A stretch of 64,000 bases of DNA, from the NCBI GenBank assembly GCA_035316025.1, contig DATFXL010000048.1, positions 5,382 to 69,381 of the forward strand, read 5' to 3'. The stretch comes from Acidimicrobiia bacterium. GTDB taxonomy: Bacteria > Actinomycetota > Acidimicrobiia > IMCC26256 > JACDBD01. The translations under genes and the position numbers were made by a program. Below the pieces are notes generated by a model. It had not been told where the DNA came from, ran no database searches, and saw nothing but the letters and a program-made list of their open reading frames with translations. Within the stretch, counting starts at the first letter, position 1, and each line of letters starts with the position of its first letter. Below are positions 1 through 64,000 of the stretch, in pieces.

Positions 1-361
1 CGAGCGCGCCGGCTGCGTACCGGTCGAAGCGGCTGGCGGCGACGGGAACCTGCATCGAACGACCGACCGTCGCGGTGCACCCGGTCTCGGCGATCACGAG
101 CGGGACGAGGTCCTCCACCTTCGCGCGAACGCGGCCAGCGGCCGCTTTGAGCAGCTCGGCGCGCTCTTCCGGGGTCGTCCGCGACCAGGACTCGAACGCG
201 TCGCGCGCGGCCCGCGCCGCGTCCAGCGCCTGCGTGACCGATGCCTCGGGCGCGACGCCGACGACGGCTTCGGTTGCCGGGTTGACGATCTCGTACCCGC
301 CGTCCCCGCCGTCGACCCAGTCGCCGCCGATCAGGAGCCGTTCGTCCGCCGTGACGCTCAT
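1..361 (-). CDS. aldehyde dehydrogenase family protein, N-terminal ~120 aa only (gene continues beyond the left edge)
   Basis: Absent from the ORF track because it runs off the window. My translation from the minus-strand ATG at 359-361 gives MSVTADERLLIGGDWVDGGDGGYEIVNPATEAVVGVAPEASVTQALDAARAARDAFESWSRTTPEERAELL, a canonical ALDH N-terminus. A GGGGAG run lies 6 nt upstream. Confidence 0.75.
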   Translation of the reverse strand, partial: MSVTADERLLIGGDWVDGGDGGYEIVNPATEAVVGVAPEASVTQALDAARAARDAFESWSRTTPEERAELLKAAAGRVRAKVEDLVPLVIAETGCTATVGRSMQVPVAASRFDRYAAGAL

Positions 362-428
362 CCCGTTCTCCCCGCTAGGATGCTCAATCTAGAACGTGTT
401 CTCATTTGCTGTCCAACGGCGGTGACAC

Positions 429-1307
429 GTGGACCTCGGCCGCGTCGGCATCTGGACGTTCGCGCTCGATCTCCAGCCGGCTGCCCGCGCATGCGATCTG
501 GCGGCCGAGCTCGACACGCTCGGCTACGGAGCGATCTGGGTGCCGGACGCGGTGGGCCGTGACCCGCTCGTGCATGCGGCCCTGCTGCTCGGCGGCACCG
601 ATCGCATCGCGATCGCAACCGGGATCGCCCAGATCTGGGGACGCGACCCGATGTCGATGAACGCGGGCTGGAAGACGCTCAGCGAAGCCTTCCCCGGGCG
701 GTTCGTGCTCGGGCTCGGCGTGAGCCACCAGCCGATTGTCGAGGGCCTTCGAGGCCGGAGCTACGCCCGCCCGCTCACCGCGATGCGCGAGTACCTCGAC
801 GGCATGGACCGCGCGATGTACGCGGCCATTGAACCGACCGAGGCACCGCGGCGCGTGCTCGCGGCGTTGGGACCGAAGATGCTGGCCCTGGCGGCCGAGC
901 GCACCGACGGCGCGCATCCGTACAACGTCCCGCCCGAGCACACAGCGCGCGCCCGGGAGATCCTCGGGCCCGACAAGTTGCTCGCGCCCGAGCAGGCCGT
1001 CCTGCTCGAGACGGATCCGGATGCGGCGCGCCGCATCGGGCGCGCCCACCTGGCGATCTACCGGGACCTTCCGAACTACATGAACAACCTGCGCCGGTTC
1101 GGCATCTCCGACGACGATCTTGCCGGCGACGGGAGTGATCGACTCGTCGACATGCTGGTCGCGTGGGGCGACGCCGAGGCCGTCAGCACGCGCGTGCGCG
1201 CTCACCTCGACGCCGGCGCCGACCACGTGGCCGTGCAGGTCCTCAAGCCCCACCGCACCGAGGTGCCGCTCGATGACTGGCGGGAGCTCGCGCCGGCGCT
1301 CCTCTAG
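429..1307 (+). CDS. LLM class F420-dependent oxidoreductase (luciferase-like monooxygenase family)
   Basis: Track ORF 429..1307 with a GTG start. GIWTFALD, LGYGAIWVPD and GRFVLGLGVSHQP are typical of actinobacterial LLM/F420 enzymes. It is divergent from the ALDH gene. Confidence 0.85.
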   Translation: MDLGRVGIWTFALDLQPAARACDLAAELDTLGYGAIWVPDAVGRDPLVHAALLLGGTDRIAIATGIAQIWGRDPMSMNAGWKTLSEAFPGRFVLGLGVSHQPIVEGLRGRSYARPLTAMREYLDGMDRAMYAAIEPTEAPRRVLAALGPKMLALAAERTDGAHPYNVPPEHTARAREILGPDKLLAPEQAVLLETDPDAARRIGRAHLAIYRDLPNYMNNLRRFGISDDDLAGDGSDRLVDMLVAWGDAEAVSTRVRAHLDAGADHVAVQVLKPHRTEVPLDDWRELAPALL

Positions 1308-1319
1308 AGTCCGACGGCA

Positions 1320-1766
1320 ATGGCGGAGAACACACCGACGTTCGAAACGTACGACGAGCGCGTCGCCGAAGGCATCGTGCGCGCGCACGAGCGGGACGAA
1401 GGCCTGCCGGGATACCTGGGTATCCGCCTGACGGACACGTGGCCAGGCGGGATGCGGGCCGGGGTCGACGTCCGCGACGACCTGCTCAATCCGTTCGGCA
1501 ACCTGCATGGCGGCGTGCTCGCCGCGCTGTGCGACCACCTGCTCGGAACGGTCTGCTACCCGGTGATCCCGTCCGGTGCGTGGGCGGCGACGACCGAGTT
1601 CAAGCTCAACTACCTCGCGCCGGTGACCGGCGGCACGTTGTCGGCGGCGGCGCAGATCGTCTCGCTCACGAAGCGGACGGCAGTGGTCCGCATCGAGGTC
1701 GACAACGACGGCCGGCCGGTTTGCCTCGCTCAAGGCACCGTCCTGGTGATGCCGCCCAAGCGATAA
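1320..1766 (+). CDS. PaaI-family hotdog-fold thioesterase
   Basis: Track ORF 1320..1766. NPFGNLHGGVLAALCDHLLG is the PaaI/4HBT signature region. Confidence 0.85.
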   Translation: MAENTPTFETYDERVAEGIVRAHERDEGLPGYLGIRLTDTWPGGMRAGVDVRDDLLNPFGNLHGGVLAALCDHLLGTVCYPVIPSGAWAATTEFKLNYLAPVTGGTLSAAAQIVSLTKRTAVVRIEVDNDGRPVCLAQGTVLVMPPKR

Positions 1767-1806
1767 GACGCGATGAGTTCCGGGGGTCGCCCCGGTCAGA
1801 TTCCAC

Positions 1807-2529
1807 ATGCCGATCTATCCCGGGGAATCGCCGGAGTACCGGGCGGCGCGTGACGCGCTCCTCGAACGCGAGATCCGCCTCCGGCGCGAGACGGAGGCGG
1901 TGGCGGCGGCCCGCCGTGCCCTCCCGTCCGGCGGCGTGGTCCCGGAGGACTACGTCTTCCACGAACTCGCTGGCGGCGGCCGGCAAACCGTGCGGCTTTC
2001 CGAGCTGTTCGCGCCAGGGCGGGACTCGCTGGCCATCTACAGCATGATGTTCCCGCGCTACCACGGCGACGAGCGCCCCGGCCCCGCCGGCGGCGAGACG
2101 GCGCGTCTGCCGCTGGTCGAGGGGCCGTGTCCGTCGTGCACGGCGTTGCTCGACCAGCTCGACGGCGCCGCCGACCACGTGAGCCAGCGGATGAACTTCG
2201 CCGTCGTAGCCAAGGCCCCTGTCGAACGCGTCGCCGCGTTCGCACAGGAACGCGGCTGGCGCCGGCTCCGAGTCCTCTCCTCTACCGGCACCACCTACAA
2301 CCGCGACTACCTCGCCGAGACGCCCGAGGGCGACCAGATGCCCATGCTCAATGTCTTCCACCGCGACGGTGACACGATCCGGCACTTCTGGGGCTCAGAG
2401 CTCTTGTACGCGCCGAGGGAGCCAGACCAGGACCCGCGCCACGTCGGCATGCTCGAGCCCCTGTGGAACTTCTTCGACCTCACTCCCGAGGGGCGCCCGA
2501 CGGACTGGGAGGAGCAGCTCAGTTACTGA
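1807..2529 (+). CDS. DUF899 thioredoxin-like family protein
   Basis: Track ORF 1807..2529. It has a CPSC redox motif (GPCPSCTALLD), and the YRAARDALLEREIRLRRE N-terminus is typical of DUF899. Confidence 0.8.
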   Translation: MPIYPGESPEYRAARDALLEREIRLRRETEAVAAARRALPSGGVVPEDYVFHELAGGGRQTVRLSELFAPGRDSLAIYSMMFPRYHGDERPGPAGGETARLPLVEGPCPSCTALLDQLDGAADHVSQRMNFAVVAKAPVERVAAFAQERGWRRLRVLSSTGTTYNRDYLAETPEGDQMPMLNVFHRDGDTIRHFWGSELLYAPREPDQDPRHVGMLEPLWNFFDLTPEGRPTDWEEQLSY

Positions 2530-2537
2530 GTTCGACC

Positions 2538-2803
2538 GCCGCGGAGGCGGCGGCTTTGCCGACCGCCGGAGCAGGAGCCCGAGCTTGCGAGGGCGACAGG
2601 TTAGGCCGCGGAGGCGGCGGCTTTGCCGACCGCCGGAGCAGGAGCCCGAGATTGCGAGCGCGACAGTTAGGCCGCGGAGGCGGCGGCTTTGCCGACCGCC
2701 GGAGCAGGAGCCCGAGCTTGCGAGGGCGACCGGCTAAGCCGCGGAGGCGGCGGCTTTGCCGACCGCCGGAGCAGGAGCCCGAGCTTGCGAGCGCGACAGT
2801 TAG
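2538..2803. repeat. 4-copy 66/67-bp intergenic tandem repeat (MIRU/VNTR-like)
   Basis: Head-to-tail units lie at 2538-2604, 2605-2670, 2671-2737 and 2738-2803 (67/66/67/66 bp). The first 46 nt are identical in all units. The tails alternate between two variants (A-B-A'-B, i.e. a duplicated 133-bp dimer). Each unit holds the hairpin GGCGGCGGC-TTT-GCCG(A)CCGCC. The array sits between convergent genes, and its last unit contains the TAA stop (2800-2802) of the amidohydrolase gene. Confidence 0.95.
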
Positions 2804-3993
2804 GCCAACGCCAGCTGCAGCATCCGGATCGCGTTGCCGCGCACGATCTTCTCGATCTGGTCCTCGTCGAGATCCTTCATCTGCCGCTCGGCGACCTCCT
2901 TGCTGTTCGGCCACGTGGAGTCGCTGTGTGGGTAATCGGTCTCGAACGTGATCGTGTCGACGCCCATGTCCTCGAGTGACCGCAGGCCGTGTGGGTCGTC
3001 GAAGAAACAGCCGTACACGTGCTCCCGGTAGTACTGGCTCGGCGGTTTCTTCACCTTGTCGGCGACGCCCCCCCACGCCCGGTTGTGGTCCCACACCGCG
3101 TCGGCACGCTCGAGCACGTACGGGATCCACCCGATCTGGCCTTCGGAGTATGCGATCACGAGGTTGGGGAACTTCTCGAACACGCCCGACATCAGGAAGT
3201 CGGTCAAGGACATGGCGGCGTTCATGTACGTGAGCGTCGAGCCCACAGCCGGCGGCGCGTCCTTCGACGTCGACGGCATCTTCGACGACGAGCCGATGTG
3301 CATGCACACGACCGTGCCCGTCTCGGCGCACGCCCGGAAGAACGGGTCCCAGTAACCGTCGGCGTCGTGGATCGACGGCAACCCGAGAAACGGCGGGATC
3401 TCGGTGAACGCGACAGCGTGTCCGCCGCGGGCCGCGTTCCTGTGGATCTCCTCACCTGCGAGCTCGGAGTCCCACAGCTGGACGATCGGGAGCGGGATCA
3501 ATCGACCGTCCGATCCCGCGCACCACTCGTCGAACATCCAGTCGTTGTAGGCCTTGACGCAGAGATCGGAGAGCTCCTTGTCCTCGGCCTCCATGAACGT
3601 CTGACCGCAGAAACGGGGGAACGTCGGGAACGACAGCGAAGCCTCGACCCAATTGGTGTCCATGTCCTCGAGGCGCGCTTTCGGGTCGTAACAGCCCGGG
3701 CGCATCTCCTCGTACGTGATCGCCGTGATCTTGACCTCGTCGCGGTCGAAGCCGACGGCTGCGCTCAGGCGCGTCTGCGGAATCTTCTTGTCCTCGTAGT
3801 GCCACCAGTCGCAGGGATTGCCTTCGCCCTTCGAGTAGGAGAAGTTCCCGCCGACGAACGTCATCTCACCCAACGGCGCCCTCTCGACCCGAGGACCGAC
3901 GTCGAGGTACTTCTTGGGCAGCCGCTTCTGCCACACGTCGGCCGGCTCCACCACGTGGTCGTCCACCGAGATGATCTTCGGGATATCTGTCAT
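2800..3993 (-). CDS. amidohydrolase family protein (Amidohydro_2 / ACMSD-like metal-dependent hydrolase)
   Basis: Track ORF 2800..3993. It has the N-terminal ISVDDHVVEP metal-binding HxH-type motif, CMHIGSS and ETDYPHSDSTWP. It is a paralogue of 26424-27704. Confidence 0.9.
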   Translation of the reverse strand: MTDIPKIISVDDHVVEPADVWQKRLPKKYLDVGPRVERAPLGEMTFVGGNFSYSKGEGNPCDWWHYEDKKIPQTRLSAAVGFDRDEVKITAITYEEMRPGCYDPKARLEDMDTNWVEASLSFPTFPRFCGQTFMEAEDKELSDLCVKAYNDWMFDEWCAGSDGRLIPLPIVQLWDSELAGEEIHRNAARGGHAVAFTEIPPFLGLPSIHDADGYWDPFFRACAETGTVVCMHIGSSSKMPSTSKDAPPAVGSTLTYMNAAMSLTDFLMSGVFEKFPNLVIAYSEGQIGWIPYVLERADAVWDHNRAWGGVADKVKKPPSQYYREHVYGCFFDDPHGLRSLEDMGVDTITFETDYPHSDSTWPNSKEVAERQMKDLDEDQIEKIVRGNAIRMLQLALA

Positions 3994-4020
3994 ACGAGCG
4001 AGCTTAGACCTGACGCCCCG

Positions 4021-4827
4021 TCAGATCGAAGGGATGGGCCGCCGAGTGAGGATCACGTGGATCGCGAAGCCGCCGGCGGCGACGACGAGCGCGCCGATCA
4101 CGATGATGAGCGTGCTGTTGGTGAGGCTGCGGGCGATGACGTCCCACGCGGCATCGAACGCGTCGCGGCTAGCGAGCCGGTGGAGCGTGTCTCCGACGAG
4201 CTGCTTGGCCAGCGCCATGAACGCGAGGAAGAGGAGTGACACGCCGGCGACCACGGCGCCGGCGATCCCGAGCGTGAGCCACCGGCGCTCCGACATTGCG
4301 ACGGCCAGAGCGAGCAACGCGAGGACCACGAGGGGTGTCAGGAGGGCAACGCGCTGGGCGCCGTCGACCGCGCCCCACAGCACGCGGACTTCGCTCCGGC
4401 GGGCGATGACGATCGGCTGGACCTGGACGCCGCGCAGGGCCGCGGCGACCTGAGGGTTCTGGGAGCGAGCGAGGTTCACGCCCGGGGTGACGTCGAGGGT
4501 GATGGTGTCCTTGCCCGAAGTGAGCTGGTCATGCACCTCTCCCAGGGACTGCTTGAACGCGGCTCGGTAGGCGGGGGTGGTCAGGGCCGCGCTGATTCCG
4601 GCCCTGATCGCCGGCTCCGCCGCGGTCGGCACGGGTCGGGTGGTGTTCGCGAGCACCGCGTCGGCGATGCCCAGTCGTACCGCTTCCCGATCGAGCAGGT
4701 CGTCCGAGAGGTTCGTGAACCGCTCGCGATCCAACAGCACCTGCTGCGTCCAAAGGCCGACGAGCGCGAGCGGGAGCAGGAAGCCCGCTGCCACGAGGAG
4801 CAGCGTGACGAGAGCCGGCCGGCTCAC
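4021..4827 (-). CDS. hypothetical integral membrane protein
   Basis: This is the 3' part of track ORF 4021..4938. The start is trimmed to the GTG at 4827, which forms a GTGA overlap with the stop (4824-4826) of the upstream HdeD-like gene. It has an N-terminal TM segment (ALVTLLLVAAGFLLPLALVGLW) and three C-terminal TM segments. I recognise no family. Confidence 0.6.
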   Translation of the reverse strand: MSRPALVTLLLVAAGFLLPLALVGLWTQQVLLDRERFTNLSDDLLDREAVRLGIADAVLANTTRPVPTAAEPAIRAGISAALTTPAYRAAFKQSLGEVHDQLTSGKDTITLDVTPGVNLARSQNPQVAAALRGVQVQPIVIARRSEVRVLWGAVDGAQRVALLTPLVVLALLALAVAMSERRWLTLGIAGAVVAGVSLLFLAFMALAKQLVGDTLHRLASRDAFDAAWDVIARSLTNSTLIIVIGALVVAAGGFAIHVILTRRPIPSI

Positions 4828-5402
4828 ACGGCCGGTTGTCTCCGCAGGACGAACGCGAAGCGGGTGAGGACGGCGCCCCAGAAGAGCAGCATGAATCCGA
4901 TCACGAGCGCCACGACGAGGATCGTGATCCCGGGCCACACCACGGTGATCACAGCCGCAACGAGCGCGGCGATCCCCTTGGCGACGAAGTGCCCGGAGTG
5001 CGGGCGCTCCTCACCGCGGTGGCGATACGCGTAGTAGAGCGTCATGACGGCGTAGACGATCAGCCACGCCGCGAGCAGCAGCGCGAGCACGAGGGCGGTG
5101 ACGTCCGGCCAGGCGAGGACGACGATGCCGGCGATCACGTCGACGATCCCGCGGAACAGGATGAAGCCCCACCCCTCCGTGTGGCGTTCGGTGATCGACC
5201 AGCCGATCTCGGCGCCCCCCGCGACGATGAGGAACACGCCCAGCACGAACACGAGCGCCAGCACGGTGACGCCCGGCCACACCAGGGTGATGATGCCGGC
5301 GATCAGCGACAGGATCCCGAGCGCCAGCACCCAGGGCCAGCTGCGGTGCACGTCGACGGTCTTGACCTCGACCTCGGGCTCGGGCGGCGGCGTTGTGCTC
5401 AT
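4824..5402 (-). CDS. HdeD-family (DUF308) acid-resistance-type membrane protein
   Basis: This is the C-terminal 192 aa of merged track ORF 4824..6284. The ATG at 5402 is preceded by AGGGGAG with a 5-nt spacer. It shows repeated glycine-rich TM pairs (LGILSLIAGIITLVWPG, IVDVIAGIVVLAWPD, GIAALVAAVITVVWPG). The upstream part of the track ORF is antisense to the SDR gene. Confidence 0.8.
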   Translation of the reverse strand: MSTTPPPEPEVEVKTVDVHRSWPWVLALGILSLIAGIITLVWPGVTVLALVFVLGVFLIVAGGAEIGWSITERHTEGWGFILFRGIVDVIAGIVVLAWPDVTALVLALLLAAWLIVYAVMTLYYAYRHRGEERPHSGHFVAKGIAALVAAVITVVWPGITILVVALVIGFMLLFWGAVLTRFAFVLRRQPAV

Positions 5403-5498
5403 CGTGACTCCCCTGCGGTCGCGAACGGCGCTTCGGAACATAGCGCCCGGGCCCGTCGAGCGCCGGGGTACGGTCCGGGCGGACAGGAAGGACCAGCG

Positions 5499-6275
5499 AT
5501 GATCCTCGACAGCAAGACAATGGTGGTGTCGGGTGTCGGCTCCGGCCTCGGGCGGGAGATCGCCGTCGCTGCCGCCCGCGAAGGAGCGAACGTCGCGCTC
5601 GGCGCGCGCACCGAGGCGAACCTCGAGAAGGCCGCCGCCGAGATCGACCCGTCCGGCGCACGTGTTACGTGGGAGGTCACCGACATCACCGACCCTGGGC
5701 AATGCGAGCGCCTCGCAGCCGCTGCGATCGACCGCTTCGGTCGGATCGACGCGCTCGTGAACTGCGCTGCACTCGACGCGGTGTTCGGGGGACTCGAGCA
5801 GGCGGACTGGGACAGCTGGCGCCAGGCCGTGGAGGTGAACCTGTTCGGCACGATGCAGATGACACAGGCCGTCATCCCCTCGATGAAGGAGCGGGGCGGG
5901 TCGATCGTGTTCATCGGCAGCCAGGCGATGTTCTGGTCTCAGCTGCCACAGGCGGCGTACGCGGCGTCGAAGGCGGCCACGCTCGGTGCCGTCACGCACC
6001 TCGCACGGGAGCTCGGCCCCTACCGCATCCGGGTGAACACCGTCGTGCCGTCGTGGATGTGGGGCCCTCCGGTGGAGATGTACGTCGACATGACGTCGAA
6101 GGCGCAGAACGTCGACCCCGAGACCGTGGTGAGCGGGATCACCGAGAAGATGCCGTTGGGCGAGATCCCGAGCGACGGGGACGTCGCCGAGGTCGTCGTG
6201 TTCTTCGCCTCCGACCGGGCCCGCATGGTCACCGGTCAGTCCCTGCTCGTCAACGCAGGCGAGTACATCCGTTGA
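5499..6275 (+). CDS. SDR family oxidoreductase
   Basis: This is the C-terminal 258 aa of track ORF 4836..6275. The ATG at 5499 follows GGAAGGA. It has VSGVGSGLG (TGxxxGxG variant), a YAASK catalytic Y-x-x-x-K and NAG. Confidence 0.9.
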   Translation: MILDSKTMVVSGVGSGLGREIAVAAAREGANVALGARTEANLEKAAAEIDPSGARVTWEVTDITDPGQCERLAAAAIDRFGRIDALVNCAALDAVFGGLEQADWDSWRQAVEVNLFGTMQMTQAVIPSMKERGGSIVFIGSQAMFWSQLPQAAYAASKAATLGAVTHLARELGPYRIRVNTVVPSWMWGPPVEMYVDMTSKAQNVDPETVVSGITEKMPLGEIPSDGDVAEVVVFFASDRARMVTGQSLLVNAGEYIR

Positions 6276-6323
6276 CCTGATCATGCTTCCCCCGGGGGGA
6301 CTCTTTGGCTCCCAGGGGACGCA

Positions 6324-7712
6324 TCAGACGGGCGAGCCCGGCGCGACGAGAGGCCAGGGGCGTTCGCGCTCGGCGGTGAGCGCGAGGTCGAGGAGGAGCG
6401 GCTCCTCGAAGTGGCGGCCGATCACCTGGAGGCCGACCGGCAGGCCGCGGTTGGAACCGATCGGGATCGAGCACGCCGGGTTGCCGAACACGTTGGCGGG
6501 AATGGTCAACGCGCCGTTATTGCCCAGCTCCGCCTGCTGATCGCCGACTTGGGTGGGGAGCGGTCCTTCGGCCGCGAACGCGACGTCAGGGTTGGCCGCG
6601 GCGATGACGAAGTCGACCTGGTCGAAGATCTCCGCCATCGCCTCGTTCATCGCGGTGCGGCGATTCTCGATCCGGGCGCGCGCCGCCATGTTGTACACCT
6701 CGGTCGCGACCTTGAGCCCGAACCCGATCTCGAGGGTGAGGTCCGGCTCGCAGTCGGGATAACGGTCACCGAGGAGCGCGAGCACCTCGGACAGTCCTGA
6801 CAACGCCCACTCGTAGCCGAGCTCCGGGAGCTTCACGGGTACGTCGACGAGCTCGAGCCCGGCGTCGCGGGCGAGCGCCTCGCCGTTGCTCACGACCATC
6901 TCGGCGACCTCGGGATGGACCACGGCGATGCCGAGGTCGGGCGCGATCACCGCCCGCTTGCCGCGGAGCTCACGCGTGCCGAGAGCGGCTTCCCATCCGT
7001 CGACCGGGGCGAGGCTGTACGGGTCGCGATGGTCGAACCCGTTCGTGACGTCGGCGAACCGCGCGGTGTCGCGCACCGAGCGGGATACACAGCCGAGGAC
7101 CGCCGTCACGGATCCGAGCAGCATCTCCGGGCTCTTCGGGATCCGGCCGTACGTGCACTTCAGCCCGAACAAGCCGGTGAACCCGGCCGGGATGCGCAAC
7201 GATCCGCCTCCGTCGCCGCCGGTCCCGACGGTGACGAGCCCGCCGGCGACCGCCGCCGCTCCCCCACCCGTCGACCCGCCGGGCGTACATGCCAGATCCC
7301 AGGGGTTACGGGTCACGCCGTTGAGGTTCGTGCGCGTGAGGTTCACGCCGCCGAACTCACTCGACGTCGTCAAACCGACCAGCACCGCGCCCGCGTCGCG
7401 CAGCCGAGCAACGAGCGCGGAGTCGTGCGTCGCCACCTGGTCCTTCAGCGGCACGCTCGCCTGGGTGTACGGCCAGCCGGCGACGGAGTCGAGCTCCTTC
7501 ACGCCCACGGGCACTCCGCCGAAGGGCAACGCCGGGTCGGCGCAGGCGGCGGCGTCATGAGCCGCTTCCGCGTCGAGGTACGAGAACGCGTTGAGACCGG
7601 AAGTCTCGATCGCGGCGAGCGTCACCTCCAGCTCGTCGTCGGGCGTTCGGTCGCCGGACCGAAACGCATCGACGAGTGAGCACGCATCACCGAGCCAAGG
7701 CGTGCGTGTCAT
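6324..7712 (-). CDS. amidase (amidase-signature family)
   Basis: Track ORF 6324..7712. It has GGSTGGGAAAVAGG and GGDGGGSLRIPA amidase-signature motifs. Confidence 0.9.
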   Translation of the reverse strand: MTRTPWLGDACSLVDAFRSGDRTPDDELEVTLAAIETSGLNAFSYLDAEAAHDAAACADPALPFGGVPVGVKELDSVAGWPYTQASVPLKDQVATHDSALVARLRDAGAVLVGLTTSSEFGGVNLTRTNLNGVTRNPWDLACTPGGSTGGGAAAVAGGLVTVGTGGDGGGSLRIPAGFTGLFGLKCTYGRIPKSPEMLLGSVTAVLGCVSRSVRDTARFADVTNGFDHRDPYSLAPVDGWEAALGTRELRGKRAVIAPDLGIAVVHPEVAEMVVSNGEALARDAGLELVDVPVKLPELGYEWALSGLSEVLALLGDRYPDCEPDLTLEIGFGLKVATEVYNMAARARIENRRTAMNEAMAEIFDQVDFVIAAANPDVAFAAEGPLPTQVGDQQAELGNNGALTIPANVFGNPACSIPIGSNRGLPVGLQVIGRHFEEPLLLDLALTAERERPWPLVAPGSPV

Positions 7713-7722
7713 CGCCTGGATG

Positions 7723-8346
7723 CTACGCGCGCCATGCCGAGGTGACCGCGGCCGTGGTCGTGAGCGTCGCGACGAGGATCAGTGTGTTCTCCAAAACCGC
7801 CTCGGCGTATTCGGTGGGTACGCCAGCAACTGCGTCGCGCGGCATCACGAACTGATAGCCGCGGTTCACCGCATCGAACGCGAAGTTCGTCATGCCGACG
7901 TTCACCGACACGCCGACGCCCACGATCGTCGTCACACCGAGGTTGCGGAGGATCGGATCGAGCTCGGTGCCCGTCATCGGGCCCAGTCCATGATGTCGAG
8001 GGAGAACCAGGTCGGCGGGATCGACGCCGATCTCCTCCGGCGGCTGGACGGCGGCCGAACCCGGGTTGAGCTGCACCGAGGACTTCTGCGCGCCCATGAA
8101 GAGCCGGGCGTTGCGGTTGGCACCCTTCCGGTCGGCACGCGTCTCCGCCGTGCAGTGCACGACCGGGACACCGGCGGCGCGAGCCGACCGGGCGAGCTCG
8201 GCACAATGCGGCACGACACCCGTCTTCGCCGCCTCCGCCGCCAGCATCGGCAACGCCGACTCGTCGCCGACGACGCCGTTCTGGACCTCCTGCAGCACGA
8301 GGGCCGTATGGCCGGGCGCGACCAGTTGGTGCAGGTCGAGTGGCAT
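7723..8346 (-). CDS. isochorismatase-family cysteine hydrolase
   Basis: This is the 3' part of track ORF 7723..8592. The start is set at the ATG at 8346 (MPLDLHQLVAPGHTALVLQEVQNG), the usual distance before the family's TALLVID-like strand. It has a conserved VGVGVSVNVGM / C-terminal region. It lies 10 nt upstream of the amidase, probably in an operon. Alternative starts are 8412 and 8592. Confidence 0.78.
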   Translation of the reverse strand: MPLDLHQLVAPGHTALVLQEVQNGVVGDESALPMLAAEAAKTGVVPHCAELARSARAAGVPVVHCTAETRADRKGANRNARLFMGAQKSSVQLNPGSAAVQPPEEIGVDPADLVLPRHHGLGPMTGTELDPILRNLGVTTIVGVGVSVNVGMTNFAFDAVNRGYQFVMPRDAVAGVPTEYAEAVLENTLILVATLTTTAAVTSAWRA

Positions 8347-8401
8347 GGTGACAGGCGAGGCTATCGGGGGATGCGACGGAGCAGCGCAGCCGCGCTCGCG
8401 A

Positions 8402-8605
8402 GTGCTCGTCATCGCCGTCGCCGTGTGCGGGTTGTTGCAGGCGGCGCGCATCTCGCTGTCGGGATACGGGACGACGGTGGCCGGGTGCGCGTTCGCGTTC
8501 TCCGTGATCGTCAACAGCGACCGGGCCCAAGCCGCCGCCGAGCCGCTCGACGCCCTGATCGGGGCGGTGGCCGCGTATCCGGGACGAACCATCCGGGTAG
8601 CCTGA
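8402..8605 (+). CDS. possible small hydrophobic protein (67 aa), uncertain
   Basis: This is the tail of track ORF 8066..8605 (VLVIAVAVCGLLQAARISLSGYGTTVAGCAFAFSVIVNSDRAQAAAEPLDALIGAVAAYPGRTIRVA). It shares third codon positions with the minus-strand ORF. The plus frame has the coding-like pattern GC1 > GC2 and about half G at codon position 1 (hand count). It ends 4 nt before the BON-domain gene. Confidence 0.3.
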   Translation: MLVIAVAVCGLLQAARISLSGYGTTVAGCAFAFSVIVNSDRAQAAAEPLDALIGAVAAYPGRTIRVA

Positions 8606-8609
8606 GCGT

Positions 8610-8987
8610 GTGGGCGTGTCGAGCATCCTCAAGCGCTACCTGCCGTTGAGCGGTTCCGCCATCGCACTGTGGGCCTGGCGGAACCGGGACGACGTGATCG
8701 ACTGGGCCGCATTCGGGGTCCGCTCGGCGCAGGGCCTCGTGTCCGGCAACACGGACGACGTGGCCACCGAGGCCCGCCTCCGCATCGCCATCCACGGTGA
8801 TCGGCGGACCCGGCGCGCACCCGGGCTCGAGGTGATGGTGCGCGACGGCGTCGCCGTGCTCAAGGGCATCGTCGACCCCGAGGTGCGCGACGTCGCCGTC
8901 AAGATCGCCGAGCGAACCGACGGAGTGAAGAAAGTCGACGACCGGATGGACGAGATCCGCGGTCGCCTCGACCCGCCGCGCGATTAA
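8610..8987 (+). CDS. BON domain-containing protein
   Basis: Track ORF 8610..8987. LEVMVRDGVAVLKGIVDPEVRDVAVKIAERTDGVKKVDDRM is a typical BON domain, preceded by an N-terminal hydrophobic helix. Confidence 0.8.
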   Translation: MGVSSILKRYLPLSGSAIALWAWRNRDDVIDWAAFGVRSAQGLVSGNTDDVATEARLRIAIHGDRRTRRAPGLEVMVRDGVAVLKGIVDPEVRDVAVKIAERTDGVKKVDDRMDEIRGRLDPPRD

Positions 8988-9078
8988 TTCGCAAACAGGT
9001 CGGTCGCCGACCGAAGCGACGCGCGCGCACGAGCGGTTTCCGCTTCTCCCCTGGCGCGAGGTTGTCCTGCCGTGGCTG

Positions 9079-10068
9079 GTGTCGCGCGTCTACTCGGTGG
9101 CGCTCATCGTCGGCGCGGCGTCGATCGGCCACGACGGCCTCCGCGCGACCGGATTCGCGAAATGGGACGGCCAGTGGTACCTCGCGATCGCGCGCTTCGG
9201 CTACGGGCCCGAGCCCGTCGAGGGCGTGCAGACGCGGTGGCCGTTCTTCCCCGGCTTCCCTGGGGTGATCCATGCCGTCCGCGAGATCGGATTACCCGAC
9301 CGCGGCACCGTCGTCGTCCTGAACCAGTTGATCTTCCTCGTCGCGCTGGCCGGTGTGTGGCGCATCGCCCGCCGCTACACGAGCGCCCGCCCTGCCCGTC
9401 TAGCCGTCTGGTCGTTGGCGCTCTTCCCGGGGGCCTTCGTGTTCTCGATGGTGTACCCGTCCGCGATCTGGCTGGCCGCCACGGTCTGGGCATTCATCCT
9501 CGTTGACGAGCGGCACGACCTGCCGGCGGCGGTGCTCGTCACCGGGGCGGCGCTGATCAGACCGAACGGCATCGTGCTGGCGGTGGCCCTCGTGTTCGTG
9601 CTGCGCTCCTGGCGACGGGTGCTGCTCGTATGCGCGCCGTCGGTCGTCGCGGTCGCGCTGTGGTGTGCCGCCTGTTACCACTGGACGGGCGATCCGCTCG
9701 TGTTCCTCACGTCGAAGGAGGGATGGCCGGAGGTCACCGTCAAGGCGTTCGCGCTCGCGCCGTGGCGTTACGACTACGTCTTTCCGCACATCTTCCTCGC
9801 GTTGGCCGCTCTCGGCGCGCTCTGGCTCGTCCGGAAGCGTCTGCCCTTCGCATGGATCGTGTTCACCGTCCTGTACCTCCTACCGTCGCTCGGGCTCGGC
9901 ATGGTGGGGCTCGGCCGGTACGCCAACGAGTGCTTCCCGCCGTTCGTCGCCGCCGGCGAGTTGCTCCATCGGGCCCGCCGCTGGGTGCTCGTCAGCGCGT
10001 TTGCCGCTGCGGTAGCGGGGCAGGCCCTGTGTGCGTGGTGGGTGATCCACCAGCACTACATCCCTTGA
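9079..10068 (+). CDS. polytopic membrane protein, GT-C / PIG-V-like mannosyltransferase family
   Basis: Track ORF 9079..10068. It has about 9 TM segments, and the N-terminal loop motif KWDGQWYLAIARFGY is characteristic of PIG-V-like bacterial glycosyltransferases. The start may lie slightly upstream. Confidence 0.7.
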   Translation: MSRVYSVALIVGAASIGHDGLRATGFAKWDGQWYLAIARFGYGPEPVEGVQTRWPFFPGFPGVIHAVREIGLPDRGTVVVLNQLIFLVALAGVWRIARRYTSARPARLAVWSLALFPGAFVFSMVYPSAIWLAATVWAFILVDERHDLPAAVLVTGAALIRPNGIVLAVALVFVLRSWRRVLLVCAPSVVAVALWCAACYHWTGDPLVFLTSKEGWPEVTVKAFALAPWRYDYVFPHIFLALAALGALWLVRKRLPFAWIVFTVLYLLPSLGLGMVGLGRYANECFPPFVAAGELLHRARRWVLVSAFAAAVAGQALCAWWVIHQHYIP

Positions 10069-10092
10069 CGGATCCCCGGAGCGAAACCGCCT

Positions 10093-10935
10093 TCACTCCT
10101 GCTGCAGCCGCATTGGCCGGCACAGCATCTGTTGCCCACCGGTCGCAAGGAGTCTGCCGTCGCCCGACCACACGGACGCGCTGCTCGCGACCAGGCCGTC
10201 GCGTGCGACCGGCGAGCTGCACTCGGCGAGGAGCCACGGCTGGTCGCGAGCTGCGGCGTGGAACCGGGCCGTGACGTCAAGGCTCGGCGCGTAGAAGGGC
10301 AGGTCACTCGTGTACGCGCGCACGGCCGCGGGCCATCCGAGCGTGTCGACGAGGAGCAATGAGCGACCGGCGTCGACGAACGCGTCGTCGAAGGTGTCAC
10401 GAGGGACGTAGCGGAACCAGGACCGAACGCTCGGATCGCCCGGCTCGCGCGCCTCCCACTCCTCGCGCGGCAGCCACGACAACGGCCGTTCCTCGAAGTT
10501 GCTCCAGAACGCGTGATACGGCCCGCGCTCCTGGTCCGACATGAGCTCGGCGACGTTGGGCAGCTGCTCGGGTGGCGCGACGTCGGGCATGGGCGCGGCG
10601 TCGTGCTCGAGCCCTTCGACGTCGCCGACGATCCACGCTTGCGCCTCCAGGATGGGCCTGCCGTCCTGGGTCATCGACACCCCGACCGACGCCGTTCGCC
10701 GCGAGCCGCGGATCGTTCGCACCTCGAGGTCGACGGCGTCGAACTCGGCCACACCGAGGTAGTGACACGAGAACGTGGCCGGGCGCCGCAGGGGCGTGTG
10801 GGCGCCGGCGGCCCGCAACGCGATCACCGCCAGGTAGCCGCCGTTCGGGCCCCAGATCTCCCAGTCACGGGAGAGGTGCGCACGGTAGCGACCATCGGCG
10901 CCTTCGATCGCGGTGTCGACGGCGAGGTCACCCAT
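10093..10935 (-). CDS. acyl-CoA thioesterase II-like (double hotdog) protein
   Basis: Track ORF 10093..10935. GPNGGYLAVIALRAAG plus the two-domain layout match TesB-like thioesterases. Confidence 0.8.
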   Translation of the reverse strand: MGDLAVDTAIEGADGRYRAHLSRDWEIWGPNGGYLAVIALRAAGAHTPLRRPATFSCHYLGVAEFDAVDLEVRTIRGSRRTASVGVSMTQDGRPILEAQAWIVGDVEGLEHDAAPMPDVAPPEQLPNVAELMSDQERGPYHAFWSNFEERPLSWLPREEWEAREPGDPSVRSWFRYVPRDTFDDAFVDAGRSLLLVDTLGWPAAVRAYTSDLPFYAPSLDVTARFHAAARDQPWLLAECSSPVARDGLVASSASVWSGDGRLLATGGQQMLCRPMRLQQE

Positions 10936-10989
10936 CCGCTCATCCTCACGCGCGACGCGTCGGCGGCGCGGCCATTATCAGGCGCGGGC

Positions 10990-11658
10990 TCAGAGGTCGA
11001 GGGTGTTGGCCTCGACCACGCGCGCCCGGCGCGTCGCCTTCGCCTTCGTGCGCAGGATCACGTCGCGGGGTGCGCGAGCGATCATCGCCGTGAAGCGCGC
11101 CACTTCGGCGCCAAGCCCGTCGGCCCGCACGACGCTCGACACGAGCCCCAGGCCCTTGGCTTCCTGCGCCTCCACGACGCGGCCGGTGAAACACAGCTCT
11201 CGAGCGACGCCACCCCCGACCACGTCGTGCAGCGGGCCGTAGACGACGTCGCCGAACTCGATCTCCGGATGCGAGAAGCGCGCGGTATCGGCGGCGATCC
11301 GCAAGTCGGACATGACCGCGAGGTCGAAGCCGCCGGCGATGGCGGGGCCGTTCACGGCGGCGACGATCGGGAGCGGGAACCGGAGCACCGTGGCGTGGAA
11401 CCGATCGCTCGACGCCCACAGCCGCTCCGACAGGTCGGGCTGCTGGAACTCCCTGAGGTCGAAGCCGGAGCTGAAGACGTCGCCGGCCCCGGTGATCACC
11501 ACCGTCTTTACCGCGTCGTCGCCGGCAACGGCGTCGAGGGCATCCGACACCTCGTCCCGGAGCGCGATCGACAACGCGTTCTTCTTGTCGGGCCGGTTGA
11601 GGGTCAAGGTCACGACGCCGTCGTCCGGTGCCGATCGCAGCAGCAGCGCGCCGCTCAC
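10990..11658 (-). CDS. enoyl-CoA hydratase/isomerase (crotonase) family protein
   Basis: Track ORF 10990..11658 with a GTG start. It has LNRPDKKNAL, VVITGAGDVFSSGFDL and AAVNGPAIAGG. Confidence 0.9.
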   Translation of the reverse strand: MSGALLLRSAPDDGVVTLTLNRPDKKNALSIALRDEVSDALDAVAGDDAVKTVVITGAGDVFSSGFDLREFQQPDLSERLWASSDRFHATVLRFPLPIVAAVNGPAIAGGFDLAVMSDLRIAADTARFSHPEIEFGDVVYGPLHDVVGGGVARELCFTGRVVEAQEAKGLGLVSSVVRADGLGAEVARFTAMIARAPRDVILRTKAKATRRARVVEANTLDL

Positions 11659-11722
11659 GAGCGTCCCAGACGCGGACGGCGATAGCCTGACGAGCCGTCA
11701 GGTCGAGCGGAGGTGAGCGTCG

Positions 11723-13342
11723 GTGAGCGAGACGGGCGTCCGCGGCGACCTCGAATGGGGCACGACACCTCGCCTGCTGCACAGCTCTGCGGAGCGCTTC
11801 TCGGCACGGGAGGCGATCGTAGACGTCAGCGACGGCCGCACCTTGTCCTTCTCGGGGCTGGCCGTCGCCGCGCACGACGCCGCACGCGCGTTTCTCGCAA
11901 TGGGTATCGAGCGCGGGGACCGCATCGCGATCTGGGCCCCGAATGTCTGGGAGTGGATCGTCGCCGCACTGGGACTCCAGTCGGCAGGCGCGGTGCTGGT
12001 GCCGCTCAACACGCGCTTCAAAGGCCGTGAGGCGGCGTACATCCTCGGCAAGTCGCAGGCGAAGGCGCTCGTCACGATCTCGGGCTTCCTCGACACCGAC
12101 TACGTCGCGCTGTTGCGCGACGCGGTCGACGTGGATGCCGATCTCCCCGATCTCGAGACGATCGTCGTCATGCGGGGTGACGCTCCGGAGCGAGCTCGTC
12201 CTTGGACCGAGTTCCTAGCCGCGGGATCCGGTATCGAATCGGAGCTCGCGGACGCGCGCGCCCAGGCGGTCGAGCCAGGCGACCTGTCGGACATCCTCTT
12301 CACCTCGGGGACGACAGGGAACCCCAAGGGCGCCATGCTGACGCACGGGCAGACGCTGCGCGCGTACCGCGACTGGAGCGACGTCGTCGGGTTGCAGGAA
12401 CACGACCGGTACCTGATCGTGAACCCGTTCTTCCACGCGTTCGGATACAAAGCGGGATGGTTGGCCTCACTGATGATGGGCGCCACTGTGCTCCCGCAGG
12501 CTCTCCTCGACCCCGACCAGGTCTTCGAGCGGATCCCACGCGACCACGTCACCGTGCTCCCGGGGCCGCCGACGCTCTACCAGACGATCCTCAACCACCC
12601 CGGCCGCGGCGACCACGACCTCTCGAGCCTGCGTCTGGCCGTCACCGGCGCGGCCGCGATCCCGGTCGAGCTCGTCGTGCGCATGCGCGAGGAGCTGACC
12701 TTCGAGACGATCATCACTGGCTACGGGCTCACGGAGGCGTGCGGCATCGCCACCATGTGCCGTTACGACGACGACCCCGAGACGATCGCGACCACATCGG
12801 GGCGAGCGATCCCCGGCGTGGACGTGCGGGTCGTGGACGACGACGGCGAGGAAGTGGCGCGCCGTGAGCCCGGTGAGATCGTGATCCGCGGCTACAACGT
12901 CATGCGGGGGTATCTCGACGAGCCGGACGAGACGGCGGCGACGATCGACTCGGATGGCTGGCTGCACACGGGTGACGTCGGCGTGATGGACGAGCGCGGC
13001 TACCTCCGGATCACCGACCGCACGAAGGACATGTACATCGTCGGCGGCTTCAATGCCTACCCGGCCGAGATCGAGAGTGTCTTCCTTCGCAACGAGAAGG
13101 TGGCGCAGGTCGCGGTCGTCGGCGTGCCCGACGAGCGAATGGGTGAGGTGGGCATGGCGTTCGTCGTCCTCCGTCCCGATGCCGACGCGACCGCCGAGGA
13201 GCTCATCGCTTGGAGCCGGGACCAGATGGCCAACTACAAGGCGCCGCGGTACGTGGAACTCGTCGACGAGCTGCCGCTGAACGCGATGGGCAAGGTCCTC
13301 AAGTACGAGCTGCGGGACCGGGGCGCCAAGCTCGTGACCTGA
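11723..13342 (+). CDS. AMP-dependent acyl-CoA synthetase/ligase (FadD-type)
   Basis: Track ORF 11723..13342. The GTG start lies 8 nt after GGAGGTG. It has the ILFTSGTTGNPKGAML AMP-binding motif, GYGLTE and the C-terminal KAPRYVELVDELPLNAMGKVLK. Confidence 0.9.
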   Translation: MSETGVRGDLEWGTTPRLLHSSAERFSAREAIVDVSDGRTLSFSGLAVAAHDAARAFLAMGIERGDRIAIWAPNVWEWIVAALGLQSAGAVLVPLNTRFKGREAAYILGKSQAKALVTISGFLDTDYVALLRDAVDVDADLPDLETIVVMRGDAPERARPWTEFLAAGSGIESELADARAQAVEPGDLSDILFTSGTTGNPKGAMLTHGQTLRAYRDWSDVVGLQEHDRYLIVNPFFHAFGYKAGWLASLMMGATVLPQALLDPDQVFERIPRDHVTVLPGPPTLYQTILNHPGRGDHDLSSLRLAVTGAAAIPVELVVRMREELTFETIITGYGLTEACGIATMCRYDDDPETIATTSGRAIPGVDVRVVDDDGEEVARREPGEIVIRGYNVMRGYLDEPDETAATIDSDGWLHTGDVGVMDERGYLRITDRTKDMYIVGGFNAYPAEIESVFLRNEKVAQVAVVGVPDERMGEVGMAFVVLRPDADATAEELIAWSRDQMANYKAPRYVELVDELPLNAMGKVLKYELRDRGAKLVT

Positions 13343-13344
13343 CT

Positions 13345-13857
13345 CTAAATGGTGGCGATCTTGATGTTGCCGGCGGTGTCGCTGACAAGCACCTGGACGG
13401 TGTCGGTCGCGCCCTGCGAGTCGGTGACGGTGCACGGGATCTGCGACTGGGGGCGGGCCACGATCACGCTCTTCCCCGGCGCGCACGACGCCGTCACCTG
13501 AACGCCGACCTGCTGGTCATACTGCATCTGCACGAAGTTCTGCATCTTGGCGACGTCGAGGACGGCGACCTCGCGTAGGGAGCGGAACCCCGGATCGCGA
13601 TCGGTCTGCGTGACGGTGATCGGCACTCGCTCGCCGCTTACGGTCGCCGTGCACGTGAACTGCTTGCCGGTCTTCTTCTTGACGTTGTCGGGACACGTCG
13701 TCCGGCCGACGGGCGCGCCGGGGAAGTCCTTGCGCAGCTGAGCCCGGATCGTGCTCTCCACTTCCTTGCTGTCGATGGTGCTCGATCCGCCGCTGCATGC
13801 GACCAGCACCGCGACCACGCACGCGAGCGCGCACACGAGGTCTCGGGACCGGTGCAC
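13345..13857 (-). CDS. DUF4333-type secreted lipoprotein
   Basis: This is the 3' part of track ORF 13345..14205, with the start trimmed to the GTG at 13857. It has a signal peptide with lipobox LVAC (VCALACVVAVLVACSGG) and paired Cys motifs (TTCPDNV...FTCTA, ASCAPG...IPCTV). Confidence 0.75.
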   Translation of the reverse strand: MHRSRDLVCALACVVAVLVACSGGSSTIDSKEVESTIRAQLRKDFPGAPVGRTTCPDNVKKKTGKQFTCTATVSGERVPITVTQTDRDPGFRSLREVAVLDVAKMQNFVQMQYDQQVGVQVTASCAPGKSVIVARPQSQIPCTVTDSQGATDTVQVLVSDTAGNIKIATI

Positions 13858-13874
13858 GCGCCGGAGGATACCGG

Positions 13875-14384
13875 TCAGTCCAGCGCAGCCCGATACAGCG
13901 GCACCGCGTCGGGTATGCCCTTCATGACGACTGGTCCGAGCTCGTCGAGGCGCAGCCCGGGCACTCGTCCGCGCACCAGGTCGTGCACGGGCTCGGAGAC
14001 GAGGACCTCCCCCGGGCCGGCAACGTCCACGATACGGGCGGCCAGATTCACGTCGTGACCGACGAGATCGTCGCCGCGCCGCGTCGGACACCCCCAGTGC
14101 ATGCCGACTCGGACCCAGAGCGGGACGTCGGTGGCGGCCTCCTCCTCGAATCGCTCGGCGACGGCCAGACATGCCCCCAGCGCGCTCACCGCCTCCGGGA
14201 ACCACAGCATCAAGCCGTCGCCGAGGTCTTTCACCACGCGCCCGTCGTCGGGCAGCGACCCCCGGACCATCTTCTCCTGCCGATCGAGCAAGGCGAGCGC
14301 CGCGTCGTCGCCGTGCTCGGCGGTGAACTCGGTGAAGCCGACGATGTCGGTGAAGACCACCGCGCCCGCAGGCGTGCCGTTCAC
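13875..14384 (-). CDS. minimal class III adenylate/guanylate cyclase (catalytic domain only, 169 aa)
   Basis: This is the 3' part of track ORF 13875..14891. The GTG at 14384 overlaps the upstream stop (GTGA). It has VVFTDIVGFT and KDLGDGLM metal-Asp motifs and GHDVNLAARI. There is no sensor or TM domain. Confidence 0.8.
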   Translation of the reverse strand: MNGTPAGAVVFTDIVGFTEFTAEHGDDAALALLDRQEKMVRGSLPDDGRVVKDLGDGLMLWFPEAVSALGACLAVAERFEEEAATDVPLWVRVGMHWGCPTRRGDDLVGHDVNLAARIVDVAGPGEVLVSEPVHDLVRGRVPGLRLDELGPVVMKGIPDAVPLYRAALD

Positions 14385-15076
14385 CGCTCGACGACCTGGA
14401 TGTTCCCGCTGAGCGTCTTCACCTTGATCTCGCCGTCGCCGCCGGTCGGGCACGCGCAACGCACCTTGCCGCTCAGGGTCCTGAGCCGGGTCGCCGGCTG
14501 CGCTCCGGGCGGGACGCTGACGACGACCGATCCGGACAGCGCCTTCACGTCGAGCGACCCCGGCCCGGCGAGCCCGACCTCGACGTTGCCGCTGCCCGCC
14601 TTCACCTTGGCCCCGTCGACCAGCTCGGCGACGACCGCGCCCGATCCGGTGGCGAGGTCGGACACCCCCGCCCGCGCCACGGCGATACCACCACTCCCGG
14701 TCTTCAGCCGGCACTCCCCTGCGCACTCGGTGATCTCGAACGACCCGGAGCCAGTGCGAGCGTCGAGCCGCTCGACGTGATCGACGTGGACGCTCCCGCT
14801 CCCGACGGTCACGCGTGCGTCGCCGAGCCGCCCTCGCAATTCGACGCGGCCCGAGCTCGCCCCGACGAACACATCGCTCCCCTCCGGGCACCGCACGGAC
14901 ACCGCGCCGGACCGAGACTTGATCTCGATGGATCCGTCGTCGCTTTCCTTCGCGTCACGCGCCCCCGTCACGACGACGTCGGCGCGCTCCTCCCCGGTCA
15001 CCGTCACGCTCCCCGAGCGCGCCGTGACTCGGATGACGGCGCCGGGTCGAGTCGGGAGCGTCAGCTCTGACGCCAT
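14381..15076 (-). CDS. DUF4097 (LiaG-like, 'putative adhesin') beta-helix repeat protein
   Basis: Track ORF 14381..15076. It has repeated (S/T)GSGxVxV units (ARSGSVTVTG, TVGSGSVHVD, RTGSGSFEIT, KTGSGGIAVA, ATGSGAVVAE, KAGSGNVEVG, ALSGSVVVSV, TLSGKVRCAC, TLSGNIQVV). No signal peptide is seen. Confidence 0.75.
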   Translation of the reverse strand: MASELTLPTRPGAVIRVTARSGSVTVTGEERADVVVTGARDAKESDDGSIEIKSRSGAVSVRCPEGSDVFVGASSGRVELRGRLGDARVTVGSGSVHVDHVERLDARTGSGSFEITECAGECRLKTGSGGIAVARAGVSDLATGSGAVVAELVDGAKVKAGSGNVEVGLAGPGSLDVKALSGSVVVSVPPGAQPATRLRTLSGKVRCACPTGGDGEIKVKTLSGNIQVVER

Positions 15077-15148
15077 GGAGGCATCATGCCGCCCGGAAGA
15101 CGCGACGGCGACGTGACGGCAGTCACGAGCCCTCGCGATCTCACCGAG

Positions 15149-16309
15149 TCAGCGACCGACGGCGCGCACAGCGGCACCGCCGATGTCCATGAATCGCGTG
15201 TCGCCGGCGATCGCGTTGCCGAGGGCGTTGAGCGTGTAGGCGACGGCGAGCTCGCGCTCAGGATCCCCCCACGCGCCCGACCCGCCGTACCCGTTGTGAC
15301 CGAACCCGCGCGGGAGCGCGGCCGTCGATGTCAGCACGCCGTGATATCCGAGGCGCCACTGCATCGGGAACCCGAGGATGAGATCGGGCCGGTCGTTCTG
15401 CGGCTCGATGGCCCGGGCGACGGTCTTGTCCGATACGAGCTGGACGCCGTCGATCTCACCGCCGCCGGCCAGGCAGGCGTACATACGCGCCAGCGACCGC
15501 GCCGTGAAAGATCCGTTGCCGGACGGCATTGGCTGCTCGACCCACTCGGCGCCACCGTTTCCGGTCAGGATCTCGGGCGGGAGCGCGGCCGCGATCAGCT
15601 CGGGATGGATGGTGAGCCCCAACTGCTCTGCGATGCGCACCATCGCGGCGGGGTCGCGGGTGAGCGCGCCGGCGTCGGGCGAGGTGATGGTCTCCACCAG
15701 CCGGCCGTGCTCGGAACGCGGCAGCCCAACATGGCAGCCGTCGAGCGCGAGCGGCTCGGCAATCTGCGTGCGCACAAAGTCGGTGATCCCGAGCCCGGAG
15801 ACACGCCGCACGATCTCACCGACGATGAACCCGTACGTCACCGCGTGGTAGCCGTTGCTCGCGCCAGGCTCGAACGCGGGTGTCATCCCTTCGATGCCGG
15901 CGACCATTTCGTCCCAGTCGAGGATCTGCTCGGGCCGCTCGAGGAACGACGCCACGTCGTAGAGGCCGGCTTCGTGGCAGAGCACGTGACGGACCGTGAT
16001 CGCGTCTTTGCCGTGCGGGGCGAACTCCGGCCAGTGATCGGCGACGCGGTCGTCGTAGTCGACGAGGTTGCGGTCGACGCAGACGTGCAGGGCCGTCGAG
16101 GTGACGCCCTTCGTCGTCGAGTACGACACCGCGAGGCTGTCGGCTTGCCACGGCGTGCCCGCCCGGTCGGCCACGCCGCTCCAGACGTCGACGACCGGCC
16201 GGCCTCGGTGGTACACGCACACCGCGCCGCCACTGCTCGACTCCGCCACCTGGGCGTCGAGGAGCGAGACGACTTCCTCGAAGCCAGGCTCCCAGGTCCC
16301 CTGAGCCAT
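15149..16309 (-). CDS. serine hydrolase, beta-lactamase/esterase (class C-like) family
   Basis: Track ORF 15149..16348, trimmed to the ATG at 16309, which is preceded by GGGGGAAGG. It has the S-x-x-K motif YSTTKG and a HNGYGGSG C-terminal motif. Confidence 0.85.
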   Translation of the reverse strand: MAQGTWEPGFEEVVSLLDAQVAESSSGGAVCVYHRGRPVVDVWSGVADRAGTPWQADSLAVSYSTTKGVTSTALHVCVDRNLVDYDDRVADHWPEFAPHGKDAITVRHVLCHEAGLYDVASFLERPEQILDWDEMVAGIEGMTPAFEPGASNGYHAVTYGFIVGEIVRRVSGLGITDFVRTQIAEPLALDGCHVGLPRSEHGRLVETITSPDAGALTRDPAAMVRIAEQLGLTIHPELIAAALPPEILTGNGGAEWVEQPMPSGNGSFTARSLARMYACLAGGGEIDGVQLVSDKTVARAIEPQNDRPDLILGFPMQWRLGYHGVLTSTAALPRGFGHNGYGGSGAWGDPERELAVAYTLNALGNAIAGDTRFMDIGGAAVRAVGR

Positions 16310-16377
16310 GGTGCCTTCCCCCTGTGCCGTTTGGCACGTATTGCACACCTAGTGAAAGAACAATATCGTGCACGACC
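16310..16377. promoter_or_regulatory. divergent promoter/operator region (candidate TetR operator)
   Basis: This AT-enriched 68-bp spacer holds the inverted repeats GTGCC-N4-GGCAC (16324-16337), CGTGCACG (16367-16374) and ACGTATTG...CAATATCGT. TATCGT (16364-16369) is a TANNNT -10-like hexamer about 8 nt before the tetR GTG, so the mRNA may be leaderless. Function is inferred only. Confidence 0.35.
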
Positions 16378-16974
16378 GTGGCGGCGACCAGTCTCACGGA
16401 CGGACGGTCGGCGCGGGCCGCCCGCACTCGCGACGCCGTCGTCGAAGCGCTGCTCTCCCTGCTCGATGACGGCAACTTCCGGCCGACGGCCCGACAGGTC
16501 GCCGAGCGCGCCGGCGTCTCGCTGCGCTCGGTCTACGTCCACTTCGACGACCTCGAAGACCTCTTCACCGCGGCGGCTCACAGCCACTTCGAGCGCGTGC
16601 GCGACCTGGTGCAGGCCATCCCCGGTGACGGGCCGCTCGAGTCGCGCCTCGACGCCTTCGTCCGTCAGCGGGAGCGCGTCCACGAGGCCTCGGCGCAGGT
16701 CAGGCGGGCCGCCGTCCTCCAGGAGCCGTTCTCACCCGCTCTCGCCGAGGTGCTGTCGCTCGCACGGCAGCTCTCGCGCGCCGAGATCGAGACGGTCTTC
16801 GCGCCCGAGCTCGGTCGTCGGGACGGCGCCGATCGGAGCCGCCTACTCCTCGAGCTGGAGGTCGTCTCGAACGCGTCGACGTGGGAATCGCTCCGGCTCC
16901 AGCTCGATCTCCCCACCGGGCAAGCCCGTGAGATCGTCGCCGACATGTTGCACGCCTTCCTGCGCGACGCCTGA
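16378..16974 (+). CDS. TetR/AcrR family transcriptional regulator
   Basis: Track ORF 16324..16974, with the start moved to the in-frame GTG at 16378. It has the HTH region RTRDAVVEALLSLLDDGNFRPTARQVAERAGVSLRSVYVHF. Its stop overlaps the next ATG (TGATG). Confidence 0.85.
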   Translation: MAATSLTDGRSARAARTRDAVVEALLSLLDDGNFRPTARQVAERAGVSLRSVYVHFDDLEDLFTAAAHSHFERVRDLVQAIPGDGPLESRLDAFVRQRERVHEASAQVRRAAVLQEPFSPALAEVLSLARQLSRAEIETVFAPELGRRDGADRSRLLLELEVVSNASTWESLRLQLDLPTGQAREIVADMLHAFLRDA

Positions 16975-17891
16975 TGGAGACGCTGCGGACGCCCGACGAG
17001 CGGTTCACCTCCCTACCCGGGTACCCGTTCGCCCCCCACTATCTCGACGTACCCGACGACGAGGGCGGGTCGTTGCGCATGCACTACGTCGACGAAGGGC
17101 CGCCCGAGGCCGACCCTGTCCTGCTGCTCCACGGCGAGCCGTCATGGAGCTTCCTGTACCGCAGGATGATCCCCGTGATCACGGGCGCCAGGCTCCGGGC
17201 GGTCGCACCCGACCTCGCCGGGTTCGGGCGCTCCGACAAGCCGTCGAAACGCGCCGACTACACCTACCAGCGTCATGTCGACTGGATGCGGTCGCTGCTC
17301 GAAGGACTGGCGTTGCAGCGGGTCACGCTCTTCGGCCAGGACTGGGGCGGCCTCATCGGGCTCCGGCTGGCGGCGGAGGAGGCAGATCGGTTCGCCCGCA
17401 TCGTCGCCGCCAACACCTTCCTGCCCACCGGTGACCGCCACCCCGGCGACGCCTTCCTCGCGTGGCAGAAGTTCTCGCAGGAGACCGAGACGTTCCCGGT
17501 CGGCCGAATCGTGAACGGCGGCTGCACCACCGGCCTCGCCCCGGAAGTCGTCGCCGCCTACGACGCCCCCTTCCCCGACGAGTCGTACAAGGAAGGCGCC
17601 CGCCAGTTCCCCGTGCTCGTGCCGACGAGCCCCGACGACCCTGCGTCGGAAGCGAACCGCCGGGCGTGGGACAGGCTCCACCGTTGGGAGAAGCCGTTCC
17701 TGACCACGTTCAGCGACTCGGACCCGATCACCGCCGGCGGCGACCGGGTCCTGCAGAGCGAGATCCCCGGCGCCAAGGGTCGTCCTCACACGACGATCGA
17801 GGGCGCGGGGCACTTCCTGCAGGAAGACCGCGGCGAGCAGCTTGCTCGTGTGGTCGTGGACTTCGTGCAGGGGACACCGGGCAGCGGGTAG
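16974..17891 (+). CDS. haloalkane dehalogenase (HLD-I type alpha/beta hydrolase)
   Basis: Track ORF 16974..17891. It has HGEPSWSFLYR, the nucleophile elbow GQDWGG, GAGHFLQED, and the N-terminal RTPDERFxxLPGYPFAPHY typical of DhlA/DhmA-like enzymes. Confidence 0.85.
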   Translation: METLRTPDERFTSLPGYPFAPHYLDVPDDEGGSLRMHYVDEGPPEADPVLLLHGEPSWSFLYRRMIPVITGARLRAVAPDLAGFGRSDKPSKRADYTYQRHVDWMRSLLEGLALQRVTLFGQDWGGLIGLRLAAEEADRFARIVAANTFLPTGDRHPGDAFLAWQKFSQETETFPVGRIVNGGCTTGLAPEVVAAYDAPFPDESYKEGARQFPVLVPTSPDDPASEANRRAWDRLHRWEKPFLTTFSDSDPITAGGDRVLQSEIPGAKGRPHTTIEGAGHFLQEDRGEQLARVVVDFVQGTPGSG

Positions 17892-17956
17892 GAACCGATC
17901 GGGCGCGGCACGCGTCCGAACGGCAAAACGTAACGTTGCACGCGCAGAGGGGGGAC

Positions 17957-20170
17957 GTGGTGCTCGGCATGCGTGACTCGACGGACACGTCGTTGCCTGT
18001 CCGTACGCGCCTCACAGACTTCACGTGGCTGGGTGGGGTCCTCGGCTGGGTCCTGCCGCTCGGCGGTCTCGCGTTTGCGGTGCTCGTCTGGCCGTTCCCC
18101 GCTCCGAGCGGCGTGATCCTCGACGGGGCGCTGGGTGGCGGTCGGATCGCGCTGATCGCCCTCGGGATCGCGCTGATCTACCGCGCGAACCGCGTCATCA
18201 ACTTCGCCCAGGGCGACCTCGGACAGGTTCCGGCCACGCTCGGATCGCTGTTGGTGATCAGCCTGGGCGTCAACTACATCCTCGCCTTCACGACCGGCCT
18301 CGTCGCCGCGATCGTGCTCGGCGTCCTCGTCGAGACCCTGATCATCCGGCGCTTCTTCCGCGCGCCGCGCCTCATCCTGACGGTGGCCACCATCGGTCTG
18401 TCCCAGGTGCTCATCGCCGGTGGCCTGTTCCTGGCCCAGGCGTTCGGCCAGGACTTCCAGTCCAACCGGCTCGACCCGCCGTTCAGCCTGAAGTTCGAGT
18501 TCGGCAGCACGATCTTCAACGCCAACGACGTGATCGCGATGATCGTGATCCCGGTCGCGTTCATCGCGCTGGCGGCGTGGCTGCGGCTCAGCAACGTCGG
18601 CGTCGCCGTGCGCGCGAGCGCCGAGCGGGCCGACCGGGCGTCGACCCTGGGTATTCCCGTGAAGCGCCTGCACACGATCGTGTGGACGGTTGCCACGGTG
18701 CTCGCGTTCCTCGGCATGTGGTTGCGCGCCGGTGCGGTCGGGCTGCCGATCGGGACGGTGCTCGGGCCGTCGTTCCTGCTCCTAGCCCTGGCCGCCGTCG
18801 TGATCGGCCGCCTCGACCGGTTCTTTGTCATCGCGGTGGCCGCGGTCGGCCTCGGCATCCTGGACAAGGCGATCACGTTCCAGCCCGACAACAACCCCGC
18901 GTTCAACGACGCCATTCTCTTCCTCGTCATCCTCGGCGCCCTGCTCCTCACTCGACGACCAGGCCGGGGGCGCATCGGCGAGGGCCAAGTCTCGACGTGG
19001 CAGGCGGCTCGGGAGGTGCGGCCGATCCCGCGCGAGCTCAAGGGTCTGCCGGAAGTGCGCGTGACGCGGTGGGTGCTCCTCGCCGGTGTCGTCGCGTTCC
19101 TCGTCACGCTGCCGCTCTGGCTGGACGAGAGCCGTATGAATCTCGTCAGCGTCATCGTCATCTTCGGCTTGATCGGGCTCTCGCTCGTCGTGCTGACGGG
19201 ATGGGCGGGTCAGGTCAGCTTGGGCCAGATGGGCTTCGCCGGCATCGGTGCCGCCGTCGGCGGATGGGCTACCTATTACATGCAAACCGACATCTCGCTC
19301 GCGCTCCTCGTCGGCGGGGCCGCCGGCGCGCTGGCCGCCATCGTCGTCGGCTATCCGGCGCTGCGCAGACGGGGTCTGACGCTCGCCGTCAGCACGCTCG
19401 CGTTCGCGCTGTTCGTGTCGTCGTTCCTTCTGAACCAGGAGCTGTTCGGCGAGAACGGCGAGCCGCCTCTGTTCTTCCCGGGCCACTGGCTGCCGGGGTT
19501 CCGCATCGACCGTCTCCCGGTGTTCGGGCGCTTCGACGTCGAGAGCGAGACCCGCTTCTACTTCCTCTGTCTCATCGTGCTCGGCCTTGTGCTCCTCGTC
19601 GTGCGGGGAGTGCGACGGAGCCGTACCGGCCGGGTCCTGATCGCGATCCGTGAGAACGACACGGCGGCGCGGGCGTACGGCATCAACACGACGCGCACGA
19701 ACCTCGCGTGCTTCGCCCTCTCGGGGTTCATCGCCGCAGTGGCGGGCGCGCTGCTCGTGCACCAGCAGACCGGCCTCCAGGTCGGTGCGGGCAACCTCTA
19801 CCTGCCCCAGCAGAGCCTGCAGGTGTTCTCGATGGTCGTGATCGGCGGGCTCGGATCCATCCCCGGTGTGCTGCTCGGCGCCGTGTACGTGTACGGCGCG
19901 CAGTACTTCCTGCCCGGCCAGTGGCAGTTCCTCGCCACCGGGGCCGGGCTGCTGTTGATCCTCATGGTGCTGCCGGGCGGGATCGGCGCCGTCCTCTACG
20001 ACATCCGCGACTGGCTGCTCCGTCAGGTCGCCAAGCGTCGCAAGCTCGTCGTCCCGAGCCTGGTCGCCGACGTCCGCGTCGAGGAACCGGTTCCGGAGCC
20101 TGCCCGTGAAGCGGCCGAGGAAGCGGCCGAGGAAGCGGCCGAACGCGCGCCGGCCGAGGTAGGACCGTGA
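17957..20170 (+). CDS. branched-chain amino acid-type ABC transporter permease, fused LivH-LivM
   Basis: This is the 3' part of track ORF 17462..20170, whose 5' part overlaps the dehalogenase gene. The start is GTG 17957/17960 or ATG 17969, just after GAGGGGGG. There are two BPD_transp_2-type halves (IALIYRANRVINFAQGD... and LTGWAGQVSLGQMGFAGIGA...). Confidence 0.85.
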   Translation: MVLGMRDSTDTSLPVRTRLTDFTWLGGVLGWVLPLGGLAFAVLVWPFPAPSGVILDGALGGGRIALIALGIALIYRANRVINFAQGDLGQVPATLGSLLVISLGVNYILAFTTGLVAAIVLGVLVETLIIRRFFRAPRLILTVATIGLSQVLIAGGLFLAQAFGQDFQSNRLDPPFSLKFEFGSTIFNANDVIAMIVIPVAFIALAAWLRLSNVGVAVRASAERADRASTLGIPVKRLHTIVWTVATVLAFLGMWLRAGAVGLPIGTVLGPSFLLLALAAVVIGRLDRFFVIAVAAVGLGILDKAITFQPDNNPAFNDAILFLVILGALLLTRRPGRGRIGEGQVSTWQAAREVRPIPRELKGLPEVRVTRWVLLAGVVAFLVTLPLWLDESRMNLVSVIVIFGLIGLSLVVLTGWAGQVSLGQMGFAGIGAAVGGWATYYMQTDISLALLVGGAAGALAAIVVGYPALRRRGLTLAVSTLAFALFVSSFLLNQELFGENGEPPLFFPGHWLPGFRIDRLPVFGRFDVESETRFYFLCLIVLGLVLLVVRGVRRSRTGRVLIAIRENDTAARAYGINTTRTNLACFALSGFIAAVAGALLVHQQTGLQVGAGNLYLPQQSLQVFSMVVIGGLGSIPGVLLGAVYVYGAQYFLPGQWQFLATGAGLLLILMVLPGGIGAVLYDIRDWLLRQVAKRRKLVVPSLVADVRVEEPVPEPAREAAEEAAEEAAERAPAEVGP
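20108..20143 (+). repeat. 3 x 12-bp in-frame tandem repeat (GAAGCGGCCGAG) encoding (EAAE)3
   Basis: Copies lie at 20108-20119, 20120-20131 and 20132-20143 (last base differs). They sit in the acidic C-terminal tail of the permease, just before the overlapping start of the next gene. Confidence 0.9.
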
Positions 20171-23157
20171 CCGCGCCTCCGGTCGCGACCGCGCAGATGC
20201 CGGGCGGCCGGTTCGCCCGGTGGTGCGACAGCATCACGGGCGGCGCCGCGCTCTTCCCGCTGGTGGTGCTCTTCGGACTCAACGCCGTCGACCAGCTCGA
20301 CCAGAGCGCCTTCGGCGTGCTCCTGCCGAACATCCGCGACGACTTCCATCTGAACACGGAAGGGATTCTCACCGTCGTCTCGCTGTCATTCGTCGCCGCG
20401 CTCGTCCTCGCCCTGCCCGTCGGGTTCTGGGCCGACCGCCTTCACCGGGTTTCCATCGTCATCGTCGCCGGGATTCTCTGGGGCACCTTCTCGGTGCTCA
20501 CGGGGCTGGCGGTCTCGGTCGTCATGCTCGGCATCGCCCGTGCCGGGTCGGGTCTCGGGCGCGCGTTCAACGACCCGGTCCACAACTCGCTGATCCCGGA
20601 TTACTACGACGTCCCGGTCCGACCAAAGGTGTATGCGGTGCACCGGACCGGGAACGCCATCGGGCTGTTCCTCGGCCCCGTGCTCGGAGGCCTGATCGCG
20701 TACTTCCTCGGGTGGCGGGCGCCGTTCATCCTGTTCGCGATCCCGACCGCGATCTTCGTCGCACTGGCGTTCCGGCTTCGGGAACCCGTGCGCGGTCACT
20801 TCGAACGACGGGCGATGGGTGCCTCCGAGCAGGCCATCGTCACCGAGGAGGCACCGCCGTCGTGGGCCGAGTCGTGGCGCATCGTCTGGCAGGTCCGCAC
20901 GCTCCGTCGCCTGTATGCGGCGCTGCCGTTCCTCGCGCTGGCCGTCATCGGCCTGCTGACGCTCGGCTCGCTCTTCTATCACGACGTGTTCGGGCTCACC
21001 GAGGTCCAGCGAGGCTTGGTAGCCGGCTTCGCCGAACCGGCCCAGATCATCGGGTTCCTGATCGGCATCCCGATCGCGACCCGGCTCTTGGCCCGGGATC
21101 CCGGCCTCGTCCTGAAGTTCCTCCTCGCGGTGACGGCCCTGGTCAGCGTGGCCTGGGTCGTGTTCGCCGAAGCGCCCAACCTCCCCGTCGCGATCGCGAT
21201 GAACCTGGTGATCTCAGGAGCGCTCGGCCTTCTCGTGCCGGGCATCTACAGCGTGCTGTCGCTGGCGATCCCCCCGAAGGTCCGCGCGTTCGGCTTCGCG
21301 GTCGCCGCGATCTGGATCGTCCCCGGGTTCCTTCTCCTGCCCATCATCGGCGGCATCGCCGACTCCTACAGCACCCGACTCGCCCTCCTCGCGGCAGCCC
21401 CCGTGTTCGTCATCGGCGGAGTCATCCTCGCGTCCGGGGGCTCACAAGTCGCGGGCGACATCCGGCGCGTGTGGACGGCGGCCGCCGCCCAGTCCGAGGT
21501 GGCGTACGAGCGCCGCCAAGGCCGGGTCAAGCTCCTGCTCCTGCGCGGCGTCGACGTGCACTACGACAGCGTGCAGGTGCTGTTCGGCGTCGACTTCGAG
21601 GTCGACGAGGGCGAGATCGTCGCGCTCCTCGGCACGAACGGCGCCGGGAAGTCGACATTGCTCAAGTCCATCTCCGGGCTGGTGGAGGCGACCGGCGGCG
21701 CCATCATCTTCGACGGGCGCGATATGACCCACACGCCCCCCGACGAGATCGCGGCGCGCGGAGTGACCCAGGTGCCCGGCGGTCAGGGCGTGTTCCCGTC
21801 GTTGACGGTGGCCGAGAACCTCAGGCTCGCGGGCTGGCTCCAGCGTCGCGAGCACGACGAGGCGATCAAGGCGACCGAACGCGTCATGGGGTACTTCCCG
21901 GTGCTGCGCGAGCGCCTGCACGAGCCCGCTGGCAACCTGTCGGGTGGGCAGCAGCAGATGCTCACACTCGGGATGGCCTTCATCGGCCGCCCCCGCCTGC
22001 TCATGATCGACGAGCTGTCGCTGGGACTCGCGCCCACGGTCATCGCTCAGATGCTCGACATCGTGAAGGCGCTGCGTGACCGGGGCACCACCATCATCCT
22101 CGTCGAGCAGTCGGTGAACCTGGCCCTCACGCTGGCCGACGAGGCGTACTTCATGGAGAAGGGAGAGATCCGCTTCCACGGCCCCACCGCCGAGCTCCTC
22201 GACCGGCCCGACGTCCTCCGGTCGGTGTTCCTCGAAGGCGCCCTGGACGCCAACCCGCCGAAGCCCGGGCCCAACGGCGAAGAGGCGACCCCGGCGCGCG
22301 TCGCCGGCGACGGGCGACGGGCGACGAGCCTCGAGGTCGTCGACGTCTCGAAGCGCTTCGGAGGCGTCACCGCCCTGAACGACGTGTCGTTCGCCGTTCC
22401 GCGCGCGGAGATCCTCGGGTTCATCGGGCCGAACGGCGCCGGCAAGACGACGTTGTTCGACGTGGTCTGCGGCTTCCTGCCCTCCGACGGTGGAACCATC
22501 CACCTCGAAACGAGCCGCGGCAGCTACGACCTCACGCGCCGGTCCGCCCAGGCGCGCGCCCACCTCGGTCTGGGCCGCTCGTTCCAGGACGGTCGCCTGT
22601 TCCCGGCGCTGACCGTTCAGGAGACGATCGCGGTGGCGCTCGAGACGCACGTGAAGTCGCGGGACCCCCTCTCGGCGGCCCTGCACCTTCCCCACGTGAT
22701 GCTGTCCGAGCGACGCGTACGTCGACGCGTCGACGAGCTCATCGAGATGGTGGGCCTGACCGCGTTCCGCGACAAGTTCGTCCACGAGCTCTCGACCGGG
22801 AGCCGTCGGATCGTCGACCTGGCGTGCGTGCTCGCGCATGAGCCGACCGTGCTGCTGCTCGACGAGCCGTCGAGTGGCATCGCGCAACGAGAGGCCGAGG
22901 CGCTCGCTCCCCTGCTCCGTCGCGTACGCGCCGCTCTCGGCGCGACGTTGCTCGTCATCGAGCACGACCTCCCGCTCCTGACCTCGATCGCGGACCGGAT
23001 GATCGCGCTCGACCTCGGCGAGATCATCGCCGAGGGCGACCCGGCCGACGTCGTCCGTCACCCCGCGGTGATCGCCTCGTACCTCGGAACGACCGAATCA
23101 ACCGTTGCGCGCTCGGGCGCGCAGAGCGCGTTGCTCACCGACCGGCGACCCGATTGA
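20167..23157 (+). CDS. triple-fusion protein: 12-TM MFS domain + LivF-like ATPase + LivG-like ATPase
   Basis: Track ORF 20167..23157 is a single uninterrupted 996-aa frame with a GTGA overlap to the permease stop. Residues ~1-430 form an MFS domain with motif A-like GFWADRLHR and 12 hydrophobic segments. A LivF-like NBD follows (GTNGAGKST, LSGGQQQ, DELSLGLAP), then a LivG-like NBD (GPNGAGKTT, LSTGSRR, LLLDEPSSG, VIASYLG). Confidence 0.85.
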   Translation: MTAPPVATAQMPGGRFARWCDSITGGAALFPLVVLFGLNAVDQLDQSAFGVLLPNIRDDFHLNTEGILTVVSLSFVAALVLALPVGFWADRLHRVSIVIVAGILWGTFSVLTGLAVSVVMLGIARAGSGLGRAFNDPVHNSLIPDYYDVPVRPKVYAVHRTGNAIGLFLGPVLGGLIAYFLGWRAPFILFAIPTAIFVALAFRLREPVRGHFERRAMGASEQAIVTEEAPPSWAESWRIVWQVRTLRRLYAALPFLALAVIGLLTLGSLFYHDVFGLTEVQRGLVAGFAEPAQIIGFLIGIPIATRLLARDPGLVLKFLLAVTALVSVAWVVFAEAPNLPVAIAMNLVISGALGLLVPGIYSVLSLAIPPKVRAFGFAVAAIWIVPGFLLLPIIGGIADSYSTRLALLAAAPVFVIGGVILASGGSQVAGDIRRVWTAAAAQSEVAYERRQGRVKLLLLRGVDVHYDSVQVLFGVDFEVDEGEIVALLGTNGAGKSTLLKSISGLVEATGGAIIFDGRDMTHTPPDEIAARGVTQVPGGQGVFPSLTVAENLRLAGWLQRREHDEAIKATERVMGYFPVLRERLHEPAGNLSGGQQQMLTLGMAFIGRPRLLMIDELSLGLAPTVIAQMLDIVKALRDRGTTIILVEQSVNLALTLADEAYFMEKGEIRFHGPTAELLDRPDVLRSVFLEGALDANPPKPGPNGEEATPARVAGDGRRATSLEVVDVSKRFGGVTALNDVSFAVPRAEILGFIGPNGAGKTTLFDVVCGFLPSDGGTIHLETSRGSYDLTRRSAQARAHLGLGRSFQDGRLFPALTVQETIAVALETHVKSRDPLSAALHLPHVMLSERRVRRRVDELIEMVGLTAFRDKFVHELSTGSRRIVDLACVLAHEPTVLLLDEPSSGIAQREAEALAPLLRRVRAALGATLLVIEHDLPLLTSIADRMIALDLGEIIAEGDPADVVRHPAVIASYLGTTESTVARSGAQSALLTDRRPD

Positions 23158-23180
23158 CCGCTGCCCGAAAGGAAGCACAG

Positions 23181-24887
23181 ATGGCCAAGCACCATGCTCA
23201 TCGATCTCGAGCTGTCCGGCGCGGCATGTCGCTCGTCACTGTCGTCGCTGTGGTGACCGTCGTCGCAGGACTGCTCGCCGCGGTCGCCGCGGCTTCGCCT
23301 GCGAGCGACCAGGCCGACGCGCAGCGGAACCGGGCACTCGTTCTGTCGGGGCCCATGACCCCGCAGAAGGCGCAGCTCCAGGGCAAGACGAACATCGACT
23401 TCGGCCCGAACTGCGACACATCCACGGGACGGGTCAAGATCCCGACCGTCTACGCCGCCCCGTGCATCGAGCCCTTCACGGGCAAGAACGGCGGCTCGAC
23501 GGCGGAGGGCGTCACGGCGGACTCGGTCAAGGTCGTCGTCTACGTGGGTGACCCCGCTAAGGACCCGCTGCTCGCGGGCCAGATCGCGGCGGCGGGCGCG
23601 AGCCTCGATACGAACCTGATCAAGGACACGTGGCGTGGCTACTTCGACATCTACAACAAGATGTACGAGCTCTACGGCCGCAAGATCGACGCGCAGTTCT
23701 TCGACGGCACGGGGAGCGGCGCCGACACGACGGCGTCCAAGGCCGACGCCATCGCCATCGCCGACATGAAGCCATTCGCCGTCCTGGGTGGCCCCCAGCA
23801 GTCGACGACAGTCTTTTCCGACGAGCTCGCGCACCGTGGCGTGCTGTGCATCGGAACGTGCGCGACCGCGGTGCCGCAGAAGATCATCAACTCCGACCAG
23901 CCGTACATCTGGCCCGCGGGTGCGTCGCCAGAGCAGGCGGCGACGATCGCATCCGAGTTCATCGGCAAGCAGGCGGGACCGGGCAAGGCGCAATACGCCG
24001 GTGACGACGCGACCAAGAGCAAGAACCGCGTGTACGGATTCGCCCACTACGACACGCCGGACGGCCAGTACAAGGGCCTGTTCGACACCCTGGAGTCAGG
24101 CCTCAAGAAGTACGGCATCAAGGTCAAGGCAGACCAGTCGTTCTTCTTGGACCCGTCGAAGGCGCAGGAAAACGCCCGCACGATCATCACGAAGATGAAG
24201 AACGCGGGCGTGACGACCCTGATCTACACGGGAGACCCGCTCACGCCGGCGGCACTCACGAAGGAGGCGACGGCACAGGACTACCACCCGGAGTGGATCA
24301 TCGGCCCGTCGGTGCTCGCGGACACGTCGATCTTCGGTCGGACCTTCGACCAGGACCAGTGGTCGCATGCGTTCGGCCTCGCGCTGGTGCCGGGGCGCGT
24401 GCCGCAGTCCGACAACCCCTCCTACTCCCTGTACCAGTGGTTCCACGGATCGGCGCCGCCGAACAACACCTACGGCGTGATCTTGCCGAGCATCTCGATG
24501 TTCGCACGTGGAGTCACGATGGCGGGGCCGAAGCTCGCACTCAAAACGTTCCGTGACGGGCTGTTCCGGTACCCGCCGTCGGGGGGCGACGCGGTCAACC
24601 CGCAGGACTCGTGGGGCAAGCACGGATTTTGGCCGTCCGTCGACTACAACAGCTCGGACGACTCCGGCATGCTGTGGTGGGACCCGACGGCGACCGGCGA
24701 GGACGAGGTCGGGCACCAGGGGTCCGGCGAATATCGGTACGCCGGTGGTGGGATGCGCTACACGTTGGGGAAGTTCCCCGCCAAGGGGCGAGGCGGGCTG
24801 TTCGACACCGGGTCGTCGGTGACGGTGTTCCCGCAGCTCCCGCCGGAGAGCTCGACGGCGAGCTACGCGCCGCCCGCGACGGGATAG
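23181..24887 (+). CDS. extracellular solute-binding protein (type I periplasmic-binding fold, distant LivK-like), 568 aa
   Basis: Track ORF 23154..24887, trimmed to the ATG at 23181, which is preceded by GAAAGGAAG. It has an N-terminal signal anchor (MSLVTVVAVVTVVAGLLAAVAAASPA). It is the last gene of the ABC operon. The family call rests on context and weak motif resemblance. Confidence 0.7.
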   Translation: MAKHHAHRSRAVRRGMSLVTVVAVVTVVAGLLAAVAAASPASDQADAQRNRALVLSGPMTPQKAQLQGKTNIDFGPNCDTSTGRVKIPTVYAAPCIEPFTGKNGGSTAEGVTADSVKVVVYVGDPAKDPLLAGQIAAAGASLDTNLIKDTWRGYFDIYNKMYELYGRKIDAQFFDGTGSGADTTASKADAIAIADMKPFAVLGGPQQSTTVFSDELAHRGVLCIGTCATAVPQKIINSDQPYIWPAGASPEQAATIASEFIGKQAGPGKAQYAGDDATKSKNRVYGFAHYDTPDGQYKGLFDTLESGLKKYGIKVKADQSFFLDPSKAQENARTIITKMKNAGVTTLIYTGDPLTPAALTKEATAQDYHPEWIIGPSVLADTSIFGRTFDQDQWSHAFGLALVPGRVPQSDNPSYSLYQWFHGSAPPNNTYGVILPSISMFARGVTMAGPKLALKTFRDGLFRYPPSGGDAVNPQDSWGKHGFWPSVDYNSSDDSGMLWWDPTATGEDEVGHQGSGEYRYAGGGMRYTLGKFPAKGRGGLFDTGSSVTVFPQLPPESSTASYAPPATG

Positions 24888-25579
24888 CGACGCGTCGCTG
24901 GGTACGCGTCGGCGGCATCAGCGGTGTCGTCGACGCGTACCCAGCCCGCGCCCTGCTCGTAGCGACGGATGACACGCGCAGGGTTGCCGACGGCCACGGA
25001 GTAGTCGGGCAGGTCGCCGGTGACGACCGCGCCCGCGCCGACGACCACGTGCTCGCCGATGTCGGCACCGCCGAGGACGAGTGCGCCGTGACCCAGCCAC
25101 GAGCCGGTGCCGATGCGCACCGGGCGCGGCGCCGCGAACTGCCGGCCGACGGGCTCGTCGCGATCCGCGTAGCCGTGGTTGGCGTCGGTGACGTACACGT
25201 AGTGGCCGGTCCACACGTCGTCGCCGATCTCGACGCGCCGGTGGCCGACGACGCCACTCCCCTTCCCGATCACGCAGCGGTCGCCGATGGTGACCACCGG
25301 ACCGTCGAGCACCTGCTCCGGTGACACGCCGGCGGACAGCGTGGCGTAGGGGCCGATGATGCATCCCTCGCCGACCTCGATCGACGACTCCCCGAACATG
25401 GCCGCCACGGGGAAGCAGATGGCGCTGCGCTCACCGAAGTGCGCAAACCTGCGTGCTCGCCGATGACCGGGGCGGATCGTGCCGACGTCGGTCGCCCACG
25501 ACCAGCCCGCTTGCACGGCATCGCCGAGCAAGCGCCGCACGTGGTCCAAGGGTCCCTGGGGGATCAGTCGGTCGAGCAC
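24863..25579 (-). CDS. hexapeptide-repeat (LbH) acyl/acetyltransferase
   Basis: This is the 3' part of track ORF 24863..26359, with a GTG start at 25579. It has left-handed beta-helix repeats (IEVGEGCIIGPYATL, VTIGDRCVIGKGSGV, VEIGDDVWTGHYVYV, VRIGTGSWLGHGALV, ADIGEHVVVGAGAVV) and GNPARVIR. Confidence 0.8.
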   Translation of the reverse strand: MLDRLIPQGPLDHVRRLLGDAVQAGWSWATDVGTIRPGHRRARRFAHFGERSAICFPVAAMFGESSIEVGEGCIIGPYATLSAGVSPEQVLDGPVVTIGDRCVIGKGSGVVGHRRVEIGDDVWTGHYVYVTDANHGYADRDEPVGRQFAAPRPVRIGTGSWLGHGALVLGGADIGEHVVVGAGAVVTGDLPDYSVAVGNPARVIRRYEQGAGWVRVDDTADAADAYPATRRYPVAGGA

Positions 25580-25617
25580 CCGTCGTAGGTTACGGGAGCG
25601 AGCCGCCTCCGCACGTC

Positions 25618-26421
25618 CTACGACTCGGGCGACCGGCGGCCGCGATGGGCGACACAGAAGGGCCGGAAGCCCATCGCCGCGTACATGTGCATCGGCGTGT
25701 CGTTCAGGAGCGCACCGATCAGCACCGGCCCGGCGCCGCGGGCGCGTGCGTCGCCGACGCAATGGGCGATCAGCGCGGTCGCGATCCCCCGGTGACGGAA
25801 GTCGGGGTGCGTGAACAGGTCCTCGACCTTGCCCACGCCGTTCGCACCCGGCCACGACGAGAGGAACGCGCAGTCGACGCCGTCGGACCGGGCGAGCCAG
25901 AAGCGCAGATCGGGCGCCTTGGCGCGCTTGGTCGCGACCATCTCGGTCGTTACGTCCTCGTCCCAGACCGGATGGAGCCTCCGGAGTGCCGTCTCCTCGT
26001 GATCGAGACGTGCCAGCCGCCGGACGACCGCCCAGTCGGCGTCCGAGTTCACGCACCGGATCTCGACGGCCGGTGGCTCGTCCTCGAGGGCGAGATCGCT
26101 CTCGAGGAGGAGCTCGAGCTCGTCCTCGAACGCGAACCCTTCGAGCACGAGGCGCGCCTCGAAGGCGGGCGGTGTCCACGGGTCGATGTGGAAGACCCGA
26201 TGCGGCAGTCCGGCGAACACTTCGTCGGCACGCGCGAGCACGGCGTCGGCGTCGCGCTCGGTCGCGGCCCGCACCGAGTGCACCAAGTTGACATCGTAGA
26301 TTCGTGGTGCGTTTCGATCGCGCACGAACCGCGCCAACCGTTCGTCGATCACCTCGCACCCGAGCTCGTAGTACCCCTGCAGCGTCTCGTACGCTCGCCG
26401 GAGCAGTTCCTCGTCCCGCAC
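25618..26421 (-). CDS. GNAT-family N-acetyltransferase with N-terminal extra domain
   Basis: This is the 3' part of track ORF 25618..27567, with a GTG at 26421 two nt after the upstream stop. The C-terminal acetyl-CoA site is LFTHPDFRHRGIATALIAHCVGDARARGAGPV. The start is uncertain. Confidence 0.72.
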   Translation of the reverse strand: MRDEELLRRAYETLQGYYELGCEVIDERLARFVRDRNAPRIYDVNLVHSVRAATERDADAVLARADEVFAGLPHRVFHIDPWTPPAFEARLVLEGFAFEDELELLLESDLALEDEPPAVEIRCVNSDADWAVVRRLARLDHEETALRRLHPVWDEDVTTEMVATKRAKAPDLRFWLARSDGVDCAFLSSWPGANGVGKVEDLFTHPDFRHRGIATALIAHCVGDARARGAGPVLIGALLNDTPMHMYAAMGFRPFCVAHRGRRSPES

Positions 26422-26423
26422 TC

Positions 26424-27704
26424 CTACGAGCGGCGCGGGCCCGCCGTGAGCAGATCGCTCGCCTTCGTCATCTGCGCCCGCTTGCCGACGCTCTTCGGCG
26501 CGACGTCGACGTCGGCGGCACGCGCCCGCAGGGCACCGACATTGCACTCCTCCGGGGGACGCAACGCGAACGGGTCGAAGCGGAAGTGTCGCAGCGCGTT
26601 CTGGTACGTGATCGCGTTGATCTCGTCGTCGGGGACTCCTGCGGCCTCGAAGGACCGCATGGCGAACTCGGGCGACGTCGGCCACGTGGAATCCGAGTGG
26701 GGATAGTCGGTCTCCCAGCAGATGTTGTCGACGCCCACGCGGTGGCGCTGCTCGAGCCCGGCGAGGTCGTCGATGTAGCACTTGACGACGCGCTCGCGGA
26801 ACACCTCGCTCGGGAGCTTCCCGCCGAAGTCCTGGCCCGTCCACGGGTGGTGCCGGGTGTAGATCCAGTCGACGCGCTCGTGGAAGTACGGGATCCACCC
26901 GATCCCGCCCTCGGAGAGGGCGACGCGCAGATCGGGGAACTTCCGCAGCACCGGCGACCAGAGGAGGTCGGCTGCCGCCTGCACGATGTTCACCGGCTGC
27001 AGGCTGATGAGCACGTCGATGGGCGCGTCGTCGGCGGTGACGACGAGGGTCGACGACGACCCGATGTGCATGCAGACGATGGCATTCTCGTCGCAGCAGA
27101 CCGACCAGAACGGGTCCCAGTGGTCGGAGTGGAAGCTCGGCATCCGCAGCTTGGCGGGATTCTCCGAGAAGCTGATCGCGTGACACCCCTTGGCGGCGAC
27201 CCGGTGCACCTCGTCCGCCATTGCCTGCGGGTCCCACAGGGGCGGGAGGGCGAGCGGCATGAATCGGCCGGGATATGTGCCGCACCACTCGTCGATGTGC
27301 CAGTCGTTGTAGGCCCGGAGGACGGCGAGGGCGGCGTCCTTGTCCTTCGATCGCGAGAACAGCTGCCCGCAGAGGTTCGGGAACGACGGGAAGCACAAGG
27401 AGCCGAGGACGCCGTTGGCGTCCATGTCGCGGATGCGCTGGTGGATGTCGTAGCAGCCGTCGCGGATCTCGTCGAAGGATGTCGGCTCCATGCCGTACTC
27501 CTCCGGCGGGCGGCCGGCGACGGCGTTGAGGCCGATGTTCGGGATCTCGCGCCCCTCGTACACCCACACGTCGCTGCCGTCATCCTTCCTCACGACGCGG
27601 GGGGCGACGTCGACGTACTGGGTCGGGAGCCGCCCGTCGAACATGTGCGGCGGCTCGACGGCATGGTCGTCCACGCTCACCAGGATCATGTCGTCGAGAC
27701 GCAC
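26424..27704 (-). CDS. amidohydrolase family protein (Amidohydro_2), paralogue of 2800-3993
   Basis: This is the 3' part of track ORF 26424..27881. It has VSVDDHAVEP, CMHIGSSS and ETDYPHSDSTWP. The start is the GTG at 27704, directly after GGGGGAGAGG; the alternative ATG at 27689 sits 15 nt from the SD. Confidence 0.85.
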   Translation of the reverse strand: MRLDDMILVSVDDHAVEPPHMFDGRLPTQYVDVAPRVVRKDDGSDVWVYEGREIPNIGLNAVAGRPPEEYGMEPTSFDEIRDGCYDIHQRIRDMDANGVLGSLCFPSFPNLCGQLFSRSKDKDAALAVLRAYNDWHIDEWCGTYPGRFMPLALPPLWDPQAMADEVHRVAAKGCHAISFSENPAKLRMPSFHSDHWDPFWSVCCDENAIVCMHIGSSSTLVVTADDAPIDVLISLQPVNIVQAAADLLWSPVLRKFPDLRVALSEGGIGWIPYFHERVDWIYTRHHPWTGQDFGGKLPSEVFRERVVKCYIDDLAGLEQRHRVGVDNICWETDYPHSDSTWPTSPEFAMRSFEAAGVPDDEINAITYQNALRHFRFDPFALRPPEECNVGALRARAADVDVAPKSVGKRAQMTKASDLLTAGPRRS

Positions 27705-27771
27705 CCTCTCCCCCTTGTTCGCCGCTGACGCGCACGTCAGGATATCGGCACCGGATCGCGAAGGGGCAGGC

Positions 27772-28344
27772 ATGACGGCACCCACGGCGCAGCCCGTCGC
27801 CCGGGCTTCGGTGCCCCTGAAGTTGCTCGGCATCGTGCTCGCAGGTGGCGCCGTTTCCGTCGCCCTCGGCGTGTACGGCAAGGTGCACGACCCGACGGGC
27901 GAGAAGCCCTACACCCTGTTCTTCTCCGACACGATCAACCTCAAAGTGTGGTTCGCGACGGCGGCCGTGTTCCTCGCCGCGGTGCAGGTCCTGCTGGCGT
28001 TGCGCATGTACGACAAGATCCACGTCCCACATGACGCGCCACCGTGGCTGGGCGACGCGCATCGTCTCACCGGGATCGTCGCGTTCGGACTCACCCTGCC
28101 GGTCGCGTACCAGTGCCTCTGGGCGCTCGGGTTCCAATCGACCGACACTCGAGTGCTCGTCCACTCACTGCTCGGGTGCTTCTTCTTCGGCGTCTTCACG
28201 GTCAAGGTCCTCGTCGTGCGCACGCACGGCCTACCGGGATGGCTCCTCCCGATCATGGGCGGGACCGTGTTCGCAACGCTCGTCCTGATCTGGTTGACGA
28301 GCAGCATTTGGTTCTGGAACGAGTTCGGGTTCCCGAGCTTCTGA
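27772..28344 (+). CDS. polytopic membrane protein (resembles DUF6529-type proteins)
   Basis: This is the 3' part of track ORF 27490..28344. The ATG at 27772 follows AAGGGGCAGG. It has five hydrophobic segments with several conserved-looking His (KIHVPHD, DAHRLTG, VLVHSLLG). Confidence 0.7.
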   Translation: MTAPTAQPVARASVPLKLLGIVLAGGAVSVALGVYGKVHDPTGEKPYTLFFSDTINLKVWFATAAVFLAAVQVLLALRMYDKIHVPHDAPPWLGDAHRLTGIVAFGLTLPVAYQCLWALGFQSTDTRVLVHSLLGCFFFGVFTVKVLVVRTHGLPGWLLPIMGGTVFATLVLIWLTSSIWFWNEFGFPSF

Positions 28345-28351
28345 GGGCGCG

Positions 28352-28696
28352 GTGGGATTCAAGCGCTTCGTGAACGTTGTCGAGATCCTCGCCGGCGTGG
28401 CCGCGCTCGTGTTCGTGATCGCGCTCTTCGCCAACGAGCCCGGTGGCGGGAGCACAGCCAAGAGCGGTCGCGGATACGACATCTACGTCTCCAACTGCGC
28501 CCGTTGCCACGGCCAGGAGGGCCAAGGCGGCGTGGGCCCGCAGCTGGCCGGAGTGGTCACGAACGCGTTCCCGGACGCCAAGGACGAGATCGCGGTCGTC
28601 CGGGACGGGAGGGATGGCATGCCGTCGTTCGCCGGCGACCTCAGCCCGACGGAGATCGCGGACGTGGTGGCCTACACGCGCACCGAGCTCAAGTAG
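28352..28696 (+). CDS. membrane-anchored mono-haem class I c-type cytochrome
   Basis: Track ORF 28352..28696. It has an N-terminal TM helix, the haem-binding motif CARCH, and distal Met in RDGRDGMPSF. It lies 7 nt downstream of the membrane-protein gene. Confidence 0.85.
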   Translation: MGFKRFVNVVEILAGVAALVFVIALFANEPGGGSTAKSGRGYDIYVSNCARCHGQEGQGGVGPQLAGVVTNAFPDAKDEIAVVRDGRDGMPSFAGDLSPTEIADVVAYTRTELK

Positions 28697-30182
28697 CTGG
28701 CTCGCCGACCACCGCGGCCAGCAGCTCCTTCTTGTCGACCTTGTGCATGCCCGAGCGGGGTAGAGGCGTTTCGCGCACGACGAGCCGCCGCGGCAACTTG
28801 TAGTCGGCGAGGCGGTCGGCCAGGAACGCCCGGACCGACTCGACGTCGAGCGGCGCGCTCCCGTTACGCAGACGGACAACCGCGCAGACATCGTGACCGA
28901 GCACGTCATGGGGAACGCCGATGACCGCCACCTCCGCCACGTCGGGATGCTCGTACAACGCGCTCTCGACCTCGATCGAGTACACGTTGTACCCACCCCG
29001 GTTGATCATGTCTTTCTTGCGGTCGACGAGATAGAGGAAACCGTCGGCGTCGAAGTAGCCGAGATCACCCGTATGCACCCAGCCGTCGCGCCAGGTGCGG
29101 ACAGTGGCCTCCGGATCGCTCCAGTACGACCGCTCCCCCGCCGCCAGCCGGATCGTCACCTCCCCGACCGCGCCCAGGGGGCGCTCGTGACCATCGTCGT
29201 CGAGGATGCGCACGGATGCGCCCGCGACCGGCTTGCCGACCGAGCCCGGCCGCCGCAGCAGCTCCCCGGGCGGCATCGTGCACGTGCTGCCGCCCCCTTC
29301 CGTCAGGCCGTAGCCATTGACGAGCGCGGCGCGCGGGAACGCCTCGGCCAGGGCCGGGAGCGAGTGCGGCGGCGTCGGCGCGCTGCCGAACATGACCATC
29401 CGGACTGATCCCGTGTCGCGGCCCGCGAGCGCGCCCGACTCGAGGAGCAGGAGGATCTGGGCCGGGACCATCAGGAGCCACGTGGGCCGGCGTTCCTCGA
29501 TCAATGCTGCGAACCGGTCGGTGTCGAAGCGCGGAAGGGCGATGCTCGTCATCGCCAGACGCAACGGCATGATCAGCGCGCCGAGGCTGCCGAATGTCGT
29601 GGGCAGCGGCGCCGAGTGCAGCAGCGTCAGCAGCTGCTCGAGGGGCTTGGCCTCGTTGGCGAGCACGCTGTCGTGCGTGGACGTGACGCCCTTCGGGAGG
29701 CCGGTCGTCCCCGACGTGTACAAGATCTCGGCCAGGTCCGATCCCGCTCGTGGGACTCGGAACGACCCGGTGTCCCCGCGGGTCACCTCGGCCCACTCGT
29801 TGTCGCCGAGGACGCGGGTCGACTGCAGCGCGCGTGCGCGTGCTTCCTGGTCGCCCCCGGTCACGATCAACGCCGGATCGGCATTGGCCGCGATGTGCTC
29901 GAGCTCGCGAGGCGCGTAGCGCGGGTTGACCGGCACTACGACGGCGCCCGCCTTGTGGGCGGCGACGTACGCCAGCGCGAACCGATCCGCCAGCTCGGGC
30001 GGGAGCAGGAGCATGACCCGGTCCCCGGGGGTCACGCCGCGGTCGACGAGTGCCCGGGCCAGCGTGTTCGAGCGTGCGTCCCAGCCGGCGAACGTCAGGG
30101 CGTCGCCGGCGAAGACGTCGACCGCGACCCGATCAGGAAACCGTTCCGCGACCGCTCGCAGCTCGTCCGGGAGCAGACTCAC
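28689..30182 (-). CDS. AMP-dependent synthetase/ligase (acyl-CoA synthetase family)
   Basis: Track ORF 28689..30182 with a GTG start. It has ILYTSGTTGLPKGV, GYGLTEGGG and YKLPRRLVVRETPLPRSGMHKV. Confidence 0.9.
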   Translation of the reverse strand: MSLLPDELRAVAERFPDRVAVDVFAGDALTFAGWDARSNTLARALVDRGVTPGDRVMLLLPPELADRFALAYVAAHKAGAVVVPVNPRYAPRELEHIAANADPALIVTGGDQEARARALQSTRVLGDNEWAEVTRGDTGSFRVPRAGSDLAEILYTSGTTGLPKGVTSTHDSVLANEAKPLEQLLTLLHSAPLPTTFGSLGALIMPLRLAMTSIALPRFDTDRFAALIEERRPTWLLMVPAQILLLLESGALAGRDTGSVRMVMFGSAPTPPHSLPALAEAFPRAALVNGYGLTEGGGSTCTMPPGELLRRPGSVGKPVAGASVRILDDDGHERPLGAVGEVTIRLAAGERSYWSDPEATVRTWRDGWVHTGDLGYFDADGFLYLVDRKKDMINRGGYNVYSIEVESALYEHPDVAEVAVIGVPHDVLGHDVCAVVRLRNGSAPLDVESVRAFLADRLADYKLPRRLVVRETPLPRSGMHKVDKKELLAAVVGEPAT

Positions 30183-30232
30183 GCCGGCACTGTATTGACG
30201 CGAGCGGACGAAACCCAGAACACTCCCCCGCC

Positions 30233-31285
30233 ATGCAGGAAGCGGCGGCCCCGATCCGCGTTGGCTTGCTGTTCGACTTCCCGCAGGCGGACGGGGGCAC
30301 GAGCTTCGAGGAGGCGGTCCGGCTCGGGCTCGACGAGGTGGCCGCCGCCGGGCGCCTCGACCGCCCAGTCGAGTTCGAGACCCGCCTCGCCCGCGGGCTC
30401 CCGCTCGGGACCGAGCGCGATGTGGTCGCCGCGTTCCGCGAGCTCGACGAGGCCGGCGTGCTGCTGGTCCTCGGCCCGTCGATCAGCGACAACGGGCTGA
30501 TCGCGCGTCCCCTCGCCGACGCCGCCGGCATCCCGAGCATCAACTACACGGGCGGCGAGCGGACGCGCAGCGAGTTCATGTTCCACTACCAGATCGGATC
30601 GCTCGAGGAGGAGCCGCCGCTGCTGGCGCGCCGGCTTGCGCAACGAGGGCTGCGCAGCGCGGCCGTGATCCGCGACCAGTCGCCGGTCGGGCTCGGGTAC
30701 GCCGAGGCGTTCGAGGCCGCCCGCGCCCTCGAGACCATCGAGACGACGGGCGTCGCCGCGATCTCACCACTCTCGGACGACGTGCGTCCGGTCGTCACGA
30801 GGCTGCGGCAAACGGAGCCCGAGGCGCTCGTGTACCTGGGCCTGGGGGTCACGTCCCGTGCCGTGGCCGTCGCCCTCGCCGACCTCGACTGGTCGGTGCC
30901 GGTCGTCGCCAACAGCTCTCTGATGTTCGGGTACGCGCGTCCCGATTGGCGCGACGGCTGGGCCGGATGGGAGTACCTCGACGGCGTGGCCGACGACAAC
31001 CGGATGCGTGATCGCCTCCGCGAGAAGTCGAAGCGCGCCGCCGCCGGACCGATCGGCTGCGCCGCGTATGACATGGGGCGGCTCGTGGGCGAGGCGATCG
31101 CGCGTGCCGGTCACCTCACGCGTGCGGGCCTGAAAGAGGGACTCGAGCGGGTGAAGCAGATGTCGGCCACGTGCGGCGTCGACGGCACGACCATGGGCTT
31201 CGGCACCTACGACCACGCGGCCCTGAAGGGCCGCTACCTCGTCCTGCGCGAGTGGCGGGACGGAAGGACGGTGCAGGTCACATGA
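30233..31285 (+). CDS. type I periplasmic-binding-fold (LivK/AmiC-like) ligand-binding protein without signal peptide
   Basis: This is the 3' part of track ORF 30050..31285, with the ATG at 30233 (MQEAAAPIRVGLLFDFP...). No hydrophobic leader or lipobox is seen. There is no adjacent permease or ATPase. Confidence 0.72.
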   Translation: MQEAAAPIRVGLLFDFPQADGGTSFEEAVRLGLDEVAAAGRLDRPVEFETRLARGLPLGTERDVVAAFRELDEAGVLLVLGPSISDNGLIARPLADAAGIPSINYTGGERTRSEFMFHYQIGSLEEEPPLLARRLAQRGLRSAAVIRDQSPVGLGYAEAFEAARALETIETTGVAAISPLSDDVRPVVTRLRQTEPEALVYLGLGVTSRAVAVALADLDWSVPVVANSSLMFGYARPDWRDGWAGWEYLDGVADDNRMRDRLREKSKRAAAGPIGCAAYDMGRLVGEAIARAGHLTRAGLKEGLERVKQMSATCGVDGTTMGFGTYDHAALKGRYLVLREWRDGRTVQVT

Positions 31286-31294
31286 TGTGCGGGG

Positions 31295-31762
31295 TCACAA
31301 CGACTGGAGGACGCCGAAAACCTTCTCGTCGGGCGGGATGTTGTACTGCTGGGCGCCGACCTCCTCGAACCGCACGATGCCGCCGCCGTCGATCACGAAG
31401 AGGCCGGGTCGCTGCCCGAGCGAGATGAGGCGGCTGGTGACGCCGTAGGCGTCGAAGACCTTGTGCTCCTCGTCCACGAGCGTGGGATACGGCGACGGCT
31501 GCGACCGCAGGTACGCCTCGGAGCGGGCCGGGCTCTCGGCCGAGATGGCGAGCACTTCAGCACCGAGGGCGGTGAAGCGTTCGTAGTCGTCGCGCAACTG
31601 CGCGAGGTGCCGGCGGCAGAACGGTCAGGAGTACCCGCGGAGGAACGCGAGGACGACCGGCCGGCCCCGATACGACGACAGCGACACCTCGCCGCCACCG
31701 GTGCGCGGCAGCGTGAAGTCGGGCGCCGCCGACCCGGTCGGGACCGTCGAGCTCTCGCTCAT
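31295..31762 (-). CDS. Prx-like (AhpC/TSA, PRX_like-type) thioredoxin-fold protein with in-frame TGA at codon 46 (candidate selenocysteine; otherwise a pseudogene)
   Basis: The ATG at 31762 follows GAAGGAGG with a 5-nt spacer. The frame reads MSESSTVPTGSAAPDFTLPRTGGGEVSLSSYRGRPVVLAFLRGYS-TGA(31625-31627)-PFCRRHLAQLRDDYERF and continues in the same frame into track ORF 31295..31597. The region upstream of the TGA has strong third-position GC. The TGA replaces the first Cys of the family (W)CPxC motif. Confidence 0.6.
31590..31605 (-). other. SECIS-compatible stem-loop downstream of the in-frame UGA
   Basis: The mRNA can form UCGCGC-AGUU-GCGCGA, a 6-bp stem with a 4-nt apical loop containing GU. 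The stem starts 19 nt after the UGA. This was folded by eye only. Confidence 0.35.
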
Positions 31763-31883
31763 GGGCTCCTCCTTCGCCGTCGCCGCCGCACACTAGAGCC
31801 AACCCTTGACGGCCGGGACGGCGGCCGGGATCGTGGGCGGGGCGCCATCAGCCGTGGCGCCGTGACGACGTGAGGGGGGACCC

Positions 31884-32099
31884 ATGGCGGACAGCGTCTA
31901 CAAGGTCATCGAGCTGGTCGGGACGAGCTCCGACGGATTCGAGCAGGCGGTCTCGGCCGCCGTCGCCCAGGCGTCGCAGTCGCTGCGCGATCTCAGGGTC
32001 GCCGAGGTCACCCAGCTCGACGTGACCATCGAGAGCGGCAAGGTGTCCGCCTACCGCGCCAAGGTCAACGTGTCGTTCAAGTACGAGGGCGGTGGCTAG
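31884..32099 (+). CDS. dodecin family flavin-binding protein
   Basis: Track ORF 31884..32099 (71 aa). YKVIELVGTSSDGFEQAV...VSFKYE matches actinobacterial dodecins. The SD GAGGGGGG lies 4 nt upstream. Confidence 0.85.
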   Translation: MADSVYKVIELVGTSSDGFEQAVSAAVAQASQSLRDLRVAEVTQLDVTIESGKVSAYRAKVNVSFKYEGGG

Positions 32100-32162
32100 C
32101 GGGTAGCTGTCACACCCCCGTGGTTCGATGCTCGGGAGGGTGGAGCAGACCACGGAGGACCG

Positions 32163-32387
32163 ATGACAGCGACCACTCGATTCAGTGAGGCCAACCTGGC
32201 CGCAGAGACCCCGCCGGTGCGGCTGGAGCCGTGCCCGGCATTCCGTCTCGACTTCGACACGGCTCACCCGGTCTGCGAGGTCTGCGGCTGGCTCGAGCAC
32301 GACCACGCGGGTGACGATGCGCCCGGCGGCGCCGTCGTGAGCGTGCTACGGCGTCGATCCCCGATGCCGCAGCGGTTGGCGTCGTAG
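32163..32387 (+). CDS. small Cys/His-rich hypothetical protein (74 aa)
   Basis: Track ORF 32163..32387. The SD ACGGAGGA lies 3-4 nt before the ATG, and third-position GC is mostly high. It has a CPAF...CEVCGWLEHDH possible zinc-binding motif. I recognise no family. Confidence 0.45.
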   Translation: MTATTRFSEANLAAETPPVRLEPCPAFRLDFDTAHPVCEVCGWLEHDHAGDDAPGGAVVSVLRRRSPMPQRLAS

Positions 32388-32394
32388 GAGCCGC

Positions 32395-33303
32395 TCAGGC
32401 TGACTTGCGAGTCCGCGAGCGGGTCTTCGTGGCCTTGGTGCTCTTGCTCGCCTTCTTGGCGCCGGCCTTCTTCGTCTTCTTGGCCGCCGCCTTCGCGGGC
32501 CGAGCTGCGGCCTGTTCGCCGCCCTTGCCGGCGCGGGCCAAGCTCGCTTCGAGCGCGGCCATGAGGTCGACGACCTTCGCCGGCTCCTCGACCAGCGGCT
32601 CGGCCACGATCTCCTCGCCGGCCGCCTTCTTCTCGATGATCCCGAGGAGCTGCTCGCGGTAGTCGTCGTGGTACTTGTCGGGCTCGAAGTCGGCCGCGAG
32701 CGCCTCGATGAGCTGACGCGCCATGTCGAGCTCCTTCTCGCTCGGCGCGACGTCGTCTTCGCGGGGGATCTCCTCGAGGCTCTCGATCGGGATCACCTCG
32801 TCGGCGTGGCGCATGGTCTCGATGCACAACCCGCCGTCGAGGGGACGGATGGCGACGAGGTGCTCCTTGGCCCGTAGCACGATCTTGCCGACGGCGACCT
32901 TCTGCAGGTCGGTCATCGCCTCGATGAGCAGGCGGTAGGGCCGCTCGGCGGCGCGATCGGGCACCAGGTAGTACGGCTGCTCGAAGTAGACCGGGTCGAT
33001 CTGCTCGAGGTCGACGAAGTCCGAGATCTCGATGGTGTGGCTGGCCTTCGGCGTCAGCTTCTCGAGCTCGTCATTGTCGACCACGACGTACTGGCCGCTG
33101 GCGATCTCGTAGCCCTTCTGGATGCGCTCGTTGGGCACTTCGTCGCCCGTAGCCTCGGACACCCGGCGGTAGCGAATGCGGGCGCCGGTTCCCTCCTCGA
33201 GCTGGTTGAAGCGGACGTCCTTCGAGCGCACGGCCGACACGAGCTTCACCGGTACGGTCACGAGACCGAAGCTGATGTTGCCGCTCCAAATCGTGCTGGG
33301 CAC
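32395..33303 (-). CDS. ku: Ku protein (non-homologous end joining)
   Basis: Track ORF 32395..33312. The IWSGNISFGLVTVPVKL N-terminus and lysine-rich C-terminal tail are canonical bacterial Ku. I moved the start to the GTG at 33303 because the track start GTG (33312) is itself the end of an AAGGAGGTG Shine-Dalgarno sequence. Confidence 0.92.
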   Translation of the reverse strand: MPSTIWSGNISFGLVTVPVKLVSAVRSKDVRFNQLEEGTGARIRYRRVSEATGDEVPNERIQKGYEIASGQYVVVDNDELEKLTPKASHTIEISDFVDLEQIDPVYFEQPYYLVPDRAAERPYRLLIEAMTDLQKVAVGKIVLRAKEHLVAIRPLDGGLCIETMRHADEVIPIESLEEIPREDDVAPSEKELDMARQLIEALAADFEPDKYHDDYREQLLGIIEKKAAGEEIVAEPLVEEPAKVVDLMAALEASLARAGKGGEQAAARPAKAAAKKTKKAGAKKASKSTKATKTRSRTRKSA

Positions 33304-33385
33304 GGGGCCCACCTCCTTGCCGCCCGCCGGCCCCTATAGCGTCGCAGGTCGTGGAGGGTCGACGCACACTTCTCCCGCAGGCCCC

Positions 33386-34306
33386 ATGAGCCCCAAGGGG
33401 AATCAGGTCGAGATCCACGGCCGCCGCCTGCGGCTGTCAAACCTCGACAAGGTCCTCTACCCCGAGGCCGGGTTCACCAAAGCCGAGGTCGTCGACTACT
33501 ACGCCCGGATCGGCGAGGTCATCGTCCCGCACCTGGCCGACCGGGCCGTGACCCTCGTGCGCTGGCCGGACGGGGTCGACCACCAGTCGTTCTTCGAGAA
33601 GCGCTGCCCCTCGCACGCGCCCTCGTGGCTCCGCTCCGCGCCCGTTTCCGACGACCTGACCCAGTGCGTGCTCGACGACCTCCCGTCGCTCGTGTGGGCG
33701 GCGAACATGGCCGCTCTCGAGCTGCACACGCCGCAGGCCCGCGTGTCGAGCCTCGACCGGCCCGACTCGATGGTGTTCGACCTGGACCCGGGCCCGGGGG
33801 CCACCGTGCTCGACTGCGCCCGCGTCGCACTCGACCTCCGGGGAGTGCTTGCCGAGCTGGGACTCGAGTCCGTCGTCAAGACGTCGGGGTCAAAGGGTCT
33901 CCACATGGCGGTGCCGGTGCACACCGCTGTGACCGACGACGATACGAAGGACTTTGCGCGTGCGCTGGGCCAAGTGCTCGCCAAGCGCCAGCCCGACCAG
34001 GTCACCGTGATCATGAAGAAGGAGGAGCGACCGGGGAAGGTGTTCGTGGACTGGAGCCAGAACGACGAGCACAAGACGACCGTGTGCGCGTATTCGCTCC
34101 GGGGCAAGGCACGGCCGCTGGTCTCGACGCCGGTGGCGTGGGACGAGGTGTCGGACGCGCTGGACGACAACGACGAGGACGCGCTGTCGTTCGAAGCACC
34201 CGATGTCCTCGAACGCGTGGCGCAGCACGGCGACCTCTACGCGCCGAACCTCGAGCTGGAGCAGGAGCTGCCCCCTCTGACACCGCAACGGAGCCGGCGC
34301 TCGTGA
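33386..34306 (+). CDS. stand-alone NHEJ polymerase/primase (LigD polymerase domain, PolDom); no ligase domain
   Basis: This is the 3' part of track ORF 33176..34306, with the ATG at 33386. It has RLSNLDKVLYPEAGFTKAEVVDYY, MVFDLDPG, KTSGSKGLHM and VFVDWSQN. It is divergent from ku. Confidence 0.88.
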   Translation: MSPKGNQVEIHGRRLRLSNLDKVLYPEAGFTKAEVVDYYARIGEVIVPHLADRAVTLVRWPDGVDHQSFFEKRCPSHAPSWLRSAPVSDDLTQCVLDDLPSLVWAANMAALELHTPQARVSSLDRPDSMVFDLDPGPGATVLDCARVALDLRGVLAELGLESVVKTSGSKGLHMAVPVHTAVTDDDTKDFARALGQVLAKRQPDQVTVIMKKEERPGKVFVDWSQNDEHKTTVCAYSLRGKARPLVSTPVAWDEVSDALDDNDEDALSFEAPDVLERVAQHGDLYAPNLELEQELPPLTPQRSRRS

Positions 34307-35079
34307 ACCTCGACGGCAAGGTCGCGATCGTCACCGGCGCCAGCCGAGGGGTAGGCGCCGCGATCGCAGTCGCGCTCGCCGACGCCGGCGCGCGCGTCGC
34401 CTGCGCGGCTCGCGCGACGGACGCCGACCCCCTCCGTCTGCCCGGCACCATCGACGCCACGGTCCGGCGCATCGGCGACGCCGGCGGTGAGGCGATCGCG
34501 GTGCCGACCAACCTCGCCCACGAGGACGACATCGAGCGCATGGTGACCACCACGGTCGATCACTTCGGACGGCTCGACGTCCTCGTGAACAACGCCGCCA
34601 TCACGTTTCCCGGTGACCTCGACGTGCCCCTGAAGCGGTACGACCTGATGATGGCGGTGAACCTGCGGGCGCCGCTCGTCGCCGCGCATGCGGCTGTCCC
34701 GCACATGCGGCAACGGGGCGAGGGCGCGGTCCTGAACCTGTCGTCGGCGGCGGCGCTCGGCTACATCCCGGGGCTCATGGTCTACGGCATGTCGAAGATC
34801 GCACTCGAGCACTTGACGGTCTCGCTGGCCGAGCAGCTGCGCCCGGACCGCATCGCCGTGAACACGTTCCGCATCGACGTGCCGGTGGCGTCGGAGGGAT
34901 TCGTCGCCAACCTCCCTGACGCCGACCATTCCAGCTGGCAGCCGACCGAGGTCCCGGCGGAGGGCGTGGTGTGGATGCTGCACCAGCCCCCGTCGTACAC
35001 GGGCCACAACGTGAGCATGGTCGAGCTGGGCGCCGAGCACGGGATCATGGCGTCGCGGACGGGCGGGGGCGGCGGATGA
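34303..35079 (+). CDS. SDR family oxidoreductase
   Basis: This is the 3' part of track ORF 33625..35079. The GTG at 34303 overlaps the PolDom stop (GTGA). It has VTGASRGVG, NNAA and YGMSK. Confidence 0.85.
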   Translation: MNLDGKVAIVTGASRGVGAAIAVALADAGARVACAARATDADPLRLPGTIDATVRRIGDAGGEAIAVPTNLAHEDDIERMVTTTVDHFGRLDVLVNNAAITFPGDLDVPLKRYDLMMAVNLRAPLVAAHAAVPHMRQRGEGAVLNLSSAAALGYIPGLMVYGMSKIALEHLTVSLAEQLRPDRIAVNTFRIDVPVASEGFVANLPDADHSSWQPTEVPAEGVVWMLHQPPSYTGHNVSMVELGAEHGIMASRTGGGGG

Positions 35080-35810
35080 GAAGCCACGACCGCGCGCCCA
35101 CCGCGTGGTACACGAGGGGGGTGACTCTGGACGAGCCTCGCTCTCCTCGCGACGCGCAGCGCCGCCGCCTCTACCTGGCCGAGACGCCGCTGCCCACGAG
35201 CCCGCTCCCCGGGCTCGACGCGTGCGCGGCCTACGCCGACCGGGTGGTCGGGACACTGTGGTGGGAGGCACGCTTCCCCCACCGGGGCCTCGGGCGGGTG
35301 CCCGGCTTCCGGCCCGGCCACGGCGCTCGCCAGGCCTTCTTCACCACGGACGAGCGGGGGACGACGATCACGCTCCCCCGTCGGTATCGCACCAAGGGCG
35401 TCGTGCTCCACGAGCTGGTGCACTGGGCCCTGGCCGACGACCTCGACCTCCCCACCCACGGCCGCACTTTCGCCCGCCTGCTCCTCGATGCCACGGGCGA
35501 GTTCCTGGGCGCCGAGCGCGCGCACGCGCTGCAAACCTCGTACCGCGAACAGCGTGTGCACGTCGCCCGTTCCCCGCGCCTCGGTCCCGACCGGCGCCTG
35601 CACTACGGATGGGACGAGCGCCTCCGCCTCGGCAAGGGCAAGCCCCTCTCGGTCCTGTATCTGGCGCGAGACGGCGGCCCCATCGCGACGACCGGCGTCT
35701 ACGAGGGCTACGACAAGAGCCGGACGACACTGCTCGTCCGGGTCGGAGGCGCGGTTCGCCCGATGCGCATTCCGGCGAACACCATCTGGGACGTACGCCT
35801 CGCGTCCTGA
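35076..35810 (+). CDS. HExxH putative metallohydrolase (resembles the actinobacterial TIGR04338-type family)
   Basis: This is the 3' part of track ORF 34971..35810. The ATG at 35076 overlaps the SDR stop (ATGA). It has the VLHELVHW zinc-binding motif. The family name is recalled from memory. Confidence 0.6.
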   Translation: MRSHDRAPTAWYTRGVTLDEPRSPRDAQRRRLYLAETPLPTSPLPGLDACAAYADRVVGTLWWEARFPHRGLGRVPGFRPGHGARQAFFTTDERGTTITLPRRYRTKGVVLHELVHWALADDLDLPTHGRTFARLLLDATGEFLGAERAHALQTSYREQRVHVARSPRLGPDRRLHYGWDERLRLGKGKPLSVLYLARDGGPIATTGVYEGYDKSRTTLLVRVGGAVRPMRIPANTIWDVRLAS

Positions 35811-35811
35811 A

Positions 35812-37023
35812 TCAGTTCAGGCGTTCGACGATCATGGCCATGCCCTGACCGCCGCCGACGCACATCGTCTCGAGCCCGATCGTCTTGCCGGCGTCCTCGA
35901 GCCCGTTCAGCAACGTCGTCATGATGCGGGCACCCGTCTGACCGAACGGGTGACCCAGCGCGATCGCGCCGCCGTTCACGTTCAGCTTGTCCCACTCGAT
36001 ACCAAGGTGGCGGGCGGACGGGATCACCTGGGCCGCGAACGCCTCGTTGATCTCGACCAGGTCGATATCGTCGATCGTCATATCGGCGCGCGCGAGCGCC
36101 TGCCTACTCGCGCCGATCGGCCCGAGGCCCATGATCTCCGGGTTGAGCGCGGTGACACCGCTCGACACGATGCGGGCCAGCGGGGTGATGCCGAGATCGG
36201 CGGCGCGGTTGTCGCTCATCACGACGACGGCGGCGGCGCCGTCGTTCAGCGGGCACGCGTTCCCGGCCGTGACCTTGCCGTCGGGACGGAACGCCGGCTT
36301 GAGCTGCGCGAGCTTCTCGACGGTCGTGTCCGGGCGCGGCCCGTCGTCCTTGCTGACGACCGTGCCGTTGGGTAGCTCCACTGGGATGATCTCGCGCTCG
36401 AAGAAGCCGTTCGTCTGTGAGTTGACGGCGCGGTTCTGCGACAGCGCCGCGAACTCGTCCATCTCCTCGCGCGAGACGTTCTCGAGCTCGGCGACGTTCT
36501 CGGCCGTCTGCCCCATCGCGATGTAGATATCGGGCAGGCCCTCAGAAGGGTCCCACGGCCCTTGGCCTCCTTCGGACCGCTTCATGCTGCGCAGCCCGGC
36601 GTCCTGGAACTTCGGATTCTGGGTGTCGGGCCAGCTGTCGGAGTTGCCCTTGCCGAACCGGCTGACGCACTCGACTCCGGCGGCCACGAAAGCGTCACCC
36701 TCGCCCGCCTTCACCGCGTGGGCGGCCATGCGGATCGTCTGCAGCGACGACGAGCAGTAGCGCGTGATCGTGCAGCCCGGCACGTCATGGAGGCCGGCGA
36801 GCACGCTCACGACTCGTGCCATGTTGAACCCCTGCTCGCCCCCCGGGAGGCCGCACCCGAGGATCAGGTCGTCGATCTCGTTGCGGTCGAGCGCCGGCAC
36901 CTTGTCGAGCACGGCGTTGACGATCGTGGTGGCGAAGTCGTCGGGCCGGAGGTCGACGAGCGACCCCTTGAAGGCCCGGCCGATCGGGCTGCGGGCGGTG
37001 GCAACGATGACGGGCTCAGGCAT
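35812..37023 (-). CDS. acetyl-CoA C-acyltransferase (thiolase)
   Basis: Track ORF 35812..37101, trimmed to the ATG at 37023 (GGAGG 7 nt upstream). It has the active-site Cys region RYCSSSLQ, NEAFAAQV, GGAIALGHPFG and CVGGGQG. Confidence 0.92.
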   Translation of the reverse strand: MPEPVIVATARSPIGRAFKGSLVDLRPDDFATTIVNAVLDKVPALDRNEIDDLILGCGLPGGEQGFNMARVVSVLAGLHDVPGCTITRYCSSSLQTIRMAAHAVKAGEGDAFVAAGVECVSRFGKGNSDSWPDTQNPKFQDAGLRSMKRSEGGQGPWDPSEGLPDIYIAMGQTAENVAELENVSREEMDEFAALSQNRAVNSQTNGFFEREIIPVELPNGTVVSKDDGPRPDTTVEKLAQLKPAFRPDGKVTAGNACPLNDGAAAVVVMSDNRAADLGITPLARIVSSGVTALNPEIMGLGPIGASRQALARADMTIDDIDLVEINEAFAAQVIPSARHLGIEWDKLNVNGGAIALGHPFGQTGARIMTTLLNGLEDAGKTIGLETMCVGGGQGMAMIVERLN

Positions 37024-37095
37024 GGCAATGCCTCCGGGATGTCGAGAGAACGACCCTAGCCCGCGCTCGATCGGGCCCGGACATAGGGTCGACGG

Positions 37096-38019
37096 ATGCA
37101 CGACGGGAGCCGGAAGGCGATCGCCGCCGCGTTCCTCGCCAACCTCGGCATCGCCGTGGCCAAATTCGCGGGCTTCGCGATCACCGGTGCGGCGTCACTG
37201 CTCGCGGAGGCGATCCATTCCGTCGCCGACACCGGGAACCAGGCGCTCCTCTTCCTCGGCGGCCGGCGCGCCCGACGCCGCCCGACCGCCGAGCACCCTT
37301 TCGGGTTCGGACAGGAGCGCTACTTCTGGGCGTTCATCGTCGCGCTCATGCTGTTCTCGCTCGGGGGCTTGTTCGCCGTCGTCGAGGGCATCGACAAGAT
37401 CGTGCATCCGCACGAGCTGGAGTCGTTTCCGATCGCGCTGGCGGTGCTCCTCGTCGCCATGGTGCTCGAGGGGTTCTCGTTCCGGACCGCGGTGACCCAG
37501 GCGGCTCCTGGACGCCGAGGCGTGTCGTGGTGGCAGTACATCCGCCGTACGAAGAGCCCCGAGCTCCCCGTCGTCCTGCTGGAGGACACCGGCGCACTGC
37601 TCGGTCTGTTCCTGGCTCTCGTCGGCGTGACTGCCGCGCAGATCACCGGCAACTCACGATGGGACGCCCTCGGCAGCATCGGCATCGGGATCCTTCTCGG
37701 CGTCATCGCGATCGTGCTCGCGACCGAGATGAAGAGCCTGCTCATCGGCGAGTCGGCCTCGTCGCATCTCGAGGACGCCATCCGGTCGGCAATGGTCGAC
37801 GGCAAGGTCGTCCAGCGCGTGATCCATCTGCGCACGATGCATCTCGGTCCGGACGAGCTGCTCGTGGCGGCGAAGCTCGAAATCGACGCGCCGTCGGTTC
37901 CCGACCTCGCGCGGGCCATCGACGCCGCCGAAGCGCGTGTGCGCGCTGCGGTGCCCATCGCGCGCGTGATCTACGTCGAGCCCGACGTGTACCGCCCCGA
38001 CGCGGTCGTGGACCGATGA
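37096..38019 (+). CDS. cation diffusion facilitator (CDF) family metal efflux transporter
   Basis: Track ORF 37096..38019. It has HSVADTGNQ, HPFGFGQERYFW and a C-terminal cytoplasmic domain. Confidence 0.9.
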   Translation: MHDGSRKAIAAAFLANLGIAVAKFAGFAITGAASLLAEAIHSVADTGNQALLFLGGRRARRRPTAEHPFGFGQERYFWAFIVALMLFSLGGLFAVVEGIDKIVHPHELESFPIALAVLLVAMVLEGFSFRTAVTQAAPGRRGVSWWQYIRRTKSPELPVVLLEDTGALLGLFLALVGVTAAQITGNSRWDALGSIGIGILLGVIAIVLATEMKSLLIGESASSHLEDAIRSAMVDGKVVQRVIHLRTMHLGPDELLVAAKLEIDAPSVPDLARAIDAAEARVRAAVPIARVIYVEPDVYRPDAVVDR

Positions 38020-38825
38020 CTCACTACGAGGTGCGCGCATACAACGCCGCCACCGCGTCGGAGAACAAGATTCACGACGACGCCGTGGCGCGCAGCTACG
38101 GATTCGACGGCGGGCTCGTTCCCGGTGTGACCGTGTACGCGTACCTGACGCACCCGGTCGTGGCCGAGCTCGGACGCGCCTGGCTCGAACGCGGCACGAT
38201 GACGACGCGCTTCGTCCGCCCCTGCTACGACGGCGACCACGTCATCGTCGACACCGACCCGCGCGGTGATGTAGACGTCCCGACGCTCGACCTGACCGCG
38301 CTCCGAGCCGCCGCCGGCCCCGCCGACCACGTAGTGGCGACGGCGACCGCCTCGCTGCCCGCCATCCGACCTCGCCCACCGTCGCTCGACGAGTACCCCG
38401 CCGCTCCCCTGCCCACCGCCCGCGTGCCGGCGACAGAGCACGACCTCGCTGCGCTCGGCACGCTCGGGTCGTGGGAAGGCGCGTTTCACGCCGAGCATGC
38501 CCCCGCGTTCCTCGACGAGATCGGGGAGGACCTTCCCCTCTACCGGGACGGCGGCCCCGCGCACCCGGGGTACCTGCTGCTGGCCGCCAACTGGATCTTC
38601 GGCGCCAACGTCCGCCTGGGCCCGTGGATGCATGTCGGCAGCGACGTCACCAACTACGGCGTGGTGTCCGACGGCGACCGGGTCTCGACCCGCGGCCGCG
38701 TCGCGGGTCTGTTCCAGCGCAAGGGCCACCGGTTCGTCGACCTCGACCTCCTGATGGTCGCCGACGACGCCCGCCCGGTCGTGCACGTGCGCCACACGGC
38801 GATCTACGAGATCGCCCGCCGCTGA
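38016..38825 (+). CDS. MaoC-like / hotdog-fold dehydratase family protein
   Basis: This is the 3' part of track ORF 37527..38825. The ATG at 38016 overlaps the CDF stop (ATGA). ENKIHDDAVARSYGFDGGLVPGV resembles the MaoC signature. Confidence 0.65.
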   Translation: MTHYEVRAYNAATASENKIHDDAVARSYGFDGGLVPGVTVYAYLTHPVVAELGRAWLERGTMTTRFVRPCYDGDHVIVDTDPRGDVDVPTLDLTALRAAAGPADHVVATATASLPAIRPRPPSLDEYPAAPLPTARVPATEHDLAALGTLGSWEGAFHAEHAPAFLDEIGEDLPLYRDGGPAHPGYLLLAANWIFGANVRLGPWMHVGSDVTNYGVVSDGDRVSTRGRVAGLFQRKGHRFVDLDLLMVADDARPVVHVRHTAIYEIARR

Positions 38826-38829
38826 ATCG

Positions 38830-39348
38830 TCAGCCCACGCGTCGGAGCTCGTCCCGGTAGCGCGCTCCGTTCTGGACGTAGCCGGCCGCGTTGCGGGCGA
38901 TGTCGGACGCGTCCGCAACACCCTCGCGCACGCGAGCCGGTACGCCGACCGCGATCGCGCCGGCGGGGACCTCCATGCCGTTGGGCACAAGTGCGGCGGC
39001 CCCGACGAGCGCGCCCGACTGCACGAGCGCACGGTGCAGCACGACGGACCCGGTCCCGACCAGCGCACCGTCCTCGACCACACAGCACTCGAGATGGGCC
39101 AGGTGCCCGACCACGCAGTCGTCGCCGATGAACGTGTCGAGCTCCTCGGTGCAGTGGATGACGGCGCCGTCCTGGATAGACGTGCGGGCCCCGACGACGA
39201 TCTTGCCGTAGTCGCCGCGCAGGACCGCCTGCGGCCAGATCGTGCTCTCGTCGCCGATGGTGACATCACCGATCACGGTGGCTTCGGGGTGCACGAAGGC
39301 GGACGGGGCGATCTCCGGCGTCGACGCGCCCAGCGCATAGATGGCCAT
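38830..39348 (-). CDS. gamma-carbonic anhydrase-like LbH protein (PaaY/YrdA family)
   Basis: Track ORF 38830..39393, trimmed to the ATG at 39348 (MAIYALG...). It has FVHPEATVIGDVTIG, IWPQAVLRGD and IGDDCVVGHLAHLE. Confidence 0.85.
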   Translation of the reverse strand: MAIYALGASTPEIAPSAFVHPEATVIGDVTIGDESTIWPQAVLRGDYGKIVVGARTSIQDGAVIHCTEELDTFIGDDCVVGHLAHLECCVVEDGALVGTGSVVLHRALVQSGALVGAAALVPNGMEVPAGAIAVGVPARVREGVADASDIARNAAGYVQNGARYRDELRRVG

Positions 39349-39365
39349 GCCGGTACCGTAGCGGC

Positions 39366-40178
39366 GTGCTCGACCCAGACATGCTGGCCGCACATGCCGC
39401 GCGCATCGATCGCGACGGGTACACGATCCTCGAGCGCGTCATCGAGCCCGCGTTCGTCGCCGCGCTCGTCGACGACCTCGCCCGGCTCGAGGCGTTCTAC
39501 GGCGTCACCCCGTCCGACAACGACTTCGAGGGCACGAGGACGGACCGCATCTACAACCTGCTGGCGCTGGGCCGGCTCTACGAGGCGGTCCCCGTCCACC
39601 CGTGCGTGCTTCCGATCGTCGACCGCGTCCTCGATCCCGGATGCCTGGTGTCGTCGCTGTCGTCGATCTCGATCGGGCCGGGCGAGACCGCGCAGCCGAT
39701 CCACGCCGACGACCAGCTCATCCCGCTCACGAAGCCCCACGTCCCCACGGTGTGCAACACGATGTGGGCGCTCACCGACTTCACCGAGGCCAACGGCGCT
39801 ACCCGCGTGATCCCCGGATCGCACCGTCGCGACCACAACCCCGAGTACGGCGCGCCTTACGACAGCGTCGCCGCCGAGATGCCGATGGGCAGCGTGCTCG
39901 TGTGGCACGGCAGCCTCTGGCACGGCGGCGGCGCCAACACCACCGACGACCGGCGGATCGGCATCGCCATGAACTACTGCGCGGGATGGATCCGCCAGCA
40001 GGAGAACCAGCAGCTCGGGATCCCGCGCGACGTCGCGGCGCGCTTCGCGCCGCGGCTGCGGCAACTGTGCGGGTACGGCGTCTACAACGGCCTCATCGGG
40101 CACATCGACAAGCACAGCCCGGCCGAGATGCTGGGCGATCCGCCGGCCGAGAACCAGATGGTGTGGGACGTCGTCTGA
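39366..40178 (+). CDS. phytanoyl-CoA dioxygenase (PhyH) family Fe(II)/2-oxoglutarate oxygenase
   Basis: Track ORF 39366..40178. It has the PIHADD (HxD) motif, ATRVIPGSH and WHGSLWHGGGAN. Confidence 0.85.
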   Translation: MLDPDMLAAHAARIDRDGYTILERVIEPAFVAALVDDLARLEAFYGVTPSDNDFEGTRTDRIYNLLALGRLYEAVPVHPCVLPIVDRVLDPGCLVSSLSSISIGPGETAQPIHADDQLIPLTKPHVPTVCNTMWALTDFTEANGATRVIPGSHRRDHNPEYGAPYDSVAAEMPMGSVLVWHGSLWHGGGANTTDDRRIGIAMNYCAGWIRQQENQQLGIPRDVAARFAPRLRQLCGYGVYNGLIGHIDKHSPAEMLGDPPAENQMVWDVV

Positions 40179-42166
40179 GCGGCGCCGCCGGCGCGGCGGT
40201 CGTTGCGCTGATCGTCGGCGGTCCCTGGGGGCAGGGCATCGCGAGCGCCCGCCCCGCGCGGGCGCCCGCGGCCCACACCCCCTGTGACGCTCTCGATCCC
40301 GCGAAGTGCCTCTACCCGTTCCCCAACAATCACTTCACCGTGCGTGACCCCTCCACCGCCACCGGGCGGCGCGTCCAGCTCTCGCCCGACGCGATGCCGC
40401 GCAACGGCGCCGGGGTGCCGATCGACCCCACCGAGTGGAACCGCAACGACGGCTTCAGCCCCGGGACGCCCATCCTCACCGTCGTTCCCGGCATCGACCT
40501 CGACCGCACAGGCGCCGCGCCCGAGACCGACATCGGGCGCTCGCTGCGCGCCGACGCGCCCATCGTCCTCCTCGACGCGACATCAGGTCGGCGCGTCCCC
40601 TATTGGGCCGAGCTCGACTTGACCGTGCCCGACCCCGCGCAGCGCTCGATGATCGTGCGTCCGGCCGTGAACTTCCGTGAGGGTCATCGCATCGTCGTCG
40701 CCTTACGCCGCCTGCGTGACGCCTCCGGCACGATCATCCAACCCAACGACGTGTTCCGAGCCTTCCGCGACAACGTCAAGACCGACGACCCCACGATCGA
40801 ACGTCGGCGGCGGCACATGAACGAGATCCTCAAGGTCCTCGACCAGGCCGGTGTGAAGCGCAACGACCTGTTCCTCGCCTGGAACTTCACCGTGGCAAGC
40901 GAGCGGAATCTGTCCGAACGCATGTTGCACATCCGTGATACCGCCTTCGAGTCCCTCGGCAACAACGCGCCTTCGTTCCAGGTCACACAGGTCGAGGACA
41001 ACGTCGACGATCGCGTTGCCCGCCGCGTGACCGGGACGTTCACCGTTCCCGACTACCTCACGGGTGACGGGAGTCCCGGCAACCGGTTCGATCTCGGGCA
41101 GAACGGCCTGCCGCAACGCAACGGCGACTACACCGCGCCCTTCATGTGCATCATCCCCCGCGCCGCGCTCAAGGCGGACGGGACGGTCGCGCGCGCTCGT
41201 CCCGCCCTGTACGGCCACGGTCTGCTCGGGAGCGAGCGCGAGGTCGCCGCCGACAACGTGCGCGACATGGCGAACGAGCACAACTTCGTGTTCTGCGCAA
41301 CGAAATGGATCGGCCTGTCGGAGGATGACGTCGGCAACGCGGTGTCGGTGCTGGGGGACGTCTCCCGCTTTCCGACCATCGCCGACCGGCTCCAACAGGG
41401 CATCCTCGACACACTGTTTCTCGGTCGCCTCATGATCAGGACCGACGGCTTCGCGTCGAACCCCGCGTTTCAGGGGAACGGGACTCCGGTCATCGACACG
41501 CGAGAGCTGTTCTACGACGGCAACAGCGAGGGCGGGATCATGGGTGGGGCCGCTACCGCCGTGACCCAGGACTGGACCCGCGCCGTGATCGGGGTCCCGG
41601 GGATGAACTACAGCACCCTGCTTCAGCGCAGCACCGACTGGGACACCTACAAGGCGGTGTTCGACCCCGCATACCCAGACCCGACCGACCACGCGCTCAT
41701 CCTCGCGATGGTGCAAATGCTCTGGGACCGGGGCGAGGCCAACGGCTACGCCCAGCACCTCACCCGTGACCCGTACCCGAACACACCGACGCACAAGGTG
41801 CTCATCCACGAGGCCTTCGGCGACCACCAGGTCGCCAATGTCGCCACCGAGGTCGAGGCGCGCTCACTCGGCGCCCGCGCTCACCGTCCCGCGCTCAAGC
41901 CGGGGCGGGCTCCGGCGCGCCACGAGCTGTGGGGCATCGAGGAGATCGGAGGCTCGTCGTTCGACGGCTCGGCCCTCGTGGTGTGGGACAGCGGTACGCC
42001 TGCCCCGCCGAACGGCAACGTCGCACCACGCGGCGGCGTGGATCCGCACGGGTCCCCGCGCGCGTCGAAGGAGGCGCGGGAGCAGAAGTCGGAGTTCTTG
42101 AAGCGCGGCGGCCGCATCGTCGACGTCTGCCACGGCAAGCCGTGCACCGCACCACCGCCGCCTTGA
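40163..42166 (+). CDS. secreted alpha/beta-hydrolase-like protein (GxSxGG nucleophile elbow), function unknown
   Basis: This is the 3' part of track ORF 39602..42166. The GTG at 40163 gives a signal peptide VGRRLSGAAGAAVVALIVGGPWGQGIASA/RPA with a twin-Arg-like n-region. It has a YDGNSEGGIMGG serine elbow. It overlaps the PhyH 3' end by 16 nt. Confidence 0.68.
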   Translation: MGRRLSGAAGAAVVALIVGGPWGQGIASARPARAPAAHTPCDALDPAKCLYPFPNNHFTVRDPSTATGRRVQLSPDAMPRNGAGVPIDPTEWNRNDGFSPGTPILTVVPGIDLDRTGAAPETDIGRSLRADAPIVLLDATSGRRVPYWAELDLTVPDPAQRSMIVRPAVNFREGHRIVVALRRLRDASGTIIQPNDVFRAFRDNVKTDDPTIERRRRHMNEILKVLDQAGVKRNDLFLAWNFTVASERNLSERMLHIRDTAFESLGNNAPSFQVTQVEDNVDDRVARRVTGTFTVPDYLTGDGSPGNRFDLGQNGLPQRNGDYTAPFMCIIPRAALKADGTVARARPALYGHGLLGSEREVAADNVRDMANEHNFVFCATKWIGLSEDDVGNAVSVLGDVSRFPTIADRLQQGILDTLFLGRLMIRTDGFASNPAFQGNGTPVIDTRELFYDGNSEGGIMGGAATAVTQDWTRAVIGVPGMNYSTLLQRSTDWDTYKAVFDPAYPDPTDHALILAMVQMLWDRGEANGYAQHLTRDPYPNTPTHKVLIHEAFGDHQVANVATEVEARSLGARAHRPALKPGRAPARHELWGIEEIGGSSFDGSALVVWDSGTPAPPNGNVAPRGGVDPHGSPRASKEAREQKSEFLKRGGRIVDVCHGKPCTAPPPP

Positions 42167-42187
42167 TGTGACTGCCGCCGCGCGCGC

Positions 42188-42649
42188 CTACGCGTGATCC
42201 CGCCCTTGCGAGGAGAGAAAGTCCTGCAGCCGTTCGAGGCTGTCGGTCCATCCGCTTTCGTGCACCGCGTGGCGCTCCTCGGTTGCGAATCCCACCTGTT
42301 GGAGCCTGAACCGGGTCGAGTCGCCCAGGTCCTCCAGCGACACCGTCGCGATCGTCTCCCGATCGGCCGGGTCGGGAGGATCCCAGCGGAACGTGTACTC
42401 GAGCAGAGAGGGCCGATCGACCCGTAGGAACTCACCGGTGAGGTGGAACACCTCGCCGTCCGGGGGCTGCATTGCGAAGCGGTACCGCCCTCCGACCCGG
42501 AGATCGAGATCGACGTGCGGCGTCGTGAACCCGTGCGGACCCCACCACCGGGCGAGCTCATGGGGCTCGGTGCACGCGCCCCAAACGCGCTCACGAGCAG
42601 CGGGCAACACACGGTTCAGCCGGAGTGTCAGTCCCACCGCGTCGACCAT
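42188..42649 (-). CDS. SRPBCC family protein (AHSA1/START-like)
   Basis: Track ORF 42188..42649. It has RVWGACTEPHELARWWGP and GGRYRFAM motifs. Confidence 0.85.
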   Translation of the reverse strand: MVDAVGLTLRLNRVLPAARERVWGACTEPHELARWWGPHGFTTPHVDLDLRVGGRYRFAMQPPDGEVFHLTGEFLRVDRPSLLEYTFRWDPPDPADRETIATVSLEDLGDSTRFRLQQVGFATEERHAVHESGWTDSLERLQDFLSSQGRDHA

Positions 42650-42676
42650 GTCGTGCTCCCCTGAACGCGTTCCCCG

Positions 42677-43435
42677 CTAGCGCATGACCGCACCGCCGTC
42701 GACCGCCAGCGCGTGGCCGACGACGAAGGACGCCGCGTCGCTGCACAACCACACCACTGCTTCGGCGATCTCCTCCGGCCGGCCCATGCGACCGAGGGGA
42801 ACGCTGCGGGTCATGATGCGCTCCACCTGCGGATCGCCGGCTATGAAGCCCTCGAGCATCGGGGTGCGCGTGCTGCCGGGACAGATCGCGTTGATCCGGA
42901 TGCCCTGGGATGCGTACTCCATCGCCGCCGCCCGGGTCAGGCCCACGACGCCGTGCTTGCTCGCGACGTAGGCGGGCAAGCCGGGGAAACCGACGAGCCC
43001 GGCCCCGGACGCCATGTTCACGATGGCGCCGCCGTGTTCGAGCATGGCGGGGATCTCGTACTTCAAGCCCAGGAACACGCCGGTGAGATTCAGTGCGATC
43101 GTGCGGTTCCAATCGTCGAGCGCGTAGTCGGCGGTCGCCGCGCTCGCGCCGGTCGTGCCGGCGTTGTTGAGAGCGCAGTCGAGGTGTCCCCACCGTTCGA
43201 CGGCCCGGTCGACCAGCGCGGCGACGTCGTCCGGTCGGGTCACGTCGGCGCGGTAGAACTCGGCGTCGCCGCCGGCTTCCTCGAACACCAGCGCGGCGGT
43301 CTCCTTGCCGCTGTCCTCGTTCACGTCCGCGACCGTGATGGTCGCGCCGGCGCGGGCAAGGGCGATGGCGGACGCCCGCCCGAGACCGGATCCGCCGCCC
43401 GTGACGAGCGCGGCCTTGCCGTCGAGCGCGCTCAC
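42677..43435 (-). CDS. SDR family oxidoreductase (3-oxoacyl-ACP reductase/glucose dehydrogenase-like)
   Basis: Track ORF 42677..43435. It has VTGGGSGLG, NNAG, YVASK and PGSTRTPM. Confidence 0.9.
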   Translation of the reverse strand: MSALDGKAALVTGGGSGLGRASAIALARAGATITVADVNEDSGKETAALVFEEAGGDAEFYRADVTRPDDVAALVDRAVERWGHLDCALNNAGTTGASAATADYALDDWNRTIALNLTGVFLGLKYEIPAMLEHGGAIVNMASGAGLVGFPGLPAYVASKHGVVGLTRAAAMEYASQGIRINAICPGSTRTPMLEGFIAGDPQVERIMTRSVPLGRMGRPEEIAEAVVWLCSDAASFVVGHALAVDGGAVMR

Positions 43436-43445
43436 GAGCGCTCCA

Positions 43446-44129
43446 TCACGCCGGCAGGGTGCGCAGGATGTACTCGGCCGCCGGGTAGGACTCGACCGAG
43501 TCGAGGTCGAGGAACGAGGACACGTCGTCCATGACCCGTTTCACGTTGTGCTCGAGCGTGTCGGCAGATCCGCCGGCGCTGAAGTAGCGCATCGGATCCG
43601 TCAGGTCCTCGACCTCGCGCAGTCCCTCCTCCACAATGCCCCGCCACCGGGGGGCGCCGTCGGTCACCGGGCGAGCGATCGCGTGCCGCACGTACAAGCA
43701 GACGGGGTGCACCTCGAACGTCAACGGCGTGTGCGAGCCGTGCCATCGAGCGAAGAATTGGGCGTCGTCGATGCCGGCCCGCTTGTCGAACATGGTGATC
43801 TGCTTCACACCCGGGGAGCGTTCGCCGTCGGGCCACGTACGCCGCTCGTACGCGAGCGGGACCGACTCGGTGACGAGATAGCCGGCCATTCGGCTCGCGG
43901 CTCCGCCGAGGACGCCCTCGAACGGCCCACGGTCGTCGAGCGAGTCGAGCCAAAGCCCCACGGTGGCGGCGATGCCGTTGTCCGGCACCGCGACGGTCGC
44001 GCTCATGTCGACGGAGGGGTCCACGACATTGATCGTCAGCGCGTGCGGACCAAGCCCGAGCAGCTCCGATCCGACGCGCTCGACGAGCCCCTCGGGGACG
44101 TCCCAGAGCGCGTAGACGAGCTTCTCCAT
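43446..44129 (-). CDS. hypothetical protein with EthD-like C-terminal half
   Basis: This is the 3' part of merged track ORF 43446..45338, with the ATG at 44129 (MEKLVYALWD...). The second half, VKQITMFDKRAGIDDAQFFARWHGSHTPL, resembles the EthD domain. Confidence 0.6.
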   Translation of the reverse strand: MEKLVYALWDVPEGLVERVGSELLGLGPHALTINVVDPSVDMSATVAVPDNGIAATVGLWLDSLDDRGPFEGVLGGAASRMAGYLVTESVPLAYERRTWPDGERSPGVKQITMFDKRAGIDDAQFFARWHGSHTPLTFEVHPVCLYVRHAIARPVTDGAPRWRGIVEEGLREVEDLTDPMRYFSAGGSADTLEHNVKRVMDDVSSFLDLDSVESYPAAEYILRTLPA

Positions 44130-44143
44130 GGCTGGTGGGGACG

Positions 44144-45013
44144 CTACCCCTCGCCGAGCGCAGCGTGGAATGTGTCGAGGAACGCGCGCACGGTCGCTAC
44201 TGCCTCGCGGCGGAGCCGCGCCGCCTCGTCGTCGTCGCCGGGCTCGGCGAGGAACGTCGCGTACGCCGTGGGACCGTCCTGGTCCACGTCCTGGAAGCGT
44301 TCCGCGAGCAGGGCGAGCGCGTCCGTCACCTCCGGATCGCGAGCGACGGCGCTGTTCGCAGCTTCCGTCCCGGCAGCGTCCGGACCGTCGCCGTAATGGA
44401 GGAGGCAGAACACGAGGTCGTACGAGTCCTTGTTCTCGTGACGATCCTGGAACGCCAGGATCTTGAGGACCGTATAGGCGAGCACGCTCGCGACCCTCAC
44501 CGTCACCTTCGAGTGGCCGCCGCCGTCGAGACGCTGGCCTTCGAGCTCGCGCTCGACATAGTCGTAGCCGACGAGATTCGCGCCGCGCACGTTGAAGGCT
44601 CCGACGCGGGAGCCGGTGGAACCCGCCTTCGGCCGGAACACGACGCCGGCGGGGACCGCCTCCGTCTCGCACAAGAACTCGACGGCGACCTTGACGCCCT
44701 CGACTTCGCGCGTCCACCGGAATCCCGGCTCCTTCGGATCGAAGTGCGACTTCTCGAGGTTGTCCTGGAGCGTGCGGTACGTGTCCGGCGTGGCGTCGCC
44801 GAGGGCCAGGCCGATGACGAGGTCGACGTCGGTCGTGCCCACGTGGGCCCGGGCGCCAGGCGCGAGCTCGCCGACGAGATACCGCGGCGCGAGACCACCG
44901 ACAAGGTAGATGCGCTCGCGCCACGGACCGAGGTCGCCCAGGAGCGTGACGAGCGCGCGCTCGCATCGTGCCGTCGTCGCCTCGTCGTAGTCCGTGAAAT
45001 GACCTCGGCTCAA
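44144..45013 (-). CDS. Pol-beta-fold nucleotidyltransferase, AbiEii/AbiGii-like toxin candidate
   Basis: Track ORF 44144..45013. Its TTG start overlaps the upstream stop (TTGA). It has the NTase motif YLVGGLAP...GTTDVDLVIG and the distal motif VLKILAFQDRHENKDSYDLVFCLL, as in AbiEii-type enzymes. Confidence 0.6.
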   Translation of the reverse strand: MSRGHFTDYDEATTARCERALVTLLGDLGPWRERIYLVGGLAPRYLVGELAPGARAHVGTTDVDLVIGLALGDATPDTYRTLQDNLEKSHFDPKEPGFRWTREVEGVKVAVEFLCETEAVPAGVVFRPKAGSTGSRVGAFNVRGANLVGYDYVERELEGQRLDGGGHSKVTVRVASVLAYTVLKILAFQDRHENKDSYDLVFCLLHYGDGPDAAGTEAANSAVARDPEVTDALALLAERFQDVDQDGPTAYATFLAEPGDDDEAARLRREAVATVRAFLDTFHAALGEG

Positions 45014-46050
45014 AACCCGATGACCTCCTGTCGGAGACTGTCGGCTTGCTCCCTGCCCCGGCGCGGGTCACGCCGAAGGTCGGAGAACAGCCTGACCGGG
45101 TTGACGATCCACGTGTCCTCGGCCTGCCGCCGGAACGCCAGCGGTTCGTCCCCGCTGCCTTGCACGAGCACGAGGTTGGCGCCCGCATCGACGACCTCGG
45201 CGCCGGCGGCCGCGACGGCGCTGTCGAGTGAGACCAGCGACTCGATCCAGACCTCGGTGACGGGCACGGCGGTGACGAACGGCGCGACGAGCGCCGCCGC
45301 CCCGGCCCCGGTGACGGCGTGGCCGATCCCGGCGGCATCCAAGGCGGCGCTCACCGCGCCCGCGAGGCGGCGCGGGTCCCGCGCCAGCCGGAACGCACGG
45401 GCGCGACGTACGCCGCGGTCGATGTTCTCCTCCGCCCACAAGTCGAGCAAGGCGCTGGGATCGACGAGGTGACGCACTCGCCGGGGTCCGGCGCCGTCCG
45501 CGGTGACCAGCCCTTCCTCGTGCAGACGTGCGAGCACGCGATGCGCGAGACCGATCGACACGTCCGCGTCGCCGGCGAGGTCCTGCACCTTCCAGCCTCG
45601 CTCGGGGTCGAGGAGCAACGCCTGCGCCGTCACGCCCGCCTTGCCGGCCAGCCGGGCCTGGCCCCGCGCCGACCCGCCCCCTCGCGGTCGCGCCCGCCCC
45701 TGGGTGTGGAGCACGAGGCCCGGGAGGTCGATGTGGGCGTTGCCGAGACCGTCGACCATCGCCACCCCGTGGCGCTCGAGGATCTCGCGCGCCTCGGCGG
45801 TCGTCGCCACCGCGACGAGCAGGAGATTGCGGTCGGGGACGGCCGCTGCCGTCCGTGCGAGCTGACGAGCGGTGGCGGCGTTCGCAGCCCGCCGCACCGT
45901 CAGGGCAACCGGCTCGGCCACCCGGCCGCGGCACAGGACGGCGTCCCCCGGATCCCCGCCGTCCTCGGCGGTACGCGGCTCGACGGCCACGACCGGGACG
46001 TCACGTAGGATCCGCAGGGCCTCGGGCCCGAGTCTTCCTTGGACCTTCAC
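45010..46050 (-). CDS. winged-helix protein, AbiEi-like antitoxin/regulator candidate
   Basis: This is the 3' part of merged track ORF 45010..46617. The start is GTG 46050 (or 46068); further upstream the ORF is antisense to the EthD gene. It has a central wHTH (WKVQDLAGDADVSIGLAHRVLARLHEEGLV) and a C-terminal domain ending NPVRLFSDLRRDPRRGREQADSLRQEVI. Confidence 0.55.
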   Translation of the reverse strand: MKVQGRLGPEALRILRDVPVVAVEPRTAEDGGDPGDAVLCRGRVAEPVALTVRRAANAATARQLARTAAAVPDRNLLLVAVATTAEAREILERHGVAMVDGLGNAHIDLPGLVLHTQGRARPRGGGSARGQARLAGKAGVTAQALLLDPERGWKVQDLAGDADVSIGLAHRVLARLHEEGLVTADGAGPRRVRHLVDPSALLDLWAEENIDRGVRRARAFRLARDPRRLAGAVSAALDAAGIGHAVTGAGAAALVAPFVTAVPVTEVWIESLVSLDSAVAAAGAEVVDAGANLVLVQGSGDEPLAFRRQAEDTWIVNPVRLFSDLRRDPRRGREQADSLRQEVIGF

Positions 46051-46110
46051 GAGTTCGGGGTCTTTCACAGTAGGTGTGAAGATAGCCCCTGGAGTGAAAT
46101 TGGGCAACCC

Positions 46111-46821
46111 GTGATCAAGCTCATCTGCTTCGTGAAGCGCAACCCCTGGCTCTCGGTCGACCAGTTCCACGACCACTGGCGAGGACAGCACGCCCGCCTG
46201 ATCCGCGAGACGCCGGGCGTCGCCGATCGCGTCGAGCGGTACGAGCAGAACCACCGCTGCGCCGAGGACTACGAGCGCGGCGGCGACTTCGACGGCGTCG
46301 CCATCCAATGGTTCGCGTCGATGGACGACTTCGTGGCCATGGTCGCCGATCCGGAGTACCAGGCCCACGTCGCGCCCGACGAGCGCGCCCTTCTCGACCT
46401 CGACGGGCTCGCGTGGATCTTGACCGAAGAGGAGGAGGTCGTGATCCCGGGCCCGGCGGAGCGCGACGAACCGGTCGTCAAGCTCGTCTGCATGGTGAAG
46501 CGGCGGCCGGGCATGCCGATCGATGACTTCCATCGTCACTGGCGGACCGTGCACAGCCCGCTGAACTGCGACACGCCCTCGATCGCCCGCTACTTCGTGC
46601 GCTACGAGCGCAACCACCGCGCGCCGGCCGACTACGCACGTCCAGGAGCCTCAGACTTCGACGGCACCGCGGTCGAGTGGTATCCGTCGGTGCAGGCCTT
46701 CTACGACATGATCGCAGAGCCCGCCTACCGCGAGCTCATCTACCCGGACGAGGAGCGATTCCTCGACCGCGACCACCTCCTCTGGCTCCTCACCGACAAG
46801 GAAGAGACGATCATCGGCTGA
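46111..46821 (+). CDS. tandem EthD-domain protein
   Basis: Track ORF 46039..46821, trimmed to the GTG at 46111. It has two copies of the EthD pattern (VIKLICFVKRNPWLSVDQFHDHWRGQH... and VVKLVCMVKRRPGMPIDDFHRHWRTVH...). Confidence 0.75.
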   Translation: MIKLICFVKRNPWLSVDQFHDHWRGQHARLIRETPGVADRVERYEQNHRCAEDYERGGDFDGVAIQWFASMDDFVAMVADPEYQAHVAPDERALLDLDGLAWILTEEEEVVIPGPAERDEPVVKLVCMVKRRPGMPIDDFHRHWRTVHSPLNCDTPSIARYFVRYERNHRAPADYARPGASDFDGTAVEWYPSVQAFYDMIAEPAYRELIYPDEERFLDRDHLLWLLTDKEETIIG

Positions 46822-47549
46822 TGGAGGTCGAGGAGTACCAGCGCATCGCCGCCGCTGAAGACCACCATTGGTGGTACCGCAACACCCGCGCCCTGATGGC
46901 CGACCTCCTGCGCCCCTGGCTCGCGAACGACCAGCGCATCCTCGACGCCGGATGCGGCCCCGGCGGGAACGGCGCGTGGCTGCGGAGTCACGGACGGGTG
47001 GTCGGCGTAGACGTCGCCCAAGAGGCGCTCGAGTTCGTGCGCGCCCGCCGCCCGGAGACGACGCCGGTACGGGCCAGCGCCGAGCAGCTCCCGTTCGAGG
47101 ACGCGGCGTTCGACGTGGCCGTCGGCATCACGTTGCTGTACACGGTGCACGACGACGTCGCCGCCCTCGGCGAGCTCGCGCGGGTGGTGCGCAGCGGCGG
47201 TGCAATGCTGCTGCTCGAGCCGGCGTTCGAATCGCTGCGGCGTGGCCATGACGTGACCGTGCACGGCCGGCGCCGTTACCGGCGCCACGAGCTCGCTCGC
47301 CTCGCGGCACTGAGTGGGCTACGCGTGCGGCGAGCGACCTACGCCTACTCGTTCCTCGCCCCGCCGGCAGCCGTGCTGGCCGTCGTCGAGCGCCGAGGAA
47401 CCAACCCGCCCCGGGGCGCGGGCTCCGACGTCGACCGGCGCGCGCTCGACCAGGTGTTCGCGCCGCTCGCGGGTGCGGAGCGCCGCTGGCTGATCCGTCA
47501 CGACGTCCCCGTCGGGACATCCGTCGCCGTCGTCGCGACCCGCGACTAG
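46821..47549 (+). CDS. class I SAM-dependent methyltransferase
   Basis: This is the 3' part of track ORF 46677..47549. The ATG at 46821 overlaps the EthD stop (TGATG). It has the SAM motif ILDAGCGPGGNG and FDVAVGITLLY. Confidence 0.85.
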   Translation: MEVEEYQRIAAAEDHHWWYRNTRALMADLLRPWLANDQRILDAGCGPGGNGAWLRSHGRVVGVDVAQEALEFVRARRPETTPVRASAEQLPFEDAAFDVAVGITLLYTVHDDVAALGELARVVRSGGAMLLLEPAFESLRRGHDVTVHGRRRYRRHELARLAALSGLRVRRATYAYSFLAPPAAVLAVVERRGTNPPRGAGSDVDRRALDQVFAPLAGAERRWLIRHDVPVGTSVAVVATRD

Positions 47550-48286
47550 CGCGCCCCTTCGGGCCCACCCCTCCCCCGGCGCAACAACACCAGCTGCACC
47601 CAGAGCTTGGCCAGGTCCCACAACGTGCGGGCAACGCTCGACAACTTGAAGAACTGCGACCGGCCGTGCACGCGCGGATAGTGATGGACACCGACTTCGA
47701 CGAATCGGGCGTCGGCGTCCTGGAGCGAGCGCACGAGCTCGACGCAGATCACACCCGTCGTCTTCTCCAGCCGGACGCGCTCGAGCATCGATCGCCGCAT
47801 GAGGCGGAAGTCGCAGTCGGTGTCACGGACGTGCAGCCCGAACACGAGCGACACGAACCTGTGGTAGATCCGACCGATCGCTCGCCGCGCGAGGTTGTCG
47901 GCCCGATTCAGCTTGTAGGCCTGCACGACGTCGACGTCATCGGCCGCTCGAGCGACGAGGAGCTCGAGCTCGGTCGGGTCGAACTGGCCGTCACCGTCGG
48001 TGTAGAAGACCCATTGCTTCGTCGCCGACCCGAATCCGGAGAGCAGCGCGCCGCCGTAGCCCCGGTTGTGCTCGTGCGTGACGACACGCAGCCGCGGCTC
48101 TGTCTGCGTGAAATCCTTGAGGACGCGTTCGGACCCGTCGCTCGAGCCGTCGTTGACGACGATGATCTCGCCGTCGGCGCCGACCCGGTCGAGGGTGGCG
48201 GCGGCCGCGTCGACCATGGCACCGATGGTCGCCTCGTCGTTGTAGCAAGGGAAGAACGCCGAAACGGACTGCACCGCCGGGTTCAC
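47546..48286 (-). CDS. GT2 glycosyltransferase, DPM1/ArnC-like polyprenyl-phosphate sugar synthase type
   Basis: This is the 3' part of merged track ORF 47546..49462. The GTG at 48286 overlaps the upstream stop (GTGA). It has FFPCYNDE, IVVNDGSSDGS and YTDGDGQF. Its stop overlaps the convergent methyltransferase stop (CTAG). Confidence 0.85.
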   Translation of the reverse strand: MNPAVQSVSAFFPCYNDEATIGAMVDAAAATLDRVGADGEIIVVNDGSSDGSERVLKDFTQTEPRLRVVTHEHNRGYGGALLSGFGSATKQWVFYTDGDGQFDPTELELLVARAADDVDVVQAYKLNRADNLARRAIGRIYHRFVSLVFGLHVRDTDCDFRLMRRSMLERVRLEKTTGVICVELVRSLQDADARFVEVGVHHYPRVHGRSQFFKLSSVARTLWDLAKLWVQLVLLRRGRGGPEGAR

Positions 48287-49317
48287 CGGAGAGCGCGGCA
48301 CACCAGCTCGATCTCGTCGTCGGTCATCTCGGGGAAGCAGGGTAGCGAGATGCACTCCGCCGCCCAGGACTCCGCTTCGGGGCACGGATCTCGCACGAAC
48401 GGGCGGTACGCGGGCTGCTGAGTCAGGGCCCTCGGGTAGTGGACCCCGGTGTCGAACGGCATTCGCGCACGGAACTCGTCCCGGTCGTCCACGCGCGCGA
48501 CGCACAGGTGGTACACGTGCCGCTCGTGTGACGCCTGCCAGCGCATCGCCGGTGCCGCGTCCCGGTAGGCCTGCACAATGGCCCTCCGGCGCGCGTTCCA
48601 CTCCGGGAGCCGCCGTAGCTCGATGCGCAGTACGGCCGCCTCGATCTCCGACAGCCGCGAATTGCCGGCCACCACGGTGTGCTCGTACCCGCTCGTGAGA
48701 CCGTGGGCCCGCAGCAACCGGACCTGCGCAGCGAGGTCGGCGTCGTCGGTCACAATGGCGCCGCCATCGCCGACGCCGCCCAGGTTCTTCGTCGGGTAGA
48801 AGCTGTACGCGACCGCTGCCGACCGCGCGTGCTCGTCGAGCGCACCGTGAGCCTGCGCAGCGTCCTCGAGCGTCGTCACCCCGAGGTCCGGCACCGCGGC
48901 TGGGCGTCCGTACAGGTGCACGGGGATCACGGCCCGGGTCCGCTCGGTGATCGCAGCCCGCGCCCGGGCTGGGTCCAACAGTGCGGTGTCGCGTTCGACG
49001 TCGACGATGACCGGCGTCGCGCCCGTCGCGCACACCGCGGCCGCCGTCGGCACGGCGGTCATCGCCGGTACGACGACCTCGTCGCTCGCACCGATGCCGA
49101 GTGCCAGCAGCGCCAGGCGCAGCGCTTCGGTCCCGGACGCGACGGCGACCGCGTGGCGCCGACCGCAGAATGCAGCGAACTCCGTCTCGAACGTCTCCGT
49201 CTCGGGGCCGAGCAGGAACTTCCCCGACCGCAGCACCCGGTCCACCGCGTTCGCGAGCTCGGGTTGCAGCGAAGCGGCGCGACGCGCCAGGTCGAGCACA
49301 GGTGGTCGAGCCGTCAT
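48283..49317 (-). CDS. DegT/DnrJ/EryC1/StrS family sugar aminotransferase
   Basis: This is the 3' part of track ORF 48283..49617, with the ATG at 49317. It has GTEALRLAL, DAAQAHG and the PLP-lysine motif YSFYPTKNLG. Confidence 0.9.
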   Translation of the reverse strand: MTARPPVLDLARRAASLQPELANAVDRVLRSGKFLLGPETETFETEFAAFCGRRHAVAVASGTEALRLALLALGIGASDEVVVPAMTAVPTAAAVCATGATPVIVDVERDTALLDPARARAAITERTRAVIPVHLYGRPAAVPDLGVTTLEDAAQAHGALDEHARSAAVAYSFYPTKNLGGVGDGGAIVTDDADLAAQVRLLRAHGLTSGYEHTVVAGNSRLSEIEAAVLRIELRRLPEWNARRRAIVQAYRDAAPAMRWQASHERHVYHLCVARVDDRDEFRARMPFDTGVHYPRALTQQPAYRPFVRDPCPEAESWAAECISLPCFPEMTDDEIELVCRALR

Positions 49318-49322
49318 CGTGG

Positions 49323-50321
49323 TCACAGGTATCGCGAGCGATGCGTCCGGTAGAACTCGATCGTCTTCGCGATCCCCTCGGCGAACGGTGTGCGGGGCTC
49401 CCACCCGAGGAGGCGCTTCGCCTTCGACGAGTCGCCGTAATAGGAGCCGATGTCGATGGCATCGCGGTCGTGTGGCCACGGCACCGTTTCGATCGATCCC
49501 GAGCCGGCGGCGGCCACGATGGTCTCGGCGATCGAGCGAAGTGAGAGGCGCTCGTCGTTGCCGACGTTGAACACCTCCCCCGGCGCCTCCTCCGACCTCG
49601 CCGTCAGCAAGAGACACTCGACGACGTCGTCGACGTAGAGGCAGTCACGCTCCTGCGCTCCCTCGCCGAAGACCGTGATCGACTCGCCCGACAGCGCGCG
49701 ACGCACGAAGATCGGCAAGAAGCCCTGCAGGTCGTCGCGCAAGCGCTGCCGCGGGCCGTACACGTTGGTGAGCCGGACCGAACTCGCTCTGATGCCGTAC
49801 AGCTCCCCGTAGAGCAGATGCAGCTGCTCTGTCGCCGACTTACTGATCCCGTTCACGTCCACCGGCGAGACTGGGTGGTCCTCGTCGACCGGTAGGTAAC
49901 GCGGGTGGCCGAAGATCTGGCGCGTCGACGTGTAGACGACGACCGCGGTCGAGCCGACGTCGCGCAGGACCTCGAGAAAGCCGAGCTGACTAGCGGTATT
50001 GACCTCGAGATCGAAGCGGGGGCGCGCCATCGACTCGACGTGGCTCACTTGACCCGCCAGATTGAAGACCACGTCGGCGGCGTCGGCGGCGTCGCGCACG
50101 GCACCGACATCGTCCACCGGAGCCTCGATCACCTCGATCACGCCGGGCGCGTCCTCGAGGTTCCGCCGGTCGCCGCCATGGGTGGGGACGAGCGCGTCGA
50201 CGACGGTGACATGGGCTCCGCCGCTCGAGAGAGCCAGGGCAACATTGGAGCCGATGAAGCCCAGCCCGCCGGTCACCAGGCACCGCTGACCGGAGAAGGA
50301 AGTCAGGAGAGACTCGTCCAA
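49323..50321 (-). CDS. NAD-dependent epimerase/dehydratase (extended SDR) family protein
   Basis: Track ORF 49323..50321 with a TTG start. It has VTGGLGFIGSN and NVYGPRQ. The expected YxxxK reads NGISK (Asn157, Lys161). Confidence 0.88.
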   Translation of the reverse strand: MDESLLTSFSGQRCLVTGGLGFIGSNVALALSSGGAHVTVVDALVPTHGGDRRNLEDAPGVIEVIEAPVDDVGAVRDAADAADVVFNLAGQVSHVESMARPRFDLEVNTASQLGFLEVLRDVGSTAVVVYTSTRQIFGHPRYLPVDEDHPVSPVDVNGISKSATEQLHLLYGELYGIRASSVRLTNVYGPRQRLRDDLQGFLPIFVRRALSGESITVFGEGAQERDCLYVDDVVECLLLTARSEEAPGEVFNVGNDERLSLRSIAETIVAAAGSGSIETVPWPHDRDAIDIGSYYGDSSKAKRLLGWEPRTPFAEGIAKTIEFYRTHRSRYL

Positions 50322-50360
50322 GGGCGAGTCAGCTTATCGGGGGGCGTCTCCGAGGACGCG

Positions 50361-51095
50361 TCACCCCAGCCGCACCTGCGCCGCGGAGCGGGGCTCACCG
50401 CCCGCCAACAGCCACACCATCAGGGTGTCGCCGTCGACCGTCGAGCGCACCTCGACCTGATCGTCGGGCTCGATGGCAACGCGGTGCTCGAGCGCCGCCC
50501 TCGACGGGACGCGTCCGGGCACGAGGCGCGCCATCTCGTCCTCCACCGCGTACCAGTACGCGGCGTTGTTCACGTGACGCAACAGGTCGAAATCGCTCGC
50601 GCGAATCGGCCACGGTCGCGCGCGCGCGCCGGCCGGTGGCGGCGGGAGGTGCAAACGCCCGCTGACCTTCCGACCGGCGGCCGCTTCGCCGTAGTGCTCC
50701 AGGAACCACTCTCCCAGCCGGGCCGGTCGACCAGCACGGTCCACGTACACCCAGATCGCGACCGCCTCCGCCACGGGCGCGGCGCCCGCCACGAGAATCG
50801 TTCGACGTTCCGCCCACCGCGAGCCGGTTCCGCTGCAGAAGGTGGTCAGCTCGACGTCGTCGCGGTACCTGGGCAACTCGCCGAGCGACAGCGCGGTGCG
50901 CCGCAACACCCATGCACCGTCGACCCTGGGGTCGTCGAGGTCGTCGACGTCGTCGGAGGCGACGTCCTGCAGATAGCGGGCTACGGCGTCGAGGCGGAGC
51001 CGGTTGGAGCGGTTCACGTCGCCGAGGCGGACACGCCGACGTCCCACGAACTGCCGGCCCTGCTCGGGCCGCGGATAGAACTCGTGCTTCACCAC
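50361..51095 (-). CDS. acyl-ACP thioesterase family protein
   Basis: This is the 3' part of track ORF 50361..51392, with a GTG at 51095/51092. It has RLDAVARYLQDVASDD and DFDLLRHVNNAAYW, typical of acyl-ACP thioesterases. Confidence 0.72.
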   Translation of the reverse strand: MVKHEFYPRPEQGRQFVGRRRVRLGDVNRSNRLRLDAVARYLQDVASDDVDDLDDPRVDGAWVLRRTALSLGELPRYRDDVELTTFCSGTGSRWAERRTILVAGAAPVAEAVAIWVYVDRAGRPARLGEWFLEHYGEAAAGRKVSGRLHLPPPPAGARARPWPIRASDFDLLRHVNNAAYWYAVEDEMARLVPGRVPSRAALEHRVAIEPDDQVEVRSTVDGDTLMVWLLAGGEPRSAAQVRLG

Positions 51096-51144
51096 GCGCC
51101 CCCGCGTGTCGAAGGATCCGACGTATCGGCACCCTGTGCGCGCA

Positions 51145-52722
51145 TCATTGCGGGCGGCGGTGGCGCAGGTCGTGGGCGACAACGCGAGAGATGTGCGCGA
51201 ACACAGACAGGAGCGCCAGCCGTTCGCGGGCCGCCAGGTCTTGGAACGCGGCGCGGCCCGACCTCCGCCACTGATCGCCCGGTCGGTGCTCTTCCTCGGC
51301 GCGGGCGATTGCTTGCTCCTCGATCTCGGCGGACAGGCCGCTCTCGCTGAGTGCGCCGGCGCGCAGCCACTCGAGCGTGCTGCGGTACCCAAGGTCGAAG
51401 TCGCTTGTGCGCAGCTCGCGCGACAGGAACCCCCCGAAGTGGAAAAGGAACTCGCCGGCGAGCATCTGTACCACGGGCGTGGCCTTCGCCTCGGGCAGCA
51501 GAAGTGGCGAGACGACCTCGAGCATGATGCGCTCTTTGCCCGCGATCCCCGCGATCTCTGCGACGACGTCGCGCAGCAGCTCGGTCGTGGGCTTGTCGGC
51601 GATCGGCTCGGGCGCGGCCGCCGCCGGATCCTTCTCGTGCGCGCGCAACGCCCGCCGTTGTCCCTCGATGACGCCGCTCGCCCGCATCAGCGCGTCGCGA
51701 AGTCGGGCGCCTGTGTCGGCGTCGAGATCATCGAGGACGGGCCCGATCTCCTCGAACAGGCGTCCGGTCCAGTCGAGCCGGGTGTTGATCTGCTCGAGAT
51801 GCAGCAGGTCGTCGTACACCGATTGGGTGCGCTGGAGGTCGCGCGCCCGCAACAGCGTCGCGAGCCACGTCGGCGGATTTTGCGGGTCGGCCCACGCCGT
51901 CCCTGTGGGGGCGCCGGTCGGGTTGGGGTGGACGAGCACCTGGATCCGTCGCACGTCGGGCGACGAGTCTCGGTCGACCTCGCGTACAAGGTCCAGCGTG
52001 CGCGTCAGCGGCTCGCTGTCGAGAATGCCGCCGTCCGTGTACCAGAGCTGCTTCGACGTCGGGAAGTTCACGATGCCGCGCGCCCGGTAGCCGTCCTCGT
52101 CGCGACCGCGGTCGAGCAGCATGGGCCGGAACGCCAACGCGTTGGCGGCCGACGCCAACGCCACGTCGGTTGGCGATGCGTGCCGCGGCTCCGTCAGCTC
52201 GCGCATCGGCTGGCCGCCCGAGAGCGTGAACATCGCCCAGTCGAGCGACGTCGTTGCCCGAACCGGCCGGCGGGCCGAGAGGCTCGGAACCCGATATTCG
52301 AGGCCGCGTAGCGACGCCAGCGCCATCACCATCCGGATCGGCACCCGCTGACCCGCGCCGACGCGACGGGCCGGACGCCCAAAGGGATCGCGGGGATCGA
52401 GGAGGTCGACCGAAGCCCGCCGCAGGGCGTCGAGCGACAGCGGCTCGTCGGGCGCGTCGGTGCGCATCGCCGAGAGCGAGTCACGTTCGACCCACGCTTC
52501 GCGCATCACGTAGACGGGGTCGATCCCCTCCAGCAGGCATCGCGCCGCGAGCAACCCTGTGATCGACCCGGCCGACGCGCCGCCGATGGCGTCGACGCGC
52601 ACGGCGGGATCGTCGCCGCCGCAGAGCTCCTTGATCGCGCACAGCAACGCGGCCAGGGCACCGCCCTCATAGGCCCCGAGTGCGACCGCGCCCGAGATCG
52701 TGAGCGCGATGCGTAGCTTCAT
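51145..52722 (-). CDS. patatin-like phospholipase with C-terminal DUF3376-like extension
   Basis: Track ORF 51145..52722. It has a glycine-rich oxyanion motif SGAVALGAYEGG, the GxSxG motif GGASAGS, and catalytic Asp in YTDGGILD. The C-terminal motif is GEFLFHFGGFLSRELRTSDFDLGYRS. Confidence 0.85.
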   Translation of the reverse strand: MKLRIALTISGAVALGAYEGGALAALLCAIKELCGGDDPAVRVDAIGGASAGSITGLLAARCLLEGIDPVYVMREAWVERDSLSAMRTDAPDEPLSLDALRRASVDLLDPRDPFGRPARRVGAGQRVPIRMVMALASLRGLEYRVPSLSARRPVRATTSLDWAMFTLSGGQPMRELTEPRHASPTDVALASAANALAFRPMLLDRGRDEDGYRARGIVNFPTSKQLWYTDGGILDSEPLTRTLDLVREVDRDSSPDVRRIQVLVHPNPTGAPTGTAWADPQNPPTWLATLLRARDLQRTQSVYDDLLHLEQINTRLDWTGRLFEEIGPVLDDLDADTGARLRDALMRASGVIEGQRRALRAHEKDPAAAAPEPIADKPTTELLRDVVAEIAGIAGKERIMLEVVSPLLLPEAKATPVVQMLAGEFLFHFGGFLSRELRTSDFDLGYRSTLEWLRAGALSESGLSAEIEEQAIARAEEEHRPGDQWRRSGRAAFQDLAARERLALLSVFAHISRVVAHDLRHRRPQ

Positions 52723-52735
52723 GTCTTGCGCCGCG

Positions 52736-54019
52736 TCAGCTCGCGGCGCGTTGCGTCCCGACCTTCAGCTCGCGGAAGGGCATGGTCTTGACGCGGTCGG
52801 CGTCTGGCTCCTTGGGCAGCCCGAGCACCCGCTCACCGATGATGTTCTTTTGCACCTCGTCGCTGCCGCCGTAGATCGAGACCGCCGGCGCGAACAGCGC
52901 CAGTTCCTGGGCCACCCCGCCGCCCGGGGTGTCGGGGCCCATGAGCATCCCGTCCGCGCCGAGGATCTCGAGCCCCAGGTCGCGCGCCAGGCGGGTGATC
53001 CGGCTCATGAGCAATTTGGCCGTGTTCGCTTCCGGGCCCGGGCCACGCCCCGACGCCTTGGCCGCCTTGACACGTAGCGCGGTGTACCGACCCACCTCGT
53101 TGAGGATGTGCAGCTCGGCAAGCCGCTGGCGGATGTTCGGGTCCTGGTCGCGCCCGACGTCCTTCGCCAGCTTCTCGAGCAAGTTCGACTGGCGACCGGC
53201 GACGGCGCGCTCGGCGCGGTCCCGTCCGCGTCCCGCGACGAGATCGCCGACGCGGCGTTCGAGCTGCTTGGCCTTCTTGCCCGGCATCGCGCCGCCGACG
53301 GCACCGGTGCCACCGCTACCGAGGCCGGCGCGCTCGTTCGCGAGCGTGGTGTTGGCGACCGCCCAGCCGCCGTTCAACTCACCAATTATCGCCGCCTGGT
53401 TCACACGCGCGTCCGAGAAGAAGACCTCGCTGAACAACGACCGGCCCGTCATCTCCCTCAGTGGCCGCACCTCGACGCCCGGCTGGTCCATCTCGATGGC
53501 GAAGTACGAGATGCCCTTGTGCTTGGGCGCATCGGGATCGGTGCGCGCGACGAGCATTCCGAGGTCGGCGGTCTGCCCGCCTGAGGTCCACACCTTCTGC
53601 CCGTTCACGATCCACTCGTCGCCGTCGCGCTCGGCGCGCGTCTGGAGGCTCGCGAGGTCGGAGCCGGCGCCCGGCTCGCTGAACAGTTGGCACCAGGCTT
53701 CCTGCCCGTTCAGGATCGGCCGCAGGTACCGCTCGCGCTGCTCGTCGGTTCCGTGCACGAGGATCGTCGGGCCCGCCAGCAACATCCCGAGACCCGAGGG
53801 CGGGCCGATCGCCCCGGCGGAACGCAGCTCCTCGTTCACGACGCCGGCGAGCTCGCGCGGGAGACCCTTTCCGAACCACTGCTCGGGCCAGGTGGGCGCG
53901 CCCCAACCCGACTCGCACAGACGCTCCCACCATTCCACCAGCGTGAGGTCGGGATCCCAGCTCTCGTCCAGCCAGCGGCGGACTTCCCCCCGGACCAGGT
54001 CCTCGGTGAGCACGGCCAC
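52736..54019 (-). CDS. acyl-CoA dehydrogenase family protein
   Basis: Track ORF 52736..54091, trimmed to the GTG at 54019 (AAGGGA 7 nt upstream). It has LFSEPGAGSDLASL, WIVNGQKVWTSGG and IYGGSDEVQKNII. Confidence 0.88.
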   Translation of the reverse strand: MAVLTEDLVRGEVRRWLDESWDPDLTLVEWWERLCESGWGAPTWPEQWFGKGLPRELAGVVNEELRSAGAIGPPSGLGMLLAGPTILVHGTDEQRERYLRPILNGQEAWCQLFSEPGAGSDLASLQTRAERDGDEWIVNGQKVWTSGGQTADLGMLVARTDPDAPKHKGISYFAIEMDQPGVEVRPLREMTGRSLFSEVFFSDARVNQAAIIGELNGGWAVANTTLANERAGLGSGGTGAVGGAMPGKKAKQLERRVGDLVAGRGRDRAERAVAGRQSNLLEKLAKDVGRDQDPNIRQRLAELHILNEVGRYTALRVKAAKASGRGPGPEANTAKLLMSRITRLARDLGLEILGADGMLMGPDTPGGGVAQELALFAPAVSIYGGSDEVQKNIIGERVLGLPKEPDADRVKTMPFRELKVGTQRAAS

Positions 54020-54041
54020 GGTCTGTTCCCTTTCGTCGAGT

Positions 54042-54395
54042 TCAGTCGAGGAGGTCGAGCACCTTCTCGGAGGGCCGAGCGACGACGGCACGCTCGCCCC
54101 GGAAGATGACCGGTCGCTGCATCAGCTCGGGGTGGTCGAGCAACAGCTCGATCACGGCTTTCTTCGTCGTGTAGTCCGACGCCGCCAGCCCGAGCTCGTC
54201 GAATCGCCCGTCGTGACGGACGATCTCGCTCGGCGGCACGTCGACGGCGTCGACGATCCGCTCCAGCGCCGCCCGATCGGGAGGCGCCCGTAGGTACTCG
54301 ACGACGTCGTGGTCGACGCCGTGTTCGTCGAGGATCTCGAGCGCACCGCGGGACTTGCTGCAGCTCGGGTTGTGGTACACGAGCAGGCGCTCCAC
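54042..54395 (-). CDS. ArsC/Spx-superfamily arsenate reductase-like protein (glutaredoxin-type)
   Basis: This is the 3' part of merged track ORF 54042..55316, with a GTG at 54395. It has VYHNPSCSKSR, and the C-terminal LMQRPVIFRGERAVVARPSEKVLDLL parallels R773-type ArsC. Confidence 0.85.
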   Translation of the reverse strand: MERLLVYHNPSCSKSRGALEILDEHGVDHDVVEYLRAPPDRAALERIVDAVDVPPSEIVRHDGRFDELGLAASDYTTKKAVIELLLDHPELMQRPVIFRGERAVVARPSEKVLDLLD

Positions 54396-54455
54396 GACAC
54401 GAAGGCTACCCTCGACACCGAAGTGTCCATACCTGAACGTCCACCGGAGGCACCA

Positions 54456-55583
54456 ATGGTGGAGACGCAACCGCAGTTCCTCGGCCGCGACGACGTCGAC
54501 AACGTCGAAGCCATCCTCGCCGACGACAGCATCGACTTCGGCGAGGTGGTGCACCCGACGCCGGCGCGTGGCGAGGCCATCTTCACCTGGGACTACGAGC
54601 GGGCGCGTCCCGGCCTGGCGAAGCTGTACGAGAAGGCGAAGACCTCGCAGTGGAACGGCTCGAGCGACCTCGACTGGTCGACGCCGGTGGACCCGGAGCG
54701 CGTCGCGCTGGAGATGGCGCCGGCGGCGGCGATGTTCCAGCAGCGCATGGCGGAGCTGCCCGGATCGCCGGTCGCGAGCTGGGGCCCGAAGGAATGGACC
54801 CGCTTCCAGGTCGAAGCCCTCAACTGGCGGATGAGCCAGTTCCTGCACGGCGAGCAGGGCGCGCTGATCTGCACGGCGAAGATCGTCAACACGACGCCAT
54901 GGATCGACGCCAAGTACTACGCCGCCACTCAGGTGATGGACGAGGCCCGGCATGTCGAGGTGTTCTCGCGTTACCTCGACACGAAGCTCGAGGGCCACTA
55001 TCCGGTCAACCCGGCGCTGCAGCTGCTGATCGACGACATCATCGGCGATCCGCGCTGGGACATGACCTACATGGGCATGCAGATCATGGTCGAGGGCCTC
55101 GCGCTCGCCGCGTTCGGTTTCATGCACCAGGTGACTGAGGAGCCGCTGCTCAAGAAGCTGTTGCGCTACGTGATGGCCGACGAGGCCCGGCACGTCGCGT
55201 TCGGCGTCCTGTCCCTCCAGGAGTACTACGCGGGCCTGAGCGCCACCGAGTTGCGCGAGCGACAGGAGTTCGCGTTCGAAGCCGCGCTCCGAATGCGCGA
55301 CCGGCTGATGATGCACCGCGTGTGGGAGGCGATGGGCGTCGACCGGCGGACGGTCACCGAGTTCCTGCTGGGAATGCGCCGGATGCGCAATAACCCGTTC
55401 CAGGTCGCGTTGTTCTCGAAGATCGTCCCCAACTGCAAGAAGCTCGGACTGCTCGACGCGGGCGACGGCTGGCTGCGCGACCGCTTCACCGACATCGGCG
55501 TCATCCAGTTCGAGGACGCGGCCGACACCGGTGAGGAGTACGAGACCTTCGACGAGGTGGCCAAGGACCGGGCCGCCGGGTGA
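54456..55583 (+). CDS. ferritin-like di-iron oxygenase (AurF-like family)
   Basis: This is the 3' part of track ORF 54309..55583. The ATG at 54456 lies 5 nt after CCGGAGG. It has two EARH motifs (VMDEARHVEVF, MADEARHVAFG) plus HGEQGAL and MVEGLALAAF. Confidence 0.8.
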   Translation: MVETQPQFLGRDDVDNVEAILADDSIDFGEVVHPTPARGEAIFTWDYERARPGLAKLYEKAKTSQWNGSSDLDWSTPVDPERVALEMAPAAAMFQQRMAELPGSPVASWGPKEWTRFQVEALNWRMSQFLHGEQGALICTAKIVNTTPWIDAKYYAATQVMDEARHVEVFSRYLDTKLEGHYPVNPALQLLIDDIIGDPRWDMTYMGMQIMVEGLALAAFGFMHQVTEEPLLKKLLRYVMADEARHVAFGVLSLQEYYAGLSATELRERQEFAFEAALRMRDRLMMHRVWEAMGVDRRTVTEFLLGMRRMRNNPFQVALFSKIVPNCKKLGLLDAGDGWLRDRFTDIGVIQFEDAADTGEEYETFDEVAKDRAAG

Positions 55584-55590
55584 TCCGTTT

Positions 55591-55974
55591 CTAGGGCAGG
55601 TTTCTCGGCTCGACGCCGAGAGTCTGGATGAATACCTGGATGCGCACGATGCGACCGGCCGCGTCGAGGTCGAACACGAGCGCCTCGGGCGTGGGGTGGC
55701 GCGAGCCGTCCACGTCGACGGTCTCGGTGAGCTCGACGACCGCCAGGCGACCGTCGCCCGAGTACGTCACACGGTCGACGCGCATCTCGTAGCCGGGCAA
55801 CCTCGGCATCAGCTCGGCGATGAAGGCGAGGTAGCGGCCCTTGTCGGCGTACTCGTCGCCCCACGGTCCGACACGGGTGAAGCCGTCGTCGCTGAGGCAG
55901 GCAGCGAGCGCGTCCCAGTCGTGGCCGATGATCGCGTCCAGGTACCGCTCGACGACGCTGGCCACCGCTACCAC
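55591..55974 (-). CDS. SnoaL-like / NTF2-fold protein
   Basis: This is the 3' part of track ORF 55591..56073. The start is GTG 55974 (7-nt overlap with aat) or GTG 55965. VVERYLDAIIGHDWDALAACLSDD is typical of the SnoaL-like fold. Confidence 0.7.
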   Translation of the reverse strand: MVAVASVVERYLDAIIGHDWDALAACLSDDGFTRVGPWGDEYADKGRYLAFIAELMPRLPGYEMRVDRVTYSGDGRLAVVELTETVDVDGSRHPTPEALVFDLDAAGRIVRIQVFIQTLGVEPRNLP

Positions 55975-56633
55975 CGCGGGCCGGCTCGCGTGAGGGCCTC
56001 GGCGAGGAGCTCGAGGTACTTCGGGCGGGGGACGTCGACGGCGCCGAGCGATGCGAGGTGGGGCGTCGTCCACTGGACGTCGAGCACGGATGGGCTGCCG
56101 TCACGCAGGAGGTCGACGAGCGCAGCGAGCGCGGCCTTGCCGGCGTCGGTGACGCGGTGGAACATCGACTCGGCGGCGAAGAGCCCCCCGATCGCGACCC
56201 CGTACACGCCGCCGGCGAGGACGCCGCCGGCCGACCACGCCTCGACGCTGTGCGCCCAGCCCAGCCGGTGCAGCGTCGTGTACGCGTCGACGAAGTCGTC
56301 GTCGATCCACCCGTGGGGACGATGCGGGTCGGCGCACGACCGCATGACGTCCTCGAACCCGTGGTCGACCGAGATCTCGAACCTCCGGCGTGCACGCCGC
56401 AGCGACCGGCTCTCGTGGAAGCCGTCGAGCGGCAGGATGCCGCGAGGATCCGGCGACCACCACGCGACCGGTCCTCCGCGACCGACCCGCATCGGGAACA
56501 GGCCGGTGCGATAAGCGGCCAACAGCGTTCCCGGCTCCAGATCGGCGCCGACGCCGGCGATCTCGGTTTCGTCGGCCGCTTCTGCCGGCGGGAGCTGCCA
56601 GGGCGTCGGCGGTGGTTCGACAGGCACGATCAC
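55968..56633 (-). CDS. aat: leucyl/phenylalanyl-tRNA--protein transferase
   Basis: Track ORF 55968..56633 with a GTG start. It has LLAAYRTGLFPM, WWSPDPRGILPL, HSVEAW and GGLFAAESMFH. Confidence 0.88.
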   Translation of the reverse strand: MIVPVEPPPTPWQLPPAEAADETEIAGVGADLEPGTLLAAYRTGLFPMRVGRGGPVAWWSPDPRGILPLDGFHESRSLRRARRRFEISVDHGFEDVMRSCADPHRPHGWIDDDFVDAYTTLHRLGWAHSVEAWSAGGVLAGGVYGVAIGGLFAAESMFHRVTDAGKAALAALVDLLRDGSPSVLDVQWTTPHLASLGAVDVPRPKYLELLAEALTRAGPRW

Positions 56634-56704
56634 AAGCTTCCCACGAGCGTTGTCACCGTTCCGCGGTCATAGATCGCGTCTTCGTGACAACGGCGGCGAC
56701 GGCG

Positions 56705-57934
56705 TCAGCCCAACAAGCTCCGCGCGATCTGACCTACTTGGATCTCGTCGGTGCCGGCGTAGATCTGGAGGACCTTGGCGTCGCGCGCGAGCTGCTCGAC
56801 CTCGTACTCGGCCATGTACCCGTTGCCGCCGAAGAGCTGGACGGCTTCGAGCGCCACTTCGATCGCCGCTTGCGCGCCGTACAGCTTGCACGCCGACGCT
56901 TCGGCGAGCGTCATGTGGTGACCCGCCGCCTGCATCTCGATCTGGCGGAACACGAGGTTCTGGAGGTTGAGCCGGGCGACCTCCATGCGCGCCAGCTTGA
57001 GCTGGATGAGCTGGTATTCGGCGATCGGCTTGCCGAACTGCACGCGCTCCTTCGCGTAGGCGAGGCTCAGCTCGAGGCACCGTTCGACGATGCCGAGCGC
57101 CATCGCCGCGACGCCCGTCCGCTCCATCGTGAACGTCGCCTTGGCGGCGTCGCGGCCGCCGCCGGACGACACCTCCTCGGTCTCACCGAGCAGCCGGTCC
57201 CGCCCTACCCGCACGTCGGTGAGGAACAGCTGACCCGTCGGCGACGAGTGCAGCCCCATCTTGCGCAGTGGCTTGCTCTGCTCGAACCCGGGGAGGCCAC
57301 TGTCGAGCACGAAGTGGAGCACCTTACGGTCCTCGGGTTCGTTGCCCTCGTCGAGCTTGCAGATGAACACGGTGGTGTCCGCGTAGGGGCCATTGGTGAT
57401 GAAGGTCTTCGAGCCGTTGAGGACGTACTCGTCGCCGTCGCGGCGTGCGGTCGACTGCATGCCACCGAACGCGTCGGAACCCGAGTTCGGCTCCGTGATC
57501 GCCCACGCACCGATCTTGTCGAGCGTCAGGAGGTCGAGCGCCCACCGTTCCTTCTGCTCGATCGTGCCCTTGCCCATGATGGCGGCGGGGGTCAGCCCGA
57601 CGCTCACACCCATCGCGGTCACCATGCCCGGCGAGCAGCGGGAGAGCTCGATGATCGGGATCATGAACATGGCGCCGCCACCGCCGGACGGGCGCTCCTC
57701 GTCGTCCGATGCCGTGGCACTCCCCTCCGCCGCCGCCCGCTCGCGTTCAATGCGCTTCTTGAACTGCTCACGGGCGAGCGCATCCAGCCCGAAGGTCTGG
57801 AACATCTTGCGGAGCACGTCGTACGGAGCGGTCTCGCCGAACTCGAGCTCGTCGCGCTGCGGCCGGATCTCGTTGTCGACGAACTGGCGCACCGCGTCGC
57901 GCACCATGGCGTGCTCTTCGCTCCATTCGTACAT
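56705..57934 (-). CDS. acyl-CoA dehydrogenase
   Basis: Track ORF 56705..57934. It has ITEPNSGSDAF, YVLNGSKTFITNG and QLFGGNGYMAEYEVEQLARDAKVLQIYAGTDEIQ. Confidence 0.9.
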   Translation of the reverse strand: MYEWSEEHAMVRDAVRQFVDNEIRPQRDELEFGETAPYDVLRKMFQTFGLDALAREQFKKRIERERAAAEGSATASDDEERPSGGGGAMFMIPIIELSRCSPGMVTAMGVSVGLTPAAIMGKGTIEQKERWALDLLTLDKIGAWAITEPNSGSDAFGGMQSTARRDGDEYVLNGSKTFITNGPYADTTVFICKLDEGNEPEDRKVLHFVLDSGLPGFEQSKPLRKMGLHSSPTGQLFLTDVRVGRDRLLGETEEVSSGGGRDAAKATFTMERTGVAAMALGIVERCLELSLAYAKERVQFGKPIAEYQLIQLKLARMEVARLNLQNLVFRQIEMQAAGHHMTLAEASACKLYGAQAAIEVALEAVQLFGGNGYMAEYEVEQLARDAKVLQIYAGTDEIQVGQIARSLLG

Positions 57935-57943
57935 CGCTCCCCC

Positions 57944-59251
57944 TCAGCTCGACCTTGACGACCCGACGAGATTGTCCAGCTTGGCGTACGGCGCCAACAA
58001 CAGCGCGGCTGCAGCCCCGATCAGCAGCAGCAGCGTGACGCTGGTGGCGTTGGCGACGAAACCGCCCACGAGTACCCCGACGGGCACGATCCCGCCGAAC
58101 CCCATGATCCACAACGCCATGATCCGCCCGCGGATCGAGTCGTCCACGTTCTCCTGGAGCACGGTCGCCAGCGATGTGATGACGAGGAAGTAGAAGTACC
58201 CGAGCACGAACGCCAGCGGGTACGCCGGCGCATCCGTCCGCAACAACGCGAAGGCGGTGAGCAGGCCGGCGAAGACGACGAGGCCGACGCGCGGGATGGG
58301 CGCCTTCGATCGGCCGGCGAACACCGTTCCGACGCTGATCGCACCGGACGCCGCCCCCAGCCCGAAGGTCGCATAGAGGAGCCCGTACTCGACGCTCTTC
58401 GGACGGATGCCGAAGTTGTCGGCTGCGATCGCAGGCATGAGACCCACGAAGGTCAGCGAGAAGAACGAGAACAGCACCAGAGTGGTGAGGATGCGGCGGA
58501 TGAGCGGGTCACGCGCCGCGATACGGAAGCCCGACAGCAGGCGCGCGAGCCCGGTCTCCTTCACTTCGCCCGGCGCGTACTGCCCGTAGTGGGCGAAGAT
58601 CACCCCGGCCACGGCGAAGAGGTACGTCCCGGCGTTGATGGCGAAGACGGGCGCGGCGCTGAATTGCGAGTAGATCACGGCGCCGATCGCGGGCCCGATG
58701 ACGCGCGAGAGGTTCATCTGCACCGATTGCAGCGACACCGCTCCCGGCAGGTCGGCCCGGGGCACGAGTGTCGGCAGGATCGCCGCGATCGCCGGCGCGC
58801 TCAACGAGTTGCCGACCCCGATCGCGAAGACGCAGACGACGAGCCCGACGCGCGATGGGTTACTCGTCGCGGCCAGGCCGGCGAGCACGAACGACAGGAC
58901 GAGCTGTTCGAGCTGCGTGATGATCAGGAGCTTGCGGCGGTCGACGACGTCGGCGAGGACGCCCCCGACCGTCGACATGAACAGCAGCGGCCCGAGCTGG
59001 GCGAAGAACAGGATCCCGACGAACACCGCTGAGCCCGTCAGCTCGTAGCCGAACGCGCCGAGGAGCACATTCTGCATCCATGTGCCGATGTTCGACGCGA
59101 ACGTGCCGCCCCAGAAGATGCGGAAGTCGCGGTTGCGCAGGGCCGCCTGCGCGGTGCCACGCCGGAACCCGAGATCCCCCTCGATAATCGCTTCGGTGGC
59201 TTCTTCTGCCTGGGGGTCGCGCGACTGTGACCGACGAAGCGACATGCTCAC
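57944..59251 (-). CDS. MFS transporter (EntS/MFS_3-like)
   Basis: Track ORF 57944..59251. It has 12 hydrophobic segments, and the motif GGVLADVVDRRKLL is MFS motif A. Confidence 0.88.
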   Translation of the reverse strand: MSMSLRRSQSRDPQAEEATEAIIEGDLGFRRGTAQAALRNRDFRIFWGGTFASNIGTWMQNVLLGAFGYELTGSAVFVGILFFAQLGPLLFMSTVGGVLADVVDRRKLLIITQLEQLVLSFVLAGLAATSNPSRVGLVVCVFAIGVGNSLSAPAIAAILPTLVPRADLPGAVSLQSVQMNLSRVIGPAIGAVIYSQFSAAPVFAINAGTYLFAVAGVIFAHYGQYAPGEVKETGLARLLSGFRIAARDPLIRRILTTLVLFSFFSLTFVGLMPAIAADNFGIRPKSVEYGLLYATFGLGAASGAISVGTVFAGRSKAPIPRVGLVVFAGLLTAFALLRTDAPAYPLAFVLGYFYFLVITSLATVLQENVDDSIRGRIMALWIMGFGGIVPVGVLVGGFVANATSVTLLLLIGAAAALLLAPYAKLDNLVGSSRSS

Positions 59252-59316
59252 ATCACCCTAGGTCGGCCTCTTCGAGGCGCTTGCACGCTTCCCGGCGAGC
59301 CGGGTTCGATGGGATC

Positions 59317-59739
59317 GTGCCGTCGGCGAAGGACCGCGCCGTCCGCTTCACGCAGAAGTACCTGTTGAACCCGCCCGCGCGCGCGCTGTTCGCGCTCGGG
59401 CTCGTCCCGTCCACGCACGTCCTGCTCGAGACCACCGGCCGCAAGACGGGCCGGCCGAGGCAGAACCCGGTCGGGAACGGCCTCGACGGGGACACGCTCT
59501 GGATCGTCGCCGAGCACGGGCACCGGGCCAACTACGTCCGCAATCTCGAGGCGAACCCCCGCGTACGGGTGAAGATCGGGCGGCGCTGGCGCACTGGCAC
59601 CGCCACCGTCCTCCCTGACGACGACCCCCGCGCCCGCCTGGAGCGCATCGGCCGCCCCGTCAACGGGTTCATGGTGCGGGCCGTGGGCACCCACCTGCTC
59701 ACGATCCGGGTGGATCTGGACCCCGCCGGCGCCGACTGA
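59317..59739 (+). CDS. deazaflavin (F420H2)-dependent nitroreductase family protein (Ddn-like)
   Basis: This is the 3' part of track ORF 59227..59739. The start is GTG 59317 (alternative TTG 59281), since the 5' part overlaps the MFS gene. It has LLETTGRKTGRPRQNPV and the ANYVRNLEANPRVRV signature. Confidence 0.75.
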   Translation: MPSAKDRAVRFTQKYLLNPPARALFALGLVPSTHVLLETTGRKTGRPRQNPVGNGLDGDTLWIVAEHGHRANYVRNLEANPRVRVKIGRRWRTGTATVLPDDDPRARLERIGRPVNGFMVRAVGTHLLTIRVDLDPAGAD

Positions 59740-59847
59740 GGCGAGGGCGAACGCGCATTCCCCCGGCGAGGGCGGACGTGCACGCGCCGCCGCCCTGCCA
59801 CTAGCGTGCCGGAATTCGCGCGATGCCCATGGCATCGCCGCACGGCT

Positions 59848-60807
59848 ATGAGGCGGAGGGCCGTGACGCGAACCGTTCGGACACCGACGAGAGACGACGC
59901 GCTGTCCGGTCGTCGGCGTCGCCGCATACCGCGGTTGCGAGCGCAGGTGGTTGTGAGCGCGCTCCTGGCCGCCGCCGTCGTCGCCGGCGCGAACGTCGCG
60001 GGGGCGCAACAAGGTCCGAGCGGTGGCTCAGATCAGGACGTGGCCGACGCCCAGGCCAAGGCCGATCAGGCCACGAGCGCCTACCTCGACGCGCTGACCA
60101 AGTCGCATCAGGTCGACGACGAGGTCCTCCACATCCAGCAGAACATCACGACCCTCGAGCTGCGCTTCTCCGAGCTGCGCAGCGACGCACAGGTGCGCGC
60201 GATCGAGGCGTACAAGCGCTCCGGCACGCCCATCGCCGTGCTGCTCGGAGAGGAAGCGCCGGGAATGGACGGCGCGCGCCGGACCGTCATGCTCGATTAC
60301 CTCAACGCGCGCGACGACACCACCGCTGGACAGTTCCGGAAGGTGCGCGACGGGCTCCAGGCACGCCAGCGAGACCTGAAGGACGCGCAGGCCCAGCAGG
60401 CTGACCTCGTCGCGCAGCTCAAGGGCGAGGAACAGCGGCTGAACGCCGAGCTGATAACGGCACAGAACAAGCGCCGCGCTGCTGCCGGCGCGCCGGCCTC
60501 TCCCACCCTCGGACCGTTGACCGACTACGTGCCCCGTCCCGGCGAGCATCCCCACCACAACGACCCGTTCCTCGTGTGCACCCGCGGGATCGAGAGTCAC
60601 GGCAACTACCAGGCGTACAACGCGTCGGGCCCCTATTACGGCGCCTACCAGTTCGACCAGAGCACCTGGAACGGGACCGCCAACCACGCAGGCCGCGGCG
60701 AGCTCGTCGGGGTGGACCCTCGCAACGCCTCCGAGTACGACCAGGACGACATGGCCTGGACGCTGTACCAGTGGAGGGGCAAGGGGCCCTGGATGGGTCG
60801 TTGCTGA
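59848..60807 (+). CDS. secreted coiled-coil protein with C-terminal Rpf/transglycosylase-like domain
   Basis: Track ORF 59806..60807. I prefer the ATG at 59848 (arginine-rich n-region, then VVVSALLAAAVVAGANVAGA). It has a long coiled coil, and the C-terminal CTRGIESHGNYQAYNASGPYYGAYQFDQSTW resembles the actinobacterial transglycosylase-like domain. Confidence 0.65.
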   Translation: MRRRAVTRTVRTPTRDDALSGRRRRRIPRLRAQVVVSALLAAAVVAGANVAGAQQGPSGGSDQDVADAQAKADQATSAYLDALTKSHQVDDEVLHIQQNITTLELRFSELRSDAQVRAIEAYKRSGTPIAVLLGEEAPGMDGARRTVMLDYLNARDDTTAGQFRKVRDGLQARQRDLKDAQAQQADLVAQLKGEEQRLNAELITAQNKRRAAAGAPASPTLGPLTDYVPRPGEHPHHNDPFLVCTRGIESHGNYQAYNASGPYYGAYQFDQSTWNGTANHAGRGELVGVDPRNASEYDQDDMAWTLYQWRGKGPWMGRC

Positions 60808-60895
60808 CGCCTTGTCGGGAACGGAAGGCCCTGTGTAACCACGCTGCGTCGCCTAGAGTCGACCGGAAGTCGACGACTCCACAGGGCAGGTCTTT

Positions 60896-61663
60896 GTGAA
60901 CGACCAGCGACGCGACCACGAATCACCGCGCCGGACGCCGCGACGAATCGCGGTGGTGCCCGCGTACAACGAGGAGCCGACGGTCAAGGCGGTCCTCGAA
61001 CGCCTCTATCCGTTGGTGGACGAGCTCGTCGTCGTGGACGACGGCTCCACCGACAACACGCGCGAGGTCGTCGAGAAGTGGCTGCCCGAGCAGGACAATG
61101 CGTGGCTGCTGTCCTTCGACGACAACCAGGGCATGTCGGCGGCGTACTACCTCGCCTTCACCGACCTGCGTCAGCGCCTCGGCACGGGTGAGATCGGAGA
61201 GGACGACCTGATCCTTACCGTCGACGCCGACGGCCAGCACGAGCTCGGCGTGCTCGACGAGCTGCGCGACATCGCCGTCGCCGACGACCTCGACGCCTTG
61301 ATCGTGCAGCGCGACCTGTTGACGTACCCTCTCTACAAGCGCTTCGGGAACTGGCTCGTGAGCGCGTGGGCGTCGTTGTGGGCGGGTCAGCGCCTTCGTG
61401 ACGTCGAGTCCGGTTACCGCATCTTTCGCGCCGCCGCCCTTTCCGACGCGCTCGACTACTACAAGGGCTACAAGTACAGCGAGACGGTCGAGGTGGCGGT
61501 CGTGCTGTGCCGGCTCGGGTACCGGGTCCGCAACGATGTGATGGTTCCTGTGCCGGTCTTCCGATCGCGGACGCGCCTGGTGGACGCGGCCATCGACCTC
61601 GCGATGATCCCTGTCGCCGCGTACCGGGCGTCACGCCGCCGGCGCCGCCGTTTCCGCAGCTGA
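60896..61663 (+). CDS. GT2 glycosyltransferase (DPM1-like polyprenyl-phosphate sugar synthase type)
   Basis: Track ORF 60896..61663 with a GTG start. It has VVPAYNEE, VVVDDGSTDNT and TVDADGQH. Confidence 0.85.
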   Translation: MNDQRRDHESPRRTPRRIAVVPAYNEEPTVKAVLERLYPLVDELVVVDDGSTDNTREVVEKWLPEQDNAWLLSFDDNQGMSAAYYLAFTDLRQRLGTGEIGEDDLILTVDADGQHELGVLDELRDIAVADDLDALIVQRDLLTYPLYKRFGNWLVSAWASLWAGQRLRDVESGYRIFRAAALSDALDYYKGYKYSETVEVAVVLCRLGYRVRNDVMVPVPVFRSRTRLVDAAIDLAMIPVAAYRASRRRRRRFRS

Positions 61664-61690
61664 CACCGCATCCCACGTCGGGACCACGCC

Positions 61691-62956
61691 TCAGCAGTGG
61701 TCGCCGTAGCCGCGCTCTTTGAGCATGGCATCGAGGCGGACCGGCTTGAGGTCACGGCGCTCGAGCCCGTCGAGAATCAACGGGAGGGCGCGTACGAGCA
61801 CCGAGCGGTCGGCGGTCACGCTTCCGTCGAGGCCGTCGTGCAGGACGATGATCGAGCCCGGCTCGACGCCGCCGAGGATGCGCCGCGCGACGAGCTGGGC
61901 GTCCTTCGTCTTCCAGTCCCCGGCCGACACCTCCCAGCCGACCATGGTCATGCCGTGGTCGCCGACGACGTGCGCCAGGAACGGCGTGTGCTGGCCGTGG
62001 GGTGCGCGGTAGAAGGTAGGGCAGACCCCGAGTCGATCCCGGAACGCCTGCTGCGTGCGCTCGAGCTCGGGATAGCGGGGATCGAGCCACCGCCAGGAGT
62101 CGTGATGGAACGAGTGGTTGCCGAGCAGATGACCGTCGGCGCGCAACGCCCGGGCGATGTCGGGTCGGCGGTCGAGCGCCTTCCCGACCATGAAGAACGT
62201 CCCCTTGGCGTCGTGCTCGTCGAGGATGCGGGCGACACGGAGCGTGTACGGGTCATCGGGACCGTCGTCGAAGGTGAACGACACCTCCCGGACGTCCCGG
62301 GGCCCGTGGGCGACCTGCGATCCGAACCACGTCACGGTCGGCGAGTTGGCGCCGACCCAGAAGGTCACCCCGCCCACGAGCACCACGCCCACGGTCGCCG
62401 CCGCCCGCACCGAGCCCGGCGTCCGCCGCCCCCTGGCGGGGCGCAGCCTGCCGGCCACGCCGATCCCGGCCAAGGCCACGCCGTCGATCAGTCCCGTCCA
62501 GGCGGTGCCGTGGACCCCGTCGACGCCGACGATCAGGGCCAGGAGCACCATCCCGAGCCCGGCGCCGCCGATCGCCTCACGGCCCTGCACCGCCCCGATC
62601 CCGGCGCCGGCCAGCCCCACCCCGACCCCGAGGCCGACGCCGAGGATCACCGTCGTCGGCGCCACGTCGAACTGCGGGAGCAGCCAGCCGGCCACCGCCA
62701 CGAGCAGCCCACCCAGGACGGCGAGCGGCGCCCCGGGCCGGCCCGACCGCCGGGCGACCCATCGAGCCGCCACCACTGCGGCCCCGACGGCGCCGGCGGC
62801 GAGGATGAGGCTGGTCGGCGACCGGTCGGCGGCCACGGCAGGGACGGCGGGCAGGGCGAGAGCGGTCGCCGCCAGGCCTCGTAACCCCCGCAGCGGGGGC
62901 GGGTCTGAAGCCTCGGAGGGCCAGGGCCCGGGAGCCGGGGTTTCAGGCCCCGTCAC
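61691..62956 (-). CDS. polysaccharide deacetylase (NodB homology domain) with N-terminal multi-TM region
   Basis: Track ORF 61691..62956 with a GTG start. About 200 aa of glycine-rich TM segments are followed by FTFDDGPD, GNHSFHH, YRAPHG and IVLHDG. Confidence 0.85.
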   Translation of the reverse strand: MTGPETPAPGPWPSEASDPPPLRGLRGLAATALALPAVPAVAADRSPTSLILAAGAVGAAVVAARWVARRSGRPGAPLAVLGGLLVAVAGWLLPQFDVAPTTVILGVGLGVGVGLAGAGIGAVQGREAIGGAGLGMVLLALIVGVDGVHGTAWTGLIDGVALAGIGVAGRLRPARGRRTPGSVRAAATVGVVLVGGVTFWVGANSPTVTWFGSQVAHGPRDVREVSFTFDDGPDDPYTLRVARILDEHDAKGTFFMVGKALDRRPDIARALRADGHLLGNHSFHHDSWRWLDPRYPELERTQQAFRDRLGVCPTFYRAPHGQHTPFLAHVVGDHGMTMVGWEVSAGDWKTKDAQLVARRILGGVEPGSIIVLHDGLDGSVTADRSVLVRALPLILDGLERRDLKPVRLDAMLKERGYGDHC

Positions 62957-63023
62957 GGCTATCGTTCCTCAGTCCGAGCGACTGGGGCGCCGCGGCCGGG
63001 CAGGAGCGTCGGAGGAGGAGAAG

Positions 63024-64000
63024 TTGCAAGGGCCTTTCGGCGCAAGGAGCCTCCGGCTTCGAACGGCGGGAGCGCCGGCGAACGCCGTCGAGCACGCAGG
63101 CACACCGCAAGCCGGCAAGATCGTAGCGGCGCTCGTCGTCGTCATCTGGGCGGTCGTCCTGTCGCTGATCCTGCGCCAACGCGTGTTCGTCTCACACGAC
63201 TCGATCAGCAACTACGGACACGTGTGGTGGGTGAGCGACCGGTTCTGGGAAGGCCACGGCATCCCCTTCCACATGCCGGTGATCGGGCACGGCAAGGCGT
63301 TCGCGTTCCCGTACGGCTTCCTGCCCTGGTTCACCGCCGCGCTCCTCCACCCCCTGCTCGGCGACTGGGTGGTCACGCTCTGGCTCGTGCTCGGCTTCCT
63401 CGGGCTCGTCGCCGCCATGTTCTGGGCCTTCCCCGAGATCCGCCACGGCTGGTGGGCGGCGATCGCGCTCGTGAACCCGGCCCTCGTGATCGCGCCGATC
63501 ACCGGGCAGCTGCCCTTCATCTGGAGCTCGGCGCTCCTCATGGCCGCGATCGGGTGCTGGAGGCGGCAGCGCTACGTCGAGGCCGCCATCCTCGCCGGGA
63601 TCGGCCAGGCCACCCATCCCGCCGTCCTGCTCCCCCTGGCCCTGTGTCTCGTCCTCGGACGATTGCGCTGGGAGCCCGAACGACGCCAGCTCCTCCGCTT
63701 CTACGGCATCTCGTTGCTCATTGCTCTGCCCGCGGCCTGGATCGTGTTCGTGTCGCCGGTCTTCGTCGACAGTTCGGGATGGGTGATCGTCAGCAACTTC
63801 TTCGGCACGCTCATCGTGCGTGCGTTCGTGTTCGCGGTCCCCTTCCTCCTCATCATGTTCCAGCACCTCCAGAAGCGGATCCAGAAGTCGTGGCTGCCCG
63901 TCGCGCTGTTCATGTTGACGCTCGTGCTGAACCCAGCCGTCGGCGGCGTGCTCCAGGCGCGGTACGCGTGGGGAGCGCTGAACCGCAAACCCAACACCGA
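63024..64000 (+). CDS. polytopic membrane protein, 5' part only (runs off the right edge); possibly a GT-C-type glycosyltransferase
   Basis: Absent from the ORF track because it is open-ended. The TTG at 63024 lies 3-6 nt after GGAGGAGGAG. My translation gives ...KIVAALVVVIWAVVLSLILRQRVFVSHDSISNYGHVWWVSDRFWEGHGIPFHMPVIGHGKAFAFPYGFLPWFTAALLHPLLGDWVVTLWLVLGFLGLVAAMFW..., with at least 8 hydrophobic segments and no stops to 64000. Confidence 0.6.
   Translation, partial: MQGPFGARSLRLRTAGAPANAVEHAGTPQAGKIVAALVVVIWAVVLSLILRQRVFVSHDSISNYGHVWWVSDRFWEGHGIPFHMPVIGHGKAFAFPYGFLPWFTAALLHPLLGDWVVTLWLVLGFLGLVAAMFWAFPEIRHGWWAAIALVNPALVIAPITGQLPFIWSSALLMAAIGCWRRQRYVEAAILAGIGQATHPAVLLPLALCLVLGRLRWEPERRQLLRFYGISLLIALPAAWIVFVSPVFVDSSGWVIVSNFFGTLIVRAFVFAVPFLLIMFQHLQKRIQKSWLPVALFMLTLVLNPAVGGVLQARYAWGALNRKPNT

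What the first reader, a model, noticed from the sequence alone, without database searches (positions are those of the whole stretch)
31295..31762. In-frame TGA at the redox-active Cys of a Prx-like gene, with a downstream hairpin: candidate UxxC selenoprotein
The minus-strand ATG at 31762 is preceded by GAAGGAGG with a 5-nt spacer. It opens a frame with strong third-position GC that reads MSESSTVPTGSAAPDFTLPRTGGGEVSLSSYRGRPVVLAFLRGYS-TGA-PFCRRHLAQLRDDYERF. The frame continues without a shift into track ORF 31295..31597, for 155 codons in total. The N-terminal half (PDFTLP...G..VSLSSYRGRPVVLAFLRG) is the canonical start of AhpC/TSA PRX-like proteins. These proteins carry (W)CPxC at exactly this point, so the TGA (31625-31627) replaces the first Cys and gives U-P-F-C. 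Nineteen nt after the UGA the mRNA can form UCGCGC-AGUU-GCGCGA (31590-31605). Its GU-containing apical loop starts 25 nt after the UGA, within the distance range used in bacterial SECIS models. Sec-containing Prx-like/SelU-like proteins are established, but Sec use is patchy in actinobacteria. Gene callers, and the ORF track here, truncate this gene to its C-terminal 100 aa.
Basis: partly seen in the sequence, partly recalled or inferred. Interest (0 to 1): 0.75.

Follow-up and report, generated by a model that had tools for sequence, protein, structure and literature searches.

The report
Selenocysteine Prx-like redox protein, mis-called as truncated
This is very probably a real selenoprotein gene, a thioredoxin-fold redox enzyme whose in-frame TGA encodes selenocysteine; it belongs to an already known kind, but in this actinobacterial lineage every gene caller has cut it to a 100-residue stump.

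Summary
The minus-strand ORF 31762..31295 encodes a 155-aa AhpC/TSA-fold protein with one in-frame TGA (31627-31625) at the first position of a thioredoxin-type CxxC motif, giving U-P-F-C.

- **Conservation:** the TGA is present in all 6 genome orthologues, all 60 metagenome loci of the clade and the syntenic contig L142. dN/dS is about 0.24 on both sides.
- **RNA element:** synonymous sites are frozen for about 45 nt after the TGA (dS 0.17 against about 0.6 in the flanks). Cys-containing homologues that encode the same peptide vary freely at those sites.
- **Hairpin:** the frozen stretch holds UCGCGC-AGUU-GCGCGA, which meets the published bacterial SECIS criteria. Its 12-nt core occurs 67 times in the 1.45 Mb of DNA held, always 24 nt (start to start) downstream of the TGA of this gene family.
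- **Stop usage:** TGA is otherwise the normal stop in the window.

Two weaknesses remain. Covariation is not significant, so the hairpin is supported by invariance only. No selA, selB, selC or selD could be examined, because the rest of the genome is out of reach.

It is a new lineage-specific member of the known "Prx-like thiol:disulfide oxidoreductase (UxxC)" selenoprotein family. It is not a Sec-peroxiredoxin. Public databases hold it only as fragments.

The parts
31295..31762 (-). Full selenoprotein CDS: 155 codons plus the terminal TGA stop (31297-31295). An AhpC/TSA (thioredoxin-fold) Prx-like protein with a U-P-F-C redox motif.
   Evidence: Translation. Pfam PF00578 at 4.8e-33 spans residues 10-132 across the TGA. 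Orthologues are collinear over residues 1-155. dN/dS is 0.24 for codons 1-45 and 0.25 for codons 67-155.
31625..31627 (-). In-frame UGA, codon 46, read as the predicted selenocysteine. It occupies the N-terminal (attacking) position of the CxxC-type motif.
   Evidence: TGA in 44 of 44 distinct full-length orthologues. TGA in all 6 genome loci and all 60 metagenome loci of the clade. Aligned with the first Cys of ResA CPHC, and with Cys in homologues reading (W/A/H/S/Y/F)CPFC.
31616..31618 (-). Cys49 codon (TGC), the second residue of the U-x-x-C motif. It aligns with the peroxidatic Cys of true peroxiredoxins and is the predicted resolving partner of Sec46.
   Evidence: PDB alignments to 2ywn (Prx) and ResA. 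Invariant in all orthologues.
31590..31605 (-). Predicted bacterial SECIS hairpin UCGCGC-AGUU-GCGCGA. The apical loop AGUU is at 31599-31596, and the invariant 12-nt core GCGCAGUUGCGC is at 31603-31592. It encodes L53-A-Q-L-R-D58.
   Evidence: Passes all four published bSECIS criteria: 6 bp stem, 4-nt loop with G then U at positions 2-3, 25-nt spacing, -9.4 kcal/mol. The core is identical in all 44 distinct sequences from 63 loci, including loci of 50-57% GC. All 67 occurrences of the core in 1.45 Mb lie 24 nt (start to start) after the TGA of this gene family. Cys forms encoding the same peptide use mixed codons.
31608..31618 (-). Small upstream hairpin UGCC-GCC-GGCA (-2.9 kcal/mol) within codons 49-52. 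It may be an accessory part of the recoding element. Its function is uncertain.
   Evidence: RNAalifold consensus. Variation falls mostly in its loop and just 3' of it. There is one compensatory C-G to U-A change (L087) and one C·A mismatch (L066). It is weak on its own.
31583..31624 (-). Zone of frozen synonymous sites (codons 47-60). An RNA-level constraint is overlaid on the coding sequence here.
   Evidence: Seven genomes: 15 of 18 codons invariant here against 18 of 72 elsewhere, Fisher p = 8.5e-6. Forty-four orthologues: dS 0.17 against 0.58-0.66 in the flanks, with Leu56 always the rare TTG codon.
31768..31775 (-). Shine-Dalgarno sequence GAAGGAGG, 5 nt upstream of the ATG.
   Evidence: Read directly from the sequence. 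Orthologues have either a similar leader with ACAGGAG or no leader at all.
31790..31810 (-). Conserved promoter-region element: GTCAAGGG (31810-31803) followed by a TANNNT -10-like box, TAGTGT (31795-31790).
   Evidence: GTCAAGGG plus TANNNT is conserved upstream of nearly all main-clade orthologues. Function is inferred only.

Best explanation
The gene encodes a cytoplasmic, 155-residue thioredoxin-fold (AhpC/TSA 'Prx-like') redox protein. Its UGA codon 46 is decoded as selenocysteine.

**How decoding is thought to work (inferred from the established bacterial mechanism).** While the ribosome holds UGA in the A site, the hairpin UCGCGC-AGUU-GCGCGA lies 19 nt downstream. It presents G and U at loop positions 2-3 to the C-terminal domain of SelB carrying GTP and Sec-tRNA(Sec). 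This tethers the complex to the ribosome so that it outcompetes RF2. The invariant UGA-C context is reported to be a weak terminator in E. coli, which would help.

**How the protein is thought to work (inferred).** It has the active site U46-P-F-C49. Sec sits at the N-terminal, nucleophilic position of a thioredoxin-type CxxC. Cys49 sits where peroxiredoxins have their peroxidatic Cys. The Pro and Thr of the Prx PxxxTxxC signature are absent (FLRGYSUPFC). So it most likely acts as a thiol/selenol-disulfide oxidoreductase that cycles through a Sec46-Cys49 selenenylsulfide. It might also reduce peroxides directly at the selenol.

**Shown:** the TGA, its conservation, translation of both halves, an RNA-level constraint, and a hairpin that fits the SECIS consensus.

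**Inferred:** SelB dependence, Sec identity, and the catalytic chemistry.
For: 1. The TGA is conserved in every member of the clade: 6 of 6 GTDB genome loci at 72-87% amino-acid identity, 60 of 60 metagenome loci that encode AQLRDDY[ED] at 36-99% identity, and the syntenic 791-kb contig L142.
2. Both halves are under equal purifying selection: dN/dS 0.24 for codons 1-45 and 0.25 for codons 67-155, from 946 pairs. One Pfam domain spans the TGA.
3. A Sec/Cys pair exists. Homologues at 35-46% identity read CPFCRRHL with Cys at this exact column, and PDB alignments place it on the first Cys of ResA's CxxC.
4. There is an RNA-level constraint. dS falls to 0.17 in codons 47-61. The core GCGCAGTTGCGC is invariant in 44 distinct sequences across loci of 50-72% GC. 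Cys forms encoding the same CPFCRRHLAQL use mixed codons. No Cys form encodes AQLRDDY.
5. The hairpin passes all four published bSECIS criteria. Its core is found only at this position: 67 of 67 occurrences in 1.45 Mb.
6. TGA is the ordinary stop here. Twenty-three of 25 Pfam-supported ORFs in the window end in TGA, so a local recoding signal is required.
7. The UxxC Prx-like family is an established predicted selenoprotein family (PMC1088965, PMC2398784, PMC9312934, PMC13188914). Full Sec machinery has been reported across another Acidimicrobiia order (bioRxiv 10.64898/2026.04.03.716425).
Against: - No selA, selB, selD or tRNA-Sec was found in the window or in any held flank. The rest of the genome could not be examined, so the key requirement is untested.
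- Covariation support for the hairpin is not significant: one compensatory pair, and 38 of 500 shuffles do as well. The stem is supported by invariance only.
- The fold is no more stable than shuffled sequence (z = -0.41).
- The loose bSECIS criteria are met by chance in 4 of 19 Cys-form sequences.
- In the three low-GC divergent members the stem shrinks to a 4-bp core (-5.1 kcal/mol, or -7.1 with flanks), below the -7.5 threshold.
- The metagenome scan could only find Sec forms through the AQLRDDY pattern. The 'all Sec forms have this peptide' half of the correlation is therefore an artefact of how they were found.
- Rfam gives no match, though bacterial SECIS elements are poorly represented there.
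Confidence: 0.85

Rival explanations
1. The UGA is recoded, but not as selenocysteine. One route would be a SECIS- and SelB-like-dependent insertion of Cys by a selC-like tRNA charged with cysteine. To my recollection such 'recoding with Cys' tRNAs have been described in a few bacterial lineages; I did not check this here. Another route would be near-cognate read-through by tRNA-Trp or tRNA-Cys, stimulated by the downstream structure.
For: All the comparative evidence fits this equally well: conserved TGA, both halves translated, frozen downstream RNA. No Sec-specific gene was seen.
Against: The redox-motif position, the Sec/Cys homologue pair and the N-G-U-N apical loop match classical bacterial selenoproteins. 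If Cys were the product, a TGC/TGT codon would do the same job without any recoding signal, yet none of the 67 loci has reverted within the clade. Sec machinery exists elsewhere in the class (bioRxiv 10.64898/2026.04.03.716425).
Confidence: 0.07
2. The TGA is a genuine stop, and the locus is a split or decaying gene. Either only the 100-aa C-terminal ORF (from TTG 31597) or the two pieces separately are made, or it is a pseudogene.
For: Gene callers produce exactly this result: 100-aa fragments in all of the 120 best database hits, and a 45-aa plus a 100-aa ORF in L142. TGA is the normal stop in this genome.
Against: dN/dS of 0.24 upstream of the TGA equals that downstream. Codons 47-55 would lie between the pieces, and they include the invariant Cys49; they are the most conserved part of the gene. 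Neither piece is a complete thioredoxin fold, since one Pfam domain spans both. The TGA is retained across 36-99% amino-acid identity and 50-72% GC. A pseudogene would accumulate further stops and frameshifts, and none is seen in 44 distinct full-length copies.
Confidence: 0.03
3. Sequencing or assembly error, with the true codon being TGC or TGT.
For: None beyond the prior that single-base errors occur.
Against: The same TGA occurs in 67 independent loci from many assemblies and sequencing technologies.
Confidence: 0.005

Closest known systems
Prx-like thiol:disulfide oxidoreductase selenoprotein family (pfam00578, UxxC/UxxU; called 'Prx-like protein' or 'Prx-like 1' in the Sargasso Sea and GOS selenoproteomes; exemplar WP_010940744.1 of Geobacter sulfurreducens)
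   Same: AhpC/TSA (PF00578) domain. [quoted passage not shown] Cys homologues have CxxC. A bacterial SECIS hairpin lies just downstream in the coding region. This is exactly the published family definition (PMC1088965, PMC2398784, PMC9312934, PMC13188914).
   Different: The described members are mostly from Deltaproteobacteria, Clostridia and marine metagenomes (PMC1794560). This clade sits in high-GC Acidimicrobiia/Actinomycetota MAGs. It has its own signature, RG(Y/F)xUPFCRRH(L/M)AQLRDDY, and its own invariant SECIS core. I could not obtain the exemplar sequence, so direct similarity to described members was not measured.
SelL and the NCBIfam 'SelL-related redox protein' (NF040769)
   Same: This is the best NCBIfam hit (76.6 bits, 1.7e-21). 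It is a Prx-like thioredoxin-fold protein with a redox motif at the same place. SelL is described as a Prx-like selenoprotein (PMC2398784).
   Different: The score is below the curated cutoff of 120 for every member tested, Sec or Cys form (best 86 bits). The match covers only the N-terminal 100 residues or so. To my recollection SelL carries UxxU (a diselenide); I did not check this here. This protein has UxxC.
Sec-containing peroxiredoxin (Prx/PrxU, TxxU)
   Same: Same Pfam domain. Also a selenoprotein with an in-frame TGA and a SECIS. Examples turned up among the distant loci: Chloroflexota TPG*M(A/S)EN and Burkholderiales FTGG*TNQ.
   Different: In those proteins Sec replaces the peroxidatic Cys. 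Here Sec lies three residues upstream at the Thr/first-Cys position, and the peroxidatic position keeps Cys. The Pro and Thr of PxxxTxxC are missing. NF040737 PrxU scores 45 bits against a cutoff of 270.
ResA/TlpA/CcmG-type extracytoplasmic thiol-disulfide oxidoreductases
   Same: The CPxC motif aligns residue for residue (ResA CPHC against UPFC). These are among the top PDB hits (3c71, 4.3e-13).
   Different: The query sequence shows no signal peptide or membrane anchor (N-terminus MSESSTVPTGSAAPDF, no hydrophobic stretch). NF002854 ResA scores 55 bits against a cutoff of 170. The best PDB hit is a cytoplasmic archaeal Prx-like protein (2ywn).
Bacterial SECIS consensus (bSECISearch model)
   Same: The loop size, stem length, G followed by U in the loop, UGA-to-loop spacing and MFE all lie within the published ranges. 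The 4-nt N-G-U-N loop resembles the SelB-contacting GGUC loop of E. coli fdhF. That comparison is from my own knowledge and was not tested.
   Different: It is a very short, perfectly sequence-invariant hairpin with no bulged U. It is preceded by a second mini-hairpin rather than by a long lower stem.

Membership tests
Prx-like thiol:disulfide oxidoreductase selenoproteins (PF00578, UxxC) | AhpC/TSA (PF00578) domain | tested here: met
   114.2 bits, E = 4.8e-33, residues 10-132, against a cutoff of 26.
Prx-like thiol:disulfide oxidoreductase selenoproteins (PF00578, UxxC) | In-frame TGA at the first position of a UxxC redox motif, with Cys at that column in homologues (a Sec/Cys pair) | tested here: met
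   U-P-F-C. It aligns with the first Cys of ResA CPHC. Twenty metagenome Cys forms read CP(F/A)CRRH at this column, and L009 and L022 read CPFC and CPYC.
Prx-like thiol:disulfide oxidoreductase selenoproteins (PF00578, UxxC) | TGA conserved among orthologues, with coding constraint on both sides | tested here: met
   TGA in 66 of 66 fetched clade loci and in L142. dN/dS is 0.24 upstream and 0.25 downstream.
Prx-like thiol:disulfide oxidoreductase selenoproteins (PF00578, UxxC) | SECIS-like stem-loop immediately downstream of the UGA | tested here: met
   The hairpin passes the four bSECIS criteria. Synonymous sites are frozen relative to the Cys-form control. Caveat: covariation is not significant.
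Prx-like thiol:disulfide oxidoreductase selenoproteins (PF00578, UxxC) | Host genome has the Sec-decoding trait (selA, selB, selC, selD) | not testable with these tools
   None in the 64-kb window or in about 1.4 Mb of held loci near Sec-form genes.
Prx-like thiol:disulfide oxidoreductase selenoproteins (PF00578, UxxC) | Selenium actually incorporated at the UGA | not testable with these tools
   Needs 75Se labelling or mass spectrometry.
Sec-peroxiredoxin (Prx/PrxU, TxxU) | Sec at the peroxidatic Cys of the PxxxTxxC signature | tested here: not met
   Sec aligns with the Thr position and C49 with the peroxidatic Cys (2ywn alignment). The Pro and Thr of the signature are absent (FLRGYSUPFC). 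NF040737 scores 45.2 bits against a cutoff of 270.
SelL-related redox protein (NCBIfam NF040769) / SelL | Score at or above the curated cutoff of 120 bits | tested here: not met
   76.6 bits for the window protein. Six other Sec- and Cys-form relatives score 59-86 bits.
SelL-related redox protein (NCBIfam NF040769) / SelL | UxxU diselenide motif (SelL proper) | tested here: not met
   The motif is U-P-F-C, with TGC at codon 49 in 43 of 44 orthologues and TGT in one.
Bacterial SECIS consensus (PMC13188914, Fig. 2) | Apical loop of 3-9 nt and upper stem of 4-16 bp | tested here: met
   4-nt loop and 6-bp stem. The stem is 4 bp in the three low-GC members and 8 bp in L099.
Bacterial SECIS consensus (PMC13188914, Fig. 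2) | G in the first two loop positions, usually followed by G or U | tested here: met
   The loop is A-G-U-U, invariant in all 44 distinct sequences.
Bacterial SECIS consensus (PMC13188914, Fig. 2) | 16-37 nt between the UGA and the apical loop | tested here: met
   25 nt in every member.
Bacterial SECIS consensus (PMC13188914, Fig. 2) | MFE of -7.5 kcal/mol or lower | tested here: met
   -9.4 kcal/mol for the window hairpin. The three low-GC divergent members reach only -5.1, or -7.1 with flanks.
ResA/TlpA-type extracytoplasmic oxidoreductases | Curated HMM cutoff, and an export signal or membrane anchor | tested here: not met
   NF002854 scores 55.1 bits against a cutoff of 170. The N-terminus MSESSTVPTGSAAPDF has no hydrophobic segment, judged by reading the sequence.

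The most novel reading that the evidence does not exclude
A widespread clade of high-GC Acidimicrobiia-like Actinomycetota, not previously listed among Sec users, decodes selenocysteine. The clade is represented by hundreds of metagenome gene fragments. It uses an unusually small SECIS whose 12-nt core (GCGC-AGUU-GCGC) has stayed sequence-invariant across 36-99% protein identity and 50-72% genomic GC. This core dictates the peptide LAQLR in every Sec form. It appears to decay (for example CUCGCCCAAUUGCGC in L123) in a nested Cys branch, which would be a rare visible case of Sec-to-Cys reversion with SECIS erosion. The active site would be a hybrid: Sec at the thioredoxin nucleophile position paired with Cys at the peroxiredoxin peroxidatic position.
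Probability: 0.3. Interest if true: 0.55.

Novelty: new member of a known kind. Interest (0 to 1): 0.4.

Why it matters
There are three practical consequences.

- **Annotation.** In the protein collection searched, all of the 120 best relatives (79-100% identity), some carrying JGI names such as 'peroxiredoxin Q/BCP' and some sourced from NCBI, are C-terminal stumps of about 100 aa that lack the active site. At least one pipeline splits the gene into two ORFs. No NCBIfam model reaches its cutoff, so name-assigning pipelines have nothing to rescue it with.
- **Biology.** If the machinery is confirmed, the gene is a simple marker that this Acidimicrobiia-like lineage uses selenium. The genome hits come from MAGs named SMAG_* and MFD*. 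Actinobacterial Sec use has been described as sparse (PMC1794560), and for this class it was reported only very recently, in marine Actinomarinales.
- **RNA.** A 12-nt invariant SECIS core, together with natural Cys-form controls that encode the same peptide, makes a clean system for testing which features a non-E. coli SelB recognises.

None of this changes the understanding of how selenoproteins work.

Tried and rejected
**Searches that found nothing**
- Rfam, at gathering thresholds on the whole window and in permissive E-value mode on 31500-31700: no match. This is uninformative, since bacterial SECIS elements are barely represented there.
- ARAGORN on the window and 36 loci: no tRNA-Sec.
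- Pfam on 34 window ORFs, and tblastn of E. coli SelA, SelB and SelD against the window and all loci: no Sec machinery near any Sec-form gene. The only hits were in unrelated distant loci, L023 and L036.
- Scan of the window for other in-frame-TGA genes: three hits, all adjacent genes sharing a frame or antisense frames. No second selenoprotein in the window.

**Tests that failed or proved too weak**
- Thermodynamic stability as evidence for the hairpin: rejected (z = -0.41).
- Covariation as evidence: rejected as insufficient (38 of 500 shuffles do as well).
- An outer stem CGUUC/GAACG from the single-sequence MFE fold: rejected, because CCG to CCC/CCT and GAA to GAC/GAU changes break it in orthologues, and RNAalifold drops it.
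- The generic bSECIS pattern as a detector: non-specific, with 15 hits in the window and 4 of 19 Cys forms passing.

I therefore could not check whether any source has ever deposited the full-length product.

**Considered and not run**
- Chaining a SelB homologue search to link Sec machinery to the same MAG. I did not run it. The top-120 hit list would be dominated by the query's own lineage, so a negative result would have meant nothing for the computing cost.
Full report
**1. The observation**

- The ATG is at 31762, with GAAGGAGG five bases upstream.
- There are 155 sense codons and one in-frame TGA at 31627-31625 (codon 46).
- The sequence around it reads ...VVLAFLRGYS-U-PFCRRHLAQLRDDYERF...
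- The terminal stop is at 31297-31295.
- The mechanical ORF list contains only the piece 31295..31597 (100 aa), which begins at a TTG. That TTG is Leu56 and lies inside the loop of the proposed hairpin.
- With Cys written at position 46, the protein matches Pfam AhpC-TSA at 4.8e-33 over residues 10-132. One domain therefore spans the TGA.

**2. Where exactly the TGA sits**

PDB sequence alignments show two things.
- Against ResA (3c71), the query's C/U46-P-F-C49 aligns residue for residue with the thioredoxin-type C-P-H-C.
- Against a genuine Prx-like structure (2ywn), C49 aligns with the peroxidatic Cys of T-Q-V-C, and position 46 aligns with the Thr.

So the Sec is at the N-terminal, nucleophilic position of a CxxC. 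It is not at the peroxiredoxin peroxidatic position. The Pro and Thr of the Prx PxxxTxxC signature are absent (F-L-R-G-Y-S-U-P-F-C).

For contrast, the distant loci from the genome scan contain classical Sec-peroxiredoxins, with the TGA three residues further on: TPG*M(A/S)EN in Chloroflexota and FTGG*TNQ in Burkholderiales-type MAGs.

**3. Comparative evidence that the TGA is read through**

A scan of one genome per GTDB species gave six close orthologues (72-87% identity). All came from MAGs labelled Acidimicrobiia, Actinomycetota or Actinomycetes. All six have TGA at this codon, with collinear coding sequence on both sides.

A metagenome scan with a profile of the seven proteins gave 80 more loci.
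- All 60 that encode AQLRDDY[ED] have TGA at position 46. They range from 99% down to 36% identity, and from about 70% down to about 50% GC.
- The other 20 read CP(F/A)CRRH, with Cys at that column, at 35-46% identity.

Over 44 distinct full-length orthologues, dN/dS is 0.240 for codons 1-45 and 0.248 for codons 67-155. No copy has a second stop or a frameshift. This rules out sequencing error, a pseudogene, and a 'real stop plus downstream restart' reading. The last would also discard the invariant Cys49.

TGA is otherwise the normal terminator here. Twenty-three of the 25 Pfam-supported ORFs I examined in the window end in TGA. There is therefore no global reassignment, and a local signal is needed.

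**4. Evidence for a recoding RNA element**

- In the first seven sequences, 15 of 18 codons with an invariant degenerate amino acid are nucleotide-identical in codons 47-66, against 18 of 72 elsewhere (Fisher p = 8.5e-6). Nucleotide identity is 96% there against 81% in the flanks.
- In the 44-sequence set, dS drops to 0.17 in codons 47-61, against 0.58-0.66 in the flanks. Codons 53-56 are CTC GCG CAG TTG wherever the majority residue is encoded (44 of 44 sequences, 43 for CTC), including the rare Leu codon TTG.
- The 12-nt core GCGCAGTTGCGC is identical in all 44 distinct TGA..+75 sequences from 63 loci. This holds even in the low-GC members, whose neighbouring codons have switched to GAT, TAT and GAA.
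- The natural control is clean. Cys-form homologues that encode the very same CPFCRRHLAQL use CGC/CGG/CGT/AGG, CTC/CTG/CTT, GCG/GCC/GCA/GCT, CAG/CAA and CTC/CTG/TTG.
- No Cys form encodes AQLRDDY. The converse, that all Sec forms have it, is partly an artefact of how they were found. The scan patterns were CPFCRRHL and AQLRDDY[ED].
- In 1.45 Mb of held DNA the core occurs 67 times, and every occurrence starts exactly 24 nt after the start of a TGACC of this gene family.

**5. The structure**

The frozen stretch folds into two hairpins.
- A small hairpin UGCC-GCC-GGCA lies at nt 10-20 from the U of UGA (31618-31608).

RNAalifold recovers the first hairpin and the 4-bp core of the second. The published bacterial SECIS model (PMC13188914, Fig. 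2 legend) sets four criteria:
- an apical loop of 3-9 nt;
- an upper stem of 4-16 bp;
- a G in the first two loop positions, usually followed by G or U;
- 16-37 nt from the UGA to the loop, and MFE of -7.5 kcal/mol or lower.

The window's hairpin has a 4-nt loop A-G-U-U, a 6-bp stem, 25-nt spacing and -9.4 kcal/mol. All four are met.

I want to be plain about the limits.
- Covariation is not significant. There is one compensatory C-G to U-A change (L087) and one G·U (L066), with 98.4% of cells paired, but 38 of 500 shuffles do as well.
- The single-sequence fold is no better than shuffles (z = -0.41).
- Four of 19 Cys-form sequences also contain some hairpin that passes the loose criteria.
- The generic pattern hits 15 places in the window.
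- In the three low-GC members, pair 24-37 is a G·G mismatch, and only the 4-bp core remains (-5.1 kcal/mol, or -7.1 with flanks).

The case for the element therefore rests on position-specific sequence invariance measured against a matched control. It does not rest on thermodynamics or covariation.

**6. What could not be tested**

- The window contains no tRNA and no Rfam family.
- None of 34 ORFs scanned against Pfam is SelA, SelB or SelD.
- tblastn with E. coli SelA, SelB and SelD (fetched) finds nothing in the window or in any Sec-form locus.
- ARAGORN finds no tRNA-Sec in 36 loci.

This says nothing about the rest of a multi-megabase genome. The window's own genome is not in the collections: the best match is a 3.6-kb JGI contig, L060, at 99%.

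The indirect context is favourable. Complete selA, selB, selC and selD sets were recently reported in all 84 complete genomes of Actinomarinales, another order of Acidimicrobiia (bioRxiv 10.64898/2026.04.03.716425).

**7. Genomic context**

The gene is monocistronic.
- Downstream, it converges on a Peripla_BP_6 solute-binding protein gene (30050-31285, + strand).
- Upstream, it diverges from a dodecin gene (31884-32099, + strand; PF07311, 1.2e-24). Beyond that lie a 74-aa ORF, Ku (32395-33312, - strand) and a LigD primase-polymerase gene (33176-34306, + strand).
- The 152-aa minus-strand ORF 31848-32306 is spurious.
- The same gene order is found on a 791-kb contig, L142.

Nothing in the neighbourhood points to a specific substrate.

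**8. Comparison with what is known**

A 'Prx-like' selenoprotein family is long established as a predicted family. It is defined by pfam00578 and by a thioredoxin-like UxxC in place of the TxxU of Sec-Prx.
- Sargasso Sea selenoproteome: PMC1088965.
- GOS 'Prx-like 1', 225 sequences: PMC2398784.
- Reviews: PMC9312934 and PMC13188914.

The present protein meets every defining feature I could test. I therefore file it there, as a new lineage-specific member. It is not a Sec-peroxiredoxin: the Sec position differs, and PrxU scores 45 bits against a cutoff of 270. It is not a member of NCBIfam's SelL-related family either: it scores 76.6 bits against a cutoff of 120, and no relative exceeds 86.

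Earlier bacterial surveys list this family mainly in Deltaproteobacteria. They list actinobacterial selenoproteomes essentially for Symbiobacterium and Rubrobacter (PMC1794560).

**9. Annotation state**

All of the 120 best hits in the 5.8-billion-protein collection (79-100% identity) are 99-104 aa long and cover only the C-terminal 65% of the protein. They come from JGI, ENA, NCBI and Logan. Where named, they are called 'peroxiredoxin Q/BCP' or similar. On L142 the caller produced a 45-aa and a 100-aa ORF, and both hit AhpC-TSA. The active-site residues 46-55 are missing from every one of these records.

**10. Evolutionary aside (tentative)**

A neighbour-joining tree without support values groups the low-GC Sec forms (L115, L117, L118) with a branch of short Cys forms (L119, L121, L123). 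This group is sister to L111 plus the main Sec clade.

Both Sec branches carry the identical hairpin core. L123 reads CTC GCC CAA TTG CGC at that place. A single origin of the Sec form followed by one reversion to Cys, with erosion of the SECIS, is the most economical reading. The sampling was biased by the search patterns.

**11. Verdict**

This is a real feature. I put the probability that UGA-46 encodes selenocysteine at about 0.85. The residual doubt is almost entirely the untested Sec machinery. Novelty: a new member of a known kind. Interest is moderate (0.4). The finding is useful for annotation, as a marker of selenium use in this lineage, and as a clean natural SECIS experiment, but it would not surprise a specialist.

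Noticed in passing
window 31763-31883 (intergenic), and the equivalent region in L001-L006, L060-L109 and L142: An upstream element is conserved in nearly all main-clade orthologues: ACGATTCCGG, then about 15 nt, then cGTCAAGGG, then a TANNNT box. In roughly half of them the TANNNT box lies only 6-9 nt before the ATG/GTG, which suggests leaderless mRNAs. The others, this window included, have a 25-65 nt leader inserted between the box and the start codon. That leader carries a Shine-Dalgarno sequence and, in its long form, an inverted repeat GGCGACGG...CCGTCGCC.
   Followed up: partly
window 31884-32099 (+) and 31848-32306 (-): The true upstream neighbour is a divergently transcribed dodecin gene (PF07311, 1.2e-24). 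The longer 152-aa ORF on the opposite strand has no family hit and is spurious. L142 has the same arrangement.
   Followed up: yes
L012, L021, L029; L031, L035, L037, L038, L040, L041, L043, L045, L048, L053-L055, L059: Two other groups of AhpC/TSA genes have an in-frame TGA, in both cases at the peroxidatic position (TxxU). One reads FTGG*TNQ, in beta-proteobacterial and Burkholderiales MAGs and at the end of a contig from a Streptomycetaceae-labelled MAG. The other reads TPG*M(A/S)EN, in many Chloroflexota and Dehalococcoidia genomes. These look like classical Sec-peroxiredoxins.
   Followed up: no
L119, L121, L123 (Cys forms) and L115, L117, L118, L122 (low-GC Sec forms): The short Cys forms are sister to the low-GC Sec forms on an NJ tree. 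They carry hairpin-like remnants, for example CTC GCC CAA TTG CGC in L123. This could be Sec-to-Cys reversion with a decaying SECIS. The low-GC Sec forms (50-57% GC) keep the identical 12-nt core.
   Followed up: partly
L001 10001-10576: In this orthologue the usual stop after ...LESL is replaced by AGG. The ORF then runs on for 37 more codons, giving 192 aa, apparently through loss of the stop codon.
   Followed up: no
window 17462-23157 (+): Two very long ORFs sit in a branched-chain amino-acid ABC transporter cluster. One is 902 aa with two BPD_transp_2 permease stretches. The other is 996 aa and combines an MFS_1 domain (residues 36-381) with two ABC_tran ATPase domains. These may be unusual fusions, or the ORF starts may be over-extended.
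   Followed up: no
window 32395-34306: An NHEJ gene pair, Ku (minus strand) and LigD primase-polymerase (plus strand), lies two small genes upstream of the selenoprotein gene. It is conserved in synteny on L142.
   Followed up: no
window, both strands: A generic 'TGA + 16-37 nt + 5-bp stem with an N-G-[U/G]-N loop' pattern occurs 15 times in the window, and only the one at 31627 lies in a gene spanned by a protein domain. In addition, 4 of 19 Cys-form homologue sequences pass the published bSECIS criteria by chance. In DNA of about 70% GC, SECIS-pattern matching alone is not evidence.
   Followed up: yes
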